Source: Planctomycetota bacterium (GTDB taxonomy: Bacteria; Planctomycetota; B15-G4). From it: a stretch of DNA of 64,000 bases. Below the pieces are notes generated by a model, which saw only the letters and a list, made by a program, of their open reading frames with translations, had not been told where the DNA came from and made no database searches. Shown here piece after piece: positions 1 to 64,000 of this stretch (position 1 is its first letter; the number at the start of each line of letters is the position of its first letter). The position numbers and the translations under genes were made by a program. The DNA lies in the NCBI GenBank assembly GCA_038212275.1, contig JBBQUR010000016.1, forward strand, positions 1 to 64,000. The letters are read 5' to 3'.

Positions 1-19
1 GGGGATGGGGAGATTGCGG

Positions 20-203
20 TGCTCGGCGCGTGATGCTCAGGTGCGGAATGCTCAGCACTCAATGATCAGAACGGAATCCTCAAGCGGGCAATGTTCGGCG
101 TGCACGGCGCAGCGCGGAACGCCTCGCGCGTGACGCTCAGCTCGAGATGGTGAGCGCGTGCCTCTCAACGCGTAGTTCCCAGCGAGTGCTGCTCAGCGCG
201 GGA
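20..203. repeat. Degenerate 14-bp tandem repeat, consensus TGCTCAGCGCGTGA, ~13 copies, non-coding
   Basis: Units start at 20, 34, 49, 63, 77, 92, 106, 120, 134, 148, 162, 176 and 190 (e.g. tgctcggcgcgtga, cgctcagctcgaga, tgctcagcgcggga). All six frames contain stops. Confidence 0.75.
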
Positions 204-670
204 TGACCATGACGGGCGGCAGGCACAGAGAACGCATCACGCCGTGGCGGAGACGGAACGCGTCAGCTGAAGCGACTCACAAGTGGGCAGCACACGACTT
301 CGCAGCGCTCACGCTCCGGCAGAGCCTCGTCATTCGTCCGGGCCACCGTTCCGCCCGAGACACCGGCCAGGCGCGCTCGCCGTCCGGACGTTCAACCTCT
401 GCGGGCGAGCGACGGCGTCGAGAAGCGCAAGCGCCGGGGATGCTGACCGCCTCGCCTGGCACGGAAAAGCCTGCCTCGGCGAGCGCGGGACGGGAGGTTT
501 GTCCGGCGCGAAGGGCGCCGCTCCCGGAACCGTAACGCGTCCGTCCGCCCCACGGGCGCAGCGCCGGACAATCCTCCCGCCCCGCGCACACCCCGCCCCA
601 TGCGACTCACCCCTGCCTCGCCCCCAGCGCGGTCAGCACCCCCGGCGCGACCACGAAACAAAGCCGTCCC

Positions 671-1675
671 TCAGTCCTCGGCCTGCAGCAACTTCCTCGC
701 CCGCTGCAGCTCCGCGGCGTGTTCAGGCGTGACCGCCGGGTAGTGCAGGCCGAGCGCCTGCAGCCGCAGCACGATCGTCGCGCAGACTGCGAGGCGCGTG
801 TACCACTTGTGATCGGCGGGCACGATGTGCCACGGCGCCCAGGGCGTGCTGGTGTGCTGGAAGACGTCCTCGTAGGCCGCCATGTAGTCGTCCCAGCGCA
901 GGCGCTCGCGGGCGTCGGCTTCGGAGAACTTCCAGTTCTTCTCGTGCTGGTCGATGCGTTGCAGGAAGCGTCGCTTCTGCTCGTCGCGGCTCATGTGCAG
1001 GAAGAACTTCAGGATCACCGTGCCGTTGTCGGAGAGGTGCCGCTCGAAGGCGTTGATCTCCTCGAAGCGGCGCAACCAGATGTTGCCGTCGCGCGTCGCG
1101 GGCGGCAGGCGCTGGCGGGCAAGGATCTCGGGATGCACGCGCGCGACGAGCACCTCCTCGTAGTAGCTGCGGTTGAAGATGCCGATGCGGCCGCGCTCCG
1201 GCAGGGCCTTGGCCGAGCGCCAGAGGTAGTCGTGATCGAGCTCTTCCGTCGACGGCGCCTTGAAGCTGAAGACCTGGCAGCCCTGCGGGTTCACGCCGGA
1301 CATCACGTGCTTGATCGTGCCGTCCTTGCCGGCGGCATCCATCGCCTGCAGCACGATGAGCACCGAGTAGGTGTTCTGCGCGTACAGGCGGTCCTGCTGC
1401 TCGGCAAGCAGCTCGACGCCCTGCGCGAGCCGGGCGGCGGCGTGGCGTTTGCGCAGGTGATCGCCCGTGGAGGCCGGGTCGTAGTCGCGTGAGAGGCGGA
1501 TGCGCTTGCCCGGCGGCACGAGCAGCTTGCGTACCGCCTTCTCGACGCGGCGCCGCTCCGCCGCAGCGAGCCGGCTGCCGCCGCCGGACTCTTTGTGAGC
1601 CGACGCGGTGCCCCCGCTGGAGGTCTTGCTCACCGCCGCGCCGCGCGCGCGAGGCTTGCGGCGCTTGCTGCTCAC
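671..1675 (-). CDS. ppk2: Polyphosphate kinase 2 family (class III-like)
   Basis: Walker A region QAMDAAGKDGTIKHVMSGVNPQG, plus FKAPS.EELDHDYLWR, IFNRSYYE and KNWKF motifs. GTG start at 1675 overlaps the RND stop (GTGA). Confidence 0.93.
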   Translation of the reverse strand: MSSKRRKPRARGAAVSKTSSGGTASAHKESGGGSRLAAAERRRVEKAVRKLLVPPGKRIRLSRDYDPASTGDHLRKRHAAARLAQGVELLAEQQDRLYAQNTYSVLIVLQAMDAAGKDGTIKHVMSGVNPQGCQVFSFKAPSTEELDHDYLWRSAKALPERGRIGIFNRSYYEEVLVARVHPEILARQRLPPATRDGNIWLRRFEEINAFERHLSDNGTVILKFFLHMSRDEQKRRFLQRIDQHEKNWKFSEADARERLRWDDYMAAYEDVFQHTSTPWAPWHIVPADHKWYTRLAVCATIVLRLQALGLHYPAVTPEHAAELQRARKLLQAED

Positions 1676-4600
1676 GATGTCAGGTCGCTTTCGTGGGCTG
1701 CGCCCTCGGAGGACGCGCCGTGGGCAGCTTCGCCGCCTTCGTGCGCCGTGTCTCCATGCACGACCTTCTTCCCGGAGGACTTGCCGCGGATCACCTTGTA
1801 GAAGATCGGCGTGAAGATCAGGCCGAAGGCGGTCACGCCGAGCATGCCGGAGAAGACGGCGACGCCGAGCGAGAAGCGCATCTCGGAGCCGGCGCCCTTG
1901 GCCGTGATCAGCGGCACGACGCCCAGGATGAAGGCGAAGGACGTCATGAGGATCGGGCGCAGGCGCTCCCTGCACGCCTCGACGAGGGCCTCGACGCGCT
2001 CCTTCCCTTGCTCCTCGAGCTGCTTGGCGAACTCGACGACGAGGATCGCGTTCTTCGCGGCGAGCCCGATGAGCACGACGAGTCCTATCTGCGTGAAGAT
2101 GTTGATGTCGAGGTTGACCACCCACACGCCGAGCAGCGCCGCGAGGATGCACATCGGCACGATGAGCAGGATCGCGAAGGGCAGTGACCAGCTCTCATAC
2201 TGCGCCGCGAGCACCATGAACACGAAGAGCACCGCGAGCGGGAAGACGAGCTTCGACAGCAGGTCCTTCGAGGCGAGGATCTCCTGCAGCGTCAGCTCCG
2301 TCCACTCGAAGCCCATGGTCTGCGGGAGGGACTCCGCCGCGATGCGGTTCATGATGGTGATGACGTCGCCCGAGCTCGTTCCCGGCGCGGGGATGCCGTT
2401 GAGCTCCGCGGACGGGTAGAGGTTGTAGTGGTTCACGAGCGCCGGCCCGGCGGAGTCCTTCACCTTGACGAGTGTCGCCAGCGGGACGCGGCCGCCCGCG
2501 ATGTTGCGGACCTCGAGCCGGCCGATGTCCTCCTGGCGCGTGCGGAAGCTCGGGTCGGACTGCACGTTCACCTGCCAGTTGCGATTCAGGAAGGTGAAGT
2601 CGTTGACGTACAGCGATCCGAGGTAGGTCTGCAGCGTGTTGTTGACGTCGGCGAGCGAGACGCCCATCGCCTCCGCCTTGTCCCGGTCGATGTCCAGGAA
2701 GACCTGCGGGTATTTCACGCTGAAGGTGGAGAAGAGTCCGGCGATGGCGGGGTCCTGCGTGCCGGCGCGGCCCAGCTCGGTCACCGCATCCTGCAGCGCC
2801 GGCAGGCCCGCGCCGCGGCGGTCCTGCACCTGCAGCTTGAAGCCGCCCGTGGAGCCGATGCCCTCGACGGGAGGGGCCTGGAACACGCTGGTCACCGCGC
2901 CGAGGTGCGCCGCGAACTTCGCCTGCAGCGCCTGCTGCACGACGAACGAACTGCGCTCGGGATCGTGCTTGCGCACCTCGAAGGGTTCGAGCACCACGAA
3001 CATGCCGCCCATGTTGCTGATGTTCGTGCCGAGCAGCGTCGAGTAGCCGGGCACTTCGATGGTGTGGGCGACGCCCGGCGTGCTGCGGGCCTCCTCGGCG
3101 AGCGTGCGCAGCAGCTCGTCCGTGCGCTGGAGGCTGGCGCCGTCGGGGAGCTGGGCGTTCACCACGAGGTAGCCCTTGTCCTGCGACGGGATGAAACCCT
3201 TGGGGAGAAGCTCGAAGCCGCCCCACGTGAGCGCGAGCAGCCCGCCATAGACCACCAGCATGATGACGGAGATGCGCAGCAGGCCGCGCACCATGCTGCC
3301 GTAGCCGGACGACAGCACGTTGAAGAACTTGTTGAACCCGCGCAGGAACTTCCCGAGCGCCGCGTTCACCGGGTTCCTCACGAGCCAGCCCGCTGCGGTG
3401 CCTGCGGCATACAGCCCCAGCTTGATGACCAGGACCGTGGTGCCGCCGGCCTCGCCGTCGAAGCCGAAGAGACCGAGCAGCACGCCGATGAGCAGGTGGT
3501 AGACGAGCGCGCCGCCGAGCAGCGCGATGCCCCAGAGCGGCAAGGCCTCCGGCGGGTGCTCCTTGGAGTGCGGCTTGATGAGCGCCACCGCGCGGGCCGG
3601 GGCCATGGTCATGGCATTGATGGCGGAGATGATCGTGGCGGCCGCGATGGTCAGCGCGAACTGCTTGAAGAACTCGCCGTTGATGCCCGCGAGGAAGGCC
3701 GTCGGGACGAAGACCGACGTGAGCACGAGCGTGATGGCGATCACGGGCCCGGTGATCTCCTCCATCGCCTTGATGGTCGCCTCGCGTGGCGGGATGCCCT
3801 TCGCCATCCAGCGCTCGATGTTCTCGACGACGACGATGGCGTCGTCCACGACGATGCCGATGGCGAGCACGAGTCCGAACAGCGTCAGGTTGTTGATCGA
3901 GAACCCGAGCGCGGACATGACGAAGAGCGTGCCGATGAGCGACACGGGCACGTCGATCATCGGAAGCAGCGTCGCGCGCCAGTCCTGCAGGAAGACGAGC
4001 ACGACCAGGAAGACGAGAATGAACGCCTCGATGAGCGTCTTGTAGACCTCGTGCACCGACTCCGCGATGAACACCGTCGTGTCGTAGACGATCTTGTATT
4101 CGACGCCCTCGGGGAGGTTTGCGCCGATCTCCGCCATGCGGGCCTTGATCTCGTCGGCGGTCTGCAGCGCGTTGGCGCCGGGCAGCTGGTAGAGCGCGAG
4201 CGTGACGGCGGGCTTCCCGTCCAGGTAGCTGTTGACGTCGTAGTTCTTGGCGCCGAACTCGATGCCGCCGGGCACCGAGACGGCGGACTCCACGACGTCG
4301 CGTTCGCTCACCAGGTCGCGCAGCTTCACGAGCTGGCCCTGCGTGCCGACCTTCACGATGATGTCGCTGAACTGCGCGGGATCCGTGAGCCGTCCCAGCG
4401 TGTTGATCGTGAGCTGGAAGGGCACGCTGGCGCCCAGCGGAACGGGCGCCTGCCCTAGCCGGCCCGCGCCCACCTGCACGTTCTGCGCGCGCACGGCGTC
4501 CACCACGTCCTGCGCCACCAGGTTGCGCGCGGCGAGCTTCGACGGGTCGAGCCAGATGCGCATGCTGTAGTCGCGCGGCCCGAGAAACGTCACGTCGCCC

Positions 4601-5118
4601 ACGCCCTTGATGCGGGCCAGATCGTCCTTCACCGCCGTCGTGGCGTAGTTGTTCAGGTAGAGCTGGTCGTATTTTCCCGAGGGCGAGAGCAGGTTGACGC
4701 AGAGCAGGATGCTGGTCGATTTCTTCTTCGTGGTGACGCCGTTGCGCTGCGCCTCCTGCGGCAGCTTGGGCAGCGCGATCGCCACGCGGTTCTGCACGAG
4801 CACCTGCGCCAGATCGAGATCCATGCCCAGTTCGAAGGTGACGTCCAGCGTCATCTGGCCGTCGCTGGTCGACTTCGACTGCATGTAGAGCATGCCCTCG
4901 ACGCCGTTGACTTCCTGCTCGATGGGGAAGGCCACGGTCGATGCGACGGTCTCGGCGTTGGCACCCGGGTAGCTCGCGGTCACGGAGACCGTGGGCGGCG
5001 CCACTTCCGGGTATTGAGCAATGGGCAGCCGCTCGAGGGCGACGATGCCGAGCACGATGATGACGACGGACAGCACCGTCGCGAACACCGGGCGATCGAC
5101 GAAGAATCGAGCGAGCAT
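1672..5118 (-). CDS. HAE1-family RND efflux permease (AcrB/MexF-like)
   Basis: N-terminal FFVDRPVFA, TM4 GIVVDDAIVVVENIER, LAAKNAILVVEFA and RLRPILMTSFAFILG; 1148 aa. Confidence 0.96.
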   Translation of the reverse strand: MLARFFVDRPVFATVLSVVIIVLGIVALERLPIAQYPEVAPPTVSVTASYPGANAETVASTVAFPIEQEVNGVEGMLYMQSKSTSDGQMTLDVTFELGMDLDLAQVLVQNRVAIALPKLPQEAQRNGVTTKKKSTSILLCVNLLSPSGKYDQLYLNNYATTAVKDDLARIKGVGDVTFLGPRDYSMRIWLDPSKLAARNLVAQDVVDAVRAQNVQVGAGRLGQAPVPLGASVPFQLTINTLGRLTDPAQFSDIIVKVGTQGQLVKLRDLVSERDVVESAVSVPGGIEFGAKNYDVNSYLDGKPAVTLALYQLPGANALQTADEIKARMAEIGANLPEGVEYKIVYDTTVFIAESVHEVYKTLIEAFILVFLVVLVFLQDWRATLLPMIDVPVSLIGTLFVMSALGFSINNLTLFGLVLAIGIVVDDAIVVVENIERWMAKGIPPREATIKAMEEITGPVIAITLVLTSVFVPTAFLAGINGEFFKQFALTIAAATIISAINAMTMAPARAVALIKPHSKEHPPEALPLWGIALLGGALVYHLLIGVLLGLFGFDGEAGGTTVLVIKLGLYAAGTAAGWLVRNPVNAALGKFLRGFNKFFNVLSSGYGSMVRGLLRISVIMLVVYGGLLALTWGGFELLPKGFIPSQDKGYLVVNAQLPDGASLQRTDELLRTLAEEARSTPGVAHTIEVPGYSTLLGTNISNMGGMFVVLEPFEVRKHDPERSSFVVQQALQAKFAAHLGAVTSVFQAPPVEGIGSTGGFKLQVQDRRGAGLPALQDAVTELGRAGTQDPAIAGLFSTFSVKYPQVFLDIDRDKAEAMGVSLADVNNTLQTYLGSLYVNDFTFLNRNWQVNVQSDPSFRTRQEDIGRLEVRNIAGGRVPLATLVKVKDSAGPALVNHYNLYPSAELNGIPAPGTSSGDVITIMNRIAAESLPQTMGFEWTELTLQEILASKDLLSKLVFPLAVLFVFMVLAAQYESWSLPFAILLIVPMCILAALLGVWVVNLDINIFTQIGLVVLIGLAAKNAILVVEFAKQLEEQGKERVEALVEACRERLRPILMTSFAFILGVVPLITAKGAGSEMRFSLGVAVFSGMLGVTAFGLIFTPIFYKVIRGKSSGKKVVHGDTAHEGGEAAHGASSEGAAHESDLTS

Positions 5119-5183
5119 GGCCGGTCTCCTGGTGCTGTGCGGAAGCGGTGCCTTGCGGCAGCGGTGTTGTGCGGTGCCGCGGA

Positions 5184-6416
5184 CTACTTGCCGGCGGGAG
5201 CGGGCGCGTTGGCGCCCAGCGCAACCGGCTTGCCGCTCTTGTCGAGAGCCTCGGCGGGCTCGAAGAGGCGGGCGCGAGCCTGGCCCTCGATGATCACTCG
5301 ATCGGTGGCGAGCACGCCCTCACCGTCCTTCGCTCCCGGAACCGGGAGCAGCACGCGCATGCCGTCTTCGAGCAGCCGTCCGGGCCGGACGTCCTTGCGC
5401 AGCACCTTGTCGTCGGGTCCGACGACGAGCACGTAACGAAGGGTCTGGTCGGAAGCCAGCGCGACGTCGGGCACCAGAAGCGACTGGGCCGCCTCCCCGG
5501 GCGCGATGCGCACCTTGACCCGCGAACCGGGCACCAGGAAGCCATCCTCGTTCTGTGCGATGCCGCGCAGGCGCAGCGTGCCGGTGCCGGCATCCACGGT
5601 GTTGTCGTTGAAGTCGAGAATGCCCTCGCGCGGAAACCCGGAGTCCGTGTCGAGTCCGAACGAGAACGGGAGCTTGCGCGCGGACAGCGACTCCTTGAGC
5701 CGGGCCGGATCCTTCTTCTGTGCCATCTCGCGGATCTCGAGCAACGCGCGCTCGGAGATGTCGAAGTAGATCTGGATCGGGTTCAGCGAGACGACCGTGG
5801 TCAGCACGGGATCGGAGCCGCCGGCGCCGACAAGGTTGCCTGCGGTGAGCGTTGCCTTGCTGGCGCGCCCGGCGATGGGCGACGTGATCTTCGAGAACTC
5901 CACGTTGAGCTGCAGCCGCTCGATCTCGCTCGTCGTGGCGGCGATCTGAGCCTTGAGCGCCAGCACGTCCGCCTGCTTCTTCTCGACCTGCTTCTGGCTG
6001 GCGCCGCCCTTTTCGAGCAAGGCCTCGAGGCGAGCCTGCTCCTTGCTCTCCGCAACTTCCTGCGCCTCGAAGACGCGCCGGTTCGCGACGGCCTGGTCGA
6101 CGTCGGCCTGGAAGGGGCGTGCATCCAGCGTGAACAGCAGCGCGCCGGCCTTCACGATGTCGCCGTCCTTGAAGTTGACCTTTTCGATGTGGCCGCGCAC
6201 GCGCGAGCGGACGTCCACGGTCTCTACCGCGGCCGTCCAGCCGTTGAAGATCTGCTCGTCACCGACGTCGCGGGTCTCGGGAAAGGCCACCGTCACCTTC
6301 GGTGCGGCGCGCGGCGGCGGCGGGGCGGCCTCTTTGCAGCCCGGGGCGGCGATCCATGCCAGGGCAAGGAGGGCGGCCGTGGCGGCGCGGGCACTGCGGC
6401 TCGGGAAGTGGCTCAT
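5184..6416 (-). CDS. RND periplasmic adaptor (membrane fusion lipoprotein)
   Basis: Lipobox-like APGC, VDVRSRVRGHI, ITSPIAG and DNTVDAGTGT. ATGA overlap with the upstream OMF gene. Confidence 0.94.
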   Translation of the reverse strand: MSHFPSRSARAATAALLALAWIAAPGCKEAAPPPPRAAPKVTVAFPETRDVGDEQIFNGWTAAVETVDVRSRVRGHIEKVNFKDGDIVKAGALLFTLDARPFQADVDQAVANRRVFEAQEVAESKEQARLEALLEKGGASQKQVEKKQADVLALKAQIAATTSEIERLQLNVEFSKITSPIAGRASKATLTAGNLVGAGGSDPVLTTVVSLNPIQIYFDISERALLEIREMAQKKDPARLKESLSARKLPFSFGLDTDSGFPREGILDFNDNTVDAGTGTLRLRGIAQNEDGFLVPGSRVKVRIAPGEAAQSLLVPDVALASDQTLRYVLVVGPDDKVLRKDVRPGRLLEDGMRVLLPVPGAKDGEGVLATDRVIIEGQARARLFEPAEALDKSGKPVALGANAPAPAGK

Positions 6417-8002
6417 GGGCTGCTGTCTCCGTCGTTCACTGGGTCAGGCAACTGGCCGGCCGCCTGGCGGTCCCCTGCCTCGGCCCCGGCATCGTCTTCC
6501 ATGGTGGGCGCTGCCCATCCGCCGCCAAGCGCCCGATAGAGATTCACGAGGGCGCGCGCGGCATCGCCCTGAGCGGAGGCCAACCGGTCCTGCGACTGCG
6601 TCAGGTTGCCGGTGAAGAGGAACACCTCCGAGAAGTCCACCTCTCCTTCCGCGTACTGGTCCTGGACGATCTGGACCGTGCGCATCGCGGCGGTGGAGGC
6701 CGCCAGTTGCGGGCCCAGCCGCTCCTGCGTCTTCAGCAGCGCGGCCAGCGCATCTTCCGACTCCTGCCCGGCGCCGAGCACGACCTGCTGATAGTCGAGC
6801 GTGGCCGCGCGGAAGTCAGCCTCGAAGGCCCGCACGCTGCTCGCCGTCCTGCCGTAGTCGAGGATCGACCACGTGAAGTCGGAGCCCAGGAAGCTGGTCT
6901 GCGCCCCGGACTTGCCGAGGTCGGAGCTGTGCTGCGCCGAGACGCCCAGAGTGCCCACGATGGAGATGCGCGGATAGAAATCCGCCTCGGCGATGCCGAT
7001 GCGCGCGCAGCGCGCGGCCGCGATGCGCTCCGCGCGGCGGACGTCGGGGCGGCGGCGGAGCAGGTCGGCCGGGATGCCCACCGCAACGGTCTGCGGCGCG
7101 ACGGGAATGGGCGCCGCTCCCAGTTCCGCAGAGAGGTCGCGCGGCGGCCTTCCCGAGAGGACGCACAGCGCATTGTTCTCGATCCGCAACCCGAGCTCCG
7201 TTCCCGGGATGAGCGCGCGCGTCTCCTCGAGCACCTGCCGGGCCTCGAACACGTCGCGCTCGGGCACCTCGCCGGCGTCGAAACGCGCCTGGGTCACATT
7301 GAAGGAGTCCTGCTGGATCTTCTCGTTCTGACGAAGGTAGTTGAGCCGCTCCTGGAAGGTGCGGTACGAGACGTAGCGCCCGGCCGTCTCGGCGTAGAGC
7401 AGGACCATGACGTCGTCGTGTTCCGCGACGGAGGCCTGCAACTCGGCATCCGCGGATTCCACGGCGCGCCGGTAGCGGCCCCAGAAGTCGATCTCCCACG
7501 AAGCGCCGGCATCGATGTCCCACTGGTTCGACGTCCGCTCGAAGTCGGACGTCGGAATGTTGGCAGTCTCCTCGCTGAGGCGCGTGGAGCCCACGCCTCC
7601 GGCCGCTCCCTGACTCTGCGGATACATGAAGCCGGCGGCGAGATCCCTGCGGGCCCGCGCCGCGGAAACCCGCTCGGCGGCAGCCTGAAGCGTGAGATTC
7701 CCGCTGCCTGCCTGCGCCATCAACCCGTCGAGCACGGGATCGTTGAACACGCTCCACCAGGTCTGGAGGTCCGCCTCCTCGGATTGCAGGCGCGGGTCCC
7801 GGAAGTCGATCCAGCGCTCCTCGACCTGCGTCGCGGGCTTCTCGTAGTCGGGTCCGACGAGCGTGCCGACGCCGAACGGCGTGAGCAGGCCGCAACCGGT
7901 GCAGAGGCCGAAGCCGAGCGCGCCAAGCAGCGTCCCGCGGAGCGCATGCGGCCCAAGCGAGAGGACACGGGTGAACGCGCCGCGATCGTGCGTGCGGAAC
8001 AC
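6413..8002 (-). CDS. Efflux outer membrane factor (NodT/OprM family lipoprotein)
   Basis: LCTGC lipobox followed by VGPDY, WWSVFNDPVL, SWEIDFWGRYRR, PADLLRRRPDVRRAE and LYRALGGGW. Start uncertain (GTG 8002; ORF open to 8092). Confidence 0.92.
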   Translation of the reverse strand: MFRTHDRGAFTRVLSLGPHALRGTLLGALGFGLCTGCGLLTPFGVGTLVGPDYEKPATQVEERWIDFRDPRLQSEEADLQTWWSVFNDPVLDGLMAQAGSGNLTLQAAAERVSAARARRDLAAGFMYPQSQGAAGGVGSTRLSEETANIPTSDFERTSNQWDIDAGASWEIDFWGRYRRAVESADAELQASVAEHDDVMVLLYAETAGRYVSYRTFQERLNYLRQNEKIQQDSFNVTQARFDAGEVPERDVFEARQVLEETRALIPGTELGLRIENNALCVLSGRPPRDLSAELGAAPIPVAPQTVAVGIPADLLRRRPDVRRAERIAAARCARIGIAEADFYPRISIVGTLGVSAQHSSDLGKSGAQTSFLGSDFTWSILDYGRTASSVRAFEADFRAATLDYQQVVLGAGQESEDALAALLKTQERLGPQLAASTAAMRTVQIVQDQYAEGEVDFSEVFLFTGNLTQSQDRLASAQGDAARALVNLYRALGGGWAAPTMEDDAGAEAGDRQAAGQLPDPVNDGDSSP

Positions 8003-8170
8003 GCCCCGTGTCGCCGTGAGTGCAGTCCTTCTCAGAGCCTGTCGGGTGGCCGGGACCACAGGACCTCCGCCAGGAGCCGTTGTTGCGGACACCGCGGCCC
8101 GAACGCCGTCGGATGGTATTCGCGGAAGGTCGCGCGACGCAAGCGAGCCGGCCGTCCGCAGGCCTCCGGT

Positions 8171-9457
8171 TCACAGCCGCTCGGTGAAGCTCCGCTCGTA
8201 GCCGACGAGTTCCACGTAGCCGAAGCCCTTCACGGCGTGTCCGGCACGCTCGCCTGAGAACGAGCACAGCCCTTCCCAGTACGTCACGCCCGTCGAGGAG
8301 GGCGTGCGCAGCTCCTGGTCCAGCACCATCGGCGTCACCGTCAGCATCAGCGCCTCGGCGGGTACGCGCAGCGTCCAGCCGGACGGGTACACCGCGCCAC
8401 TGCTCGGCGAGCGCCATGTGCCGGTCGACTCGAGCGTGAAATCCGGACTCCCGAGGTACGTCGTGCGCGGCTCCTGAGGCGGCGCGCCGCCGTCGCGCGG
8501 CTCGCGAAACGTGCCGGCGCTGCTCTCGTCCGCGGAGCCGTCCGCGCGCCGCATGCGGTAGAGCATCAGGTCGCTGCCGTCGTCGAGCGCCGCGGAGAAC
8601 CAGTCCCAGCCGACCTGTCCGTCGGAGAGCTGGCTGCTGCCGAACTCGTGGTCGAACCACGCGTGGCCCGTCACGGCGAGGTCCGGCTGGCCGGGCCGTC
8701 GCAGCGTGCCGCGCAGCGGCAGCCGCGGCAGGCTGTAGTACCAGCTCGCCTGGCCGGGCAGAGCGCCCTTGAGCGAGAGGCCAGGCTCCGCGCCGTGCAG
8801 CAGCGGCGCGCACGCGGCGAGATCGATGACGACGTCGAGCTCGCCGTCGCCGACGCGGCAGTGCAGGTGCGCCTCGCCGCTCGACTCGTCGGCATCGACG
8901 GATCCCGGCGCGCCGTTCGCCGCACGGAGGGTCAGCGAGCTGTCCAGCAGCGCGACGTCGAGCGCGCCCGTCGCCGCATGCGCCCACGGCGGATACGCGC
9001 GGCAGCTCTGCTCGTGAAACGACAGCGACCCGGCGGCCACGTCGGTGAGCGCGCCGTGGTAGAGCATCACGTCGCGCGTGGCAAGCGGCGAGCGTCCCGC
9101 CGGCAGCTCCGCGATGAGCGCACGCCGGAACCACGTGGCCTGGAAGCCGAACTGCGGGTCGCCGTCCGCGCTGTTCGTCGCGGTTTCCCCGTCCTCAACC
9201 GCGGCGTGCAGCACGCCGGTGAGGTACCACCATTCGGTGCGCGTCTCCGGATGGCTGCCGTGATCCGCGGGCAGCACGAGCGGCCGGCCCGGCGAGGCGC
9301 GCATGAATCCGTCCGCGTCGAGCACCGGCGTGAACGGCGGCGCGACTTGCTGCACAGGCTGCGCCACGGCGCGCGTCGCCAGCAGCAGGCAGCACGCTGC
9401 CACGACGAACCGTCGCAGCCGCGCGCCTGCATGTCGCCTCATGCACGGAGTGCTCAC
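8171..9457 (-). CDS. AttH-like / CrtC-type lipocalin-fold secreted protein
   Basis: DHGSHPETRTEWWYLTG, WFDHEF, GWDWFS, YWEG and GYVEL motifs; signal peptide. GTG overlaps the permease stop. Confidence 0.88.
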   Translation of the reverse strand: MSTPCMRRHAGARLRRFVVAACCLLLATRAVAQPVQQVAPPFTPVLDADGFMRASPGRPLVLPADHGSHPETRTEWWYLTGVLHAAVEDGETATNSADGDPQFGFQATWFRRALIAELPAGRSPLATRDVMLYHGALTDVAAGSLSFHEQSCRAYPPWAHAATGALDVALLDSSLTLRAANGAPGSVDADESSGEAHLHCRVGDGELDVVIDLAACAPLLHGAEPGLSLKGALPGQASWYYSLPRLPLRGTLRRPGQPDLAVTGHAWFDHEFGSSQLSDGQVGWDWFSAALDDGSDLMLYRMRRADGSADESSAGTFREPRDGGAPPQEPRTTYLGSPDFTLESTGTWRSPSSGAVYPSGWTLRVPAEALMLTVTPMVLDQELRTPSSTGVTYWEGLCSFSGERAGHAVKGFGYVELVGYERSFTERL

Positions 9458-12162
9458 GTCGGGTCCTCCAGCAGTTCCGCCACGCGCGCGCGGCGCACGA
9501 GCAGCCACGGCACCACGCCGGCGGCCAGTCCCGCGAGCACTGCGAGCAGCAGCACGCCGGCGACGGGCAGCAGCGGCACGAGCATCGGGTAGCTCCAGCC
9601 GAAACTGCGCGTGTTCACCACCGCGATGAGGATCCACGCGAGCGCCGCGCCGACCGGCAGCGCGACGAGGCAGTCCACGAGCAGGATCGCTCCGGCTTCG
9701 AGCATCAGCAGCAGGCCCACGGTGCGTGTCGTGGCGCCGAGCGCGCGCAGCACGCCCAGCTCCGCGCGCCGCTCGAGGTGCAGGCACAGCAGCGCGGTGA
9801 GCACGCCGACGAGCGCGAGCACCGTGGAGATCGTCTGCAGCACGTAGGTGATGGCGAAGGTCTCGTCGAAGGCCGCGAGCACGCCCTGGCGCAGCGCGCC
9901 CACCGTGCGGAACTCCGCGTCGGGCCACGCCGCCGCGAGCGCGGTGCGCACGGCTTCCGGGTCTGCGCCCGGTTCCAGCGAGAGCGCGGCATTGCTCACG
10001 CCGGGATCGCCGTACTGCGCCAGGAACGCGCCTTCGTCGAGCAGCGCATAGCCGCGGTCCAGCGCGAAATCCTGGAACACGCCCGCGACGCGGACCGAAC
10101 GCGCACCGGTCGTCCCGTGCAGCTCGAGCATCGAGCCGGGCTGGAGCGAGAGCCGCCGCGCGAGCGGTTCGGTCACCAGCGCCTCGCCCGCGGCGGCGCG
10201 CCGCAGCGCATCGGCCTCGTCTCCCTGCAGGAAGCGCAGCCGCATGTGGCTCTGCAGCGCCGCGATGCGCGCGCCGACGACGAGGAAGGGCTGGCCCGTG
10301 CGCGGATCGCCGTCCTCGGCCGCGCGGCGCACGTCCACCGCGGCGACGCCGGGCGTGGCGGCCAGCACCGGCAGCAGCTCGTCGGGCAGGCGCGCCGTGT
10401 AGGGCGCGAGTTCCTGGAACAGAGGGCTCACGTAGAGGTCGCCGCGCAGCATGCCGTCGGCCCACGCGCGCACCTCGCTGCGAAAGGAGCCGATCATGAT
10501 GACGATGGCGATCGTCATCGCGACGGGCATCGCCAGCGCACCGGCCGCGGCCCCCGCGCGCGGCAGCGAGCGCAAGAGGCGGTCCGCCGCGAGCAGCGGC
10601 AGCGGGCGTCGTGGCGCGAGGCGCAGCGCGCGCCCGAGCAGCACCGGCACCGCGCCCGCCGCGCCGAGAAGCAGCAGCAGCACGGACAGGGACGGCAGCA
10701 GCAGCGACGTGCGCGCCGGCAGCAGCACGAGACCCGCGCCCGCGAGCAGCACGAGCGGCCAGCGCAGCGAGGGCGCCGGATCCTGCACCGAGCCTCCCGC
10801 GACGAGAATCGGCGGCGTACGCGCCGCGGCGCGTGCCGGCGCAAACGTCGCGGCGACGGTGGCGGCCACCGCGATGAGCAGCGCGAGCAGCGCGGTGGCA
10901 GCGTCGAGCGTGACGGCCGGCGTGCCGGTCACCGGCCCGTAGAGCGTGGAGACGGTGCGCGCGACATCGCCGACGAGCGTGACGGCGAGCAGCCGTCCCG
11001 CGACGAGGCCGAGCAGCCCGCCAAGCGCGCCGAGCACGAGCGCCTCGAGCAGCACCGCGATCAGCAGGTCGCGCGCGGGGCAGCCCAGGCAGCGCAGCTT
11101 GCCGAGCAGCGGCCGTCGCCGCACGACCGCGAACTGCGCCATGTTGAACACGAGGAACGCGCCGACGAGCAGCGCCAGCATGCCCAGCGCGAGCAGGTTG
11201 AAGCGGAAGGCCGCGGTCATCGCATCGGCGCGTTCGCCGCGGCGCCCGGGGCGCTCGATCGTCTCTCCAGGCAGCAGCGGCACGGCGTCCGGGTCGCTGC
11301 CATCCGCGAGGATCAGATCGAAGCGCAGCACGCCCTCGCCGAGTCCCAGCAGTTCCTGCGCGGTCGCGAGGTCCGCGATTGCGAGCGCGACCTCGGGCAG
11401 TTCGCCGAAGACCTCGGTGGTCATCGGCACGGCGGTCAGCGTGGACAGGCCGCGCGGGCCGCGCACGGTGAGCGGCCCGCCGTCCTGCATACCGAGCGCG
11501 GCAAGCGTTGCCGGCGGCACGAGCACGAGGCCCGGCTCGGCAAGCATCCGCGTGAGCAGTTGCCCCGCTCGCCCGGCCCGCGCGGCGGCTTCGGGATCGG
11601 GCCCCTGCGCCGCGCGCGCGACCGGCGCCGGCAGGAAGGGCCGCGCCATGAACGGGTCGATGCCGAGCAGTCGCAGCGTGGGCGGCGCGGACTCGGCATC
11701 GCGGTCGCCGTCGGGCATGCCGGCGTGCGTGCCGACCTGCGGACTTTCGCCCGGCGTCGCGTGCGCGTCTTCCGTCTGCAGCCGCGCGCGGGCCTCCGGC
11801 GCGGAGTCGTCGAGCATCTGCGACAGCGCCGCGTGGCGCTCGCGTGCGGCGAGCGCGCCGCGCGGGAGCACGAGCGTCGTCTCGATCACCGGCGCGGCGG
11901 CGAGCACGCCCGGCGCTGCCAGCAGTTCCGCCAGGCGCGCGGCCGGCATCGGCGCCGCGGACACGACCTGGTGCGTCGCCTGCCCCGCAATGCCGGCGTA
12001 GGTGCGGCGGAAGCTGTCGAGCGCCGCGTTGCTCGCGAGGCGGATCGCGACCGCGACCGCCACGCCGACGACGATGCCGAGCAGCGTCGTCGCCGTCTGC
12101 AGGCGATGCGCGCGGGCATCGGCCAGCAGCACGCCGAGCACCGTGCGCAGCCGCGCGAACAT
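9454..12162 (-). CDS. ABC transporter permease, double FtsX/MacB-type (AttF/G-like)
   Basis: Two MacB-type TM repeats, ERRAELGVLRALGA and VVNTRSFGW; lies between the ATPase and the AttH-like gene. Confidence 0.9.
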   Translation of the reverse strand: MFARLRTVLGVLLADARAHRLQTATTLLGIVVGVAVAVAIRLASNAALDSFRRTYAGIAGQATHQVVSAAPMPAARLAELLAAPGVLAAAPVIETTLVLPRGALAARERHAALSQMLDDSAPEARARLQTEDAHATPGESPQVGTHAGMPDGDRDAESAPPTLRLLGIDPFMARPFLPAPVARAAQGPDPEAAARAGRAGQLLTRMLAEPGLVLVPPATLAALGMQDGGPLTVRGPRGLSTLTAVPMTTEVFGELPEVALAIADLATAQELLGLGEGVLRFDLILADGSDPDAVPLLPGETIERPGRRGERADAMTAAFRFNLLALGMLALLVGAFLVFNMAQFAVVRRRPLLGKLRCLGCPARDLLIAVLLEALVLGALGGLLGLVAGRLLAVTLVGDVARTVSTLYGPVTGTPAVTLDAATALLALLIAVAATVAATFAPARAAARTPPILVAGGSVQDPAPSLRWPLVLLAGAGLVLLPARTSLLLPSLSVLLLLLGAAGAVPVLLGRALRLAPRRPLPLLAADRLLRSLPRAGAAAGALAMPVAMTIAIVIMIGSFRSEVRAWADGMLRGDLYVSPLFQELAPYTARLPDELLPVLAATPGVAAVDVRRAAEDGDPRTGQPFLVVGARIAALQSHMRLRFLQGDEADALRRAAAGEALVTEPLARRLSLQPGSMLELHGTTGARSVRVAGVFQDFALDRGYALLDEGAFLAQYGDPGVSNAALSLEPGADPEAVRTALAAAWPDAEFRTVGALRQGVLAAFDETFAITYVLQTISTVLALVGVLTALLCLHLERRAELGVLRALGATTRTVGLLLMLEAGAILLVDCLVALPVGAALAWILIAVVNTRSFGWSYPMLVPLLPVAGVLLLAVLAGLAAGVVPWLLVRRARVAELLEDPT

Positions 12163-12165
12163 CGC

Positions 12166-12858
12166 TCAGCGCTCCGCGATGCGGCCGTCGGCGAGGCGCA
12201 CCTCGCGGTCGGCGGCGGCGGTCACCATCGGGTCGTGCGTGGCGAGCAGCACGGCGGCGCCGCGCTCGCGCGACAGCTCGGCCAGCAGGTGCATCACGCC
12301 GGCGCCGGCGGTGTGGTCGAGGTTGCCCGTCGGTTCGTCGGCAAGCACGAGCGCGGGGCGGTTCACGAGCGCGCGCGCGATGGCGACGCGCTGCCGCTGG
12401 CCGCCGGAGAGCTGGTCGGGGCGGCGCGCGAGCAGCTCGCCGAGACCGACGCGCGCCGCAAGTGTGCCCGCTTCGGCGGCGACTTCGCGGGCGTCGCGGC
12501 CCGCGAGCCGCCCCGGCAGCGAGATGTTCTCGAGCACCGTGAGCGATGCCACGAGATGAAAGGACTGGAAGACGAACCCGACGTGCCGGTTGCGGAAGGC
12601 CGAGGCCTGCGCGTCGGTGAGCCCCGCGAGATCCTGCCCGGCGACGACGACGCGCCCCGAGCTCGGCTCGTCCATGGCGCCGAGGATGTGCAGCAGCGTG
12701 CTCTTGCCCGAGCCGCTCGGGCCCGTCAGCGCGACGACCTCGCCGCGGCGCAACTCCAGCGAGACGTCCGCGAGCGCGACGGCCGCCGTGCCGCCGCGTC
12801 CGTAAGTCCGCCCGAGGCGCTCGACGCGCGCGACGACCTCAGCGCCCGCCGACGCCAC
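12166..12858 (-). CDS. ABC transporter ATP-binding protein (LolD/MacB-like)
   Basis: Walker A GPSGSGKST, LSGGQRQR, LADEPTGNLD and H-loop ATHD. Confidence 0.96.
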   Translation of the reverse strand: MASAGAEVVARVERLGRTYGRGGTAAVALADVSLELRRGEVVALTGPSGSGKSTLLHILGAMDEPSSGRVVVAGQDLAGLTDAQASAFRNRHVGFVFQSFHLVASLTVLENISLPGRLAGRDAREVAAEAGTLAARVGLGELLARRPDQLSGGQRQRVAIARALVNRPALVLADEPTGNLDHTAGAGVMHLLAELSRERGAAVLLATHDPMVTAAADREVRLADGRIAER

Positions 12859-12859
12859 G

Positions 12860-13741
12860 TCAGCGTCCGAGCACGGAGCGCAGCGCGCCTTCGATCTCGG
12901 GTTGGCGGAAGACGAAGCCCCGGGCCTGCGCGGCCGCGCTGGTGCAGCGCTGGCTTGCGGTGAGCACCTCGGCGACCGGGCCGAACTTCAGGCGCAGCGC
13001 GAACGCAGGCACCATGAAGAAGGCCGGTCGGCTCAGGGCGCGACCGAGCGCGCGGCTGAAGGCGGCATTGGTGACCGTGCCGGGTGACGTCGCGTTGAAC
13101 ACGCCCTTCACGTCGTGCGTGTCGATGGCCCAGAGGATCATGGCGACGAGGTCGTCGATCGCGATCCAGCTGAAGTACTGGCGGCCAAGGCCGATCGGGC
13201 CGCCGACGCCGAGCCTGAACGGCGGGAGCATCTGCTCCAGCGCACCGCCGCCGTCGCCGAGCACGACGCCGAAGCGCAGGATCACGGTGCGCGCCCGGCA
13301 CTTTCGCGCCTCGGCCTCCCAGTCCCGGCATACGCTGGCCATGAAGTCGCTGCCCGGTGCGGCGTTCTCGTCCAGCGTCTCGCTGCCGCGGTCGCCGTAG
13401 AAGCCGATCGCCGACGCGTTCACGAGCACGGCAGGCGGATCCGTGCACTCGGCGATGGCGTCCACGATGCGGCGCGTGGCGTCCACGCGGCTGTTGCGGA
13501 TCTGCGCCTTGCGGACCTTGTTCCAGCGCGGGCCGAAGATCGGTTCGCCGGCGAGGTTCACGACCGCGTCGTAGCTGTCGAGCGGCGGCAGCCAGCCGCG
13601 GTAGCTTGCGCCGGACATCGCGTGCAGGCGCGCACCCGCCGGATCGCGGCTGACGACGGTGACGACGTCGCCGCGCGCCGCAAGAGCTGCCGTCAGGCGG
13701 CGACCGACGAAGCCGGTGCCGCCGGCGATCAGGACGTTCAC
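12860..13741 (-). CDS. TIGR01777-family NAD-dependent epimerase/oxidoreductase (YfcH-like)
   Basis: VLIAGGTGFVG, VVNLAGEPI, RW...K.I..SRV, ASAIGFYG and SWIAIDD. GTG start overlaps the upstream stop. Confidence 0.92.
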   Translation of the reverse strand: MNVLIAGGTGFVGRRLTAALAARGDVVTVVSRDPAGARLHAMSGASYRGWLPPLDSYDAVVNLAGEPIFGPRWNKVRKAQIRNSRVDATRRIVDAIAECTDPPAVLVNASAIGFYGDRGSETLDENAAPGSDFMASVCRDWEAEARKCRARTVILRFGVVLGDGGGALEQMLPPFRLGVGGPIGLGRQYFSWIAIDDLVAMILWAIDTHDVKGVFNATSPGTVTNAAFSRALGRALSRPAFFMVPAFALRLKFGPVAEVLTASQRCTSAAAQARGFVFRQPEIEGALRSVLGR

Positions 13742-14310
13742 AGAAGCTGCTCCGACTCGCGGCGTCGCGCCTGGAACCACTCGGTGGCGAAATCGAGCAA
13801 GGCTTCCTCCACCCAGTGCGTGACGCGCTGGCGGCCCGTCGGCCCGTGCGGCTGGGCGGGCAGCCCGCCGGAAGCTTCGGACGCGGCGGAGACAGGGATG
13901 CGCGTGCGCGTCGTCTCGCGGTCGCGGCCGCGGACGGTGGAGTGGCAGGCCAGCGCGACGACGTCCGGCGAGGCGGGGTCGATCTCCACCTCGAACTCGA
14001 GGTCGATGCGGGTGACGCCGCGACCGGCGCCGCGCGCGACGTCCGCGCCGTGCTCCGGCCGACTGTGCGCGCCGAGCACGCGGCGGCCCGAGATCCGCCC
14101 GCGCCACGGGCGCAGTTGCGGGATGACGAGCTGCAGTTCCGCGAGGCATGCGCTGATGAGCGCCTCCACCTCGGTGGTCAGCGCAAAGGCGGCAAGCACG
14201 CGTCCAGCGGGCAGGCCCGAAGCCGTGAGAGCCTGCGCTCCGTGGTCGCCGTGCGTGCCCCGTGCGACGCCGAGGCCGTGCGGGTGGTCCTGTGTGTTCT
14301 GCTTCTGCAT
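13738..14310 (-). CDS. Hypothetical protein (190 aa)
   Basis: Open frame whose stop overlaps the epimerase start (GTGA). No family recognised; ATG 14310 chosen as start. Confidence 0.55.
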   Translation of the reverse strand: MQKQNTQDHPHGLGVARGTHGDHGAQALTASGLPAGRVLAAFALTTEVEALISACLAELQLVIPQLRPWRGRISGRRVLGAHSRPEHGADVARGAGRGVTRIDLEFEVEIDPASPDVVALACHSTVRGRDRETTRTRIPVSAASEASGGLPAQPHGPTGRQRVTHWVEEALLDFATEWFQARRRESEQLL

Positions 14311-14466
14311 GGACTGCCTGAGGAAGTGGAGGCGGGTCGCGGAATCGCGGGAGGAGCAGGAGACGCCGGTCAGCGTGAGCCGTCGGGACTCGCACTGCAA
14401 GCGTCGAGGTGGGACCAAGAGATAACTCCGTCCGCCCGCGATGCACGTGCATTTCCGGCGCCGACG

Positions 14467-14510
14467 GGTGGCGGCGCGGCCGCCACCGCGGCCGCCACCG
14501 CGGCCGTCAC
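14467..14510. repeat. 12-bp tandem repeat (CGCGGCCGCCAC x3) with hairpin potential, downstream of the GT4 gene
   Basis: Units at 14475, 14487 and 14499; ggtggcggc pairs with gccgccacc. Confidence 0.6.
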
Positions 14511-14524
14511 AGCGCCCGGGAGAC

Positions 14525-15733
14525 TCAGTGCGCGGCCGGGCGGCTGCCCTCGTGGACGCCCGGCGCAGCGTGCGCTTCGGCCGGGGCGCGCCCGGTCACT
14601 TCCTCGAAGAGCGCTTCCGTGCGGCGGAAGATGCCATCGCGTGCAAAGCCGGCCACCTTGTCGAGGCTGCGCTGGACGTAGAGCGCCGTGCGCTGCGGAT
14701 CGGCCAGCAGGTCGGTGATCGCGGCGGCGATGCCTTCTTCGTCCTGGAACGCGAAGCTGCGGCCGGTGACGCGGTCTTCGATGAGTTCGGGGTTGCCGCA
14801 GACGTTCGAGACCGCGGCCGGCAGTCCCAGCCACATGACCTCGAGCAGCGTGTGCGACAGGCCCTCGTAGGCGCTGTTCAGCAGGAAGACGTCCGACGCG
14901 CGGATCCAAGCCATGACGTCGGCGTGCGCCACGTTGCCGAGAAAGTGCACGCGCCCGGAGAGGCCGAGGTCGCGCGCGACGGCGGTCCAGTTGTCCAGCT
15001 CGTCGCCGTCGCCGGCAATATAGAGGTGATGGTTTTCCGGCAGACGCTTGAGGGCGCGGATGAGGCCGTCCACGCCCTTCCAGATCATGAGGCGGCAGAT
15101 CGTGAGCAGCACCACGCGATCGGCGGGGAGGCCGAGGCGCGTGCGGCACTCGGCGCGCGTTGCGGTGAAGTCGAGCGGGCCGTGGTAGGCGTTGTAGATG
15201 AGCTCCACGCGCTGCGGCGCGACGCCATAGCCCTCGACGATGCTCTTGAGGAAGGCCGAGGGCGCGATGATGCGGCGCATCCAGCCCCACCACATGCGCT
15301 GCAGCCGGCGCGCGAACGCGACCTTCCAGCCGTAGGTGCGGAATTGGTAGTCGGTGATCGTGTCGTGGTGCCAGCCGAGGCGGTGGCTGATCTCCCAGGT
15401 GCCGTCCACGCAGACGCGGATCACCGTGGGCTTGCCGCGCAGGCGCGCCGCCAGCGCCACGTGCAGCGCGAGGTGCTCGTTGATGTAGACGAGGTCCGCG
15501 TGCGCCGCCTCGCGCCACACCGCGAGGAAGTCCTTCCAGTAGCGCAGCGGCATGAAGCAGCGCGGGATCGACACCACGCGGAAGGGCCAGCCCTTCGGCT
15601 CCGGGTCGCTGCAGAACGCGACGACGGTGACGTCGTGGCCGCGCTTCGCGAGGAAGCTCGCAAGGCTGGGCACGTACGTGGCAGGGCCGCCGAGGTCGGG
15701 CGGAAAGATGGGGCTGGTGATGAGGATCTTCAT
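14525..15733 (-). CDS. Glycosyltransferase family 4 (GT-B)
   Basis: MKILITSPIFPPDLGGPA N-terminus, RL...KG, and EX7E motif YEGLSHTLLE. Confidence 0.93.
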   Translation of the reverse strand: MKILITSPIFPPDLGGPATYVPSLASFLAKRGHDVTVVAFCSDPEPKGWPFRVVSIPRCFMPLRYWKDFLAVWREAAHADLVYINEHLALHVALAARLRGKPTVIRVCVDGTWEISHRLGWHHDTITDYQFRTYGWKVAFARRLQRMWWGWMRRIIAPSAFLKSIVEGYGVAPQRVELIYNAYHGPLDFTATRAECRTRLGLPADRVVLLTICRLMIWKGVDGLIRALKRLPENHHLYIAGDGDELDNWTAVARDLGLSGRVHFLGNVAHADVMAWIRASDVFLLNSAYEGLSHTLLEVMWLGLPAAVSNVCGNPELIEDRVTGRSFAFQDEEGIAAAITDLLADPQRTALYVQRSLDKVAGFARDGIFRRTEALFEEVTGRAPAEAHAAPGVHEGSRPAAH

Positions 15734-15849
15734 CGCGTGGTCCGCGGTGCGGGGCGCTGGAGTCTATGCGCCGCGCGGGCCTCGTGCGAGCGAGGCGCGG
15801 CGCGCGGCGCCGGTGGCGCGTCCGGGTCCCGCCGTGGAAGATCAGCTCC

Positions 15850-16704
15850 ATGCCCGAGCTGCCTGAGGTCGAGACCGTCGTGCGCCAGCTGCGGCCGCTG
15901 CTCGTCGGGCGCACGGTGACCGGCGCGGAGGTGCTCTGGGCGCGCACGATCGCGCGGCCGTCGGTGCGCAGCTTCCGCGGGCAGCTCGTCGGGCGGCGCT
16001 TCACGGCGCTGGACCGCCGCGCGAAATACCTCATCGCGACGCTTGATGACGGGCGACTGCTCGTGGGGCACCTGCGCATGACGGGACGCTTCTTCGTGCG
16101 CGCCGTGGCGGGGCGGCCGGAGGCGGGCGAGCCGGACGGAAAGTTCGTGCGCGTGAGCATCGGTCTCGACGGCGGGCGAGAGCTGGTGTTCTCCGATGTC
16201 CGCAAGTTCGGGCGGCTGGCCCTCGTGTCGGCGCTGGCAGACGCGCTGCCCGAGCTCGGCCCCGAACCGCTCTCTCCGGAAATGGACGGCGCGTGGCTCG
16301 CCGCCGCGCTCGCGGCGCGGCGCCGGATGCTCAAGCCCCTGCTGCTGGACCAGTCCTTCCTCGCGGGCCTCGGCAACATCTACGTGGACGAGTCGCTGCA
16401 CCGTGCGGGGCTGCACCCGCTGCAGCGCAGCGAGCGCGTGTCGCGGCAGCGCGCCGGCGTGCTGGCGGAGGCGATCCGCGACATCCTCTCCCGCGCCATC
16501 GCCGCGGAAGGCAGCAGCTTCGACACCTTCTACAGGACGCCGGAGGGACAGCCGGGCGCCTTCCAGGACGAGTTCGCGGTTTACGGGCGTGGCGGAAAGC
16601 CCTGCCGTGCGTGCGGCACGCCGATCCGGCGCATCGTGGTGGGGCAGCGCGGCACGCACTTCTGCCCGCGCTGCCAGCCGGCGTCGCGGCGGCGCGCGAC
16701 ATGA
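15850..16704 (+). CDS. mutM: Formamidopyrimidine-DNA glycosylase
   Basis: MPELPEVET, RRAKYL, HLRMTG, GLGNIYVDESL and C-terminal zinc finger CRAC...CPRCQ. Confidence 0.98.
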   Translation: MPELPEVETVVRQLRPLLVGRTVTGAEVLWARTIARPSVRSFRGQLVGRRFTALDRRAKYLIATLDDGRLLVGHLRMTGRFFVRAVAGRPEAGEPDGKFVRVSIGLDGGRELVFSDVRKFGRLALVSALADALPELGPEPLSPEMDGAWLAAALAARRRMLKPLLLDQSFLAGLGNIYVDESLHRAGLHPLQRSERVSRQRAGVLAEAIRDILSRAIAAEGSSFDTFYRTPEGQPGAFQDEFAVYGRGGKPCRACGTPIRRIVVGQRGTHFCPRCQPASRRRAT

Positions 16705-16817
16705 GCTTCCTCGATCCCTACGCGCGCAACCGGCGCGTGCCGCTCATCGTCATCGCGCGCCTGGTGCTGCTGGCGCTCGTGGCGGGCCTGGCCGCGCTGG
16801 CGTGGTGGCTCTGGTGA
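16701..16817 (+). CDS. 38-aa single-pass membrane peptide
   Basis: MSFLDPYARNRRVPLIVIARLVLLALVAGLAALAWWLW; ATGA overlap with the mutM stop. Confidence 0.6.
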   Translation: MSFLDPYARNRRVPLIVIARLVLLALVAGLAALAWWLW

Positions 16818-16846
16818 GCGCCGCGCGAGCAAACCGCGCCGTGTGA

Positions 16847-16940
16847 CCCGCGGCCCCCGCGGCCCCCGCGGCCCGCACGACCCGCGGGCCACGGGCCACG
16901 CAACGCGGGCCACGCAACGCGGGCCACGCGACGCGGGCCA
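16847..16940. repeat. Compound tandem repeat (9-bp CCCGCGGCC x3, 14-bp CGGGCCACGCAACG x3.5) between convergent genes
   Basis: 9-mers at 16847, 16856 and 16865; 14-mers at 16892, 16906 and 16920. Confidence 0.75.
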
Positions 16941-16960
16941 AGGCGGCGGAAGTCCGCCGA

Positions 16961-18988
16961 TCAGCGCAACTCGCGAAAGACGTGCAGCGGGTCGCGCAGG
17001 ATGGCGAGGCTTGCACGCCACAGCAACGCGCGGCCGCGGCGCGCGGGAATGCCGCGTGCGCGCAGCGCCATCCAGAAGGCAAGCAGGAAGCTCACGAAAA
17101 GATTGCACGTTCCGATGGTCAGGATGCCGGCGACGATGGCCGCCCACTGCATCGCGCCGAGCGCGCCCAGCCCGAGGGCCGATGCGGAGAGCGAGAGGCC
17201 GCCGGAGACAAGCGTCACGTGGCGGACCTCCAGGGGAATGCCGAAGAATTCTCCCGCCAGCGGCGCGAAGGCCAGCGCGAAGCCCATGATCAGCGCGGCG
17301 GTGACGCCGCCGAGGTGGCGCGCGATCCAGTCGGCGCCCGCCGCGAGACGCGCCGCGCCGAAGCGCGCGCGCAGCCCGCCGTCGCTCACAAGCGTCTCGC
17401 GCACGTTGTGGAAGGTGAAGGCGTTGTCGACGCCGCTCGCGATCCAGCCCGAGGCCCAGAGGATCACGCCGGTGAACATCGCGAAGACGATCGATCCCGA
17501 ATCCCACGGGCTGTTCGACTCGATCACGTGGAGCGCCTTCACGTCGCCGAGCATGTGGCTGCCGGTCAGCGCGGAAAGCCCCGCTTCCACCACGAACACT
17601 GCGGGAATCACGCCGAGCAGGTTGCCGAGCAGCGCCGCCAGCTGCGTCGTCACGATGGCCGCCGCCGTGTCGACGAGTTCCTTGTCGGCCTCGGGCGAGG
17701 CGTCGTCGGAGATGCGGCTTGCCAGCGCCGACGCGGTCATCGCGGGCATCTTGGTGGCCAGCTTCAGGTGCAGGAAGTGCATGGCCGTGAAGCTGCCGCC
17801 GTAGTTGAGTGCGTGGTAGAGCGAGTGGAAGAACGGCGGCAGGCCCGACGGCTCGAGATACTTGATGAAGGTGGTCAGCGTGATGAAGGCGCCGCCCCCC
17901 AGCGCGGAGAGGAAGATGACGCGCAGCGCCGAGGTGCCGCGCGCGATGCCTTCCTCGCCCGTCTCGCCGGCGCGTTCGACGGTCTTGCGCGCCACGAGGT
18001 GCAGGCTCTGCGCCACGACGCGCCCCGGCCTGCGGTCCTGGAGCTCGCCGTGCACGAGCTCGACGAAGAGCGCCCACAGGACGCGCGACCGCTCGACCGG
18101 CTCCGTGTGCGGCGATCGAACGGTGGCGATCACGCCCGCGAGCAGGCGGATGCGCTGAAGGTAGGCGCGACCGCGCTCGATCTGGAACACGAGGTCGAGG
18201 CTCACGCCGCGTTCCTCGAGATGCGCGCGGACGTCGTCGAAGAAGCGGTCGCCGTCACCGGTGAGCGCCAGCAGCGCTTCGATGTCGGCTTCGCCTCCTC
18301 CTTCCGCGATGCGTCGCGCGAAGTGCCGGCACGCGTCCTCGAGGCGCAGCATCGGATGGTCGGCGAGAGCGCCGTCGTGGTCCGCGCGCGCCGCGACATC
18401 CGCCATCAGCGCGATGGAGGCGCCGCGATTGCCGAGCACCCAGACGGCGTCGGCCGCCTCGCGCACGAGGGCCTGGCGACGCTCCAGGGGAATCGAGTCG
18501 GCGAGCCAGACGAGCAACGCGTCGCGGGATGCCTGGGGCATGGCGCCCAGCCAGGCGTCGTCCGCCGACGCGCCGAAGACTCGCGGCAGCGCGCCTGCCA
18601 GAGAACCCCTCGTCAGCAGCTGCGGAAAGAGCGAGCGGGAGAGTCGTCCGGAAAGCTCCTTGGGGAAGGACGCCGACGAGGGCACGCCCGATTCGCAGAA
18701 GATCCGCAGGGCCGAGCCGCGCGCCAGCACGCTCGCGATCACGGCACCCGCCGCCTGCGCGAGTTCCGCGTGCTGCCGCAGCCGCTGCAGCAGCAGGTTG
18801 ACGCGCGCCTCCGGGCTGAACTCGTCCCGGCGTGACCCGCGAAGCCACGTGACCAGCGACCTCAACCAGTCGAGCTGTTCGGGCTCGTCGAGGTCGCGCG
18901 CCTCGAGCGCCAGCTGCAGGATGGTGTTGAGGTCGCGCGCGTGGCCGCCGCGCAATGCCGATCGCCAGACCTGGATCGTCCGGTTCAT
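16961..18988 (-). CDS. Gcr / 'site-specific recombinase' (PF10136-like) polytopic membrane protein
   Basis: AGETGEEGIAR, SALGGG, LATKMPAMTA, QLAALLGN, GIPLEVRHVT and NLFVSF match the family. Putative extended -10 (TGGTAGTGT) ~44 nt upstream. Confidence 0.82.
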   Translation of the reverse strand: MNRTIQVWRSALRGGHARDLNTILQLALEARDLDEPEQLDWLRSLVTWLRGSRRDEFSPEARVNLLLQRLRQHAELAQAAGAVIASVLARGSALRIFCESGVPSSASFPKELSGRLSRSLFPQLLTRGSLAGALPRVFGASADDAWLGAMPQASRDALLVWLADSIPLERRQALVREAADAVWVLGNRGASIALMADVAARADHDGALADHPMLRLEDACRHFARRIAEGGGEADIEALLALTGDGDRFFDDVRAHLEERGVSLDLVFQIERGRAYLQRIRLLAGVIATVRSPHTEPVERSRVLWALFVELVHGELQDRRPGRVVAQSLHLVARKTVERAGETGEEGIARGTSALRVIFLSALGGGAFITLTTFIKYLEPSGLPPFFHSLYHALNYGGSFTAMHFLHLKLATKMPAMTASALASRISDDASPEADKELVDTAAAIVTTQLAALLGNLLGVIPAVFVVEAGLSALTGSHMLGDVKALHVIESNSPWDSGSIVFAMFTGVILWASGWIASGVDNAFTFHNVRETLVSDGGLRARFGAARLAAGADWIARHLGGVTAALIMGFALAFAPLAGEFFGIPLEVRHVTLVSGGLSLSASALGLGALGAMQWAAIVAGILTIGTCNLFVSFLLAFWMALRARGIPARRGRALLWRASLAILRDPLHVFRELR

Positions 18989-19160
18989 GGTGTCGGGATC
19001 GCGGGGGCGCGGTGCGGCTTCATCGGGCGAGGACACTACCAAGAACGCCCGGCGGCCCGACCGGTGGCTTTTGGGGCGCGGGTTTCCGAAGCTTCGCCTG
19101 ACACCCGGACGTCGCCGACCGTCGCTGGCCCGGCGTCCTGTCCCCACGGGAGAACCTGCC

Positions 19161-19913
19161 TTGCATCACGCCGACCATCGCTTCAGCCAGGTCCGTCCTC
19201 GCCGCGCCGCCGCGGTTGCCTTCGTCGCCGTGCTCGGCCTGTCGGTCTTCACCGCCTGCGCGTCGCACCACCCGACAGCCGCCACGAGTGCCCTGACCAC
19301 GGAGCACGATCCGGGCGCCGCGCCGGTCGGGCCGGCGCTTGCGATGACCCGCCTCGTCGAGGGCAACACGCGCTTTGCCACCGGCACCATGCTGCATCCG
19401 CGGCAGACAGCCGAACGGCGCACCGAGCTCGCCAGCACCCAGGCGCCCTTCGCGGTCATCCTCGGCTGCTCCGACTCGCGGACCTCTCCTGAACTGGTGT
19501 TCGACCAGGGGCTGGGCGACCTGTTCGTCGTGCGGGTGGCCGGCAACGTCATCGACGACCATGCGATCGGCAGCATCGAGTACGCCGTCGAGCACCTGCA
19601 CAGCGAACTCCTCGTGGTGCTCGGGCACGAGCGCTGCGGCGCGGTGAAGGCGGCCTGCCAGGCCTACGTCACCGGGAGCGAGAGCGACGATCACATCCAG
19701 TCGCTGCTGGAGGCCATCGAGCCCGCCGTCGCGGAGACCACCGGGCAGGATGCCGAGGCCACGTGCCTGGCGAACATCCGCAACGTCGTGCGCGCCCTGC
19801 GCAGCTCCGAGCCCGTGCTGCAGCACGCCGCGGGCGCAGGCCATCTCAAGGTCGTCGGCGCCTACTACGACCTGGACACGGGCCTCGTCGCCTTCCTCCC
19901 CGACGTGGAGTGA
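19161..19913 (+). CDS. Beta-class carbonic anhydrase, probable lipoprotein
   Basis: RLVEGNTRF, GCSDSR, RVAGN and GHERCGAV zinc ligands; FTAC lipobox; GGAGA RBS before a TTG start. Confidence 0.93.
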   Translation: MHHADHRFSQVRPRRAAAVAFVAVLGLSVFTACASHHPTAATSALTTEHDPGAAPVGPALAMTRLVEGNTRFATGTMLHPRQTAERRTELASTQAPFAVILGCSDSRTSPELVFDQGLGDLFVVRVAGNVIDDHAIGSIEYAVEHLHSELLVVLGHERCGAVKAACQAYVTGSESDDHIQSLLEAIEPAVAETTGQDAEATCLANIRNVVRALRSSEPVLQHAAGAGHLKVVGAYYDLDTGLVAFLPDVE

Positions 19914-19938
19914 CGGAACAGCCGCAGCGGGAGCAGCG

Positions 19939-20014
19939 TGGTGCGCCCGGCAGGAATTGAACCTGCGACCCCCGGTTTAGGAAACCAGTGCTCTATCCCC
20001 TGAGCTACGGGCGC
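19939..20014 (-). tRNA. tRNA-Arg (anticodon CCT)
   Basis: GCGCCCGTAGCTCAGGGGATAGAGCACTGGTTTCCTAAACCGGGGGTCGCAGGTTCAATTCCTGCCGGGCGCACCA folds as a cloverleaf with encoded CCA. Confidence 0.97.
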
Positions 20015-20129
20015 GTCGGGCCGTGATCATGGCCGCCGGCCGCATCGCGCGGCAAGGTCGGGCTGTGGCGGGAGGTCGGGTGATCGGGGTTCTGCAACAT
20101 CCGTCCCCCGTTCTCTCGGGTTTCTGAAG

Positions 20130-20135
20130 TAGAGT
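20130..20135 (+). promoter_or_regulatory. Putative -10 element of a leaderless transcript
   Basis: TAGAGT lies 6 nt before GTG 20142; no Shine-Dalgarno. Confidence 0.45.
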
Positions 20136-20141
20136 GCGCCC

Positions 20142-20969
20142 GTGACGGATCCACAAACCTCTGCCTCCCTGTCGTCCGCGGCAGCGGCGCACGACGGTGA
20201 CGCGGACGACTTCGACGAGCGCCTGCTCGACGCCTTCCGCCCGAAGGAAGTGCTCCTCGAGCTGACCTCTCGCTGCAGCCTGCGCTGCATCTACTGCGCG
20301 GTGAGCCAGCCGTTCTACGTCGGGCAGGACCTGAAGATGGGCCGCGACGAGATCGTGGAGCAGCTCGTCAAGCTGGCGCCGAGCGAGTTCCAGATCAACG
20401 GGCACGGCGAGACGAGCATCGTCGAGGGGTGGGACGATCTGGCGCGCAGCCTGCTGAGCCGCGGCCTGTCGCTCACGATGATCTCGCACATGAACAAGCC
20501 GATGAACCAGGCGGAGATCGACGTCTACGCCCGGCTGCAGCGCCTCACGGTCAGCTGCGACACGCACGACCCGGAGGTCTACCAGCGCCTGCGCCGCGGC
20601 GGCCGCCTGGAACGCGTCTCCGACAACATCAAGTGGATCTACGAAACCTGCCGGCGCGACGGCCTGCCGAAGCCCTACATCGCGATCAACTGCACGACCT
20701 CGCACATCAACGTGCTCGGCATTCCCGAGCTGGTGAGCTGGGCCGCAGACCTCGGCGTGGCGTGCGTCGCCCTGACGAACCTCGTCGAATACCCCGAGAT
20801 TCCCAACTGCGAGAGGCCGCTGCACCCGACGAGGGTCGATCCGGCCGGCGCGCTGATTGCGGTGCGCCGCGGACGCGAGATCGCCATCGAGCGGGGCCTG
20901 GACTACTTTCCGATGGGAGACCTCGAGGAGTCGCTCGTCGCGGCCTGCCGCGAGCACCTGATCCCGTGA
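20142..20969 (+). CDS. Radical SAM enzyme (core domain only)
   Basis: ELTSRCSLRCIYC (CxxxCxxC), GHGE motif, VSCD and YQRLRRGG; no C-terminal SPASM in this frame. Confidence 0.9.
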   Translation: MTDPQTSASLSSAAAAHDGDADDFDERLLDAFRPKEVLLELTSRCSLRCIYCAVSQPFYVGQDLKMGRDEIVEQLVKLAPSEFQINGHGETSIVEGWDDLARSLLSRGLSLTMISHMNKPMNQAEIDVYARLQRLTVSCDTHDPEVYQRLRRGGRLERVSDNIKWIYETCRRDGLPKPYIAINCTTSHINVLGIPELVSWAADLGVACVALTNLVEYPEIPNCERPLHPTRVDPAGALIAVRRGREIAIERGLDYFPMGDLEESLVAACREHLIP

Positions 20970-21643
20970 GCACGAACGTCTGCACGCCGCACGCGGGCCA
21001 GACGCGCGACTGCCTAGACCCGTGGAAGATGGCCTACGTGAAGGCCGACGGCGAGGTGTCGCTGTGCTGCTGGTCCAAGTCGATCGGCAATGTGAAGGAC
21101 GGCACGATCAACGACCTGCTGCACAACGAGGCGTCGCGCGAGATGCGCCGCGGGCTGCTGACCGGCGCGATGCCCCACGACTGCGTGGTGTGCCCCGCGC
21201 GTCCGCTGGTGCCGGTGCCCGAACTGCGCAGGAAAGTCGAGGACTTCGCGGCCGACGACGGCCGCCAGGAGATGCTCGCGCTGCGGTCGCGACTGCACGG
21301 CGTGCAGGAAGCGCTGGTGCAGGAGCGGCGGATCCACGCCGACGTGGACAAGGAGTTCGAGAAGCTCCGCGAATCCGTCCGGAGCCTTCAGGAGCAGCTC
21401 AAGGCTCACGAAGGTCTCAAGGCCCAGCTGGACGAGATGGCCGATCGAGAGGCGCGCCTCCTCGAGCGCCTTGGCCGGCTGGAGCTGGAGCGCGGCCACC
21501 TGCAGGCCCACCTGGGCCTTCTGCTGGAGGACGCGCACGCGCTCGCCGAAGGGCGGGCGCCCATCCTGCGCATCGTCTACCGCTGGGTGCGCGGCCGGGC
21601 GCGTTCGATGTTCGGCCGCGAGCCGGCCGCACCCTCCGCCTGA
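20966..21643 (+). CDS. Stand-alone SPASM/twitch domain fused to a coiled coil
   Basis: CLDPW..AYVKADGEVSLCC...IGNV...CVVCP, then a heptad-rich helix and a basic amphipathic C-terminus. GTGA overlap with the rSAM stop. Confidence 0.82.
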   Translation: MSTNVCTPHAGQTRDCLDPWKMAYVKADGEVSLCCWSKSIGNVKDGTINDLLHNEASREMRRGLLTGAMPHDCVVCPARPLVPVPELRRKVEDFAADDGRQEMLALRSRLHGVQEALVQERRIHADVDKEFEKLRESVRSLQEQLKAHEGLKAQLDEMADREARLLERLGRLELERGHLQAHLGLLLEDAHALAEGRAPILRIVYRWVRGRARSMFGREPAAPSA

Positions 21644-21735
21644 GGACTGTGTTCAGGAAGTCGGGTCTTGGTACAACCCGCACCTGTTCGCGAGCGCACT
21701 TCGAGGCGCTCGCCTCGCAACTCCGGGGACACCTC

Positions 21736-22698
21736 ATGATGCATGCACCTGCCACTCACCGCACCCGCAAGTCCTCCGCTGCCGGCCCGGTTGCATGTCT
21801 CGGCGTGGCCGTCTGCGCGGCGTTCTTCGCACAGGGTTGCGCGACGGTGGCCTCGGCGCCCCCCTCGGCGTTCCCGGCCAGCTTCGAGTCGATGCCTGCG
21901 GACGGCGCACCCGTCGCGGATCTGGGTTGGAGTGGCGCGGATGGTGACGACGCCTCCGGCGAGATCACGCTGAGCGGCGACCCGTCGCGCACGCCGAAGC
22001 CCCTCGCGGCAAAGTCCGCCGACGAGTGGGTCATCACCGCGACGCCCTACCTCTGGATGTTGGGAATCGACGGCAAGGTGACAGCCAAGGGGCAGAAGGC
22101 CGACTTGAACATGTCCTTCAGCGACATTCTCGACGACCTCAGCTACGCGGCGATGATGCATGTCGAAGCTTGGAACGGCGACTGGGGCTTTGTCATCGAT
22201 CCGCTCTACGCCGCGCTGTCCGCCAGCGACCATATCGGTCCCGACGAACTTGACTCCAAGCTGAGGCTGACCATTGTCGATGCCCTCGTGATGCGCCACC
22301 TTGCCACGTCGGATGACGGCGACACGCAGCTCGATGGCCTGGCCGGCCTTCGCTACTGGAACTTGAATGCGAGCGCGGCCGTGGACTCGCTCGGCATCCA
22401 CAGGTCCGACTCAACAGACTGGGTGGACGCCCTCATCGGTGCGCGAGTCATCACGAAGCTCGACAAGGACTGGACCTTCTCCCTGCGCGGCGACGTGGGC
22501 GGTTTCGGCATCGGCTCCTCCGCCAAGAAGGAGTGGTCCGCCACGACAGGCTTCGCTTACGAGGTCGATCCGACGAACCACGTCTTCTTTGGCTACAAGC
22601 TGCTGAGCATCGACAAGTCCACCGGCAGCGGCGCGAACGAGACCGGCTTGAACGCGCAATTAACCGGCCCGGCCGTCGGCTGGGAGTTCGCCTTCTAG
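21736..22698 (+). CDS. Putative outer-membrane beta-barrel protein
   Basis: Signal with FAQGC, alternating beta-strands (TPYLW, GLRYW, WVDALIG, LRGDVGGFG) and terminal WEFAF. Confidence 0.78.
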   Translation: MMHAPATHRTRKSSAAGPVACLGVAVCAAFFAQGCATVASAPPSAFPASFESMPADGAPVADLGWSGADGDDASGEITLSGDPSRTPKPLAAKSADEWVITATPYLWMLGIDGKVTAKGQKADLNMSFSDILDDLSYAAMMHVEAWNGDWGFVIDPLYAALSASDHIGPDELDSKLRLTIVDALVMRHLATSDDGDTQLDGLAGLRYWNLNASAAVDSLGIHRSDSTDWVDALIGARVITKLDKDWTFSLRGDVGGFGIGSSAKKEWSATTGFAYEVDPTNHVFFGYKLLSIDKSTGSGANETGLNAQLTGPAVGWEFAF

Positions 22699-22710
22699 GC
22701 CTCGCAGGCA

Positions 22711-22764
22711 CGGCGCCCCGGCAACCCGGCAACCCGGCAACCCGGCGCCCCGGCGCCCCGGCGC
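22711..22764. repeat. 8-bp tandem repeat (CGGCAACC/CGGCGCCC, ~6.7 copies) between convergent genes
   Basis: Directly visible with an 8-bp period. Confidence 0.8.
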
Positions 22765-22786
22765 TGCGAACTTGCGGCGCCGCGAC

Positions 22787-23557
22787 TCACACGATCGAGC
22801 TGCCGCCGTCCACGTGCAGCGTCTGTCCGATCATGTGGTCCGACGCGCGCGAGCACAGGAACACGATGCTGCCTGCGAGGTCTGCGGGCACACCGTGCTT
22901 CCCGCGCGGGATGCCGGCCATGATGCTCGCGTAGAAATCCTTGTTCTCGAAGACGCCCTTCGACATGTCGGTGTCGAAGAGTCCGGGCGCGATGCAGTTC
23001 ACCTGGATGCCGCGCGGCGCCCACTCGGCCGCCAGCGAGCGCGTGAGCAGGATGACGCCGCCCTTGCTCGCGCAGTAGGACGTGGCGCCCGGCGCGCCCA
23101 CGTGACCGAGCACCGAGGCGATGTTCACGACCTTGCCGCTCTGCTGCGCCAGGAAGGTCGGCCCGACCGCCTTGCAGAAGAGGAAGCTGCCGATCAGGTT
23201 CACCTCGAGCACGCGGCGCCAGTCCTCCAGCGACGTCTGCTCGATGGGCCCCATGTGATAGGTGCCCGCGCAGTTCACGAGAATGTCGAGGCGCCCGAAG
23301 CTCCGCAGCGCGGCCTCCACGGCGCGAGGCGCCGTCCTTTCGTCCGCGACGTCTCCGGCGACGGCCAGCGCACGCCGACCCGTGGCGGCCACCGTCTTCA
23401 CGCTGTCCGAGAGGTCCGCCTCCCGCCGCGCGACGAGCACGCAGTCGGCGCCGGCCTCCGCCAGCGCGACGGCCATCGCGGCTCCGAGGCCACGCCCGCC
23501 TCCGGTGACGAGCGCCACCTTGCCGTCGATGCGAAACAGGTTCGTGCTCATGCTCAT
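22787..23557 (-). CDS. Short-chain dehydrogenase/reductase (KduD/Gno-like)
   Basis: TGGGRGLG, NCAG, YCASK, NCIAPG and VDGG. Confidence 0.94.
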   Translation of the reverse strand: MSMSTNLFRIDGKVALVTGGGRGLGAAMAVALAEAGADCVLVARREADLSDSVKTVAATGRRALAVAGDVADERTAPRAVEAALRSFGRLDILVNCAGTYHMGPIEQTSLEDWRRVLEVNLIGSFLFCKAVGPTFLAQQSGKVVNIASVLGHVGAPGATSYCASKGGVILLTRSLAAEWAPRGIQVNCIAPGLFDTDMSKGVFENKDFYASIMAGIPRGKHGVPADLAGSIVFLCSRASDHMIGQTLHVDGGSSIV

Positions 23558-23585
23558 GGCTCGGTTGCCTCGGGGCGGGTCGGCT

Positions 23586-25622
23586 TCACGGAATGCGTCG
23601 CACGGTGAGGATGTGGTCGCCGATCTCGAGCTGCTGCATCACGTCGGCGCCCTCGACGACCTGGCCGAAAAACGTGTAGTGGCCATCGAGGTGCGGCGTG
23701 GGCACGTGCGTCATGAAGAGCTGGCAGCCGCCCGTGTGACTCTCGCCGGCGTTGGGCATGCCCACGCTGCCGGTGAGGAAGGGCCGCGAGGAGAACTCGT
23801 CGGGCAGGCGCCGGCCGCCGGTGCCGAAGCCGTCGCCGCGCGGGTCGAGCCCCTGCACCACGAAGTCCGGCACGACGCGATGGACGTCGAGTCCGTCGTA
23901 GCAGCCGGCCTCGGCCAGCAGCAGGAAGGATGCGACGTGCACCGGTGCGCGGATGCGGTCGAGTTCGATCACGAGTTCGCCGCGCGTGGTGGAGATCAGG
24001 ACGCGCGGTGCCGGGTCGCCGCGCGCCGCGAGATCCTGCGCGAGCAGCCTGTCGAGCAGTCGGCCGGGCGGCGCGGGCGCGGGGCCCTCGCCGTCGGGCG
24101 GAAGGCCCAGCGCCTTGCGCAACGCCTGGCGCGCCTCCTTCAACTCGAAGCCGCGCGCGCGTTCGAGCGCGGCGGCCATCGCGACGACGAGCTCCGGCGC
24201 GGCCGTGCCGTCGTCGATGCGCGGCGCGAGGGCTTCGGCTGCGGCGGAAAGCGTCGCTGGATCGTCGCTCCGCAGCGCGCGCAGGAGCTGGTCGTGGCGG
24301 AGCGAGGGCTTGCCGCCGGAGACCTCCAGCGCGGCGGCCTGCACGGGCGGGCTGTCGTCGGCAGCGAGTGCGGCCAGCGTCTCGTCGTCGCGCAGCGGCC
24401 CGGCGGCCAGCGCCTTGGCGGCGCGCTCGCGGTCGCGCCAGTCGTCGCTGCGGGCCAGCTGGTGCAGGAAGTAGAGCGCGCGCCCCTCGTCCGCCACGGC
24501 GACGAGCGAGGCGGCCGCCTGCCGCCGCACCATGGCCGATTCGTCGTGTAGACCCGCCTCCGCCAGCGCATCGGAGCCGACGCGGCGATCGTCGTCGGTG
24601 ATGTCGGGTTGCGCGAGTCGCTCGGCCAGCGCCTCCACGGCCGTGAAGCGCACGAGCGCGGAAGCCGGCTCGGCAAGCCGTGTCGCCAGGACTTCAACGT
24701 CGCCGCCGAGTGCCAGCGCGCGCAACGCCGCGATGACGACGCGCTCGTCCTCGTCGGCGAGCAGCGGGGCGACGTCGCGGTTGTCGGCGAGGGCTTCCTT
24801 CTGCAGCGAGGCGAGGCCGTTCAGCGCGAAGAGCCGGCACAGCGGCTCGGGGTCGCGCAGACAGGATTGCAGGACGGTGGCGAGGCCGCGCCGCCCGCGC
24901 ACGCCGGCCAGCGTGTACGTCGCACGCCAGCGCACGCCGGCGTCCGGGTCGCGCAGGGCGAGCTGCGCCAGCGCCGCGTCGCGCGCCAGCAACTCCGCGT
25001 CGGTGGCCGTGCGCTCGTGCGTGAAGCGGCGACCGTCCAGGCCGAAGAAAGCCAGGGCCGCTGCGCCGCGCACTCCCGCGTCGGCGTCCGCGAGCAGCGG
25101 GATGAGCGCGCTGGTCCGGCTGTCGTCGGCAAGCTTTCCGAGCGCTGCCGAGGCTGCGGCGCGGACGGCGGCATCGGGGTGTACCAGTCCCATGGCCACG
25201 GCGCCGGCCAGCGACGCGTCGTGCCGCTGGCCCAGTGCGAAGAGAATCTCGACGAGGACGGCCGTCTCGGTCTCGGTCTGAGCCTGCTGCGCGAGCGCCG
25301 CGCCGGCGTCGCTGCGTGGCCTCTGCGCGAGCCCGCGCGCCGCGACGAGTCGCACCCCGGCGTCCGGGTGATGCAGGCCCGCCACGAGCGAGCCGTCGTC
25401 CAGCGGATCGGTGAGCAGGTCCGCGGGCGGCATCGGAGTGGGCGTGGGAATGGGCGTGGCGATGCGGGACGCGGCGGAGTCGTCGCCGCGGGCCGAGACC
25501 CCGGCCTGCGGGCCGGCCTCCCGTGACGTGCCGCTGGTCGGCGCACGCGACGCGTTCGTCGCCCCGCAGCCGCAGGGCAGCAGCTGCAGCGCCGCCAGCG
25601 CGCACGACGCCAGGATCCGCAT
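23586..25622 (-). CDS. HEAT-repeat lipoprotein with C-terminal cyclophilin-type PPIase domain
   Basis: Repeated D.D..VR.AAA.AL units, then HRVVPDFVVQG.DPRGDG.G and PHLDGHYT.FG. Start is 25622 (LPCGC lipobox) or a leaderless ATG at 25745. Confidence 0.88.
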   Translation of the reverse strand: MRILASCALAALQLLPCGCGATNASRAPTSGTSREAGPQAGVSARGDDSAASRIATPIPTPTPMPPADLLTDPLDDGSLVAGLHHPDAGVRLVAARGLAQRPRSDAGAALAQQAQTETETAVLVEILFALGQRHDASLAGAVAMGLVHPDAAVRAAASAALGKLADDSRTSALIPLLADADAGVRGAAALAFFGLDGRRFTHERTATDAELLARDAALAQLALRDPDAGVRWRATYTLAGVRGRRGLATVLQSCLRDPEPLCRLFALNGLASLQKEALADNRDVAPLLADEDERVVIAALRALALGGDVEVLATRLAEPASALVRFTAVEALAERLAQPDITDDDRRVGSDALAEAGLHDESAMVRRQAAASLVAVADEGRALYFLHQLARSDDWRDRERAAKALAAGPLRDDETLAALAADDSPPVQAAALEVSGGKPSLRHDQLLRALRSDDPATLSAAAEALAPRIDDGTAAPELVVAMAAALERARGFELKEARQALRKALGLPPDGEGPAPAPPGRLLDRLLAQDLAARGDPAPRVLISTTRGELVIELDRIRAPVHVASFLLLAEAGCYDGLDVHRVVPDFVVQGLDPRGDGFGTGGRRLPDEFSSRPFLTGSVGMPNAGESHTGGCQLFMTHVPTPHLDGHYTFFGQVVEGADVMQQLEIGDHILTVRRIP

Positions 25623-25753
25623 GCCGCCGCGCGCGTCGGCTCGCGCCGTCGACGCCGACGCCGCCGCCGCGCCAGTCGTCGCGCCAATCGTCGCGCAGGT
25701 CGTCGCGCGCGGGGCCTTGCTCGGAGCGTGTGTCGCGGGCCGCATGAGGGTCG

Positions 25754-25763
25754 AGTGTATGAT
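25754..25763. promoter_or_regulatory. Overlapping divergent -10 elements (TACACT on -, TATGAT on +)
   Basis: agtgtatgat lies between the divergent HEAT-cyclophilin and yqeY genes. Confidence 0.45.
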
Positions 25764-25799
25764 CCGAGGCGCTCCCGCACACCCCGACAGGATCACGCG

Positions 25800-26255
25800 A
25801 TGAACAGCCTCGAAACGCGCCTCCGCGACGACGTGAAAGCCGCGATGAAGGCCGGGAACCGCGAGGAACTCGATGTCCTCCGCATGCTGCTGTCGGACGG
25901 CAAGAAAATCGTGATCGACGCCGGTTCCGCCAGCGATGCGATCCCCGACGACATCCTGCTCAAGGTGCTGAAGAAGGGGGTCAAGACGCGCAGCGAGTCC
26001 GCCGCGATGTACGCCCAGGCCGGCCGCAAGGACCTGCTCGAGGTGGAGCGCGCGCAGATCGCGATCATCGAGCGATACCTGCCGAAGACGCTTTCCGAGG
26101 ACGCGGTCGAGGTGGTGGTGGACGCGGTCATCAAGGACCTCGGCGCGCGCGACAAGACCGCCATGGGCAAGGTCATGAAGGAGGTCATGGTGCGGCTTTC
26201 GGGCCAGGCGGACGGCCAGCTCGTCTCGCGCCTGGTGGCTGCCCGCCTCTCGTGA
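25800..26255 (+). CDS. yqeY: GatB/YqeY domain protein
   Basis: L..DVKAAMKAG, K.R.ES...Y.QAGR.DL, YLP..LSE and MGKVM...L.G.ADG. Confidence 0.93.
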   Translation: MNSLETRLRDDVKAAMKAGNREELDVLRMLLSDGKKIVIDAGSASDAIPDDILLKVLKKGVKTRSESAAMYAQAGRKDLLEVERAQIAIIERYLPKTLSEDAVEVVVDAVIKDLGARDKTAMGKVMKEVMVRLSGQADGQLVSRLVAARLS

Positions 26256-26274
26256 GCCGCCGCGGCGTGACGCC

Positions 26275-27492
26275 GTGACGCCCGCGGCCTTCGATGCGCA
26301 GGCGGTGCGCGCGCGTTTCCCGGCGCTGACCGGCGGCGCCGACGTCGAGGTGGCGCTGGACAATGCCGCGACGACGCACCGGCCGCAGGCGGTCCTCGAT
26401 GCGCTGGCGCACGCCTACCGCGAGCACAATGCCAACGTGCACCGCGCCAATCACCGCACCGCGCGCCTCGCCACGGAAGGCTACGAGCGCGGGCGCCGCG
26501 CCGTCGCGCGCTTTCTCGGCGCGGAGACCGGCGAGGTCGTGTTCACGCGCAATGCGACCGAGGCCATCAACCTCGTGGCGCGCAGTTTCGCCGAGCCGCG
26601 CACCGGCCGGCACGACGTCATCGCGGTGTCCGCACTGGAGCACCACAGCAACCTCGTGCCCTGGCAGCAGCTCTGCAGGCGCACGGGCGCGACGCTCCAC
26701 GTGCTGCCGGTGGACCGCGACGGCCTGCTCGTCGAGCCGTGGTCGCTGCCCGAGCGCACGCGCCTGCTCGCGCTCACGCGCGTGAGCAACGCGCTTGGCT
26801 CCATTGTCGACACGACGGCCGCGGTGGAGCGCGCACACTCCGCCGGCGTGCCCGTGCTGCTCGACATCAGCCAGTCGGTGGCGCACCTGCCGGTCGACGA
26901 GGGCACGCGCGCGGCGGACTTCCTCGCCTTCTCCGCGCACAAAGCCTACGGCCCCTTCGGTCTCGGCATGCTGCGCGGGCGCGCGGCGCACCTCGCCGCG
27001 ATGGAGCCCGTGAGCTTCGGCGGCGAGATGGTGTCGGCGGTGCACCGCGACGAGGCCACCTGGCAGGCGCCTCCCTTGCGTTTCGAAGCGGGCACGCCGC
27101 CGATCGCGGAGGCCATCGCCTTCGTCGCCGCGCTGGACCTGCTCGAGGAACTGACGCTGCCCGCGATCCGTGCGCACGAACTGACGCTGCTGCAGCGCCT
27201 GCTCGACGGCGTGGCGGGCGTGGAGCATGTGCGCGTCGTGGGGCCGCCGCGCGCCGAACAGCGCTCGGGCGCCCTCTCGCTCGTCATCGACGGCGGCGAC
27301 GTGGCGGTGGCCGCCGGCGTACTGGATCTGCAGGGTGTCGCGGTGCGCGCCGGCTTCCACTGCGCGCAGCCGCTGCTCGAGGAGCTGGGCTGCGGCCCCA
27401 CGCTGCGAGCGAGCGTGGCCGTCTACACCAGCGAGCAGGACATCGACGCGCTGCTGGAAGCGCTGCCGCACGCCGTCGCCGCGAGCCGCTGA
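26275..27492 (+). CDS. Group II cysteine desulfurase (SufS-like)
   Basis: LDNAATT, ANVHR, EHHSN, PLP-Lys in SAHKAYGP, FEAGTP and catalytic RAGFHCAQP. Confidence 0.9.
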   Translation: MTPAAFDAQAVRARFPALTGGADVEVALDNAATTHRPQAVLDALAHAYREHNANVHRANHRTARLATEGYERGRRAVARFLGAETGEVVFTRNATEAINLVARSFAEPRTGRHDVIAVSALEHHSNLVPWQQLCRRTGATLHVLPVDRDGLLVEPWSLPERTRLLALTRVSNALGSIVDTTAAVERAHSAGVPVLLDISQSVAHLPVDEGTRAADFLAFSAHKAYGPFGLGMLRGRAAHLAAMEPVSFGGEMVSAVHRDEATWQAPPLRFEAGTPPIAEAIAFVAALDLLEELTLPAIRAHELTLLQRLLDGVAGVEHVRVVGPPRAEQRSGALSLVIDGGDVAVAAGVLDLQGVAVRAGFHCAQPLLEELGCGPTLRASVAVYTSEQDIDALLEALPHAVAASR

Positions 27493-27591
27493 GCCGCAGG
27501 GGCGCAGGGGCGAACGGGTGCACTGGCGCACGGACGCACGGACGCACGGACGCCACGTCGCCGACGCGTGCGGCGGGGACGACCGTGCCGC

Positions 27592-27597
27592 TACAAT
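27592..27597 (+). promoter_or_regulatory. Putative -10 element (TACAAT) for the M28-ispG-dsbD-folE run
   Basis: Near-consensus hexamer in the intergenic gap 47 nt before the ATG; no clear -35. Confidence 0.4.
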
Positions 27598-27644
27598 CCC
27601 GCGCCCCGCGAGGGAATGCATCCTCGCGCCGCCTGGAGATCGCC

Positions 27645-29642
27645 ATGTCGCACGCCGGTCCAATTCGCATCGCGCCGCGCGCCGGGCGCCGACGTGGCTC
27701 TCGGACGCTCCCCCTCGTCGCCACGCTCCCCCTAGTCGCCACGCTCGCGCTCTCGCTGGTGCTGGGCGCGGGCTGCAGCGCGCCGTCGTCTCACGTCACG
27801 TCGCCTCACGTCAGCACCGAGGCCTATCTCGCCGACGTGACCTGGCTGGCGGACGACGCGCGCGGCGGTCGCGACACCGGTTCACCGGAACTCTTCGCGA
27901 CGGCCGACTGGGTCGCGGAGAAGTTCCGCGAGGCGGGACTGCAACCGGCCGGAGACGATGGCACCTACCTGCAGCACTTCACCGTCAAGGGCGGGCGCAA
28001 CCTGACGGACGGCAACGCACTGGCGATTGCCGGGCGCGCGCTCTCGCTGCAGCTCGAGTACATGCCGCTGCAGACGGCGCTCACCGGGTCGGTGCACGCG
28101 CCGGCGGTGTTCGCGGGTTATGGCATCACGGACCCGGACGGCGGCCGCGACGACTACGCCGGCCTCGACGTGAAGGGCAAGGCCGTGATCGTGCTGCGGC
28201 GCGGGCCCAACGCCCAGGACCGCCGCACGCGCTATGCCGAGGGCGGCAAGGGGCGCGAGCGGACCAGCTTCGCGGCCAAGGTGAACAATGCCTTCCAGCG
28301 CGGCGCGGCGGCGCTGCTCATCGTCAACGATCCGCAGAGCTGCCCGCCGGACAGCCGCGAGGACGAGCTGCCCAGCTATCGCGCGCTGCCCGGCGAAGGC
28401 GTGTCGGCGTCGCTGCCCGCGGCGCGGCTCAGCGCGAAGGTGGCCAGCGAAGTGTTCGCGTCGCGGCAACTGGACCTGGCGGAGCTCCAGGCCGCACTCG
28501 ATGCAGGACAGCAGCGCGGCATGGAGCTCGAAGGCGTGACCGTGGCCTTCGAGGTGCGCGCGGCGCCGGCGGAGGTCGCCACGGTGAACGTGCTCGGCTA
28601 CCTGCCCGGCAACGACGCGGCGCTGGATGGCGAGCACGTGCTCATCGGCGCGCACATGGACCATCTCGGCCGCGGGATGCACTCCGGCTCGCGGGGCGGG
28701 CCGGCCGCCGTGGGGCAGGTCCACAACGGTGCGGACGACAATGCGTCGGGCACCGCGGGCGTGGTGGAGCTGGCCGGCGTGCTCGGCGCGCAGGCCGGCC
28801 AGCTGCGGCGCGGCGTGCTCTTCGCGGCGTGGAGCGGCGAGGAGTGGGGCCTGCTCGGCAGCCAGCACTACACGGAGTCGCCGACGCAACCGCTCGACAA
28901 GCTCGTGACCGCGATCAACATGGACATGATCGGCCGCAGCCGGCACGACGCGGTCATCGTGGAGGGCATGGGCACGTCGGCCGGCTTCCGCGAACTGGTC
29001 GTGAAGGCGCGCGACGATCTCGGCCTGAAGCTGGACCTGCAGCTGGCTGACCGGCCCAGCGACAACAGCGACCACGCCTCGTTCGTGCGCCGCGACATCC
29101 CCGTGATCAACTTCTTCACCGGCCTGCACGACGACTACCACATGCCGAGCGACGACACGGCGGCGATCAACGCGGCCGGCGGCGCCGTGATCGCCACGCT
29201 GGCCGGGCAATGCGCCCTGCTGATCGCCGAGGGAGACGGCCGCCCGTCCTTCACGCAGGCCGGCGGCGGCGATCCGGCCGGAGAAGCAGCACCCGCCAAT
29301 CCGCACGCAGCCAACCCGCCGGGCGCCCACGCCGGCGTGCCGAACGGCGACGCGCCGGTGCCCTACCGCGTGGTCTTCGGCAGCTCGCCCGACATGGGCT
29401 ACAGCCAGGAGGATGGCGTGAGGATCTCGGGCGTGAGGGCCGGAACGCCGGCCGAGCGCGCGGGCCTGAAGGCCGGCGACCTCATCACGGCCTTCGACGG
29501 CACGCCCATCAAGAATCTCGAGGACTACTCCGTGCTGCTGTTCCGGCACAAGCCGGGCGACGAGATCACGGTGACCGTGCGGCGCGGCTCCGAGACCCTG
29601 GAACTCAAGGCCGTCCTGACCGGGCAGGCCGGGGAAGGCTAG
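27645..29642 (+). CDS. M28 family peptidase with PA and PDZ domains (lipoprotein)
   Basis: GAGC lipobox, VFAGYGI..DDYAGLDVKGK (PA), GAHMDH, GADDNASG, GEEWGL, NMDMIG, SDH, DYH and C-terminal PDZ; GGAG RBS. Confidence 0.93.
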   Translation: MSHAGPIRIAPRAGRRRGSRTLPLVATLPLVATLALSLVLGAGCSAPSSHVTSPHVSTEAYLADVTWLADDARGGRDTGSPELFATADWVAEKFREAGLQPAGDDGTYLQHFTVKGGRNLTDGNALAIAGRALSLQLEYMPLQTALTGSVHAPAVFAGYGITDPDGGRDDYAGLDVKGKAVIVLRRGPNAQDRRTRYAEGGKGRERTSFAAKVNNAFQRGAAALLIVNDPQSCPPDSREDELPSYRALPGEGVSASLPAARLSAKVASEVFASRQLDLAELQAALDAGQQRGMELEGVTVAFEVRAAPAEVATVNVLGYLPGNDAALDGEHVLIGAHMDHLGRGMHSGSRGGPAAVGQVHNGADDNASGTAGVVELAGVLGAQAGQLRRGVLFAAWSGEEWGLLGSQHYTESPTQPLDKLVTAINMDMIGRSRHDAVIVEGMGTSAGFRELVVKARDDLGLKLDLQLADRPSDNSDHASFVRRDIPVINFFTGLHDDYHMPSDDTAAINAAGGAVIATLAGQCALLIAEGDGRPSFTQAGGGDPAGEAAPANPHAANPPGAHAGVPNGDAPVPYRVVFGSSPDMGYSQEDGVRISGVRAGTPAERAGLKAGDLITAFDGTPIKNLEDYSVLLFRHKPGDEITVTVRRGSETLELKAVLTGQAGEG

Positions 29643-29651
29643 GATTGCCGC

Positions 29652-30827
29652 ATGGCAAGTTCCGTGAAGCGTCGTTCCACGATCCAGGTCCCCGTCGGCA
29701 AGCTGGTCCTCGGCAGCGAGCACAAGGTGCGCGTGCAGTCGATGACCAACACCGATTCGCGTGATGCCGATGCCACCGTGGCGCAGATCAAGGCGCTGGA
29801 GGAGGCCGGCTGCGAGCTGGTGCGCGTGACGATCCCCGACATCGAGAGCGCGCGCAACATCCCGCACTTCCTGCGGAACATGGACGTGCCCTTCATCGCG
29901 GACATCCACTTCAACCACGCGATGGCGCTGGCCGCCATCGAGGCCGGCGCGCACAAGGTGCGCATCAACCCGGGCAACATCGGCAGCGAGAAGAAGGTCG
30001 CGGAGGTCATGCAGGCCGCGAAGGTGAAGCAGACCACGATGCGCATCGGCGTGAACAGCGGCAGTCTCGAGAAGGACCTGCTGGACAAGCACGGCTGGCC
30101 GTCGCCCGAGGCGCTGGCGGAGAGCGCCGTGCGGCACGTGGCCTTCGCGCGCAAGTACGGCGTCGAGCGCCTCGTGGTCTCGATCAAGTCCACCGACGTG
30201 CCCAGCGCCGTGGCCGCCAACCGCCTCTTCGCGGCGCAGAGCGACGTGCCTCTGCACGTGGGCATGACCGAGGCGGGCGATCTGCAGTATGGCAGCGTCA
30301 AGTCCGCCGCCGGCATCGGTGCGCTGCTGCTCGACGGCATCGGCGACACGATCCGCGTCTCGCTCACCGCGGACCCGGTGCTGGAAATCCCGGTCGCCTA
30401 CGACATCCTCAAGTGCTGCGGCATCCGCGTGATTTCGCCGGAAATCATCGCGTGCCCGACCTGCGGGCGCATCGACATCGACCTCGAGAAGATCGTGGCC
30501 GAGGTCAAGCAGCGCCTGAAGAAGCACACGCTGCCCGTGAAGATCTCCGTGCTCGGCTGCGCCGTGAACGGGCCGGGCGAGGCGCGCGAGGCGGACATCG
30601 GCATCGCGGGCGGCGCCGGCGAGGGCCTGCTCTTCCGCAAGGGCAAGGTGGTGCGCAAGGTGCGCGAGGACCAGATCGTGGACGCGCTCATCGAGGAACT
30701 GGACGCGATGGAAGCCGAGCGCGCGGCGGCGGGCATCGTCAACGACGACATCGATCCGGAGAAGCGCGGCCCGGCAGCGCGCACCCCGGCCGGCGCCGTG
30801 CCGGTCGTGGGCCAGTCCACGCCGTGA
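29652..30827 (+). CDS. ispG: (E)-4-hydroxy-3-methylbut-2-enyl-diphosphate synthase
   Basis: VQSMTNT, ADIHF, RINPGNIG, GDTIRVSLT, ACPTCGR and GCAVNGPGE. Confidence 0.98.
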   Translation: MASSVKRRSTIQVPVGKLVLGSEHKVRVQSMTNTDSRDADATVAQIKALEEAGCELVRVTIPDIESARNIPHFLRNMDVPFIADIHFNHAMALAAIEAGAHKVRINPGNIGSEKKVAEVMQAAKVKQTTMRIGVNSGSLEKDLLDKHGWPSPEALAESAVRHVAFARKYGVERLVVSIKSTDVPSAVAANRLFAAQSDVPLHVGMTEAGDLQYGSVKSAAGIGALLLDGIGDTIRVSLTADPVLEIPVAYDILKCCGIRVISPEIIACPTCGRIDIDLEKIVAEVKQRLKKHTLPVKISVLGCAVNGPGEAREADIGIAGGAGEGLLFRKGKVVRKVREDQIVDALIEELDAMEAERAAAGIVNDDIDPEKRGPAARTPAGAVPVVGQSTP

Positions 30828-32812
30828 CACACGGCATGCGGGCCTTCGCAGGGCGCGGCCGTGTCGTCCTCTGCGTGCTTCTCGCGCTGGCGCTTGGTGG
30901 GCTGCAGGCGCCGCTTGCAGCGCAGGGCAAGGTGAACCCGGTGCACATCACCGCGCGCGGTCCCGCCGAAGCGGTGCCCGCGGGCGATGCCTTCGTGGTC
31001 ACGCTCGACGTGACCATCGACTTCGGCTGGCACGTCTACGCTCACGACAACGAACCCCCGTACATTCCCGTCTCGGTGGAGGGCGTCAGCGCGGACGGCA
31101 TCGTCTTCGATTCCGCCGAGTACCCGACCGCGTCGCGCACGGTCGCGGTTCCCGAACTGGACGAGAGCTACAAGGCGCTCGAGGGCCATTTCGAGGTTCG
31201 CGCGCTCTTCCACACGGAGGGGACGCGGGCGCCGGGCGAGGCTCATGCGAAGGGCACGTTTTCCTGGCAGGCCTGCACGGAAAGCAGTTGCCTCAACCCG
31301 GCGAGCGAGAGCTTTGATGTCGCAGTGACGGTGAGCGCTCCCGCGCCGGGCGGGCCCTCCGTGAAGGAGGCCGGGACTGCGGGGAGTGCGGATCCGCCAG
31401 CCGGAGGCCGAGCACTCGCGGCGGGGAGCGGTGCGCCGCCGGCCACGACGCTCGAAGGCAATTTCGAGAGCGCGCTCGCGGCGGGGGATGTCTTCGGCGT
31501 GATCTGGCTGTCGATCGTTCTCGCGCTCGTCTCGCTGCTCACGCCGTGCGTGTTCCCGATGATCCCGATCACGATCTCGTTCTTCACCAAGCGCGGCGGC
31601 GAGGAAAGCCGCGGGCAGGGCACGCGCTACGCGTTGGCCTACGGGCTCGGCATCGTCGGCACTTACACGGGCTTCGGTGTCGGCATGGCGCTGCTGCTCG
31701 GTGCCAGTTCGCTGCAGAGTTTCGCGGCGGACCCGATCACGAACCTCGCCATCGGGGCGCTTTTCGTGTTCTTCGGCCTGTCGCTCATGGGCTTCTACGA
31801 TCTGAAGCCGCCCGCCTTCCTCGCGCGCCGCGCCGAGTCGGGCATGGCCGGGGGAGCACGCGGCTACCTTCCCGTCATCGCGATGGGCTTCGTGTTCACG
31901 GTGACGGCCTTCACCTGCACCGCGCCGATCATCGGCTCGCTGCTCGCGCAGATCACGTCGAGCGGCTCGCCGGGGTTGATCGTCGTCGGGATGCTCTCCT
32001 ACTCGGCGGCCTTTGCGGCTCCCTTCGTGCTGCTCGCGATGTTTCCGGGCATGGTCGGCCGGCTGCCGGGGGCGGGCGGCTGGATGATCACGCTCAAGGC
32101 GACGCTCGGCTTCATCGAGCTCATCGCGGCGCTGAAGTTCTTCAGCAATGCGGACCTGAGCTGGGACCTGCAGCTCCTGTCGCGGCCCGTGATGCTCATG
32201 CTCGGCGTGCTGCTGTCCGCGGCCCTGGCGCTGTACCTCTTCGGCACCTACCGGCTGCCGCACGACGTGCCCGGGCGGCGACGCGTGCTCTCGCTCCGGA
32301 CGCTGGCCGCGCTGCTCGCCGTGCTTCTCTGCCTCTATCTCGCGCGGGGACTGCCCGGCCACGAGCTGGACACCTGGACCGAGGCCTACCTGCCCGACCA
32401 CGACTATGCGGCGGGTGTCGGCGGCGCGAGCCGGCCCTCGACCGGAGCCGGCGTGAACTGGGTGGAGGACTACCAAGAGGCCCGGAAACTCGCCGCTGCG
32501 GAGAATCGGAATCTCTTCATCGACTTCACCGGCATCACCTGCGTCAACTGCCGCAAGGTGCAGAAGGCCATCTTCGACAAGTCGGATTTCGCACCGCTCA
32601 TGGACCACGTCGTCCCGACAAAGCTGTACACGGACCGGAAGGGACCGCACGCGGCCGGCGACGCGGCCAACCAGCAGCTCATGGAAACCTTGGGTTCCGT
32701 GACGCTGCCGCTCTACATCCTGATGTCCCCCGACGGAAAGGTGCTGAAGCACCGGGGCTATACGGCGGACATCTCGGTGACCGACTTCGCCACTTTCGTG
32801 GAGGCCCCATGA
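30824..32812 (+). CDS. dsbD: DsbD-like thiol:disulfide interchange protein
   Basis: N-domain GWHVY and QACTESSC, TM domain LTPCVFP and FTCTAP, thioredoxin DFTG..CVNC. Start is GTG 30824 or ATG 30836. Confidence 0.92.
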   Translation: MTHGMRAFAGRGRVVLCVLLALALGGLQAPLAAQGKVNPVHITARGPAEAVPAGDAFVVTLDVTIDFGWHVYAHDNEPPYIPVSVEGVSADGIVFDSAEYPTASRTVAVPELDESYKALEGHFEVRALFHTEGTRAPGEAHAKGTFSWQACTESSCLNPASESFDVAVTVSAPAPGGPSVKEAGTAGSADPPAGGRALAAGSGAPPATTLEGNFESALAAGDVFGVIWLSIVLALVSLLTPCVFPMIPITISFFTKRGGEESRGQGTRYALAYGLGIVGTYTGFGVGMALLLGASSLQSFAADPITNLAIGALFVFFGLSLMGFYDLKPPAFLARRAESGMAGGARGYLPVIAMGFVFTVTAFTCTAPIIGSLLAQITSSGSPGLIVVGMLSYSAAFAAPFVLLAMFPGMVGRLPGAGGWMITLKATLGFIELIAALKFFSNADLSWDLQLLSRPVMLMLGVLLSAALALYLFGTYRLPHDVPGRRRVLSLRTLAALLAVLLCLYLARGLPGHELDTWTEAYLPDHDYAAGVGGASRPSTGAGVNWVEDYQEARKLAAAENRNLFIDFTGITCVNCRKVQKAIFDKSDFAPLMDHVVPTKLYTDRKGPHAAGDAANQQLMETLGSVTLPLYILMSPDGKVLKHRGYTADISVTDFATFVEAP

Positions 32813-33462
32813 GCAGCCCATCCCAGCCCGCCATGCCTGGCCGTGCGGCCCATGAAGGGCCCGAATCGACCTCGGCGCCGGTCAACGGCGGCCCGCTGCT
32901 GCGCGTGGTGGACACACCCCGCATCGAGGCTGCCGTGCGCGAGATCCTGCAGGCCGTGGGGGAGGACCCGGACCGCGACGGCCTGCTGGGCACGCCCAAT
33001 CGGGTGGCCCGGATGTACGCCGAGATCCTGTCGGGGAACGAGGTGGACCCGGCGCGGCATCTGGCCGTGACCTTCGCCGAAGACCACCACGAAATGGTGC
33101 TGGTGAAGGACATTCCCTTCGAGTCGCTGTGCGAGCACCACATGATGCCGTTCCACGGCCGCGCGCATGTGGCCTACGTGCCGCAGGGCCGAATCGTCGG
33201 GCTGTCCAAGATTGCCCGCGTGGTGGAGGAGTACGCCCGGCGGCTCCAGGTGCAGGAGCGCCTGACCTCGCAGATCGCGGACCTCATCATGAACACGCTG
33301 GAGGCGCACGGTGTGGGCGTGGTGCTTGAGGCCACCCACACCTGCATGTCGATGCGGGGCATCCGCAAGCCGGGCGCCGTGATGGTGACCTCTGCCCTCC
33401 GCGGCACGTTCCGCAGCTGCCCCGAGACCCGCTCCGAGTTCATGAACATCATCAAGAGCTGA
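32809..33462 (+). CDS. folE: GTP cyclohydrolase I
   Basis: GEDPDRDGL..TP.RV, SLCEHH, GLSK, RLQVQERLT and HTCMSMRG; ATGA overlap. Confidence 0.97.
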   Translation: MSSPSQPAMPGRAAHEGPESTSAPVNGGPLLRVVDTPRIEAAVREILQAVGEDPDRDGLLGTPNRVARMYAEILSGNEVDPARHLAVTFAEDHHEMVLVKDIPFESLCEHHMMPFHGRAHVAYVPQGRIVGLSKIARVVEEYARRLQVQERLTSQIADLIMNTLEAHGVGVVLEATHTCMSMRGIRKPGAVMVTSALRGTFRSCPETRSEFMNIIKS

Positions 33463-33591
33463 GCGACCGCCCGGGCCGGCGCGGGGCTGCCGCCGAGAGC
33501 CCGGAAGAATAATGCCTGCCCCGATGAGTTGCTGGAGACTCCAGCCGAGCTCAAGGTGATGACGCGCCGCGAGGTTGCTCGACGCACTTTC

Positions 33592-33654
33592 GCGAGCCTC
33601 GTTTCAGGCTCTGCGAGCATCGCTTCAGACTCTGCGAGCCTCGTTTCAGACACA
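33592..33654. repeat. 21-bp tandem repeat x3 (GCGAGCCTCGTTTCAGACTCT)
   Basis: Units at 33592, 33613 and 33634. Confidence 0.8.
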
Positions 33655-33703
33655 GGGCGGCACCGAAAGGCGCTGACTCTCGTGCATCCCGGCGCCTGGA
33701 GTG

Positions 33704-33739
33704 CCGGCGCCCCGACCGGCGCCCCGACCGGCGCCCCGA
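33704..33739. repeat. 12-bp tandem repeat x3 (CCGGCGCCCCGA)
   Basis: Units at 33704, 33716 and 33728. Confidence 0.8.
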
Positions 33740-33997
33740 TCGGGACCGGGGCCAGCTTCCCGGGACTGGCCGGTTCACCGCGACCAGAAAAACAGTTTGG
33801 GGCGCAACCTAGCCCGATGTCGGAAACCCGCCTATACTCCGCACGCGAAGCCAATTCGCTCCCCAACTGTCCTTGGCAGCTCGACTGGTCCCCGAAACCA
33901 GTCAGGCGACCCCGAACCATGCCAATGGCAGCGCGAAATGGCTTTCCGACGTGTGCGCCCGCTCTCCCTGCGTTCTCTCCCCTCCCGGAGTCCGCTG

Positions 33998-34549
33998 ATG
34001 AAATTCCCTCGTGCGGCACTGGTAGTGGCCGGACTTGCGCTGGTCACGGTTCCGCTTTTCGCAGCGGTGAAAGCGATGACGCTTTCCGAGCTCATGGAGC
34101 TCACCCAGGACACGGCCCTTGTGCACATCGTCGACAAGACGACCTTCACTTCGGACCTTCCGTTCGAGGGCGCCGTCTTCACGCGCCTCACCGTCAAGGG
34201 TGAGTCGCTGCGCACGGGGGACGAGGTCTCCACCCAGATCATCTTCCTGGGAAGCCACGATCCCGCAGACCACTTCGCGAGCAGCGAAATGCCGACGCTG
34301 CAGGACACGCGTGTCGGCGGCGACGCGATCCTGTTCCTGTACAGGGACGCCACGATGCCCGGCACGCCGTTCCGCGTGTCGAGCCACGCCGACGTGTATC
34401 GCGTGGAGCGCGCCTTCGGCACCGACGTCGTGATCGGCAAGGGCGAGGGCGCGGCGTTCACGGAAAACGTGCCGCTCGTCGTGGCGCGTGACCGCGTCCG
34501 CCAGACGGACGTCGCGCAGCGCGCCGCCAAGTCGCAGGCCGGAAAGTAG
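33998..34549 (+). CDS. Secreted 183-aa hypothetical protein, matrixin partner copy 1
   Basis: Signal peptide MKFPRAALVVAGLALVTVPLFA and GGAG RBS; clear paralog at 36559. Confidence 0.88.
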   Translation: MKFPRAALVVAGLALVTVPLFAAVKAMTLSELMELTQDTALVHIVDKTTFTSDLPFEGAVFTRLTVKGESLRTGDEVSTQIIFLGSHDPADHFASSEMPTLQDTRVGGDAILFLYRDATMPGTPFRVSSHADVYRVERAFGTDVVIGKGEGAAFTENVPLVVARDRVRQTDVAQRAAKSQAGK

Positions 34550-34556
34550 GGCTGCC

Positions 34557-36437
34557 ATGAAACTCGACACCCGCAATCTGCTGGCGATCGGTGGCCTTGC
34601 CGCGACGGCGCTCGTGGTGGCTGCCTTCTCGCTCCCGACGAGCACGGCCGCGTTCGCCACGCTCGGCGGCAGCCTCGGCACCGGTCAGCGCGACTTCCGC
34701 GTGTTCAACAACTTCTCCGACTCGACCGCGAACAACAACGTCACGCCGCACGTGAACTTCCCGGGACAGACCGGCGCCGTGATGGCCATCTGGAAGGCCG
34801 AGTCCGAGTGGGCCAGCGAGCCCGTCGGCGGCAACGGACTCGGAGACGGCATCTCCGGCAACCCGATCCTGGGCAGCGGCAACGCGAACTTCGACACGAT
34901 CTTCCAGGGAACGGCGACGTCGGCGGGCAACAGCAACGCCAACATCCACTCGGAGCTGACGGGCAGCGACGGCGGAGTGCTCGCCTTCACGCTGTCGCCG
35001 ATCAGCGATGGCTGGACCATCAAGTACTACTCGACGTGGACCTGGCAGGACGGCCCCGGCTCCGTGAGCTCGGGCATCGACATCCAGGGCGTGGCCTGCC
35101 ACGAGATCGGCCACTCGCTCGGGCTTGACCACTCCAATGCGTCGGGCACGCCGACGATGACGGCTTTCATCAGCGGCACAGGCACGAGCCAGCGTTCGAT
35201 CGAGTCCGACGACATCGCCGGACTCCAGTCGATCTATGGTGTGAAGTCGGCCGGCAAGCCGCACATCTCGTCGATTTCCGGCACCAAGCAGATCGGCCAG
35301 CCGCTCACGATCACCGGCACCAACTTCGCCGCGACCGGCGGCGAGGTCTGGTTCACCAAGTTGAACAGCGACGGCGCTCCCGCAAAAGTGACGAACGTCT
35401 CGTCCACCGGCGGCGGCACGTCGATCACCGTCACGATTCCGAACGGCGTGCAGGACGGAGAGGTGATGGTGAAGAACAACACCGACACCGACTCCAGCCT
35501 CTCGAATGCCTTCCCGATCGACACGAACGCCGCGAGCGGCAATCCGCCCAACGTCTTCAGCATCAGCCCGGGCTTCGGCTTCGCGGGCGGTTTCTCCACA
35601 GTGGCGATCACGGGTGTCGGTTTCACGGGCACCACGAGCGTGAAGTTCAACGACGCGGATGCGCTGGATTTCACCGTGAACAGCGACACGCTGATCACCG
35701 CGACGGCTCCGGGCGGACCGCTGTTCGGCCTTGCCGACGTCACGGTCACCGATGGTGACGGCGCCGCCACGCTGGCTTCGGCCTACTTCTTTACCTTCGA
35801 CCCGCTGGCGTCGATCTCCTCGGTCACGCCGAACTTCGGTCCGACCGCGGGCGGCACGCAGGTCTCGATCACCGGCACCTCCGTGATCGGCGTCACGAGC
35901 GTCACCTTCGGCGGCGTGCCGGGCACGCAGCTCGACGTGGTCAGCTCCACCGAGCTCACCGTGTTCACGCCGGCTGGCGTCGCAGGTCCCGTGGACGTGG
36001 TCGCGATCGCATCCAACCCTGCGACGATCGTCGCCGGCTTCTCGTACATGGATGAAGGCCTGTTCACCGTCTTCGGGACGGGCGTGCCGGGCCTCTCGGC
36101 GACGGCGCCGCAGCTCAACGGTGCGGGCGACCTCACGCCGGGCAGCGGCACGGGCTTCATGCTGTTGACCAGTGGCGCGGCTCCTCTCGCGCCGGCCGCC
36201 CTGTTCGTCAGCCTCGTGCAGGGCAACGTGCCCTTCAAGGGCGGCACGATCTACACCTTCCCGATCCTGCTGGACATCAGCCTGATCACCAGCGCCTCCG
36301 GCACCATCAGCTTGCCCGCCCAGATTCCGGCGGGCACCCCGACGGCAACGAATTTCTTCCTGCAATGCTGGGTGCAGGATGCCGGCGCCGTGCACGGCAT
36401 CGCATCCACGAACGGCCTTCAGGTGACCACGCCTTGA
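34557..36437 (+). CDS. Matrixin (M10-like metzincin) with IPT/TIG repeats and shared CTD, copy 1
   Basis: HEIGHSLGLDH, Met-turn PTM, DDIAGLQSIYG and three IPT-like repeats (ITGTNF, ITGVGF, ITGTSV); signal peptide. Confidence 0.92.
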   Translation: MKLDTRNLLAIGGLAATALVVAAFSLPTSTAAFATLGGSLGTGQRDFRVFNNFSDSTANNNVTPHVNFPGQTGAVMAIWKAESEWASEPVGGNGLGDGISGNPILGSGNANFDTIFQGTATSAGNSNANIHSELTGSDGGVLAFTLSPISDGWTIKYYSTWTWQDGPGSVSSGIDIQGVACHEIGHSLGLDHSNASGTPTMTAFISGTGTSQRSIESDDIAGLQSIYGVKSAGKPHISSISGTKQIGQPLTITGTNFAATGGEVWFTKLNSDGAPAKVTNVSSTGGGTSITVTIPNGVQDGEVMVKNNTDTDSSLSNAFPIDTNAASGNPPNVFSISPGFGFAGGFSTVAITGVGFTGTTSVKFNDADALDFTVNSDTLITATAPGGPLFGLADVTVTDGDGAATLASAYFFTFDPLASISSVTPNFGPTAGGTQVSITGTSVIGVTSVTFGGVPGTQLDVVSSTELTVFTPAGVAGPVDVVAIASNPATIVAGFSYMDEGLFTVFGTGVPGLSATAPQLNGAGDLTPGSGTGFMLLTSGAAPLAPAALFVSLVQGNVPFKGGTIYTFPILLDISLITSASGTISLPAQIPAGTPTATNFFLQCWVQDAGAVHGIASTNGLQVTTP

Positions 36438-36558
36438 TCGGCCGACTGCGGAATTGCCGAACGGTTGGCGCGTTCGACAAGACCGTGCTCTCCCTCTCCC
36501 CCTCAGTTCCGCCAATCCCGACTTCTCTTCCTCAATTTCGTATCCACGGAGATCATCC

Positions 36559-37110
36559 ATGAAAATTCTCAAGGCCGCGGCCGTGCTGCTTGGCGTAGCG
36601 CTCGTCGCGATTCCCGCAGGTGCCGCCATCAAGGCGATGACCCTGGCGGAGGCGATGGAGATCAACTCCGACGTCCTGCACGGTCGCATCATGTCCAAGA
36701 CGACGGTGAAGACCGACAGGCCGCTCGAGGGCATGGTCTACACGCACATCACCGTGGAGGGCGAGTCGCTCACCACGGGCGAGAAGGTCACCAAGGAGCT
36801 CGTGTTCCTCGGCAGCCACGACACGAAGGACAACTACGGCACGAGCGAGATGCCCACGCAGCAGGACACGCGCGTCGGCGGCGATGCCCTCATCATGTAC
36901 TCGCATGACGAGTCCGGCGCCACGCCGGTGGATCGCGTCTCCGATTTCTCGGCGGTCTATCGCGTCGAGCTCGCCTTCGGCGAGCCCGTCGTCATCGGCA
37001 AGGGCGAGGGCTTCGCCTTCCCCGAGAACGTGAAGCTCGCCGAGGCCCGCACGCGGGTCCTCAAGGCTCACGCTGACATCATGGCTGCCAAGACCAAGGC
37101 CGGAAAGTAA
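36559..37110 (+). CDS. Secreted 183-aa hypothetical protein, matrixin partner copy 2
   Basis: Signal peptide and GGAG RBS. Shares KAMTL, FLGSHD, SEMPT.QDTRVGGDA and VVIGKGEG with copy 1. Confidence 0.88.
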   Translation: MKILKAAAVLLGVALVAIPAGAAIKAMTLAEAMEINSDVLHGRIMSKTTVKTDRPLEGMVYTHITVEGESLTTGEKVTKELVFLGSHDTKDNYGTSEMPTQQDTRVGGDALIMYSHDESGATPVDRVSDFSAVYRVELAFGEPVVIGKGEGFAFPENVKLAEARTRVLKAHADIMAAKTKAGK

Positions 37111-37118
37111 AGGAACAC

Positions 37119-38993
37119 ATGAAGACCATCACACAGACTCTTCTCGCAGCTGGCAGCCTCGCTGCAGTGGCCGCAGTGCTTGGCGCGCTGTCGCTCCCCA
37201 CGAGTACGGCGGCTTTCACCGTCATCGGCGGCAGCCTCGGCACCGGCCAGCGCGACTTCCGCGTCTGGAACAATTTCACGGACACGCAGGCGAACAACAA
37301 CACGTCGCCTCACGTGAATTTCCCGGGCCAGACCGGCGCCGTCATGGCGATCTGGAAGGGCGCGGCCGAGTGGGCCAGCCAGCCTGTTGGCGGCACCGGC
37401 ACGGGTGACACGGGCGGCAGCAATCCCGTGATCGGAAGCGGCGGCGCCAACCTGGATCTCAACTTCCAGGGGCTCGCCTCGAGCGCCGGATCCACCAACC
37501 AGAACATCCACTCCGAGCTGTCAGGCAGCAGCGGTGGCGTCCTCGCGTTCACCGAGACGCCCATCAGCGACGGCTGGAGAATCCTCTACTACTCGTCGTG
37601 GACCTGGCAGGACGGTCCCGGCAGCGTGGGCTCGGGCATCGACCTGCAGGGCGTGGCCTGCCACGAGATCGGCCACTCCACGGGACTCGGCCACTCGAAC
37701 ACCGGGGGCGCGACGATGTTCGCATCCATCAGCGGCACGGGTGTCGGTCAGCGCTCGATCGAGGCGGACGACATCGCGGGCGTGCAGTCGATCTACGGTG
37801 TGAAGTCGGCCTCGAAGCCGACGATCACCTCGATTGCCGGCGACAAGAACATCGGCGCCAACCTGATCATCAACGGCACCAACTTCTCCGCGACCGGCGG
37901 CGAGGTCTGGTTCACCAGGACGGCCGCCGACGGCACTCCGGTGAAGGTCACGGGAGTGGCTTCCACGGGCGGCGGCACGCAGATCACGGTCACCATCCCG
38001 TCGGGGGTGATGGACGGCGAGGTCATGGTGAAGACGAGCGGGAGCGGCAACACCAGCCTCTCGAATGCCTTCCCGATCGATCTCGGCGCGCCGGCCGGCG
38101 ATCCGCCGAACGTGAGCTCGATCGTCCCGAACGTGGGTTCGATGGGCGGCTTCACGTCTGTCCAGATCCTCGGGACGGGCTTCACGGGCACGACGGCCGT
38201 GAAGTTCGACGGCGTGGATGCGATCTCGTTCACGGTAGACAGCAACGTCCAGATCTCGGCGGTCACGCCGCCTGGCACGCTGTTCGCCGCGGCGGACGTG
38301 CTCGTCGTCGATGGGGAGGGCAGCTCAACCCTTCCCACGGCGTTCATCTACACGTTCAACCCGCAGATTTCCGTCTCGACGGTGCTTCCGAACAGCGGTG
38401 CGCTCACGGGCGGCACGGAAGTCACGATCAGCGGGACCTCGGTGGTCGGCGCCAACACCGTCACGTTTGACGGCGTGCCCGGCATCAACGTGGAGGTCAT
38501 CAGTGCGACGAGCCTGACGGTCACGACCCCGGCGGGCCTCGCGGGTCCGGCGGACGTGGTCGTCAGCGGGAGCAGCATGTCGACGATCGTCGGCGGCTTC
38601 ACCTACGTCAACTTCGGAACCTTCACGGACGTCGGTCCGGGTTTCGGAAGCATCATCGGAGCACCCAGCATGACCGGCGCAGGCGATCTGACGCCCGGCA
38701 GCGGGACGGGCTTCACGCTGACCACGACGAACACCTTCCCGTTCTCGTTGGCGGCGACGTTCGTGAGCCTCAACCTGAGTGCCGTGCCCTTCAAGGGCGG
38801 CACGTTCTATCCGTTGCCGATCCTGCTCCAGATCGACCTCGTCACGGATTCGTCCGGCACGATCGTCCTGCCGGGGCAGATCCCGGTGGGCGTGCCGTCG
38901 GGCGCGAACGTGTACATGCAGACCCTGGTTTCGGACTTCCTCGCGCCCAAGGGCCTGAGTGGAAGCAATGCGCTGAGGCTCACGACGCCGTGA
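37119..38993 (+). CDS. Matrixin with IPT/TIG repeats and shared CTD, copy 2
   Basis: HEIGHSTGLGH, ATM Met-turn and DDIAGVQSIYG; colinear paralog of 34557..36437; AAGGA RBS. Confidence 0.92.
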   Translation: MKTITQTLLAAGSLAAVAAVLGALSLPTSTAAFTVIGGSLGTGQRDFRVWNNFTDTQANNNTSPHVNFPGQTGAVMAIWKGAAEWASQPVGGTGTGDTGGSNPVIGSGGANLDLNFQGLASSAGSTNQNIHSELSGSSGGVLAFTETPISDGWRILYYSSWTWQDGPGSVGSGIDLQGVACHEIGHSTGLGHSNTGGATMFASISGTGVGQRSIEADDIAGVQSIYGVKSASKPTITSIAGDKNIGANLIINGTNFSATGGEVWFTRTAADGTPVKVTGVASTGGGTQITVTIPSGVMDGEVMVKTSGSGNTSLSNAFPIDLGAPAGDPPNVSSIVPNVGSMGGFTSVQILGTGFTGTTAVKFDGVDAISFTVDSNVQISAVTPPGTLFAAADVLVVDGEGSSTLPTAFIYTFNPQISVSTVLPNSGALTGGTEVTISGTSVVGANTVTFDGVPGINVEVISATSLTVTTPAGLAGPADVVVSGSSMSTIVGGFTYVNFGTFTDVGPGFGSIIGAPSMTGAGDLTPGSGTGFTLTTTNTFPFSLAATFVSLNLSAVPFKGGTFYPLPILLQIDLVTDSSGTIVLPGQIPVGVPSGANVYMQTLVSDFLAPKGLSGSNALRLTTP

Positions 38994-39047
38994 TGGCGTC
39001 GTGATCCGGGAGTCCCGCGCGCCCCGGGCGCGTCGGACTGCCAGTGG

Positions 39048-39085
39048 GCGAGGCCCGTCCTTCCTGAGGGAAGGGCGGGCCTCGC
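39048..39085 (+). terminator. Strong 17-bp hairpin after matrixin 2 (putative terminator, no U-tract)
   Basis: gcgaggcccgtccttcc-tgag-ggaagggcgggcctcgc, with one G:U pair. Confidence 0.55.
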
Positions 39086-39223
39086 TCCATGTCGGGGCTC
39101 GTCGCGGCACATGCACGGGGCTACGCACGGGACACGCACGTCGTGCGCCGGACATCGGCGCACGCAGCGCCCGGTGAAGTGCTTGCGCGCCCCTTGCTGC
39201 ACGCACGCAGCAGGCCTGCCGCC

Positions 39224-39251
39224 TTGCACGGGAAGTGCCAATCCCTATAGT
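39224..39251 (+). promoter_or_regulatory. Putative sigma70 promoter of the nuo operon
   Basis: TTGCAC-N16-TATAGT, 34 nt upstream of the nuoA GTG. Confidence 0.55.
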
Positions 39252-39285
39252 GCCGGCTGCGTCCGGACCCCGCGCGGAGAACTCC

Positions 39286-39681
39286 GTGTTCCTGAGCTAC
39301 CACGCCGTTCTCGTGTTCCTGATCACGGGCATGGCCATGGTGTGTACGCCGATGATTCTCGGCGTGCTCTTCCGCCCGCGGAATCCCTACCCGGCGAAGA
39401 CCATGGCCTACGAATGCGCCGAGGATCCGGTGGGCGACGCCCAGATCCGCTTCGACATGCGCTTCTACTCGGCCGCGCTGATTTTCATCATTTTTGACGT
39501 GGAAATCGCCTTCATGTTCCCTTGGGCGCTTGTCTTCCAAGGCTTCCATGACCGCTGGCTGGCACTCGCGGAAGGGGTGGCGTTCATCGCGATCCTCTTC
39601 CTCGGCCTGGTCTACGTCTGGGTCAAGGGCGACGTGGACTGGGTCAAGACCTTCCGCCACCGTCGACGGGTGCAGGGCTGA
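39286..39681 (+). CDS. nuoA: Complex I subunit A
   Basis: K...YECAEDP, RFY..ALIFIIFDVE.AFMFPW; GGAGA RBS before GTG. Confidence 0.95.
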   Translation: MFLSYHAVLVFLITGMAMVCTPMILGVLFRPRNPYPAKTMAYECAEDPVGDAQIRFDMRFYSAALIFIIFDVEIAFMFPWALVFQGFHDRWLALAEGVAFIAILFLGLVYVWVKGDVDWVKTFRHRRRVQG

Positions 39682-39684
39682 GCC

Positions 39685-40209
39685 ATGGGCATTCTGAACA
39701 ACGCGCTTCCTGACATCGCACCGGTCCGCGCCGTGGATGCGGCCGTCGGCTGGGGACGCGGCTCGTCGCTGTGGCCGATGACCTTCGGCATCGCGTGCTG
39801 CGCCATCGAGATGATGGCCGTGTACGCGGCCACCTTCGACCTCGATCGCTTCGGAGCCGGCGTGCCGCGCGCAACACCGCGCCAGAGCGACCTCATCATC
39901 GTGCCGGGCACCGTGAACGCCAAGATGGCCGTGCGCGTGCGCCGCCTCTGGGACCAGATGGCCGAGCCGCGCTACGTGATCGCGATGGGAGCGTGCGTGT
40001 GCGGCGGCGGACCTTATGTGAAGTGGGGCTACAACACGGTGAAGGGCGTCCACAAGATCATTCCCGTCGACATCTTCGTGCCCGGCTGCCCGCCGCGCCC
40101 CGAAGCACTGATGGATGGCATCCTCAAACTGCGCGAGAACGTCACGCGCGAGGCGGTCTTCGCGCGCCGTGAAGCCACGGCGCGGATCCTGGACGCCCGC
40201 GGCGGCTGA
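39685..40209 (+). CDS. nuoB: Complex I subunit B
   Basis: [27 protein letters not shown] and [16 protein letters not shown]. Confidence 0.97.
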
Positions 40210-40216
40210 TCGCGCA

Positions 40217-40921
40217 ATGAACGAACAACAGCTGCACGCCAAACTGCTGGCCTCCGGCCTGCCCGGGATAGGGGAGCTGGACACGTCCGCGAGGGATCCG
40301 TTCGTCCGCGTGGACGCCGGCTCGATCGTCGCCGTGTTGACCTTCCTGCGCGACGACCACGATTGCCGCATGGAGATGCTGCACAACCTGACCGCCGTGG
40401 AGCGGCCCGACGCGATCGAGCTCGTCTACCACGTGTGTTCGCTGGCGCGTCACCACGCGCTCACCGTGAAACTGAGCTGCCCGCGCCCGGATGGTGGCAA
40501 TCACGACACGTGGATCCCCGAGGTGCCGTCCGTGGCCGGCGTGTACAGCGCCGCCAACTGGCACGAGCGCGAGCAATGGGATCTCCTGGGCGTGCGCTTC
40601 GCGGGCCATCCCGACCACAGGCGCATCCTGCTGCCCGAGGAATGGATCGGCCACCCGCTCCGCAAGGACTACGTCTACCCGACGTGGCACGACGGCATCC
40701 CGCTCGAGCTCGATGCGATCCCGCTGTACGAGCCGGGTGGCGGGCAGGCTGCGGCCGAGGCTGCGGCGGCGTCGGCTGCCGGTGCGGCGGGTGCCGCCGC
40801 CAAAGCTCCGCGCAAGGCGGGTGAGCCGCTGTTCCAGCCGCCGGCGCCGCTGAGCACGCGTCCGCTCGCGCCGGGCGGCAAGACGACGGACACGCCCGCG
40901 TCCGAGCTGGGGTCGCACTGA
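40217..40921 (+). CDS. nuoC: Complex I subunit C with Ala/Pro-rich C-tail
   Basis: ANWHEREQWDLLG..F.GHPD.RRILLP and GHPLRKDY. Confidence 0.94.
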   Translation: MNEQQLHAKLLASGLPGIGELDTSARDPFVRVDAGSIVAVLTFLRDDHDCRMEMLHNLTAVERPDAIELVYHVCSLARHHALTVKLSCPRPDGGNHDTWIPEVPSVAGVYSAANWHEREQWDLLGVRFAGHPDHRRILLPEEWIGHPLRKDYVYPTWHDGIPLELDAIPLYEPGGGQAAAEAAAASAAGAAGAAAKAPRKAGEPLFQPPAPLSTRPLAPGGKTTDTPASELGSH

Positions 40922-42090
40922 TGGAAGCGCTCGAACTCTACGCGGTGGATGACCGCGCCGACGTTTACACCGAGGAGCTCAAGCTCAACCTCGGCCCGCA
41001 GCATCCGTCCACGCACGGCGTGCTGCGCGTGGAGTTGCGCCTGGACGGCGAGATCATCACCGCCGCGCGCTGCGACATCGGCTACCTGCACCGCTGCGCC
41101 GAGAAGATCGGCGAAAACGTCAGCTACCTGCAGTTCACGCCGTACACCGACCGCATGGACTACCTCTCGTCCATGAACAACAACCTGGCGTGGAGCCTCA
41201 CGGTCGAGAAGCTGCTTGGCGTGGAGGCGCCGCCGCGCGCGCAGTGGTTGCGCGTGATCATGGCCGAGCTCAACCGCATCGCGAGCCACCTCATCGCCTT
41301 CGGCACCTACGGCATCGACATGGGCGCGGCGACGCCCTTCTTCTACGCGTTCCGCGAGCGCGAAAGCATCATGGCGCTGCTCGAGCGGCCCTCCGGCGCG
41401 CGCATGCTCTACAACTACATCCGCCCGGGCGGCGTGGCGCACGACATCGACGAACGCTGGCTGCCCGACGTCCTCGCCTTCTGCGACGAGTTCGAGAAGC
41501 GCTGGGCCGAATACAACACGCTGCTCACGACGAACAAGATCTTCATCGAGCGCACGAAGAACATCGGCGTGATCCCGAGGCAGATGGCGCTCGATTACGG
41601 CCTCACCGGCCCGGTGCTGCGAGGCTCCGGCGTGAAGTGGGACCTGCGACGCGACGTCCCCTACCTGAAGCCCTACGACGAGATCGAGTTCGACATCCCG
41701 GTCGGTGAGGGCACGCACGGCACGCTGGGCGACTGCTGGGACCGCTACTGGGTGCGCATGCTCGAGATGATGGAGTCCATCCGCATCATCCGGCAGGCGG
41801 CCGTGCGCGTGCCGACGGGCGACTTCGTCGAGAAGGCGATGCTCAAGATGTACAAGTCGCCGCTCAAGCCGGCGGCAGGCGAGGCCTACATGCGCTGCGA
41901 GAACCCGCGCGGCGAGCTGGGCTTCTACGTCGTGTCGGCCGGCGGCGCCTCGCCGATCCGCTGCCGCGCGCGCGGCCCGAGCTTCTGCAACCTGTCGGTG
42001 CTCGACGCGCTGCTGCCCGGCTGCATGATCGCCGACGGCGTGGCGATCATCGGCTCGCTGGACATCGTGCTCGGCGAGGTGGACCGCTAG
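40921..42090 (+). CDS. nuoD: Complex I subunit D
   Basis: NLGPQHPSTHGVLR, IGYLHR..EK, DRMDY, ENPRGELG and DIVLGEVDR. Confidence 0.97.
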   Translation: MEALELYAVDDRADVYTEELKLNLGPQHPSTHGVLRVELRLDGEIITAARCDIGYLHRCAEKIGENVSYLQFTPYTDRMDYLSSMNNNLAWSLTVEKLLGVEAPPRAQWLRVIMAELNRIASHLIAFGTYGIDMGAATPFFYAFRERESIMALLERPSGARMLYNYIRPGGVAHDIDERWLPDVLAFCDEFEKRWAEYNTLLTTNKIFIERTKNIGVIPRQMALDYGLTGPVLRGSGVKWDLRRDVPYLKPYDEIEFDIPVGEGTHGTLGDCWDRYWVRMLEMMESIRIIRQAAVRVPTGDFVEKAMLKMYKSPLKPAAGEAYMRCENPRGELGFYVVSAGGASPIRCRARGPSFCNLSVLDALLPGCMIADGVAIIGSLDIVLGEVDR

Positions 42091-42093
42091 GCG

Positions 42094-43158
42094 ATGGAGA
42101 CGCTCATCCGCTTCTTCAGCGACCTCTTCCACCTCAGCCCCGACGGCGTCCTGCCGCTCACGCTGGCGTACTCGGTGTGCATCGGCAGCCTGCTGGGCTT
42201 CATCACGGTCTACGCGATGTTCGCGATCTGGATGGAGCGCAAGGTGGCCGCGCACATCCAGATCCGCTACGGACCGATGGAAGTGGGCGGCTGGCACGGC
42301 TGGGCGCAGTCCATCGCGGACGCGGTCAAGCTGCTGTTCAAGGAAGACCTGATTCCGGACGGCGCCAACAAATTCATGTTCTGGATCGCGCCGGCGGTCG
42401 TGTTCTGCGGCGTGTTCTCCGGCTTCATCGCGATTCCGTTCGCGCTCGGCGTCCAGATCGTCGACATCCACCTCGGCCTCTTCTTCATCGTGTGCATCGC
42501 CTCGGTGGAGGTGGTGGGCGTGATCATGGCCGGCTGGGCGAGCAACAGTAAGTACTCGCTCTTCGGGGCCGTGCGCGAGGCGGCGCAGGTCGTGTCCTAC
42601 GAGGTGCCGGCGGCGGTCGCGCTGCTCGTGCCGATCCTCATCGTGGGCAGCTTCCGCCTCGGCGACTTCAACGCGTGGCAGGAAGAGCACGGCTGGCTCG
42701 TGTTCCACAACCCGTTCGTCATCGTCGCGGCGCTGATCTACTTCATCGCGTCGCTGGCGGGCTGCAAGCGTGCGCCCTTCGACCTGCCCGAGGCGGAGTC
42801 GGAACTCGTGTCGGGCTTCCACACCGAGTATTCGGGCATGCGCTTCTCCTTCTTCTTCCTGGAGGAATACGCGTCCATGTTCGTGGCCGCGGCGCTCGTC
42901 GCGACGCTGTTCCTCGGCGGATGGACGCTGCCCTTCGTGAACGTGTCGGCGTGGCCGGTCCCGTTCGGCATCGTGATCCTGCTCGCGAAGATCTTCGCCG
43001 TGATCTTCCTGCAGATGCTGCTGCGCTGGACCCTGCCGCGCCTGCGCATCGACCAGGTGATGGCCATGGGCTACAAGTACCTGCTGCCGTGGGGCATGCT
43101 GTGTGTCGTCGGCACCGCGCTCTTCGAGACCATGGGGTGGAGGTGGCTGCCTCTCTGA
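42094..43158 (+). CDS. nuoH: Complex I subunit H
   Basis: ERKV.A.IQ.R.GP, ADAVKLLFKED, SYE, PFDLPEAESELVSGFHTEYSG and PRLRIDQ. Confidence 0.97.
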   Translation: METLIRFFSDLFHLSPDGVLPLTLAYSVCIGSLLGFITVYAMFAIWMERKVAAHIQIRYGPMEVGGWHGWAQSIADAVKLLFKEDLIPDGANKFMFWIAPAVVFCGVFSGFIAIPFALGVQIVDIHLGLFFIVCIASVEVVGVIMAGWASNSKYSLFGAVREAAQVVSYEVPAAVALLVPILIVGSFRLGDFNAWQEEHGWLVFHNPFVIVAALIYFIASLAGCKRAPFDLPEAESELVSGFHTEYSGMRFSFFFLEEYASMFVAAALVATLFLGGWTLPFVNVSAWPVPFGIVILLAKIFAVIFLQMLLRWTLPRLRIDQVMAMGYKYLLPWGMLCVVGTALFETMGWRWLPL

Positions 43159-43173
43159 GGGCGCCAGACACGC

Positions 43174-43902
43174 ATGAGCGGCATCCGCGAATACTTCGGC
43201 AACATCAGCGACGCGCTGACCAGCACGGTGAAGGGCATGGGCATCACCATGCAGCACTTCGTGAAGGAGCCGCCGATCACGGTGCAGTTCCCGCACGAGC
43301 GGCTTCCGCTGCCGCCCAGCTACAAGGGCATCCACATCCTCGAGCAGGACAAGTGCATCGACTGCAAGCTCTGCGCGAAGGCCTGCCCGGTGGACTGCAT
43401 CGAGATCGAGGCCGTCCACCACGGCCGGGTGCTCGAGTGGCAGAAGTTCACGATCGACTACAAGAAGTGCATCTTCTGCGAATTCTGCATCCCGCCCTGC
43501 CCCAAGAACTGCATCCACATGACCTCGGAGTTCGAGGTCGCGACCGACGATCCCTCGACGATGATCGAGGACCTGCTCACGTGGACGGGCCTGCGACTCG
43601 AGGACCGCCGCGCGATCGACGCGTCCGAGGCCAAGCGCGCGGGCAAGACCGTGGTCGAGCCGAAGAACGGCGGCCCGGCGCCCGGCAATCCGGCGCCGAG
43701 CGGCACCGAGTTCACTTCGAAGCACGCGGCCGGAAGCTGGGGCGCGCCGGGCGGCGCTCCCCCCAGGCCTGACGCGGCGCCGGGTGCTGCGGGCGCCCCG
43801 AAGCCCGCCGCCGCAACGGCCGCGAGCGGTGGCGCCGACAGCCTTGCCGCGAAGACCGCCGCCATTCGAGCCAAGCTCGCCGCTGCCAAGGGTGCGGGCT
43901 GA
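43174..43902 (+). CDS. nuoI: Complex I subunit I (2x[4Fe-4S]) with C-terminal extension
   Basis: CIDCKLCAKACP and CIFCEFCIPPCP. Confidence 0.95.
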   Translation: MSGIREYFGNISDALTSTVKGMGITMQHFVKEPPITVQFPHERLPLPPSYKGIHILEQDKCIDCKLCAKACPVDCIEIEAVHHGRVLEWQKFTIDYKKCIFCEFCIPPCPKNCIHMTSEFEVATDDPSTMIEDLLTWTGLRLEDRRAIDASEAKRAGKTVVEPKNGGPAPGNPAPSGTEFTSKHAAGSWGAPGGAPPRPDAAPGAAGAPKPAAATAASGGADSLAAKTAAIRAKLAAAKGAG

Positions 43903-44411
43903 TGCTCGACTTCATGTTCTTCGTCTTCGCCGGGCTGGCGGTGGTGGGCGGGCTGCTCGTCGCCTTCCACCGCAACATCGTGCACAGCGCCTTTGCGCTC
44001 GTCGCCGCGTTGTTCGGCGTGGCCGGGCTCTACTGGACGCTGGGCGCGGACTTCCTCGGCGCCACGCAGGTGCTGCTCTACGTCGGCGGCGTCACGGTGC
44101 TGCTGCTGTTCGCGGTCATGCTGACCACGCGCGACAGCACGCGCGTGTCGATCGGGCGCAACATCCTGGTCGCGCCGATCGTGGGCCTGCTCTTCCTCTA
44201 CGTCTGGCAGGCATGCCAGGGCGTCGTTCAGATCGTGAGCGGCACCGGCACGGTGGTGACGGAGGACGTCGCGCCGACGACCGGCACCATCGGCACGATG
44301 TTCCTGCAGCGCGACCAGTACCTGCTGCCCTTCGAGGCGATCTCGGTGCTGCTGCTCATCGTGCTCGTCGGCGCCGTGACACTCGCCCGCCGCGGACAGG
44401 AGGCTCCATGA
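43902..44411 (+). CDS. nuoJ: Complex I subunit J
   Basis: NIVHSA, QVLLYVGG..VL.LFAVML and YLLPFE.ISVLLL. Confidence 0.95.
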   Translation: MLDFMFFVFAGLAVVGGLLVAFHRNIVHSAFALVAALFGVAGLYWTLGADFLGATQVLLYVGGVTVLLLFAVMLTTRDSTRVSIGRNILVAPIVGLLFLYVWQACQGVVQIVSGTGTVVTEDVAPTTGTIGTMFLQRDQYLLPFEAISVLLLIVLVGAVTLARRGQEAP

Positions 44412-44875
44412 CGCTTCTGCTCACGCTGATGGCTCAGGCCTCGGAGGCCGGCGGTCATGCGGCCGCCGCCGGAATGCAGGCGGTCGCGGGCGCTGCCGCG
44501 GCCGGTGCACACGGCGCCGCTGCCGACGGCGCTTCGGCGGGCGCGCAGGCTGTCGTCATCACGGGCCACGCCGGCCAGCTCACCAGCTACATCGCGGTCT
44601 CGTGCGTCCTCTTCGCGCTCGGCATCGCCACGATCCTCACGCGGCGCAACGTGCTGTACGTGCTCATGGGCGTCGAGCTGATCCTGAATGCGGCCAACCT
44701 GAACTTCGTCGCCTTCGCGCGCTTCGGCGGCTACGGCATGGACGGCCAGATGGTGGCGCTCTTCGTGGTGATCCTCGCGGCGGCGGAGGCGGCCATCGCG
44801 CTCGCCATCGTGCTGCGCATCTTCCACGACTTCGGCAGCATCGACATCACGCGCACCGACAGCTTGCGGGACTGA
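44408..44875 (+). CDS. nuoK: Complex I subunit K with Ala/Gly-rich N-terminal extension
   Basis: RRN...LMGVELILNAANLNF and AAAEAAIALAI; ATGA overlap with nuoJ. Confidence 0.93.
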   Translation: MTLLLTLMAQASEAGGHAAAAGMQAVAGAAAAGAHGAAADGASAGAQAVVITGHAGQLTSYIAVSCVLFALGIATILTRRNVLYVLMGVELILNAANLNFVAFARFGGYGMDGQMVALFVVILAAAEAAIALAIVLRIFHDFGSIDITRTDSLRD

Positions 44876-44885
44876 TCGGAGAACG

Positions 44886-46988
44886 ATGCAGAACCTCACG
44901 CTCCTCTGGATGTGCCTCGGGATCTTCCTGATCCCGTTCGCCTGCTCCGTCACCCTGATCTTCTTCGGGCGCAAGCTGCCGCGCGGCGGCGACTGGCTGG
45001 CGACGGCCGGGATCGTGAGCTGCGCAGTCATCGCGCTGACGCTGTTCTTCAAGTACATCGTCGGCGTGCACGAAGCGGGCTGGCACTGGGCCTCGGCCGA
45101 GCACGGACTGTCGTGGAACTGGATCACGCTGCTCGACTTCAAGCTGTCGGTCGGTGTCTGGCTCGACAACATGACCATCATCATGCTGACGATGGTCACG
45201 GTGGTGGGAAGCTGCATCTTCTTCTTCAGCCAGGGCTACATGCACGGCGACCGCGACTACCCGCGGTTCTTCGCCTACCTGAGCTACTTCTGCTTCGCGA
45301 TGCTCGGGCTGATCGTCTCGGACAACCTGCTCTTCCTGTTCATCTTCTGGGAGCTCGTCGGTGTCGGGTCCTACCTGCTCATCGGCTTCTTCTACGACCA
45401 GGTCGAGCCGCCGAAGGCCAGCCTCAAGGCCTTCATGGTCAACCGCATCGGCGACGTGCTCTTCCTGCTGGGCATCGTCCTGGCGTGGCAGCTCTTCGGC
45501 ACGCTGAACTACCACGAGCTCTTCGAGCGCCTCGCCGCCGGCCAGTTCGCGGACCAGGCCACGCGAGCCTTCCCCTCGCTGTCCAACCACGCGATCCTCA
45601 CGCTCTCCGGCGTGCTCATCTTCTGCGGCGCGGTCAGCAAGTCCGCGCAGGTGCCGCTGCACACGTGGCTGCCTGACGCGATGGCCGGCCCGACGCCGGT
45701 GTCCGCGCTCATCCACGCGGCGACGATGGTCGCGGCCGGCGTGTTCATGGTCGGGCGCATGTATCCGTACTTCACGCCCGAGGCGCTGGGCGTCATCGCG
45801 ATCGTCGGCTCGATCACCGCGCTTCTGGGCGCGACGATGGGCCTCGTCGCGTGGGACATCAAGAAGGTGCTCGCCTTCTCCACCATGAGCCAGCTCGGCT
45901 ACATGATGCTGGCCCTCGGTGTGGGCGGCTTCGTGGCGGGCCTCTTCCACCTCATCACGCACGCCTTCTTCAAGGCCTGCCTGTTCCTCGGCAGCGGCTC
46001 GGTGATCCACGCCGTGCACACGCAGGACATGCGCGAGATGGGCGGCCTGAAGAAGAAGCTGCCCGTCACGTACTGGACCTTCCTGATCGCCACGCTGGCG
46101 CTGGCCGGCGTGCCGTGCTTCGCGGGGTACTACAGCAAGGACCAGATCGTCGCCAACGCGCTTGCCTGGGGTGTTGAAGATCCGCAGGTGCTGCGCTTCA
46201 TTCCGGTGATCTTCGCCGCCGTCGGCGCATTCATGACCACCTTCTACATGCTGCGGCTGGTCTTCCTGACCTTCCACGGCGCGCCGCGCGACCAGCACAA
46301 GTATGAACACGCGCACGAGTCGCCGCCGGTCATGGCCCTGCCGCTGGTGCTGCTCGCGAGCTTCGCCCTGCTGGGCGGCGGAACGATTCACCCGCTGCCG
46401 CACAGCGAGCACCTCTGGTTCAACACGCTCGTCGTGAAGCCCGAGTCCGCCGCCGAGAAGGGCCTGCACCTGTACGACGACGAGCAGCAGGTCGAGATGG
46501 AGGCGCACCGCGAACATGCGCTGCACCAGTCCCACCTCCCGGCCGTCGGCATCTCGCTGCTTGCCATCCTGGCCGGCTGGCTGCTGGCCCGTGCGATGTA
46601 TCTCAAGCGCAGCGCCGATCCGGCCGCCATGGCAGCGCGCTTCGGCGTGCTCTACGAGGCGGCCGTCCACCGGTACTGGTTCGACGAGATGTATGCGCAG
46701 GGCATCGTCGCCAACCTGCAACGCCTCAACCGTGCGCTGGCGACCTTCGACCGACGCGTCGTGGACGGCGTCGTGAACGCGACGGGCCTGATCGCGCGCG
46801 CCATCGCCTTCGTCTCCGGCCTCTTCGACAAGTACGTCATCGACGGTGCGGTGAACTTCTGGCGCTGGTTCGTGCGCACGCTGTCGGGCGTGTTCCGCCT
46901 GGCGCAGACCGGCAACGCCCGCGATTACCTGACCTGGACCCTGCTGTCCGTGCTGATTCTTGCCATCTACCTGGCGCAAGGTCACTGA
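44886..46988 (+). CDS. nuoL: Complex I subunit L
   Basis: WELVG, KAF.VNRIGD, KSAQ.PLHTWLPDAMAGPTPVSALIHAATMV, HAFFKA and lateral helix ending QTG. Confidence 0.97.
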   Translation: MQNLTLLWMCLGIFLIPFACSVTLIFFGRKLPRGGDWLATAGIVSCAVIALTLFFKYIVGVHEAGWHWASAEHGLSWNWITLLDFKLSVGVWLDNMTIIMLTMVTVVGSCIFFFSQGYMHGDRDYPRFFAYLSYFCFAMLGLIVSDNLLFLFIFWELVGVGSYLLIGFFYDQVEPPKASLKAFMVNRIGDVLFLLGIVLAWQLFGTLNYHELFERLAAGQFADQATRAFPSLSNHAILTLSGVLIFCGAVSKSAQVPLHTWLPDAMAGPTPVSALIHAATMVAAGVFMVGRMYPYFTPEALGVIAIVGSITALLGATMGLVAWDIKKVLAFSTMSQLGYMMLALGVGGFVAGLFHLITHAFFKACLFLGSGSVIHAVHTQDMREMGGLKKKLPVTYWTFLIATLALAGVPCFAGYYSKDQIVANALAWGVEDPQVLRFIPVIFAAVGAFMTTFYMLRLVFLTFHGAPRDQHKYEHAHESPPVMALPLVLLASFALLGGGTIHPLPHSEHLWFNTLVVKPESAAEKGLHLYDDEQQVEMEAHREHALHQSHLPAVGISLLAILAGWLLARAMYLKRSADPAAMAARFGVLYEAAVHRYWFDEMYAQGIVANLQRLNRALATFDRRVVDGVVNATGLIARAIAFVSGLFDKYVIDGAVNFWRWFVRTLSGVFRLAQTGNARDYLTWTLLSVLILAIYLAQGH

Positions 46989-46996
46989 GGAATCCC

Positions 46997-48508
46997 ATGT
47001 CCCTGCTCAGCCTCATCACCTTCTTTCCGCTGATCGGTGCGGTGGTCCTGCTGCTCGCACCACGCGCCAGCAAGGACACGCTGCGCACCATCGCGGCCGC
47101 CACGACCATCGTGCCGCTCCTGCTTGCGTCCAAGCTGTGGATGGACTTCGACACGACCACGGCGGCGTACCAGTTCGTGGAGCGCATGCCGTGGATCTCG
47201 TCGCTCGGCATCGAGTACCACCTGGGCATCGACGGCCTGTCGATCCCGCTGCTCTGGCTCTCCACGCTGCTGCTCTTCCTGGGCGTCATCGCCAGCTGGA
47301 AGATCGAGAAGGGCGTCAAGGGCTACATGCTCCTGCTGCTGCTGCTCGAAGTCGGGATCAACGGCGTCTTCTGCTCGCTGGACCTGTTCCTCTTCTACGT
47401 GTTCTGGGAAGTGATGCTCCTGCCGATGTATTTCCTCATCGGCATCTGGGGCGGCCCGCGGCGCGAGTACGCCGCGATCAAGTTCTTCCTCTACACGCTG
47501 GCCGGCTCGGTGCTCATGCTGCTGGGCATCATCGCGCTCTACCTCGCGTGCCGCGACGTGACTGCCACGCCGTTCAGCATCCCGCTGCTCTCCGAGATGA
47601 TCCGCGGCGGCACGCTGACGGGCGCAGGCCTGATCAACGGCGGCATGCTCTTCGGCTGGCCCTTCCTGAAGTGGATCTTCGTCTTCTTCTTCATCGGCTT
47701 CGCGATCAAGGTGCCGGTGCCGCCCTTCCACACGTGGCTGCCCGACGCGCACGTCGAGGCGCCGACCCCCATCTCGATGATCCTCGCCGGCATCCTGCTG
47801 AAGCTCGGCTGCTACGGCATCCTGCGCATCAACCTCGGGATGTTCCCGAACATCGCGCCGGACTTCGCGACCATCGGCGCGGCGCTGGGCGTGTTCGCGA
47901 TCGTGTACGGCGCCTTCGTCGCGATGGCGCAGACCGACTTCAAGCGGCTGGTGGCGTACAGCTCCGTGAGCCACATGGGCTACGTGCTGCTGGGCGCCTC
48001 GGCGTTCACGAGCGCCGGCCTCAACGGCGCAGCGATGCAGATGTTCACGCACGGCACGTCTTCGGCCCTGCTCTTCCTCCTGGTCGGCGTGGCCTACGAG
48101 CGCGCGCACCATCGCGAGATCGAGGGCTTCGGCGGCCTCGCCAGCGTGGCGCCGATCTACACGGGCATCACGACGCTGGGCTTCTTCGCGGCGCTCGGGC
48201 TGCCGGGCATGTCGGGCTTCGTGTCCGAGTTCCTCGTGATCCTCGGTGCCTGGCAGGTCCGGCCCGTCTACGCGGCCGTCGCCGTGATCGGCATCGTGAT
48301 CACCGCGGCCTTCCTGCTCTGGACCCTGCAGCGCGTCTTCCTCGGTCCGCTCAACGAGAAGTACAAGGACTTCCCCGACGTGACGGGTCGCGAGATCTTC
48401 ACGATGGCGCCGCTCGCCTTCCTCTGCGTGCTGCTCGGCGTGCTGCCCTTCCTGCTGCTCGACTGGATGAAGCCGACGATCGACGGCCTGGTCAAGCTCT
48501 TCGCATGA
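46997..48508 (+). CDS. nuoM: Complex I subunit M
   Basis: GIDGLS, FWE.ML.PMY, PFHTWLPDAHVEAPT, AYSSVSHMG and LPG.SGFVSE. Confidence 0.97.
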   Translation: MSLLSLITFFPLIGAVVLLLAPRASKDTLRTIAAATTIVPLLLASKLWMDFDTTTAAYQFVERMPWISSLGIEYHLGIDGLSIPLLWLSTLLLFLGVIASWKIEKGVKGYMLLLLLLEVGINGVFCSLDLFLFYVFWEVMLLPMYFLIGIWGGPRREYAAIKFFLYTLAGSVLMLLGIIALYLACRDVTATPFSIPLLSEMIRGGTLTGAGLINGGMLFGWPFLKWIFVFFFIGFAIKVPVPPFHTWLPDAHVEAPTPISMILAGILLKLGCYGILRINLGMFPNIAPDFATIGAALGVFAIVYGAFVAMAQTDFKRLVAYSSVSHMGYVLLGASAFTSAGLNGAAMQMFTHGTSSALLFLLVGVAYERAHHREIEGFGGLASVAPIYTGITTLGFFAALGLPGMSGFVSEFLVILGAWQVRPVYAAVAVIGIVITAAFLLWTLQRVFLGPLNEKYKDFPDVTGREIFTMAPLAFLCVLLGVLPFLLLDWMKPTIDGLVKLFA

Positions 48509-48521
48509 CCCCCAGATCCCG

Positions 48522-50066
48522 ATGACCCCGATGACCCCGATGAACGCGGAGATGCTCACCGACCTGCGCGCGTTGCGCCCCGAGCTCTGGCTCGTGGCCG
48601 CAATCGTCGCGTCGCTGCTCGTCGACCTCGTCGGCGGAGCGCGCGCGCGCACGCTCGCCGGGCTGACGGCGCTGGCCGGTGCGGGCGGTGCGGTGTGGGC
48701 GCTGCTCGCCGCGCCGGCCAGCTCCTATCCCTACCGCGTCTTCGGCCTGCTCGCGATGGACAGCCACGCGGACTTCTTCCGCCTGCTCATCATCGCGGGC
48801 ACGGGCCTCGTCATCCTGCACGCCATGGTCTTCCGCGGACTGCAGGACAGCTCGCGCGCCGAGTTTTATCCGATGCTTCTGGGCGCCGCGCTCGGCGGCT
48901 GCCTGCTCGTCACCACCGACCACCTGCTCATGCTGGTGCTGGCGATGGAGATGCTGTCGCTGCCCAGCTACCTGCTGGCCGGCTGGCAGAAGAGCGAGCG
49001 CCGCTCCTCGGAGGCCGCGCTGAAGTACCTGGTCTACGGCGCGCTCGCCTCGGCCATCATGATCTTCGGTTTCTCGCTCATGTACGGCATGGCGGGCAGC
49101 CTGTGGATGTCCGACGTCGGGCCCGCAATCGTCAAGGCCTGGGAATTCGGCGGCGAGCTCCAGTGCATCACCGTCGCGCTCTCCGTCGTGATGGTCATGG
49201 CCGGCATCGGCTTCAAGATCGCGGCCTTCCCGTTCCATTTCTGGGCGCCCGACGTCTACGAAGGCGCGCCCACGCCGGTGACCACGCTTCTGGCGGTGGC
49301 CAGCAAGGCGGCCGGCTTCGGCCTGCTCCTGCGCTTCGTGGACGGCGTCTTCCTCGGCTCGAATGCCATGAGCGTGGACTGGGTCTCGCGCTTCTCGTGG
49401 GTCATGGCCGTCCTCGCGGCCGTGACCATGACCTACGGCAACGTGACGGCGGTGCTGCAGCGCAACGTGAAGCGCCTGCTCGCCTACTCGTCCATCAGCC
49501 ACGCCGGCTACCTGCTCATGGGCATCGCGGTGATGACGCACGCGCCCGTGCCGGGCGGCCCGAACGAGGCGCTCGGCAGCGAAGCGCTGAAGTTCTATCT
49601 CGTGACCTACTACCTGGCGACGCTCGGCGCCTTCGCGTGCGTCATGGCGCTGGCCAATCGCTACGGGGCCGAGGACACGGACGACTACAACGGCCTCGGC
49701 TGGTCCTCGCCGTGGATCGCCGGCGCGCTGGTTCTCTTCCTCGCGTCGCTCACCGGCCTGCCCCCGACCGCCGGCTTCACCGGCAAGCTCATGCTGTTCC
49801 GGGCGACGCTCGACAGCGGCATGAGCTGGCTCGCGGTGGTCGCGGCGCTCAACTCCGTCGTGGCGCTCTTCTACTACTTCAAGATCGTGCGCGCGCTCTT
49901 CCTGCGCGGCGATCGCGCCGCTGCGGTCGTCGGTCAGCCGGCCCGCGGCCTTCTGGCGCTGCTCGCAGCCGCCTCGATCCTCCTGCTCGCGGGCGCCACG
50001 CTGTGGTTCGGCATCGGCGGCGGCATCGACGCGCTGAGCGCGTGGGTAGCGAACGCAGCGCTTTGA
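48522..50066 (+). CDS. nuoN: Complex I subunit N
   Basis: EAALKY, FKIAAFPFHFWAPDVYEGAP, KRLLAYSSISHAGY and GLPPTAGF.GK. Start is 48522, 48531 or 48540. Confidence 0.96.
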   Translation: MTPMTPMNAEMLTDLRALRPELWLVAAIVASLLVDLVGGARARTLAGLTALAGAGGAVWALLAAPASSYPYRVFGLLAMDSHADFFRLLIIAGTGLVILHAMVFRGLQDSSRAEFYPMLLGAALGGCLLVTTDHLLMLVLAMEMLSLPSYLLAGWQKSERRSSEAALKYLVYGALASAIMIFGFSLMYGMAGSLWMSDVGPAIVKAWEFGGELQCITVALSVVMVMAGIGFKIAAFPFHFWAPDVYEGAPTPVTTLLAVASKAAGFGLLLRFVDGVFLGSNAMSVDWVSRFSWVMAVLAAVTMTYGNVTAVLQRNVKRLLAYSSISHAGYLLMGIAVMTHAPVPGGPNEALGSEALKFYLVTYYLATLGAFACVMALANRYGAEDTDDYNGLGWSSPWIAGALVLFLASLTGLPPTAGFTGKLMLFRATLDSGMSWLAVVAALNSVVALFYYFKIVRALFLRGDRAAAVVGQPARGLLALLAAASILLLAGATLWFGIGGGIDALSAWVANAAL

Positions 50067-50118
50067 GCGCACGCCGTCCGCTTCCCGGGACGCACTTCAT
50101 CCGCCGACCGCCGCGCTC

Positions 50119-50223
50119 ATGTCCGGTGCACCCATGTCCGGTGCACTCGTGGCCGACGCACAAGTGTCCGACGCACAAGTGGCCGACGCACAAGTGGCCG
50201 ACGCACAAGTGGCCGAGGCGCCC
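50119..50223 (+). repeat. 15-bp tandem repeat x7 (GTGGCCGACGCACAA), in frame with the CLC gene
   Basis: Units every 15 nt from 50119; would encode MSGAP MSGAL VADAQ VSDAQ VADAQ VADAQ VAEAP. Confidence 0.85.
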
Positions 50224-50244
50224 GGACGCGCCGGACGCCGGACG

Positions 50245-51573
50245 ATGAAGCGGCTGCTGGCGGGCGCGCTCGTCGCCGCGCCGCTGGGGCTGGTCGTGGG
50301 TTCTGCCTGCGCGCTCTTTCTGTGGTCGCTCGATCGCGTGACGACGCTGCGCTGGGAACACCCGTGGCTGCTGTACCTGCTGCCACTCTCGGGTCTTGCG
50401 GTCGGGATGCTCTATCACGCTCTCGGCCGTTCGGTGGAGGCCGGCAACAACCTGCTGATGGACGAGATCCACGAGCCGGGCGCCGGAGTTCCCAAGCGCA
50501 TGGGGCCGCTCGTACTCATCGGCACGCTGCTCACGCACCTGTGCGGCGGCTCGGCGGGGCGCGAGGGCACCGCGGTGCAGATGGGCGGCAGCATCGCGAG
50601 CTTCGTGTCGCGTCATGTCGGCCGCTTCGTCGCGCGATGGCAGCCGGAGGGGAGCGAGCCCTTCGTCGACGCGCGCACGCTGCTCATGGCGGGCATCGCG
50701 GCAGGCTTCGGCGGCGTCTTCGGCACGCCGCTGGCCGGAGCGCTCTTTGCCCTGGAGGTGCCGACGATCGGGCGCATGAGCTACGCCGCCGCGATCCCGT
50801 GTCTCGTCGCCTCGGTCACCGCGGATCTCGCGTGCGCCGCATGGGGCATCGAGCACACGCAGTATCGCGCGCTCATCGGGCCCATCGCGGAAAGCGGCCA
50901 CGGCCTCTCGTGGTGGTTGCTGGGAAAGGTCGCGCTGGCCGGCATCGCGTTCGGCCTCGCGAGCCGGGCGTTCTCCGGGCTGACGCATGCGCTGCAGCGC
51001 GGCTTCGCGGCGACCATCCGCTGGCCGTACGCGCGGCCGGTCGCAGGCGGACTGATCGTCATCGCCCTCGTCCTGCTGCTCGGCACGCGCGACGATCTCG
51101 GCCTTGGCGTGCGCTCGCCGCTGCCCGGTGCGGTGACGATCGAGTCGGCGTTCCGCGAGGGCGGCGCGCATGCGTGGAGCTGGTTCTGGAAGCTGGTCTT
51201 CACCGCCGTGACGCTCGGCTCCGGCTTCAAGGGCGGCGAGGTCACGCCGCTCTTCTACATCGGCTCGACGCTCGGCCAGTCGCTCGCGTTGCTTCTCGCG
51301 GTGCCCGTGGCGCTGCTCGCGGCCGTCGGTTTCGCGGCGGTCTTCGCGGGCGCGACGAACACGCCGCTCGCCTGCACGCTCATGGCCGTGGAACTCTTCG
51401 GTCCCGGAGACGTGGCGTACTTTGCCGTCGGCTGCCTGGTGGCCTACGTGTGCAGCGGCCACACGGGCATCTACGCGTCGCAGCGCATCGCCCGCTCGAA
51501 GTTCGGCAGCGCGGCCGTGCCACCCGGCACCTCGTTGCGCGATGCGGGCACGCGCCCGGGCGGCCGCGCATGA
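50245..51573 (+). CDS. CLC-F type fluoride/proton antiporter (EriC family)
   Basis: Fluoride-clade signatures GNNLL, GREGTAVQ and GGEVTP. Start is 50245 or 50119. Confidence 0.9.
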   Translation: MKRLLAGALVAAPLGLVVGSACALFLWSLDRVTTLRWEHPWLLYLLPLSGLAVGMLYHALGRSVEAGNNLLMDEIHEPGAGVPKRMGPLVLIGTLLTHLCGGSAGREGTAVQMGGSIASFVSRHVGRFVARWQPEGSEPFVDARTLLMAGIAAGFGGVFGTPLAGALFALEVPTIGRMSYAAAIPCLVASVTADLACAAWGIEHTQYRALIGPIAESGHGLSWWLLGKVALAGIAFGLASRAFSGLTHALQRGFAATIRWPYARPVAGGLIVIALVLLLGTRDDLGLGVRSPLPGAVTIESAFREGGAHAWSWFWKLVFTAVTLGSGFKGGEVTPLFYIGSTLGQSLALLLAVPVALLAAVGFAAVFAGATNTPLACTLMAVELFGPGDVAYFAVGCLVAYVCSGHTGIYASQRIARSKFGSAAVPPGTSLRDAGTRPGGRA

Positions 51574-51692
51574 GCACACGACACACGACGCGCATGACAT
51601 GACGCTGCCCCGCACGGGCGCCTGGTGCGCCGCGTGCGGGGCAGGTGTCGGGTCCGCGGGGCCGCCGGAGCGGCTGCCGCACCGATCGGCAG

Positions 51693-54683
51693 TTACTGGA
51701 TCGTGATGAGCAGGCCGTTGGTGGCGGCCTTGCCCTTGGCGCCTGCCGGGTCCAGCAGCCAGTGCTGCAGGGTGATCTGCATCCCGATGATGCCCGGCGT
51801 GTTCGGCAGCGCGCCCATGACCACCGTCGTGCCGCCGGGACTCGTGATGAGGCCCGCGGTCGCAAGGACATTGCCCACCAGGAAGGTGCCGCCCAGCGCG
51901 GGAATCGCCACCTGATCCGTGCCGATGAACAGCGTGCCCGGCGCGGCGGGCTTCGCGCCGCTCGTCATGAGTGTCACGGAGCCGCCCGGCGTGGCCGAGC
52001 CGCTGCCCGCAAGCGCGGGAGCGATGCCGCCCTGCCCCGGCGTGCCCGCGCCGTACGGGATGAACTGCCCGCCGCTGACCGGCCCGAGCGACAGAACCTG
52101 GAAGTCGTCGATGTTCCAGCCGCCGTACTCGACACCGCCGTCCGAGATGAGCTCGAACTTCACGGACACCGACGGGTTGTTGTCGGCGATGGCGGAGATG
52201 TCGAAGTCCTGCGCGATCCAGCTCGTGTCGAGCAGGTCCGTGGCCGACGGGTTGGTGAAGACGATGGTGTTGTTCACGTACACCCGCGCCAGATCGAAGA
52301 TGCCCTTCTCCACGTTGAGCCAGCGCCGGAAGCGCAGGCGCGTGCCGGTCTTGCCGCTCAGGTTGAACGTCGGCGAGGTGAGGTTGTTGTTCACGTTGGG
52401 CTGGTAGATGCCATTGAAGCCCGCGAGGCCGAGGTCATTGCCCCACACGCTCGATCCGGAGTACGCCGTCGCCGGGTCGGTGGAGGCTCCGTTCGGGCTG
52501 CCGTGATTCCAGTCGTCCTGCGTCGCGATCTGCTGGTGGACCCAGCTTTCGTCGCTCACCGGCTCGAAGTCGTAGAACTGGTGCACGGTGACCGTGCCGA
52601 CGTCGTAGCTGAGGAAGTCCGTCGGCGCCTTCGCCGGGAAGCTGTTCCCGTTGCTGGCGAGGTCCGTGGCGCGCACGTAGTAGCCCACGACCGCCGGCGA
52701 GACCTGGCCGGGAATCTGGCCGCTCCACGTGTTGCCCGAGACGAAACTCATCGGCACGGACGAGAAGTTCGCGCCGCCGTTGGTGGTGTAGAAGAGCTTC
52801 ACCGCATTCAGCGCGGCGTTCGCTTCGACGACGGTCGCGTTCACCGTCACCGCGCCCTCGCTGTTCACCGGGCTGTTCACCGGCGTGACGCTCACCGTGA
52901 ACAGCGGCAGCGTGAAGCCCGGGAAGCCCTGTTCCTTGAAGGCGGCGTCGATGGTGGTGTAGTTCGGCGTGCCGTTGTTCAGGTTGCCGTCGTTGTCGTC
53001 GAGCATCAGCCAGTGATCCTCGATGATCGACTTGATCTGCGAGTCGTTGAAGGTCTGGAACCACGCCAGCAGATACTGGTTGGCAAGCGCGCTGCCGGCC
53101 GGCGCGCCGAGCGAGGTCTTCAGGTTGCGACGCACCTTCCAGATGGCGCCCATGAGCGGTTCGCCGTCCGCGTGCACCTCGCCGTAGCAGCCGGGATTGC
53201 TGTCGCCGCAGAAGGCGCTGGTGTTGTCGCCCGTGCGGATGTTCGTGCCGAGGCCGAAGAAGTCCTGCGCGACGACGGGATTGTCGGCGATGTACATCGA
53301 CCAGCAGTCCGCGCCGCCTTCGCCGAAGCCGTCGCCGCCGTTGCCCGAGCCGTACAGATCGTTGGCCCAGTGGCCCTCTTCATGCCACACCACCGTCGAG
53401 TACGAAGTGTTGGGGCAGCCGCCGCCCGCGAGGAAGAAGTTGAGCGAGCCTCCATCGTAGAAGGCGTTGCAGGTGTCGGCCTCGTTCACGTTGGAGAGCA
53501 GCTGGAAGTCGAAGGACGTGTCACCCGGATCGAGGCTGCGGACCCAGTCGCGGAAATGTTCGACGCTGATGTGCGCGTTCACCTCGGCCGTCGTCTGCTC
53601 GGACAGGCTCTGGTTCAGCATGAAGTTCTGACTCACGCCCGGGGCCAGGGTCAGCGCCACCGAGGACTCGCCGCCCGCGATGTTGTCGACGCGCGAGTAC
53701 ATGCCGTTGAAGCTCGCCGTCACGAGCTTGGACGTGTTCGTGCCGGCAAAGGTGAAGTTGCCGTTCGCATCGCTCAGCTGGTTGGGCTCGCCGGCTGCGA
53801 CGAGCCGCACGTCCTTGAGATTCTGGAGCACCTCGGGGGCGCCGCCGTCGGGCAGCAGGCCGGCCTGGGCATTGCCCTGCACCTTGCCGACCAGGTCGCC
53901 GTGCACCAGTGACCAGCTGTCGAGCACCGCGGGCGTGCCGCGCGCCGAGACCACGTACTGGCGGATCACCGGCAGTTCGCCGGTCCTCGGGTTGTAGCTG
54001 GCGGCCAGCTTGAACTCGTACGCCGGCATCGCGCGCACCGCGTTCTTGCGGGCGTCGGGCTTGCCGGGGAAGAGCACGTAGCCCGCGGGCTCCACGCTGA
54101 TGGCCGCGACACCCGTGTCGGCGGCGAAGGCGGCCTGCGCGGCCTGCGCCGCCGCGCCCAGGGTCACCGTCGGATCGAGCTTGACCTGCGCGACGTGCGG
54201 CAGGCCCTGGTTGTCCAGGCCGAGCAACCGGCCGTCTGCGGAGAAGAGCAGGTTCACGTAGCCGTGGTGCGTGGGCACGCCGTCAACGACCTGGTGAAAC
54301 TTGACGACGATCTTGTCCGTCCCGCCCGCGCGCGCGAGCGGAAGCTGCTTCACGCGATCGAGCACCAGCGTGTCGGCGTCGTAGCCGAGGGCTGCTGCCA
54401 TCTCGTTCACGAAGCTGCGGCTGGCGACAACGAGCGCCTCGGGCGAGAGCGCGTTGGCCGGCACCAGCGGCAGGTTGCCGCCGAAGATCAGTCGCGGCGC
54501 ATTGGTCTCGTGGGTCCAGCGCACCTGCCACTCGGGACCGTTGTCCGCCTGGAAGCGGCGCATCGTGCTGCCCGGATCGAAACCGGGAAACGTGCTGGCG
54601 TCGGCGGGATCAGCCACCTGCGCGAGCGTTGCGGCGCCCAGGAAGGCAGAGGCGAAGAGTGCGGACAGAATGTGTCTGATCAC
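51693..54683 (-). CDS. Secreted M36/M4-like zinc metalloprotease with propeptide, accessory beta-sandwich domains and shared CTD
   Basis: Signal peptide, FTP/PepSY-like propeptide, CNAFY, HEEGH, GFGEG..D and GEVHADG; GGAG RBS before GTG 54683. Confidence 0.85.
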   Translation of the reverse strand: MIRHILSALFASAFLGAATLAQVADPADASTFPGFDPGSTMRRFQADNGPEWQVRWTHETNAPRLIFGGNLPLVPANALSPEALVVASRSFVNEMAAALGYDADTLVLDRVKQLPLARAGGTDKIVVKFHQVVDGVPTHHGYVNLLFSADGRLLGLDNQGLPHVAQVKLDPTVTLGAAAQAAQAAFAADTGVAAISVEPAGYVLFPGKPDARKNAVRAMPAYEFKLAASYNPRTGELPVIRQYVVSARGTPAVLDSWSLVHGDLVGKVQGNAQAGLLPDGGAPEVLQNLKDVRLVAAGEPNQLSDANGNFTFAGTNTSKLVTASFNGMYSRVDNIAGGESSVALTLAPGVSQNFMLNQSLSEQTTAEVNAHISVEHFRDWVRSLDPGDTSFDFQLLSNVNEADTCNAFYDGGSLNFFLAGGGCPNTSYSTVVWHEEGHWANDLYGSGNGGDGFGEGGADCWSMYIADNPVVAQDFFGLGTNIRTGDNTSAFCGDSNPGCYGEVHADGEPLMGAIWKVRRNLKTSLGAPAGSALANQYLLAWFQTFNDSQIKSIIEDHWLMLDDNDGNLNNGTPNYTTIDAAFKEQGFPGFTLPLFTVSVTPVNSPVNSEGAVTVNATVVEANAALNAVKLFYTTNGGANFSSVPMSFVSGNTWSGQIPGQVSPAVVGYYVRATDLASNGNSFPAKAPTDFLSYDVGTVTVHQFYDFEPVSDESWVHQQIATQDDWNHGSPNGASTDPATAYSGSSVWGNDLGLAGFNGIYQPNVNNNLTSPTFNLSGKTGTRLRFRRWLNVEKGIFDLARVYVNNTIVFTNPSATDLLDTSWIAQDFDISAIADNNPSVSVKFELISDGGVEYGGWNIDDFQVLSLGPVSGGQFIPYGAGTPGQGGIAPALAGSGSATPGGSVTLMTSGAKPAAPGTLFIGTDQVAIPALGGTFLVGNVLATAGLITSPGGTTVVMGALPNTPGIIGMQITLQHWLLDPAGAKGKAATNGLLITIQ

Positions 54684-54895
54684 GAACGGGCTCCAGAGTG
54701 GGAGAGACGGCGGAGTGGGGACACCGGGATGGGTCTGGGGCGGTCGCTGGTGGCCAGGCGGCAGCCGCATCGGCGTTCGGGCCGAGGTCGCGGCACTCTA
54801 ATCGCGCGTCGTGGATCCGGCTACCCTCGGTGTCACCGTTGCCTCAGCTTTTTTGAGAAGCCGGGGTCGGCAGCGGGCGCCTTCGCGTCGCGCGC

Positions 54896-55315
54896 TCAGG
54901 GCCGCGAGGCGAGCATGGTCATGGCGGTTCCGAGCGCCGACGTGATGAGCACGAGTCCCACGAAGATCTCCGAGGCGCGGTGGTGGGCGCGACGCGCGTC
55001 CTGGCCGGTGCCGACGTCGCTGGGCCGTGTTCCGCGGGCCAGCCGGATGCCGGTCCACACCACGAAGGGCAGCGCGAGGAAGGTGGCCGCCACGGCGCCC
55101 ATGTGAATCGTGTGCACGACAGACGAGGTGCCGTCGAAGACGAGGCCGCGCCCGAAGGTCTCCGCACGCCAGATGGCAATGGCGAGGCAGCCCAGAAACA
55201 GCGCGACGAAGCGGTAATGCACCGTGCGCCGGTGCGTGACTCCCGACCAGATCACGCCGCCCAGCGCCGCGACGGTGCCCAGCAGCGACAGCACGAGTTG
55301 CCAGGCGAGGCTCAC
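54896..55315 (-). CDS. Four-helix membrane protein with His residues (DUF420-like, tentative)
   Basis: Four hydrophobic segments with HRRTVH, HTIHM and RAHHR; GTG start 22 nt after the topA stop. Confidence 0.68.
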   Translation of the reverse strand: MSLAWQLVLSLLGTVAALGGVIWSGVTHRRTVHYRFVALFLGCLAIAIWRAETFGRGLVFDGTSSVVHTIHMGAVAATFLALPFVVWTGIRLARGTRPSDVGTGQDARRAHHRASEIFVGLVLITSALGTAMTMLASRP

Positions 55316-55337
55316 GCGGTCACGAGCCGTCTGCGTG

Positions 55338-58247
55338 TCACGTCGGCTTCGCCGGCTTGACCGCGGCGGGCGCGCCGACTGGCTTGACCTTCTTGCCGGC
55401 CGGCTTCGAGGCCGCCTTGCGGGTCGTCTTGCGGGCCGTCTTGCCACGCGCGGCCTTCTTGCCTGCGGCCGCGGACGCGCCCTTCGCGCGGCCGGCTTCG
55501 GCCTCATCACCGGCCCCGGCCTCGGCCCCGGGCTCGGCGTCATCGCCGGGCTCATCGTCGTCCGCGCCCCGGGCGCCGACCTTGCCGGCGCGCGCCTTGG
55601 GAACCGGAGGAGCGAGAGCCTGGTCGGGGTGCTCCCTGCAGAGCATCGTGCCGTCGGGCCCGGGCTCGGTCATCGCGGCGCCGCAGAGCTTGCCGGTGCG
55701 CGACTCGTGGAGGCAGGTCGGCAGGTTCAGCGTGCCGCGGCACTTGGGGAAGCCCGGGCAGGCGAGGAACTTGCCGCGCCGGCTGCGCTTCACATTCATG
55801 ATCCGGTTGCAGAGCGGGCAGTGCACGGTGCTTTCCACCGGCCACAGCGGCTCACCGGTCGTGGACACCGAGACGGCGCCCTTGCAGTCCTTGGTCTTGA
55901 AGCCGGTGCAGGCCAGGAAAGGCCGGCCCCAGCGGTTCACCTTGCGCTCCATCGGGCGCCCGCACACCACGCCCGCCTCGTTCTTGGCGCGGCATGTGTG
56001 TTCGGACAGCTCTGCCGCCGCGGCGCGCATGCCGGACAAGGGCACGTTGTTGCTGCAGTCCGGGTAGCGGCTGCAGCCGAGGTAGGCGCCGCCGCGGTTG
56101 AAAAGCACGACCATCGGCGCGCCGCACACCACGCCGGTCTTCTCGTCCGGCTTGCTGCACTTCATGTCCGGCACGACGAGCGGCCGGGCGCGGTAGTGCG
56201 CCATGCCGTCGCGCGCCGCTTCGAGATCCTTCTCGAAGGGCTCGTAGAAGTCGCGCACGACGGTCTGCCAGTCCTGCTTGCCCTCGGCGATCTCGTCGAG
56301 GTCGTTCTCGAACTTGGCGGTGAACTTCGTGTTGACGATGTCGCCGAACTGCGGCTCGAGCAGGTCGGTCGTGACTTCGCCGAGGTGCGTGGCGAAGAAG
56401 GCGTTGCGGCGGCGCTGACGCGGGCCGGCGAAGGCTTCCTCGTCGTCCGTCGCGGCGGTGGGCTCGGCGCCGGCCTCGCCGTCGCTGTCGGCGCGGGCTT
56501 CGCTGGTCGCGCCGTCCGCGCCCGAGTCTTCGCTGCCATCCTCGAGCTTCGTCCTGCCGGGCGAGTCGTCGGCCCCTTCATCGGGCGGCGCGATCACCGC
56601 GCGTTCCGGATGGAGCATCAGCTCGCGCAGCTTCTCCTGGTCGGCTTCTTCGCCGTGGTCCGCGTACTTGCGGTCCACGATCGTGCTGAGAATGGAGGCA
56701 TACGTCGAGGGGCGGCCGATGCCGTGCTCCTCGAGCGACTTCACCAGCGAGGCCTCGGTGAAGCGCCGCGGCGGCGTGGTGAAGTGCTGGCTGGGCACCA
56801 CGCTCTTCGGCGTGAGGACCTGGCCTTCCTTCAGCGCGGGCAGACGTTGTTCCTCCTCGCTGTCGGCGCCGTAGACCTGCGTGAAGCCGGCAAACGTGGT
56901 GACACGGCCGCTGGCCGCGAAGAGCGCGCCGTTGCGCACGAGTTCGAGCGTGGTCACGAGGTACTCCGCCGGCGCCATCTGGCAGGCGATGAAGCGGCGC
57001 CAGATGAGGTCGTAGAGCTTCCACTGCTCCTCGTTGAGCGCGTGGCGGACGGCGTCCGGCGTGCGGAAGGGGTCCGTGGGGCGGATGGCCTCGTGCGCCT
57101 CCTGCGCGCCCTGCTTGCTGCGGAAGCTGTTGGGCTTCTCGGGCAGGAAGCGCTCGCCGAAGCGGCCCCGCACCAGCTCGCGCGCCGCGTCGCGGGCGGT
57201 CTGCGCGATGTTGAAGCTGTCCGTGCGCATGTAGGTGATGAGACCGACGGCGCCTTCACCCGGCAGTTCGATGCCTTCGTACAGCGTCTGCGCGACGCGC
57301 ATCGTGCGCTTGGCCGTGAAGCCGTAGCGCCCGGCCGCGGCCTGCTGCAGCGTGCTGGTCTTGAAGGGCGGCTTTGCCGACACCTTGCGTGGTGTCTGCT
57401 TCAGGCTGCTCAGCGTGAATGGACCGGCCGGCACGCCCGCCGCGGCGACGAGCGCCGCGCCCTGCGGCACCCCGTCGAGCGGCCAGTTCGTCCGCGCTGC
57501 GTCGACGGTCACCGAGCGGTCCGGCAGCACCCTGGCGAGCACTTCGCGGGCGTCGGCCTCGGATTTCAGCTCGCGACCTTTGCCATCCAGTTTGCGGAAC
57601 TCTGCGGTGAAATTGTCCGCCTCATCCGCGCCCGTATTCTCGACGTGGAATTGCGCTGCAAGCCGCCAGTACTCCTCGGGCACGAAGGCGCGGATCTCGC
57701 GCTCGCGGTCCACCACGAGCTTCACGGCGACCGACTGCACGCGGCCGGCGGAGAGCCCGCGGGTCAGCTTCTTCCAGAGCAGCTCGGAGAGCTGGTAGCC
57801 CACGAGACGGTCCAGGATGCGGCGCGCCTTGTAGGCATCCACGAGACTGGCGTTGACCTTGCCGGCGTGGTCGAAGGCCTCCTGGATCGCGCCCTTGGTG
57901 ATCTCGTGGAAGACCACGCGGCGGATGTCCAGGTTCTTCGTCTTGTTGCCGACCAGCAGCTCGACGAGGTGCCAGGCGATGGCCTCTCCTTCGCGGTCCG
58001 GGTCGGTCGCCAGATACAAGGTGTCGGCGCCGACGAGCGCCTTGCGCAGCTCGGTCACGACCTTGGCGCGATCGGCGATCGGCTCCCAGTCCATCTCGAA
58101 GCCCTTTTCGGGGTTCACGTGGAGGCCTGACCGAGGCAGGTCGCGGACGTGCCCCATGCTGGCCTTGACCGTGAAACCGGGCCCGAGAAAGCGCCCGATG
58201 GTCTTCGCCTTGGCTGGCGATTCGACGATAACCAGCGGTTTGGACAA
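55338..58247 (-). CDS. topA: DNA topoisomerase I
   Basis: IVESPAKAKTI, ATDPDREGEAI, SAGRVQS, LITYMRTDS, AQEAHEAIRPT, GIGRPSTYA, four zinc ribbons and a Lys/Ala tail; TTG start. Confidence 0.98.
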   Translation of the reverse strand: MSKPLVIVESPAKAKTIGRFLGPGFTVKASMGHVRDLPRSGLHVNPEKGFEMDWEPIADRAKVVTELRKALVGADTLYLATDPDREGEAIAWHLVELLVGNKTKNLDIRRVVFHEITKGAIQEAFDHAGKVNASLVDAYKARRILDRLVGYQLSELLWKKLTRGLSAGRVQSVAVKLVVDREREIRAFVPEEYWRLAAQFHVENTGADEADNFTAEFRKLDGKGRELKSEADAREVLARVLPDRSVTVDAARTNWPLDGVPQGAALVAAAGVPAGPFTLSSLKQTPRKVSAKPPFKTSTLQQAAAGRYGFTAKRTMRVAQTLYEGIELPGEGAVGLITYMRTDSFNIAQTARDAARELVRGRFGERFLPEKPNSFRSKQGAQEAHEAIRPTDPFRTPDAVRHALNEEQWKLYDLIWRRFIACQMAPAEYLVTTLELVRNGALFAASGRVTTFAGFTQVYGADSEEEQRLPALKEGQVLTPKSVVPSQHFTTPPRRFTEASLVKSLEEHGIGRPSTYASILSTIVDRKYADHGEEADQEKLRELMLHPERAVIAPPDEGADDSPGRTKLEDGSEDSGADGATSEARADSDGEAGAEPTAATDDEEAFAGPRQRRRNAFFATHLGEVTTDLLEPQFGDIVNTKFTAKFENDLDEIAEGKQDWQTVVRDFYEPFEKDLEAARDGMAHYRARPLVVPDMKCSKPDEKTGVVCGAPMVVLFNRGGAYLGCSRYPDCSNNVPLSGMRAAAAELSEHTCRAKNEAGVVCGRPMERKVNRWGRPFLACTGFKTKDCKGAVSVSTTGEPLWPVESTVHCPLCNRIMNVKRSRRGKFLACPGFPKCRGTLNLPTCLHESRTGKLCGAAMTEPGPDGTMLCREHPDQALAPPVPKARAGKVGARGADDDEPGDDAEPGAEAGAGDEAEAGRAKGASAAAGKKAARGKTARKTTRKAASKPAGKKVKPVGAPAAVKPAKPT

Positions 58248-58549
58248 GGGTTATGTCATCCGGGCGAGGGCAATGAGCACGACGGGCAGGTCGCTGACAT
58301 AGCGGGGCCTCCCGGGCATAGTCAAGCGAAAGGCGAATTGCACCCCCCTGGGCCACCTCCTCGCGGCCTCCTTCGGAGGCCGCGAAAATCCTTGAGGACG
58401 GCCGCCGATCGGCGGGCCGACCGGCCGACCGGCCGGCAAGCGAAGCGGCCAGACAGGCGGCCAGCGGGTGGAGGCGGGACGATCCGCCCGGAGCACGAAG
58501 CCGCGGTCTCCTCGCCCGGGGCAGCACGCGCGCATCCCGCTCCGCGCCG

Positions 58550-59755
58550 TCAGTGCGCGGGCAGCAGCGGCTCCAGCGCCGCCGCGAGCGCCGCGCCGGC
58601 GATGCGATTGGCGGCCGCATTCAGGTGGTGGTCACGCGGGTTGGAGACCCAGTACTGCGCGAGAAAGTGTTGCCGCTGCTCCTCGGTGACCGGAGCGCCG
58701 CCGCGCCCCTCGTAGTCGGCGATCTGGCGCTCACGCTCTTCGAGAAAGGCCGGGAGCAGGTCCACGTACGGGATGTCGAGCCGCTTGCAGGTCTGCGCGA
58801 GTGCAGCCACGGGCTGCTCGAACAGGTAGGGATCGAGCTGCTCCATCGCCGGCAGGTGCGCGACGAGGAGCGTCTTGCCGTCGGCGCGCACGAGTTCCGC
58901 GAAGCGCTCCACGTCGGCCAGCGCGCGCGCCTGGTTGTCCGGATGGGCGGCATCAAAGGCGCTGCGCACCGCGTCGCTCGACCCGAGGCGCGACACGACG
59001 GCGCGGTACAGCGCCGAGCGCCACAACCAGCCCTTGAGCGCGAAGGGCAGCGGCAGCGGATCGACGTACATGACCGCGAGCGACGCATCCCAGAGAAAGG
59101 TGCCGCGCGCAAAGTCATTGGGAAAGAAGACCAGCACGATGACGTCGACGTCGGCGAGCGCCGCTCGCTGCGTCGCGTAGAACGCCGCCTCCTGCGCGGT
59201 GCCGTAACCGCAGGTGCCGAGGTTCAGCGGAAGGATCGCGCCACCGAGCGCCGTACTCACCTGCGCCGGCAGCGACTCCTCCGCGCGCAGTCCGAGCCCG
59301 TACGTGGTGCTGTCCCCGAGAAACGCGACGGGCGTGCGCGCCGCACGGTCCGCGCCGTCCGCACGGTCTGCGCCGTCCGCGCTGCCCGTCGTCTGCATCA
59401 CGCGCCAGCCGCGCTCGTCGTGGCGATACTCGATGCCGTCGATCACGGTGGCGGCGAGCGGGCGGTTGGTGAACGAGAGCGCGGCGTCCGACACGGAGAC
59501 GAAGAGGTTGGCTGCATTGAACGCCGCCTGATGTTCCGTCGCGGCGCCGCGCGAGAGATCCACGAGGCCTCCGACGCGCACGACGATCTCGAGCGCGACG
59601 AGCAGCAGCGCAAGCAGCAGCAGCGCGAGGCCGATCCGCGAGCGGCGTCGGTTCGTGCGCGGCGTTGGCTCGTGCGGCTCGTGCGGCCCGTGAGGCCCGT
59701 GCGGCGCGTGCGGCGCGGAGGCCGCACCGCCGTCGGGTCGCAGCGCAGCGGACAT
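58550..59755 (-). CDS. SGNH/GDSL hydrolase family, membrane-anchored
   Basis: N-terminal TM helix, FLGDSTTYG, NLGTCGYG, FFPND and RDHHLN. Confidence 0.88.
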   Translation of the reverse strand: MSAALRPDGGAASAPHAPHGPHGPHEPHEPTPRTNRRRSRIGLALLLLALLLVALEIVVRVGGLVDLSRGAATEHQAAFNAANLFVSVSDAALSFTNRPLAATVIDGIEYRHDERGWRVMQTTGSADGADRADGADRAARTPVAFLGDSTTYGLGLRAEESLPAQVSTALGGAILPLNLGTCGYGTAQEAAFYATQRAALADVDVIVLVFFPNDFARGTFLWDASLAVMYVDPLPLPFALKGWLWRSALYRAVVSRLGSSDAVRSAFDAAHPDNQARALADVERFAELVRADGKTLLVAHLPAMEQLDPYLFEQPVAALAQTCKRLDIPYVDLLPAFLEERERQIADYEGRGGAPVTEEQRQHFLAQYWVSNPRDHHLNAAANRIAGAALAAALEPLLPAH

Positions 59756-61236
59756 CAGCGCACGCGCCGCACGATGACCGGCGACACGAAGCGCTCGCTC
59801 GCGAGCAACGTGTCCACGCTGCCCTTGTCCGGATCCACGACGAGCAGCGCGCCCCGGCCGGTGCCGTAGACGCCCTTCTTCGTGCCGTCCTCGCCGAGCG
59901 CGAGCGGGTCGGCGTTTGCGTCGGCCAGCACGAGGCGGCCGTCGGCCAGCACGTCGCCGCCGGCGGGATCGACCATGGCGCGAGGGCGGCCCACCGTCAG
60001 GCTGTCGAGCAGCTTGTGCAGCGAGGCGCCGTGCGCGGTGAAATCCACGCGAAAGAGCGCCCCATCGCCGACGACGCCGCTCTCCGTGCCCTCGTTGGCG
60101 TCGAGCAGGAAAAGCGTGAGCTTCGGGTCGGGCACGTCATCGATCGCGCCGTCGGGCGCCGCCGGAGCGCTGTCGTCCGCGGCATCCACGTCGGCAGCGG
60201 CCTTGTCGCCGGCCTCTGCGCCCTCGTCGCCGCTCTGCGGTTCGTCCTGTTCGCCTGCCTCGCGCGACTCGCTGGATTCGCGTGGCGCGTCCGGTTCGCG
60301 CGGCGCGTCCGGCTCGCGTGGCGCGTCCGGTTCGATCGGGCCGCGCCCGATGCGGATCACGTGTCGCTCGCGGTTGCGGCTGCGTTCGCGATCCCGTTCG
60401 CGCTGCAGCTCGCGCGGATCGCGCCCGTCGCGCTCGATGAGCGCGACGGGCGAGACCGTGACGTCGGGCACGAGCAGCTCGACGAGCGCGCCGTCGCGCA
60501 CTTCGAAGAGCACGCCGGGCGTGGCGGCGCGGCCGTCGGCGAGGTGCATCTGATGCGGGTTGGAGTCGGCGTCCATGACCAGCACGCGGTTGTCGTTCAG
60601 CACGACGAGCGCGCCCGGCGTCACCAGCTCCGGCCCGGCCGCGGCGATGGTCGCCTCGCCCGCCGTGTCGTCGGACGCGATCGGGATCGCGAAGACGCAG
60701 CCGGTGTTCTGCCCGAGGTCCAGCGGGTCGGCGTCGCGGTCCGAGACGTAGAGCATGCGGTCGCGTCGCGAGAAGGCCATCGCCACGAGCTTGCGCGCGC
60801 GCGGGTCGCTCCAGAGCAGCGTGACCGGGCCGCCGGCCCAGTAGGTGCGGAAGATCGCGCCGCGCGCCGGGCCGTCGTCCGGCTGCCACTGCTGATCGAG
60901 GATGAGCACGCACTTGTCGGGCAGCACGAGGACGTCCACCGGCTCGCGCCAGCGGCTGTCCTCCGCGAAGGTGCTCAGCTCGAAGCGGTTGGCGGCGTCG
61001 CCCTCGTCACCCTCCGGGCGGGCGCGGAAGATCACGCCGAGGCGCTCGCCGTCCGGCTGCGCGGGGCCGGCGTCCATGTCCACGATGAGCAGGTCGCCGG
61101 CCCTGGGGTCCGCGGACCCGCCGAGGTCGCCGCACGCCGACGTCAGCCCCGCGAGTGCGACGGCCAGCACCCCGCAGGCCGCGGCGAAGGCACGGCTGCG
61201 CGAGGCCCCGGCGCGTGTGGTCACTTGATGCGGCAT
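59755..61236 (-). CDS. Beta-propeller-like lipoprotein with low-complexity insertion
   Basis: TSAC lipobox and repeated blades (LYVSD.DA.P...G.VF, VMDAD.NP...G.LF, LLDAN...GALFRVD). Confidence 0.72.
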   Translation of the reverse strand: MPHQVTTRAGASRSRAFAAACGVLAVALAGLTSACGDLGGSADPRAGDLLIVDMDAGPAQPDGERLGVIFRARPEGDEGDAANRFELSTFAEDSRWREPVDVLVLPDKCVLILDQQWQPDDGPARGAIFRTYWAGGPVTLLWSDPRARKLVAMAFSRRDRMLYVSDRDADPLDLGQNTGCVFAIPIASDDTAGEATIAAAGPELVTPGALVVLNDNRVLVMDADSNPHQMHLADGRAATPGVLFEVRDGALVELLVPDVTVSPVALIERDGRDPRELQRERDRERSRNRERHVIRIGRGPIEPDAPREPDAPREPDAPRESSESREAGEQDEPQSGDEGAEAGDKAAADVDAADDSAPAAPDGAIDDVPDPKLTLFLLDANEGTESGVVGDGALFRVDFTAHGASLHKLLDSLTVGRPRAMVDPAGGDVLADGRLVLADANADPLALGEDGTKKGVYGTGRGALLVVDPDKGSVDTLLASERFVSPVIVRRVR

Positions 61237-61245
61237 GGGAGGTCA

Positions 61246-61255
61246 ATGATATGCT
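61246..61255. promoter_or_regulatory. Overlapping divergent -10 elements (TATCAT on -, extended TGnTATGCT on +)
   Basis: atgatatgct lies in the 85-bp gap between divergent genes. Confidence 0.45.
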
Positions 61256-61321
61256 CCGCCGCCCGCGCCCGGCGTGCTCAAACAGGCGTGCGCGGACCTC
61301 CCCCTCGCGACGGACACGACC

Positions 61322-62404
61322 ATGAAAATCACCACCATCGAGCAGGCCGGTTACGAGCGCGTCGCGAAGTGCGAAGACCCTGCCGCGGGCCTCACCGCCT
61401 ACATCGCCGTGCACAACACCACGCTGGGCCCGGCCCTCGGCGGCCTGCGCATGTGGAGTTACGAAAGCGAGAAGGCCGCCATCACGGACGTGCTGCGCCT
61501 CTCGCGCGGCATGACCTTCAAGTCCAGCGTCGCGAAGACGGGCCTGGGCGGCGGCAAGTCGGTGATCGTCGGCAATCCGCGCACCGACAAGACGGCCAAG
61601 CTCTTCGAGGCCATGGGTCGCTTCGTGGACAGCTTCGGCGGCCAGTACATCACGGCCGAGGATGTCGGCGTCGGCATCGAGGACCTGATGCACGTGCGCA
61701 AGACCACCAAGTGGGTGACGGGCCTTTCGCGCGCCGACGGCGGCAGCGGCAACCCGAGCCCCTACACGGCGCTCGGCTGCTTCGAGGGCGTCAAGGCCGC
61801 GGCCATCGAGGCCTGGGGCAGCGACGATCTCAAGGGCAAGGTCGTGGCGATGCAGGGTCCGGGCAACGTGGGCTTCCCGCTCGGCGAGCAGCTCGTGAAG
61901 GCCGGCGCGCGCCTCGTCGTGTGCGACGTGAACCAGGAGAACGTGGACCGCGCGGTCAAGCAGCTCGGCGCGCAGGCCGTCATGCCCAATGACATCTACG
62001 ACGTGCCGTGCGACATCTTCTCGCCCTGCGCGCTCGGCGGCATTCTCAATGACGACACGATCCCGCGCCTGAAGTGCAAGGTCATCGCGGGCGCCGCGAA
62101 CAACCAGCTGCTGGACGAGGTCAAGCACGCGGCGGCCGTCACCGCGCGCGGCCTGGTCTACGCGCCGGACTACGTGATCAACGCCGGCGGCATCATCAAC
62201 GTGTCGCTGGAGCTGGAGCCGGGTGGCTACAACGAGGCCGCCGCGGTGAAGAAGATCCAGAACATCTTCGAGGCGCTGCGCTCCATCTTCGAGACCGCCC
62301 GCAAGCAGAAGATCACGACGCACGCCGCCGCCCAGGCCGTGGCCGAGGCCAACCTCGCCGCCGGCCCCGCGAAGAAGAAGGCTGCAGCTCCCGCGGCGCG
62401 CTGA
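61322..62404 (+). CDS. Leu/Phe/Val dehydrogenase
   Basis: HNTTLGPALGG.R, RLSRGMTFK, GGGKSVI, YITAEDVG, GNPSPYTA, GAANNQL and APDYVINAGG. Confidence 0.95.
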   Translation: MKITTIEQAGYERVAKCEDPAAGLTAYIAVHNTTLGPALGGLRMWSYESEKAAITDVLRLSRGMTFKSSVAKTGLGGGKSVIVGNPRTDKTAKLFEAMGRFVDSFGGQYITAEDVGVGIEDLMHVRKTTKWVTGLSRADGGSGNPSPYTALGCFEGVKAAAIEAWGSDDLKGKVVAMQGPGNVGFPLGEQLVKAGARLVVCDVNQENVDRAVKQLGAQAVMPNDIYDVPCDIFSPCALGGILNDDTIPRLKCKVIAGAANNQLLDEVKHAAAVTARGLVYAPDYVINAGGIINVSLELEPGGYNEAAAVKKIQNIFEALRSIFETARKQKITTHAAAQAVAEANLAAGPAKKKAAAPAAR

Positions 62405-62461
62405 GGCTGATCCTCCTGCGGCGCGCTTGAAGCGAGGCCTCCGCGGCGCGAGTCTCTGGCG

Positions 62462-64000
62462 ATGTCCGTCGTCCCGCCCGCCGCTTCCGCAGAACACCCG
62501 GCGTCCGGCGGATCCGATGAGCCCTCGAGTGGATCAGGCGCCTCCGGTGCTGCGGGCGCTGCCGAGGCCGCTGGCGCCGCCGGGGCGCCCGTGAAGCACG
62601 CGCCCGCCGACGAGAAACACTTCCTTCACTCCGCGTGGACGGTGTCCGCGCTCACGATGCTGTCGCGCGTGCTGGGGCTCGTGCGCGACCAGATCACGGG
62701 CGCTCTGCTCGGCGCCGGAGCAGTCAACGACGCGCTGATCTGGGCGTGGTCCATCCCGAACATGTTCCGGCGGCTCTTCGGCGAGGGCGCGCTGTCGTCG
62801 GCCTTCGTGCCGATCTACTCGCGCGTGCTCGAGAAAGAGGGCGTGGCGCGCGCGCGCCAGGTCAGCAACCAGGTCATCTCGTCGCTTGCGATCTTCCTCA
62901 CCGTGCTCGCGGCGGCCATGGCGCTGATCACGCTGCTGATGCCGCCGCAATGGCTGGCGGACTGGACCGGCAAGGATCTCGCCAAGGCCGAGCTCATGCT
63001 GCGCTACACGGCGCTGCTCACGCCGTATCTCGCCTTCATCTGCGTCATCGCGCAATTCATGGGCGTGATGAATGCGATGGGCGAGTTCGCCATCCCCGCG
63101 ATCGCATCCGTGATCCTCAACCTGATGTGGGTCGCCGGCGTCATTGCCGCCGCGTGGCTGATGGGCACGACGGCGAGCACGCCCGAAGCGCTCGAGGCGC
63201 TCAACGCGCGACAGGGTTACGTCATCGCCAGCGCGATCCTGATCTCCGGCCTGCTGCAGTTCCTGTGGCACCTGCCGGGACTGAAGCGGCTCGGCGTGGG
63301 CTTCGCCTTCACGCTGCCGCGTCGCACTGCGGAGCTCAAGGCCGTGCTCGCGTCCACGGGACCGATGCTCATCGGCATGGGCGCCGTGCAGCTCAACATC
63401 CTGATCGATCGCGCCGTCGCCGAAGGCTTCCTCTCGGACGGAGCCGTCACGCACCTCTACTACGGCCAGCGGATCATGCAGTTCCCGCAGGGTCTGGTGT
63501 CGGCTGCGCTGGTGTCCGCGGTGTTCCCGGCGCTGGCGCGCATGTCCTTGCGCGGCGACGGGAAGAGCGTCGTGGCCACCACCAGCCTGGCCATCCGCGT
63601 GAACTCGCTTCTCACGCTGCCGGCGGCCATCGGCTTCATCGTGCTGGCCGCGCCGATCGTGGCCCTGCTCTTCGAGCACGGCCACTTCGATGCCTCGGCC
63701 TCCGCGCTGACGGGGCGAGCCCTCATCGGCTTCTCGCTGGGCATCCCGTTCGCCGGCATGAACATGCTGCTGGCCCGCGCCTTCTACGCCCACGGCGACG
63801 TGCGCACGCCGATGCGCATCGGGTTGTTGGCCGTCGCGGTCAACGTCTTGCTCGATTTCGCGCTTGTCGGGCCGTTCGCGGAGCTGGGCCTCGCGCTGGC
63901 AACCTCGGTGGCGACGGCCGTCAATTCGTGGATGCTGCTCACGGCCTTCCGCGCGCGGATGAGGCTGCCGCGCGAGGAGCGCCTGCTCTCGGGCCTGGCT
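62462..64000 (+). CDS. murJ: Lipid II flippase MurJ, partial (runs off window)
   Basis: TMLSRVLGLVRD, IPNMFRRLFGEGALSSAFVP, QLNILIDR, LYYGQRIMQFP and RAFYA.GDVRTP. Start is 62462 or 62591. Confidence 0.95.
   Translation, partial: MSVVPPAASAEHPASGGSDEPSSGSGASGAAGAAEAAGAAGAPVKHAPADEKHFLHSAWTVSALTMLSRVLGLVRDQITGALLGAGAVNDALIWAWSIPNMFRRLFGEGALSSAFVPIYSRVLEKEGVARARQVSNQVISSLAIFLTVLAAAMALITLLMPPQWLADWTGKDLAKAELMLRYTALLTPYLAFICVIAQFMGVMNAMGEFAIPAIASVILNLMWVAGVIAAAWLMGTTASTPEALEALNARQGYVIASAILISGLLQFLWHLPGLKRLGVGFAFTLPRRTAELKAVLASTGPMLIGMGAVQLNILIDRAVAEGFLSDGAVTHLYYGQRIMQFPQGLVSAALVSAVFPALARMSLRGDGKSVVATTSLAIRVNSLLTLPAAIGFIVLAAPIVALLFEHGHFDASASALTGRALIGFSLGIPFAGMNMLLARAFYAHGDVRTPMRIGLLAVAVNVLLDFALVGPFAELGLALATSVATAVNSWMLLTAFRARMRLPREERLLSGLA

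Follow-up and report, generated by a model that had tools for sequence, protein, structure and literature searches.

The literature regards the TIMPs as a family of metazoans that is linked to the extracellular matrix, and their hallmarks, as described in PMC9409782, are an N-terminal Cys1-x-Cys3 after signal cleavage and conserved disulfides. The NTR domain of PCPE-1 is reported to inhibit neither MMP-2 nor BMP-1 nor ADAMTS enzymes, and this also applies to a form that begins with the N-terminal Cys (PMC2871463). In bacteria, several metzincins are accompanied by a small protein encoded at the same locus. Potempin A of Tannerella forsythia is an OB-fold inhibitor whose gene lies immediately upstream of that of karilysin; according to the same report, the potempin/KLIKK pairs are co-transcribed, occur several per genome and have been measured for inhibition, and the potempin barrels are either of the five-stranded OB or of the eight-stranded type (PMC9890683). 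In Listeria monocytogenes, the metzincin Mtz is encoded beside Tim, a protein of predicted TIMP-like fold; the pair is described as conserved across many bacteria, and the authors report that they could find no earlier mention of TIMP-like structures in bacteria (PMC8235301). For the AprI/Inh inhibitors, an N-terminal segment is described that inserts into the active site of serralysin (PMC8235301).

Here, we present an in silico analysis of two tandem units, each composed of a gene for a small secreted protein, termed the partner, and a matrixin gene. They lie in a stretch of 64,000 nt, in the following referred to as the window. The source of both tandem operons is an uncultured planctomycete from sediment.

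Organisation of the two units

The open reading frames of the window and their translations reveal two colinear units of partner and matrixin with a spacing of 2,561 nt:

33998-34549, + strand: partner 1 (P0001), 183 aa, no family match; signal peptide 1-22, predicted mature N-terminus A23-V-K-A-M-T-L, predicted NTR/TIMP-like OB barrel and long C-terminal helix
34557-36437, + strand: protease 1 (P0002), matrixin of 626 aa; residues 1-32 form the signal peptide, the catalytic domain starts at F33 and extends to about residue 233, behind it are three IPT/TIG domains and a C-terminal domain (about 120 aa)
35100-35132, + strand: zinc-binding motif HEIGHSLGLDH of protease 1, residues 182-192
36438-36558, + strand: inter-unit spacer, 121 nt
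36559-37110, + strand: partner 2 (P0003), 183 aa
37119-38993, + strand: protease 2 (P0004), 624 aa
37662-37694, + strand: zinc motif HEIGHSTGLGH of protease 2

The genes of partner and protease are separated by 7 nt in unit 1 (TAG GGCTGCC ATG) and by 8 nt in unit 2 (TAA AGGAACAC ATG). The two partners are identical at 97 of 183 positions (53%, ungapped, E 2e-64) and have the motifs KAMTL, FLGSHD, SEMPT.QDTRVGGDA and VVIGKGEG in common, and the two proteases are identical at 381 of 602 positions (63%), with 75% identity in the catalytic region. A preliminary description of this DNA had reported two colinear units of a 183-aa partner and a matrixin-IPT protease, and its coordinates, gaps and shared motifs were all confirmed, as was duplication as a unit, the duplication being located at a syntenic site. 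The pair was found again at every related locus examined, and the paired arrangement is far beyond chance.

Neither a consensus or sigma-70-like promoter nor a + strand terminator was found between positions 33300 and 39400, the inter-unit spacer included, and positions 30000-42000 gave no Rfam match at the gathering score. Searches of PHROGs and PADLOC returned zero matches, and the surroundings are without phage-like features.

The proteases

Both proteases match the Pfam family Peptidase_M10 (PF00413) with 50.6 bits at a cut-off of 24 and contain three TIG stretches each, followed by a C-terminal domain that is conserved, measures about 120 aa and gave no family match. Their best solved relatives are the catalytic domain of MMP-13 (8.3e-10), MT3-MMP, matrilysin and karilysin (7.3e-7). 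In 36 protease sequences, H182, E183, H186, G189, H192, T200 and M201 are invariant, and T200-M201, located behind the zinc motif, probably form the Met-turn.

At the signal cleavage site (marked by a slash), both proteases of the window read PTSTAA/F-x-x-x-GG. The residue at +1 is aromatic in all 36 sequences (F 20, Y 13, W 3), as the earlier description had proposed for the start of these enzymes, and is preceded by A or G at -1 in 36/36 and by T, S or A at -3 in 34/36 cases. An aromatic residue directly behind the signal peptide corresponds to the position at which activated MMPs start. The sequence DFRVFNNF, 13 residues past the aromatic +1 residue (F33), presumably resembles strand I of the MMPs, as judged from the sequence of MMP-13. 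The PRCG motif of the cysteine switch is absent from the first six aligned proteases, both window proteases included. The cysteines of the two window proteases are limited to C181, directly ahead of HEIGH, and, in protease 1, C604. Judged from these sequence features, the proteases are devoid of a prodomain and of a cysteine switch, and the catalytic domain begins at +1.

Sequence of the partner proteins

The partners match no family in Pfam, NCBIfam, PHROGs or PADLOC, and a Pfam-A scan with both of them gave 0 families at E <= 1. The Pfam models for TIMP, NTR and NtA had 0 matches in 36 close partner homologues (E <= 10) and 0 in 20 further, divergent partners (E <= 1). The TIMP model PF00965 found nothing at E <= 10 in a six-frame translation of the own genome and, in 401 genomes of the phylum, 0 matches over the cut-off, apart from two spurious fragments at E ~0.005. 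A profile of the partner family had no match among PDB sequences (best E 1.8). Since Cys1-x-Cys3, disulfides and a PF00965 match are missing, the partner is outside the TIMP family proper.

P0001 and P0003 have zero cysteines, and a cysteine behind residue 23 is present in only 5 of the 36 close homologues and at +1 in none of them. Signal cleavage is predicted after A22 by the -3/-1 rule (A at -1 in 34/36; V, A, L or I at -3); the site in the window's partners is of the AxA type of signal peptidase I, without a lipobox. The residues following it form the conserved segment A23-[I/V]-K-A-[M/L]-T-L and are among the best conserved of the protein (K25 34/36, A26 36/36, L29 35/36, E31 36/36). A divergent subgroup carries a cysteine at +1 (A-C-I-E-A-L); if this is a lipobox, the N-terminus would be acylated and zinc chelation impossible. 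The C-terminal tail of the partner is lysine-rich.

The preliminary description had suggested looking for the N-terminus or the histidine of the GSHD motif at the zinc. For the histidine, this idea was rejected as a family-wide mechanism: G85 is the sole invariant residue of the region in the wider partner family and H87 and D88 vary in distant members, which makes this histidine an unlikely general zinc ligand.

Predicted fold of the partner

The AlphaFold (AF2) model of the partner has a pLDDT of 86.4 and a pTM of 0.79, its weak parts being residues 20-23 (pLDDT <50), the segment 21-30 (mean 68) and the loop 86-97, which is of low confidence. When the model was compared with 48,161 chains ranked by Z, the top matches were modules of the NTR clan: agrin NtA (highest Z 10.2; 1jb3 with Z 10.1, rmsd 3.0, 112 aligned), the NTR domain of PCOLCE (Z 9.6), N-TIMP-3 from the TACE complex (3cki_B; Z 9.2, 116 residues aligned, pairing 23..176 of the model with 2..121 of the chain), N-TIMP-1 (Z 8.8 for 3ma2_C, 8.2 for 2j0t_D) and TIMP-2 (1br9; Z 8.2). 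The four TIMP chains align over 112-126 residues with what is a predicted model and not a solved structure. A first structural search had given Z 8.4 for C345C of C3 and 7.1 for TIMP-1; in the second, rows 1-15 consist of NtA, NTR, TIMP or C345C throughout, and plain OB folds start at Z 7.9 downward with 81-93 residues aligned only. Residue 23 of the model, the first one aligned, falls on residue 2 of both N-TIMP-1 (2j0t_D) and N-TIMP-3. Independently of these searches, the nearest named clusters in the language-model Atlas are TIMP (0.92), NtA (0.87) and NTR (0.85).

According to the notes of the structural tool, unmatched models typically reach a best Z of 7-8, so that the value of about 10 obtained with this predicted model is only modestly above that level, and a difference of about 1 is a near-tie. 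In a Foldseek search of the PDB, there was no match at E <= 0.001 (best PriB at 1.6e-3, TIMP-2 at 4.4e-3). The Foldseek check against TIMP/NTR folds that had been proposed earlier gave no match at this threshold, whereas the Z-ranked search placed the NTR clan on top, in line with the TIMP/OB-like pattern that had been ascribed to the partner. We therefore describe the partner as having a predicted TIMP/NTR-type OB fold.

The ranking bears on the rather unlikely alternative that the partner is a non-inhibitory binding module of NTR type, either an adaptor tethering or targeting the protease to a surface polymer or substrate, or an enhancer similar to PCPE. Agrin NtA and PCOLCE NTR, and not the TIMPs, are the best structural matches, and the NTR domain of PCPE-1 is described as enhancing rather than inhibiting (PMC2871463); in addition, the lysine-rich tail of the partner and the IPT/TIG and unassigned C-terminal domains of the protease suggest association with the surface. 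However, the gap between NtA (10.2) and N-TIMP (8.8-9.2) amounts to a near-tie, the conserved free N-terminus and the S-E-M-P loop are found at TIMP-equivalent positions, and a binding module would leave the control of latency of a prodomain-less protease unmet.

The weakly modelled loop 86-97 could be a cleavage site, as would be expected if the partner was a substrate or payload of the protease, from which cleavage would release or activate a TIMP-like fragment acting elsewhere. The model for this is Listeria Tim, which is reported to be cleaved by the metzincin of its operon, with phenotypes that need both proteins (PMC8235301). Yet the partners of the window are not lipoproteins, as they contain no cysteine and have an AxA-type signal peptidase I site, they are without a removable N-terminal extension of about 50 aa, the gene order is opposite to that of the Listeria pair and nothing phage-like surrounds the units. 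We regard this explanation as very improbable.

Genomic linkage of partner and protease

The linkage was surveyed in 401 Planctomycetota genomes by searching the 400 nt downstream of the partner for a close protease. The protease follows 11 of the 11 partner copies in eight named MAG loci. Among the 50 partner matches in the 401 genomes, 45 have a close protease at a distance of <=400 nt, a 46th is followed by an ORF with a divergent HExxHxxGxxH motif (1 nt overlap) and the remaining four sit at contig ends. A metzincin directly follows in 46/46 cases with downstream DNA present, and the co-occurrence check of the preliminary description thus never found a partner homologue without a protease where this could be assessed. 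Of 32 distinct pairs, 30 have a gap between -4 and +20 nt, in agreement with the proposed co-transcribed layout, and GGAG or AGGA is usually located in or at the stop codon of the partner gene.

The obligate pairing that had been suggested holds from the partner side but not from the protease side: a partner is missing for 31 of the 81 close proteases, which are devoid of a prodomain as well and include the third protease paralogue of this genome. Of the 39 genomes with a protease, 37 also have a partner, the exceptions without a detectable one being G071 (95% complete) and G384 (89%); the enzyme can therefore exist without the partner. In a mirror-tree comparison, the partner and protease trees have big clades in common, which mostly reflects species kinship, and the pairing of the duplicates within the close family has supports of only 33-46.

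These data also concern the alternative that the partner is an escort for folding or export, that is, a prodomain in trans which is required transiently and is not a stable inhibitor. Prodomains of other proteases often serve as intramolecular chaperones, and such a role would fit a protease without prodomain, the leading position and tight coupling of the partner gene, as favourable to co-translational supply, and the strict linkage seen from the partner side. Against it stand the 31 partner-less paralogues and the two genomes without any partner. Likewise, no partner-protease fusion was found in the family, neither by a word search among longer proteins nor by a profile search, whose longest matches (248-354 aa) have no apparent protease domain. 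The NTR fold is moreover not known to have a foldase member, which we counted against the escort. We judge this explanation unlikely.

The partner as candidate cognate inhibitor

Because of the TIMP-like predicted fold and the position before a prodomain-less matrixin, our best explanation, to which we assign an even chance, is that the partner may serve as a cysteine-free, TIMP-like cognate inhibitor of its matrixin. Each unit would then be a two-gene operon, of which the first gene would yield a protein of about 160 aa that is exported by Sec, contains no cysteine and has an NTR/TIMP-type fold, and the second, translationally coupled gene a matrixin that, having no prodomain, would be mature once signal peptidase cuts. 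We propose that, in the periplasm or on the cell surface, the partner would form a 1:1 complex with its cognate catalytic domain and close off the active-site cleft, so that the enzyme would stay latent up to its release or the removal of the partner. The likeliest contacts would be the strongly conserved free N-terminal segment and a conserved loop with S-E-M-P at its end, which by topology would match the N-terminal wedge and the sC-sD ridge of the TIMPs.

The lack of a prodomain suggests that the proteases need an inhibitor, and potempin A upstream of karilysin suggests a precedent by analogy. Against inhibition, the structures closest to the predicted model are non-inhibitory NTR modules, the TIMP cysteines and any match to the Pfam models are absent and confidence of the model is low in the N-terminal segment. 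The modest Z, the negative Foldseek search, the prodomain-less proteases that lack a partner and the possibly acylated subgroup also count against it. It appears improbable to us that the partner is, beyond this, a true disulfide-free TIMP/NTR homologue which inhibits in the same manner via a free N-terminus at the catalytic zinc, and that the couple arose, or long existed, as a bacterial operon and is not an invention of the animal matrix.

The units represent a family of predicted TIMP fold, cysteine-free and genetically locked to prodomain-less matrixins in several planctomycete families. If the partner is an inhibitor, matrixins would possess a second route to latency, an inhibitor in trans versus the cysteine-switch prodomain, a minimal disulfide-free scaffold would be at hand to study or engineer MMP inhibition, and an MMP-TIMP pairing older than animals would become a directly testable question. 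The tandem cognate pairs and partner-less paralogues within one genome constitute a natural test of specificity.

Comparison with known systems

With the animal TIMPs (MEROPS I35), the partner shares, in its predicted model, an OB barrel plus a helix at each terminus (Z 8.2-9.2) and a predicted mature N-terminus that aligns to TIMP residue 2. In contrast to them, it has no Cys1-x-Cys3, disulfides, C-terminal domain or PF00965 match, its gene forms an operon with that of the protease, and its inhibitor role is only a candidate one. Similarly, the planctomycete enzymes resemble the MMP targets in that they are matrixins (MEROPS M10A), contain HExxHxxGxxH and probably a Met-turn and have an aromatic residue at the mature N-terminus, but are without the zymogen prodomain and the cysteine switch PRCGxPD of animal MMPs.

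Agrin NtA, PCOLCE NTR and complement C345C have the highest Z values to the partner model (10.2, 9.6 and 8.4), but are eukaryotic, disulfide-bonded domains of larger proteins, none of which is genetically tied to a protease; these modules bind laminin (agrin NtA), heparin or complement partners. AprI/Inh (MEROPS I38), whose gene lies at the protease locus, acts from the periplasm as an inhibitor of a secreted metzincin of bacteria, a role comparable to the one proposed for the partner. Its fold is an eight-stranded barrel, and this type of barrel is absent among the structural matches listed for the partner.

As in the Listeria Mtz-Tim pair, a bacterial metzincin adjoins a protein whose likeness to TIMPs is one of predicted fold only. 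The Listeria pair differs in that the protease gene comes first, Tim is described as a lipoprotein cleaved by Mtz, and a phage-type CI/Cro switch, a cell-wall phenotype and another type of metzincin are reported (PMC8235301). The potempins are described as outer-membrane lipoproteins of 98-132 aa inhibiting via barrel loops by a bilobal mechanism (PMC9890683), unlike the partner with its about 160 aa in the mature form, its NTR-like predicted fold with terminal helices and no lipobox. None of the potempin chains is among the 50 structural matches listed, although a similarity may still exist. Karilysin itself has a short propeptide. Common to the potempins and the partners is a small secreted protein of OB fold, predicted for the partners, which is encoded directly upstream of a bacterial matrixin, with several such pairs per genome.

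Organization and genomic context of the cassettes

The genome from which the window is derived (4.65 Mb, 91% complete) carries two tandem cassettes, each composed of a gene for a secreted protein, here termed the partner, and a downstream gene for a prodomain-less matrixin with IPT/TIG domains. Positions 33998-38993 are taken up by these four genes, as predicted by ORF search and translation:

33998-34549, + strand, partner 1, 183 aa
34557-36437, + strand, protease 1, 626 aa
36559-37110, + strand, partner 2, 183 aa
37119-38993, + strand, protease 2, 624 aa

The partner stop codon and the protease start codon are separated by 7 nt in the first unit and 8 nt in the second, and the units are separated by 121 nt. 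The two partners share 53% identity in a gap-free alignment, and the two proteases 63% overall and 75% over the catalytic region. Coordinates, intergenic distances and identities thus bear out the two tandem partner-matrixin units of the preliminary description, and the motifs quoted there are all present.

The cassettes are flanked by ispG, a DsbD-like gene and folE (29652-33462) on one side and by a nuoA-B-C-D-H operon (39235-43158) on the other. The same flanks (ispG-dsbD-folE upstream, nuoA-B-D downstream) were found in six of eight related loci (L003, L004, L005, L007, L008, and L010), the named relatives all being Planctomycetota MAGs; at this site, one cassette is present in L003, L007, and L008 and two in the window, L004, L005, and L010. 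Since the cassette occurs with the same flanking genes across relatives, in one or two copies, the duplication of the unit is old and vertically inherited and does not represent a mobile insertion. The 535 nt of non-coding DNA that separate folE from partner 1 contain short tandem repeats at 33592-33651 (21 nt × 2.9) and 33704-33743 (12 nt × 3.3), which may be regulatory sites; neither an Rfam match nor a consensus promoter was detected in this stretch.

The matrixin proteases

The protease matches the Pfam domain Peptidase_M10 with 50.6 bits (cut-off 24), residues 138-228 corresponding to profile positions 70-159 of 159, and additionally contains three IPT/TIG stretches according to Pfam. Among solved structures, MMP-13 (8.3e-10), further MMP catalytic domains and karilysin (7.3e-7) come closest in sequence, and the motif HEIGHSLGLDH together with T200-M201 is invariant in an alignment of 36 protease homologues. 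In the same alignment, a canonical signal-peptidase site precedes residue 33 (A or G at -1 in 36 of 36 sequences, T, S or A at -3 in 34 of 36), P27 is invariant, and an aromatic residue occupies +1 in every protein (20 F, 13 Y, and 3 W). Thirteen residues beyond this position follows the invariant sequence QRDFRVFNNF, which we take to resemble strand I of MMPs. A PRCG motif is absent from the first six sequences of the protease alignment, including both window proteases, and the sequence leaves no space for a prodomain. On sequence grounds, the signal-peptidase site, the aromatic +1 residue and the lack of both PRCG and room for a prodomain therefore suggest that the protease is already mature upon removal of the signal peptide.

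Both proteases end in a conserved C-terminal domain of about 120 aa (residues ~505-626; window positions 36069-36434 and 38622-38990) with the pattern …PFKGG…Q.W..D…SN.L…, for which Pfam gave no match in either protein. Atlas matches to this domain comprise many Planctomycetota clusters of 117-139 aa and a CHRD-domain cluster (0.82); it may serve as a lineage-specific sorting or anchoring domain.

Linkage of partner and protease

In the eight named MAG loci, a protease gene is located directly downstream of all 11 partner copies; three of these loci contain tandem pairs and one an extra partner-less protease. In a phylum-wide sample of 401 genomes, 37 had a match to the partner profile, including all ten of the window's own family, and 69 had a match to the catalytic domain (E ≤ 1e-10); close proteases were found at 81 places in 39 genomes (E < 1e-30). 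A close protease gene follows within 400 nt on the same strand in 45 of 50 partner matches, a 46th match (G094:C207) is followed, with a 1-nt overlap, by a divergent ORF with an HExxHxxGxxH motif, and the remaining four lie at contig ends, so that all 46 assessable partners are accompanied by a protease. In 30 of 32 distinct pairs, the two genes overlap by up to 4 nt or stand up to 20 nt apart, and GGAG or AGGA is usually found at the stop codon.

The 81 proteases comprise 46 paired ones (one of them detected only by the wider partner HMM), four that were not assessable and 31 for which no partner was found within about 1.5 kb upstream, even with the wide HMM at E ≤ 1. The obligate pairing proposed from the duplication thus holds for the partner but not for the protease. 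In a tree of 69 catalytic domains, from which the partial orphan match G071:C44 was excluded, the label paired or orphan changes 14 times, at least six changes being forced by supported branches; shuffled labels required 21.7 changes on average, and none of 500 shuffles was as low as 14.

One of the 31 partner-less genes is a third matrixin paralogue in the window's genome (C9:178721-179365, - strand; L041). This protein of about 450 aa has the same prodomain-less start and C-terminal domain as the window proteases, fewer IPT/TIG domains and 62% identity in the catalytic part; its gene is preceded by a GDSL/SGNH-like gene, and it falls into a clade of five, all orphans (support 98). In genomes G071 and G384, a protease is present and no partner was detectable by the profile search of the 401 genomes; their protease genes at G071:C12 (L045) and G384:C44 (L047) are divergent neighbours of an HtpG/Hsp90-like gene. 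Both the 31 partner-less paralogues and the lack of partner-protease fusions argue against the partner being a trans-acting foldase or escort, a role we consider quite improbable.

The partner family and its N-terminus

No family match for the partner was obtained in Pfam, NCBIfam, PHROGs or PADLOC. Its close family consists of 131 proteins (E ≤ 0.001; 177-200 aa among the 120 matches listed), of which those with a name are all "hypothetical protein" from Planctomycetota. When 1.84 billion representatives were searched with a profile, 106 clusters were retrieved (E ≤ 0.001), nearly all of 170-200 aa; one distant member was confirmed by hhalign with 97% probability. The only clearly longer member is the metagenomic protein P0152 (354 aa), in which the partner domain occupies residues 214-351 and the N-terminal region of about 200 aa has no Pfam match.

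Cleavage after A22 suits the whole family, with A at -1 in 34 of 36 close members and 22 of 27 sequences of the wide alignment and V, A, L, I or G at -3. The mature protein would then start with X-[I/V]-[K/E/Q]-x-[L/M]-x-L, X being A, S or G in the close relatives and Q, C, K or D in the distant ones. Residues behind the cut are among the best kept of the close family (K25 in 34, A26 in 36, L29 in 35, and E31 in 36 of 36 sequences), and such conservation at the start of a secreted protein is unusual; in the wide alignment, invariance is limited to G85, P99 (of S-E-M-P), G107, and G147. A divergent subgroup (P0137, P0160, and P0163; loci L022 and L031) has a cysteine at the predicted +1 position (…A-C-I-E-A-L…), which could either belong to a lipobox, the protein then being a lipoprotein like the potempins, or be the counterpart of the N-terminal cysteine of TIMPs; these two readings lead to opposite predictions for an N-terminal chelation mechanism.

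Predicted fold and proposed function of the partner

An AF2 model of the partner based on 36 sequences (pLDDT 86.4, pTM 0.79) has a short helix at residues 29-35, followed by a beta barrel in which a second helix (98-103) separates strands 3 and 4; a long helix (160-181) forms the C-terminal part. Residues 20-23 are modelled with low confidence, and the average over residues 91-100 is 67. Foldseek alone gave just weak OB-fold and TIMP-2 matches, and an exhaustive VIA structure search of 48,161 chains placed the matches below at the top, a Z of about 10 lying just moderately above the background given for this search.

Structural matches of the partner model in the VIA search
Agrin NtA, Z 10.1
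PCOLCE NTR, Z 9.6
N-TIMP-3 bound to TACE, Z 9.2 (model residues 23-176, chain residues 2-121)
C3 C345C, Z 8.4

In a second structural look, the best 15 matches were all NtA, NTR, TIMP or C345C chains with 110-126 aligned residues, and ordinary OB folds (RecO, PriB) appeared only from Z 7.9 with 81-93 aligned residues. The TIMP- or OB-like fold guessed earlier is thus borne out by the model, whose first aligned residue, the predicted mature N-terminus (residue 23), is placed opposite residue 2 of N-TIMP-1 (2j0t_D). In an independent Atlas language-model search, the nearest named clusters were a bacterial one with PF00965 in 19% of its members (0.92), agrin NtA (0.87), and nematode NTR/TIMP (0.85). 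The partner is not a member of the TIMP family, since Cys1-x-Cys3, disulfides and a profile match were each tested and each found absent, and the fold match by itself is no proof of function.

The partner may most simply be regarded as a cognate inhibitor of the prodomain-less matrixin, a role to which we assign about an even chance and in which it would control a protease without built-in latency: it is never found without a downstream matrixin, it is translationally coupled to and exported with this enzyme, it shares its predicted fold with the one protein that is well known to inhibit matrixins, and its conserved free N-terminus is placed where the inhibitory N-terminus of TIMP sits. A non-inhibitory NTR-type adaptor or enhancer, which we hold to be unlikely, draws support from NtA and PCOLCE as top structural matches and from the reported finding that metzincins are not inhibited by the PCPE-1 NTR domain (PMC2871463). 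A substrate or payload function, for which Listeria Tim provides the precedent (PMC8235301), appears very unlikely.

Comparison with known systems

The conserved two-gene module is real, and we infer that it comprises a bacterial protease and an operon-encoded, inhibitor-like partner. A literature search mainly outside subscription journals retrieved neither a description of this planctomycete partner family nor a bacterial cysteine-free TIMP-fold partner of a matrixin. Among systems described in the literature, those most similar to it are the pair of Mtz and Tim in Listeria (PMC8235301) and the potempins of Tannerella forsythia (PMC9890683), where the gene of the OB-fold protein PotA is located just upstream of that of the matrixin karilysin and PotA inhibits this enzyme via loops of the barrel.
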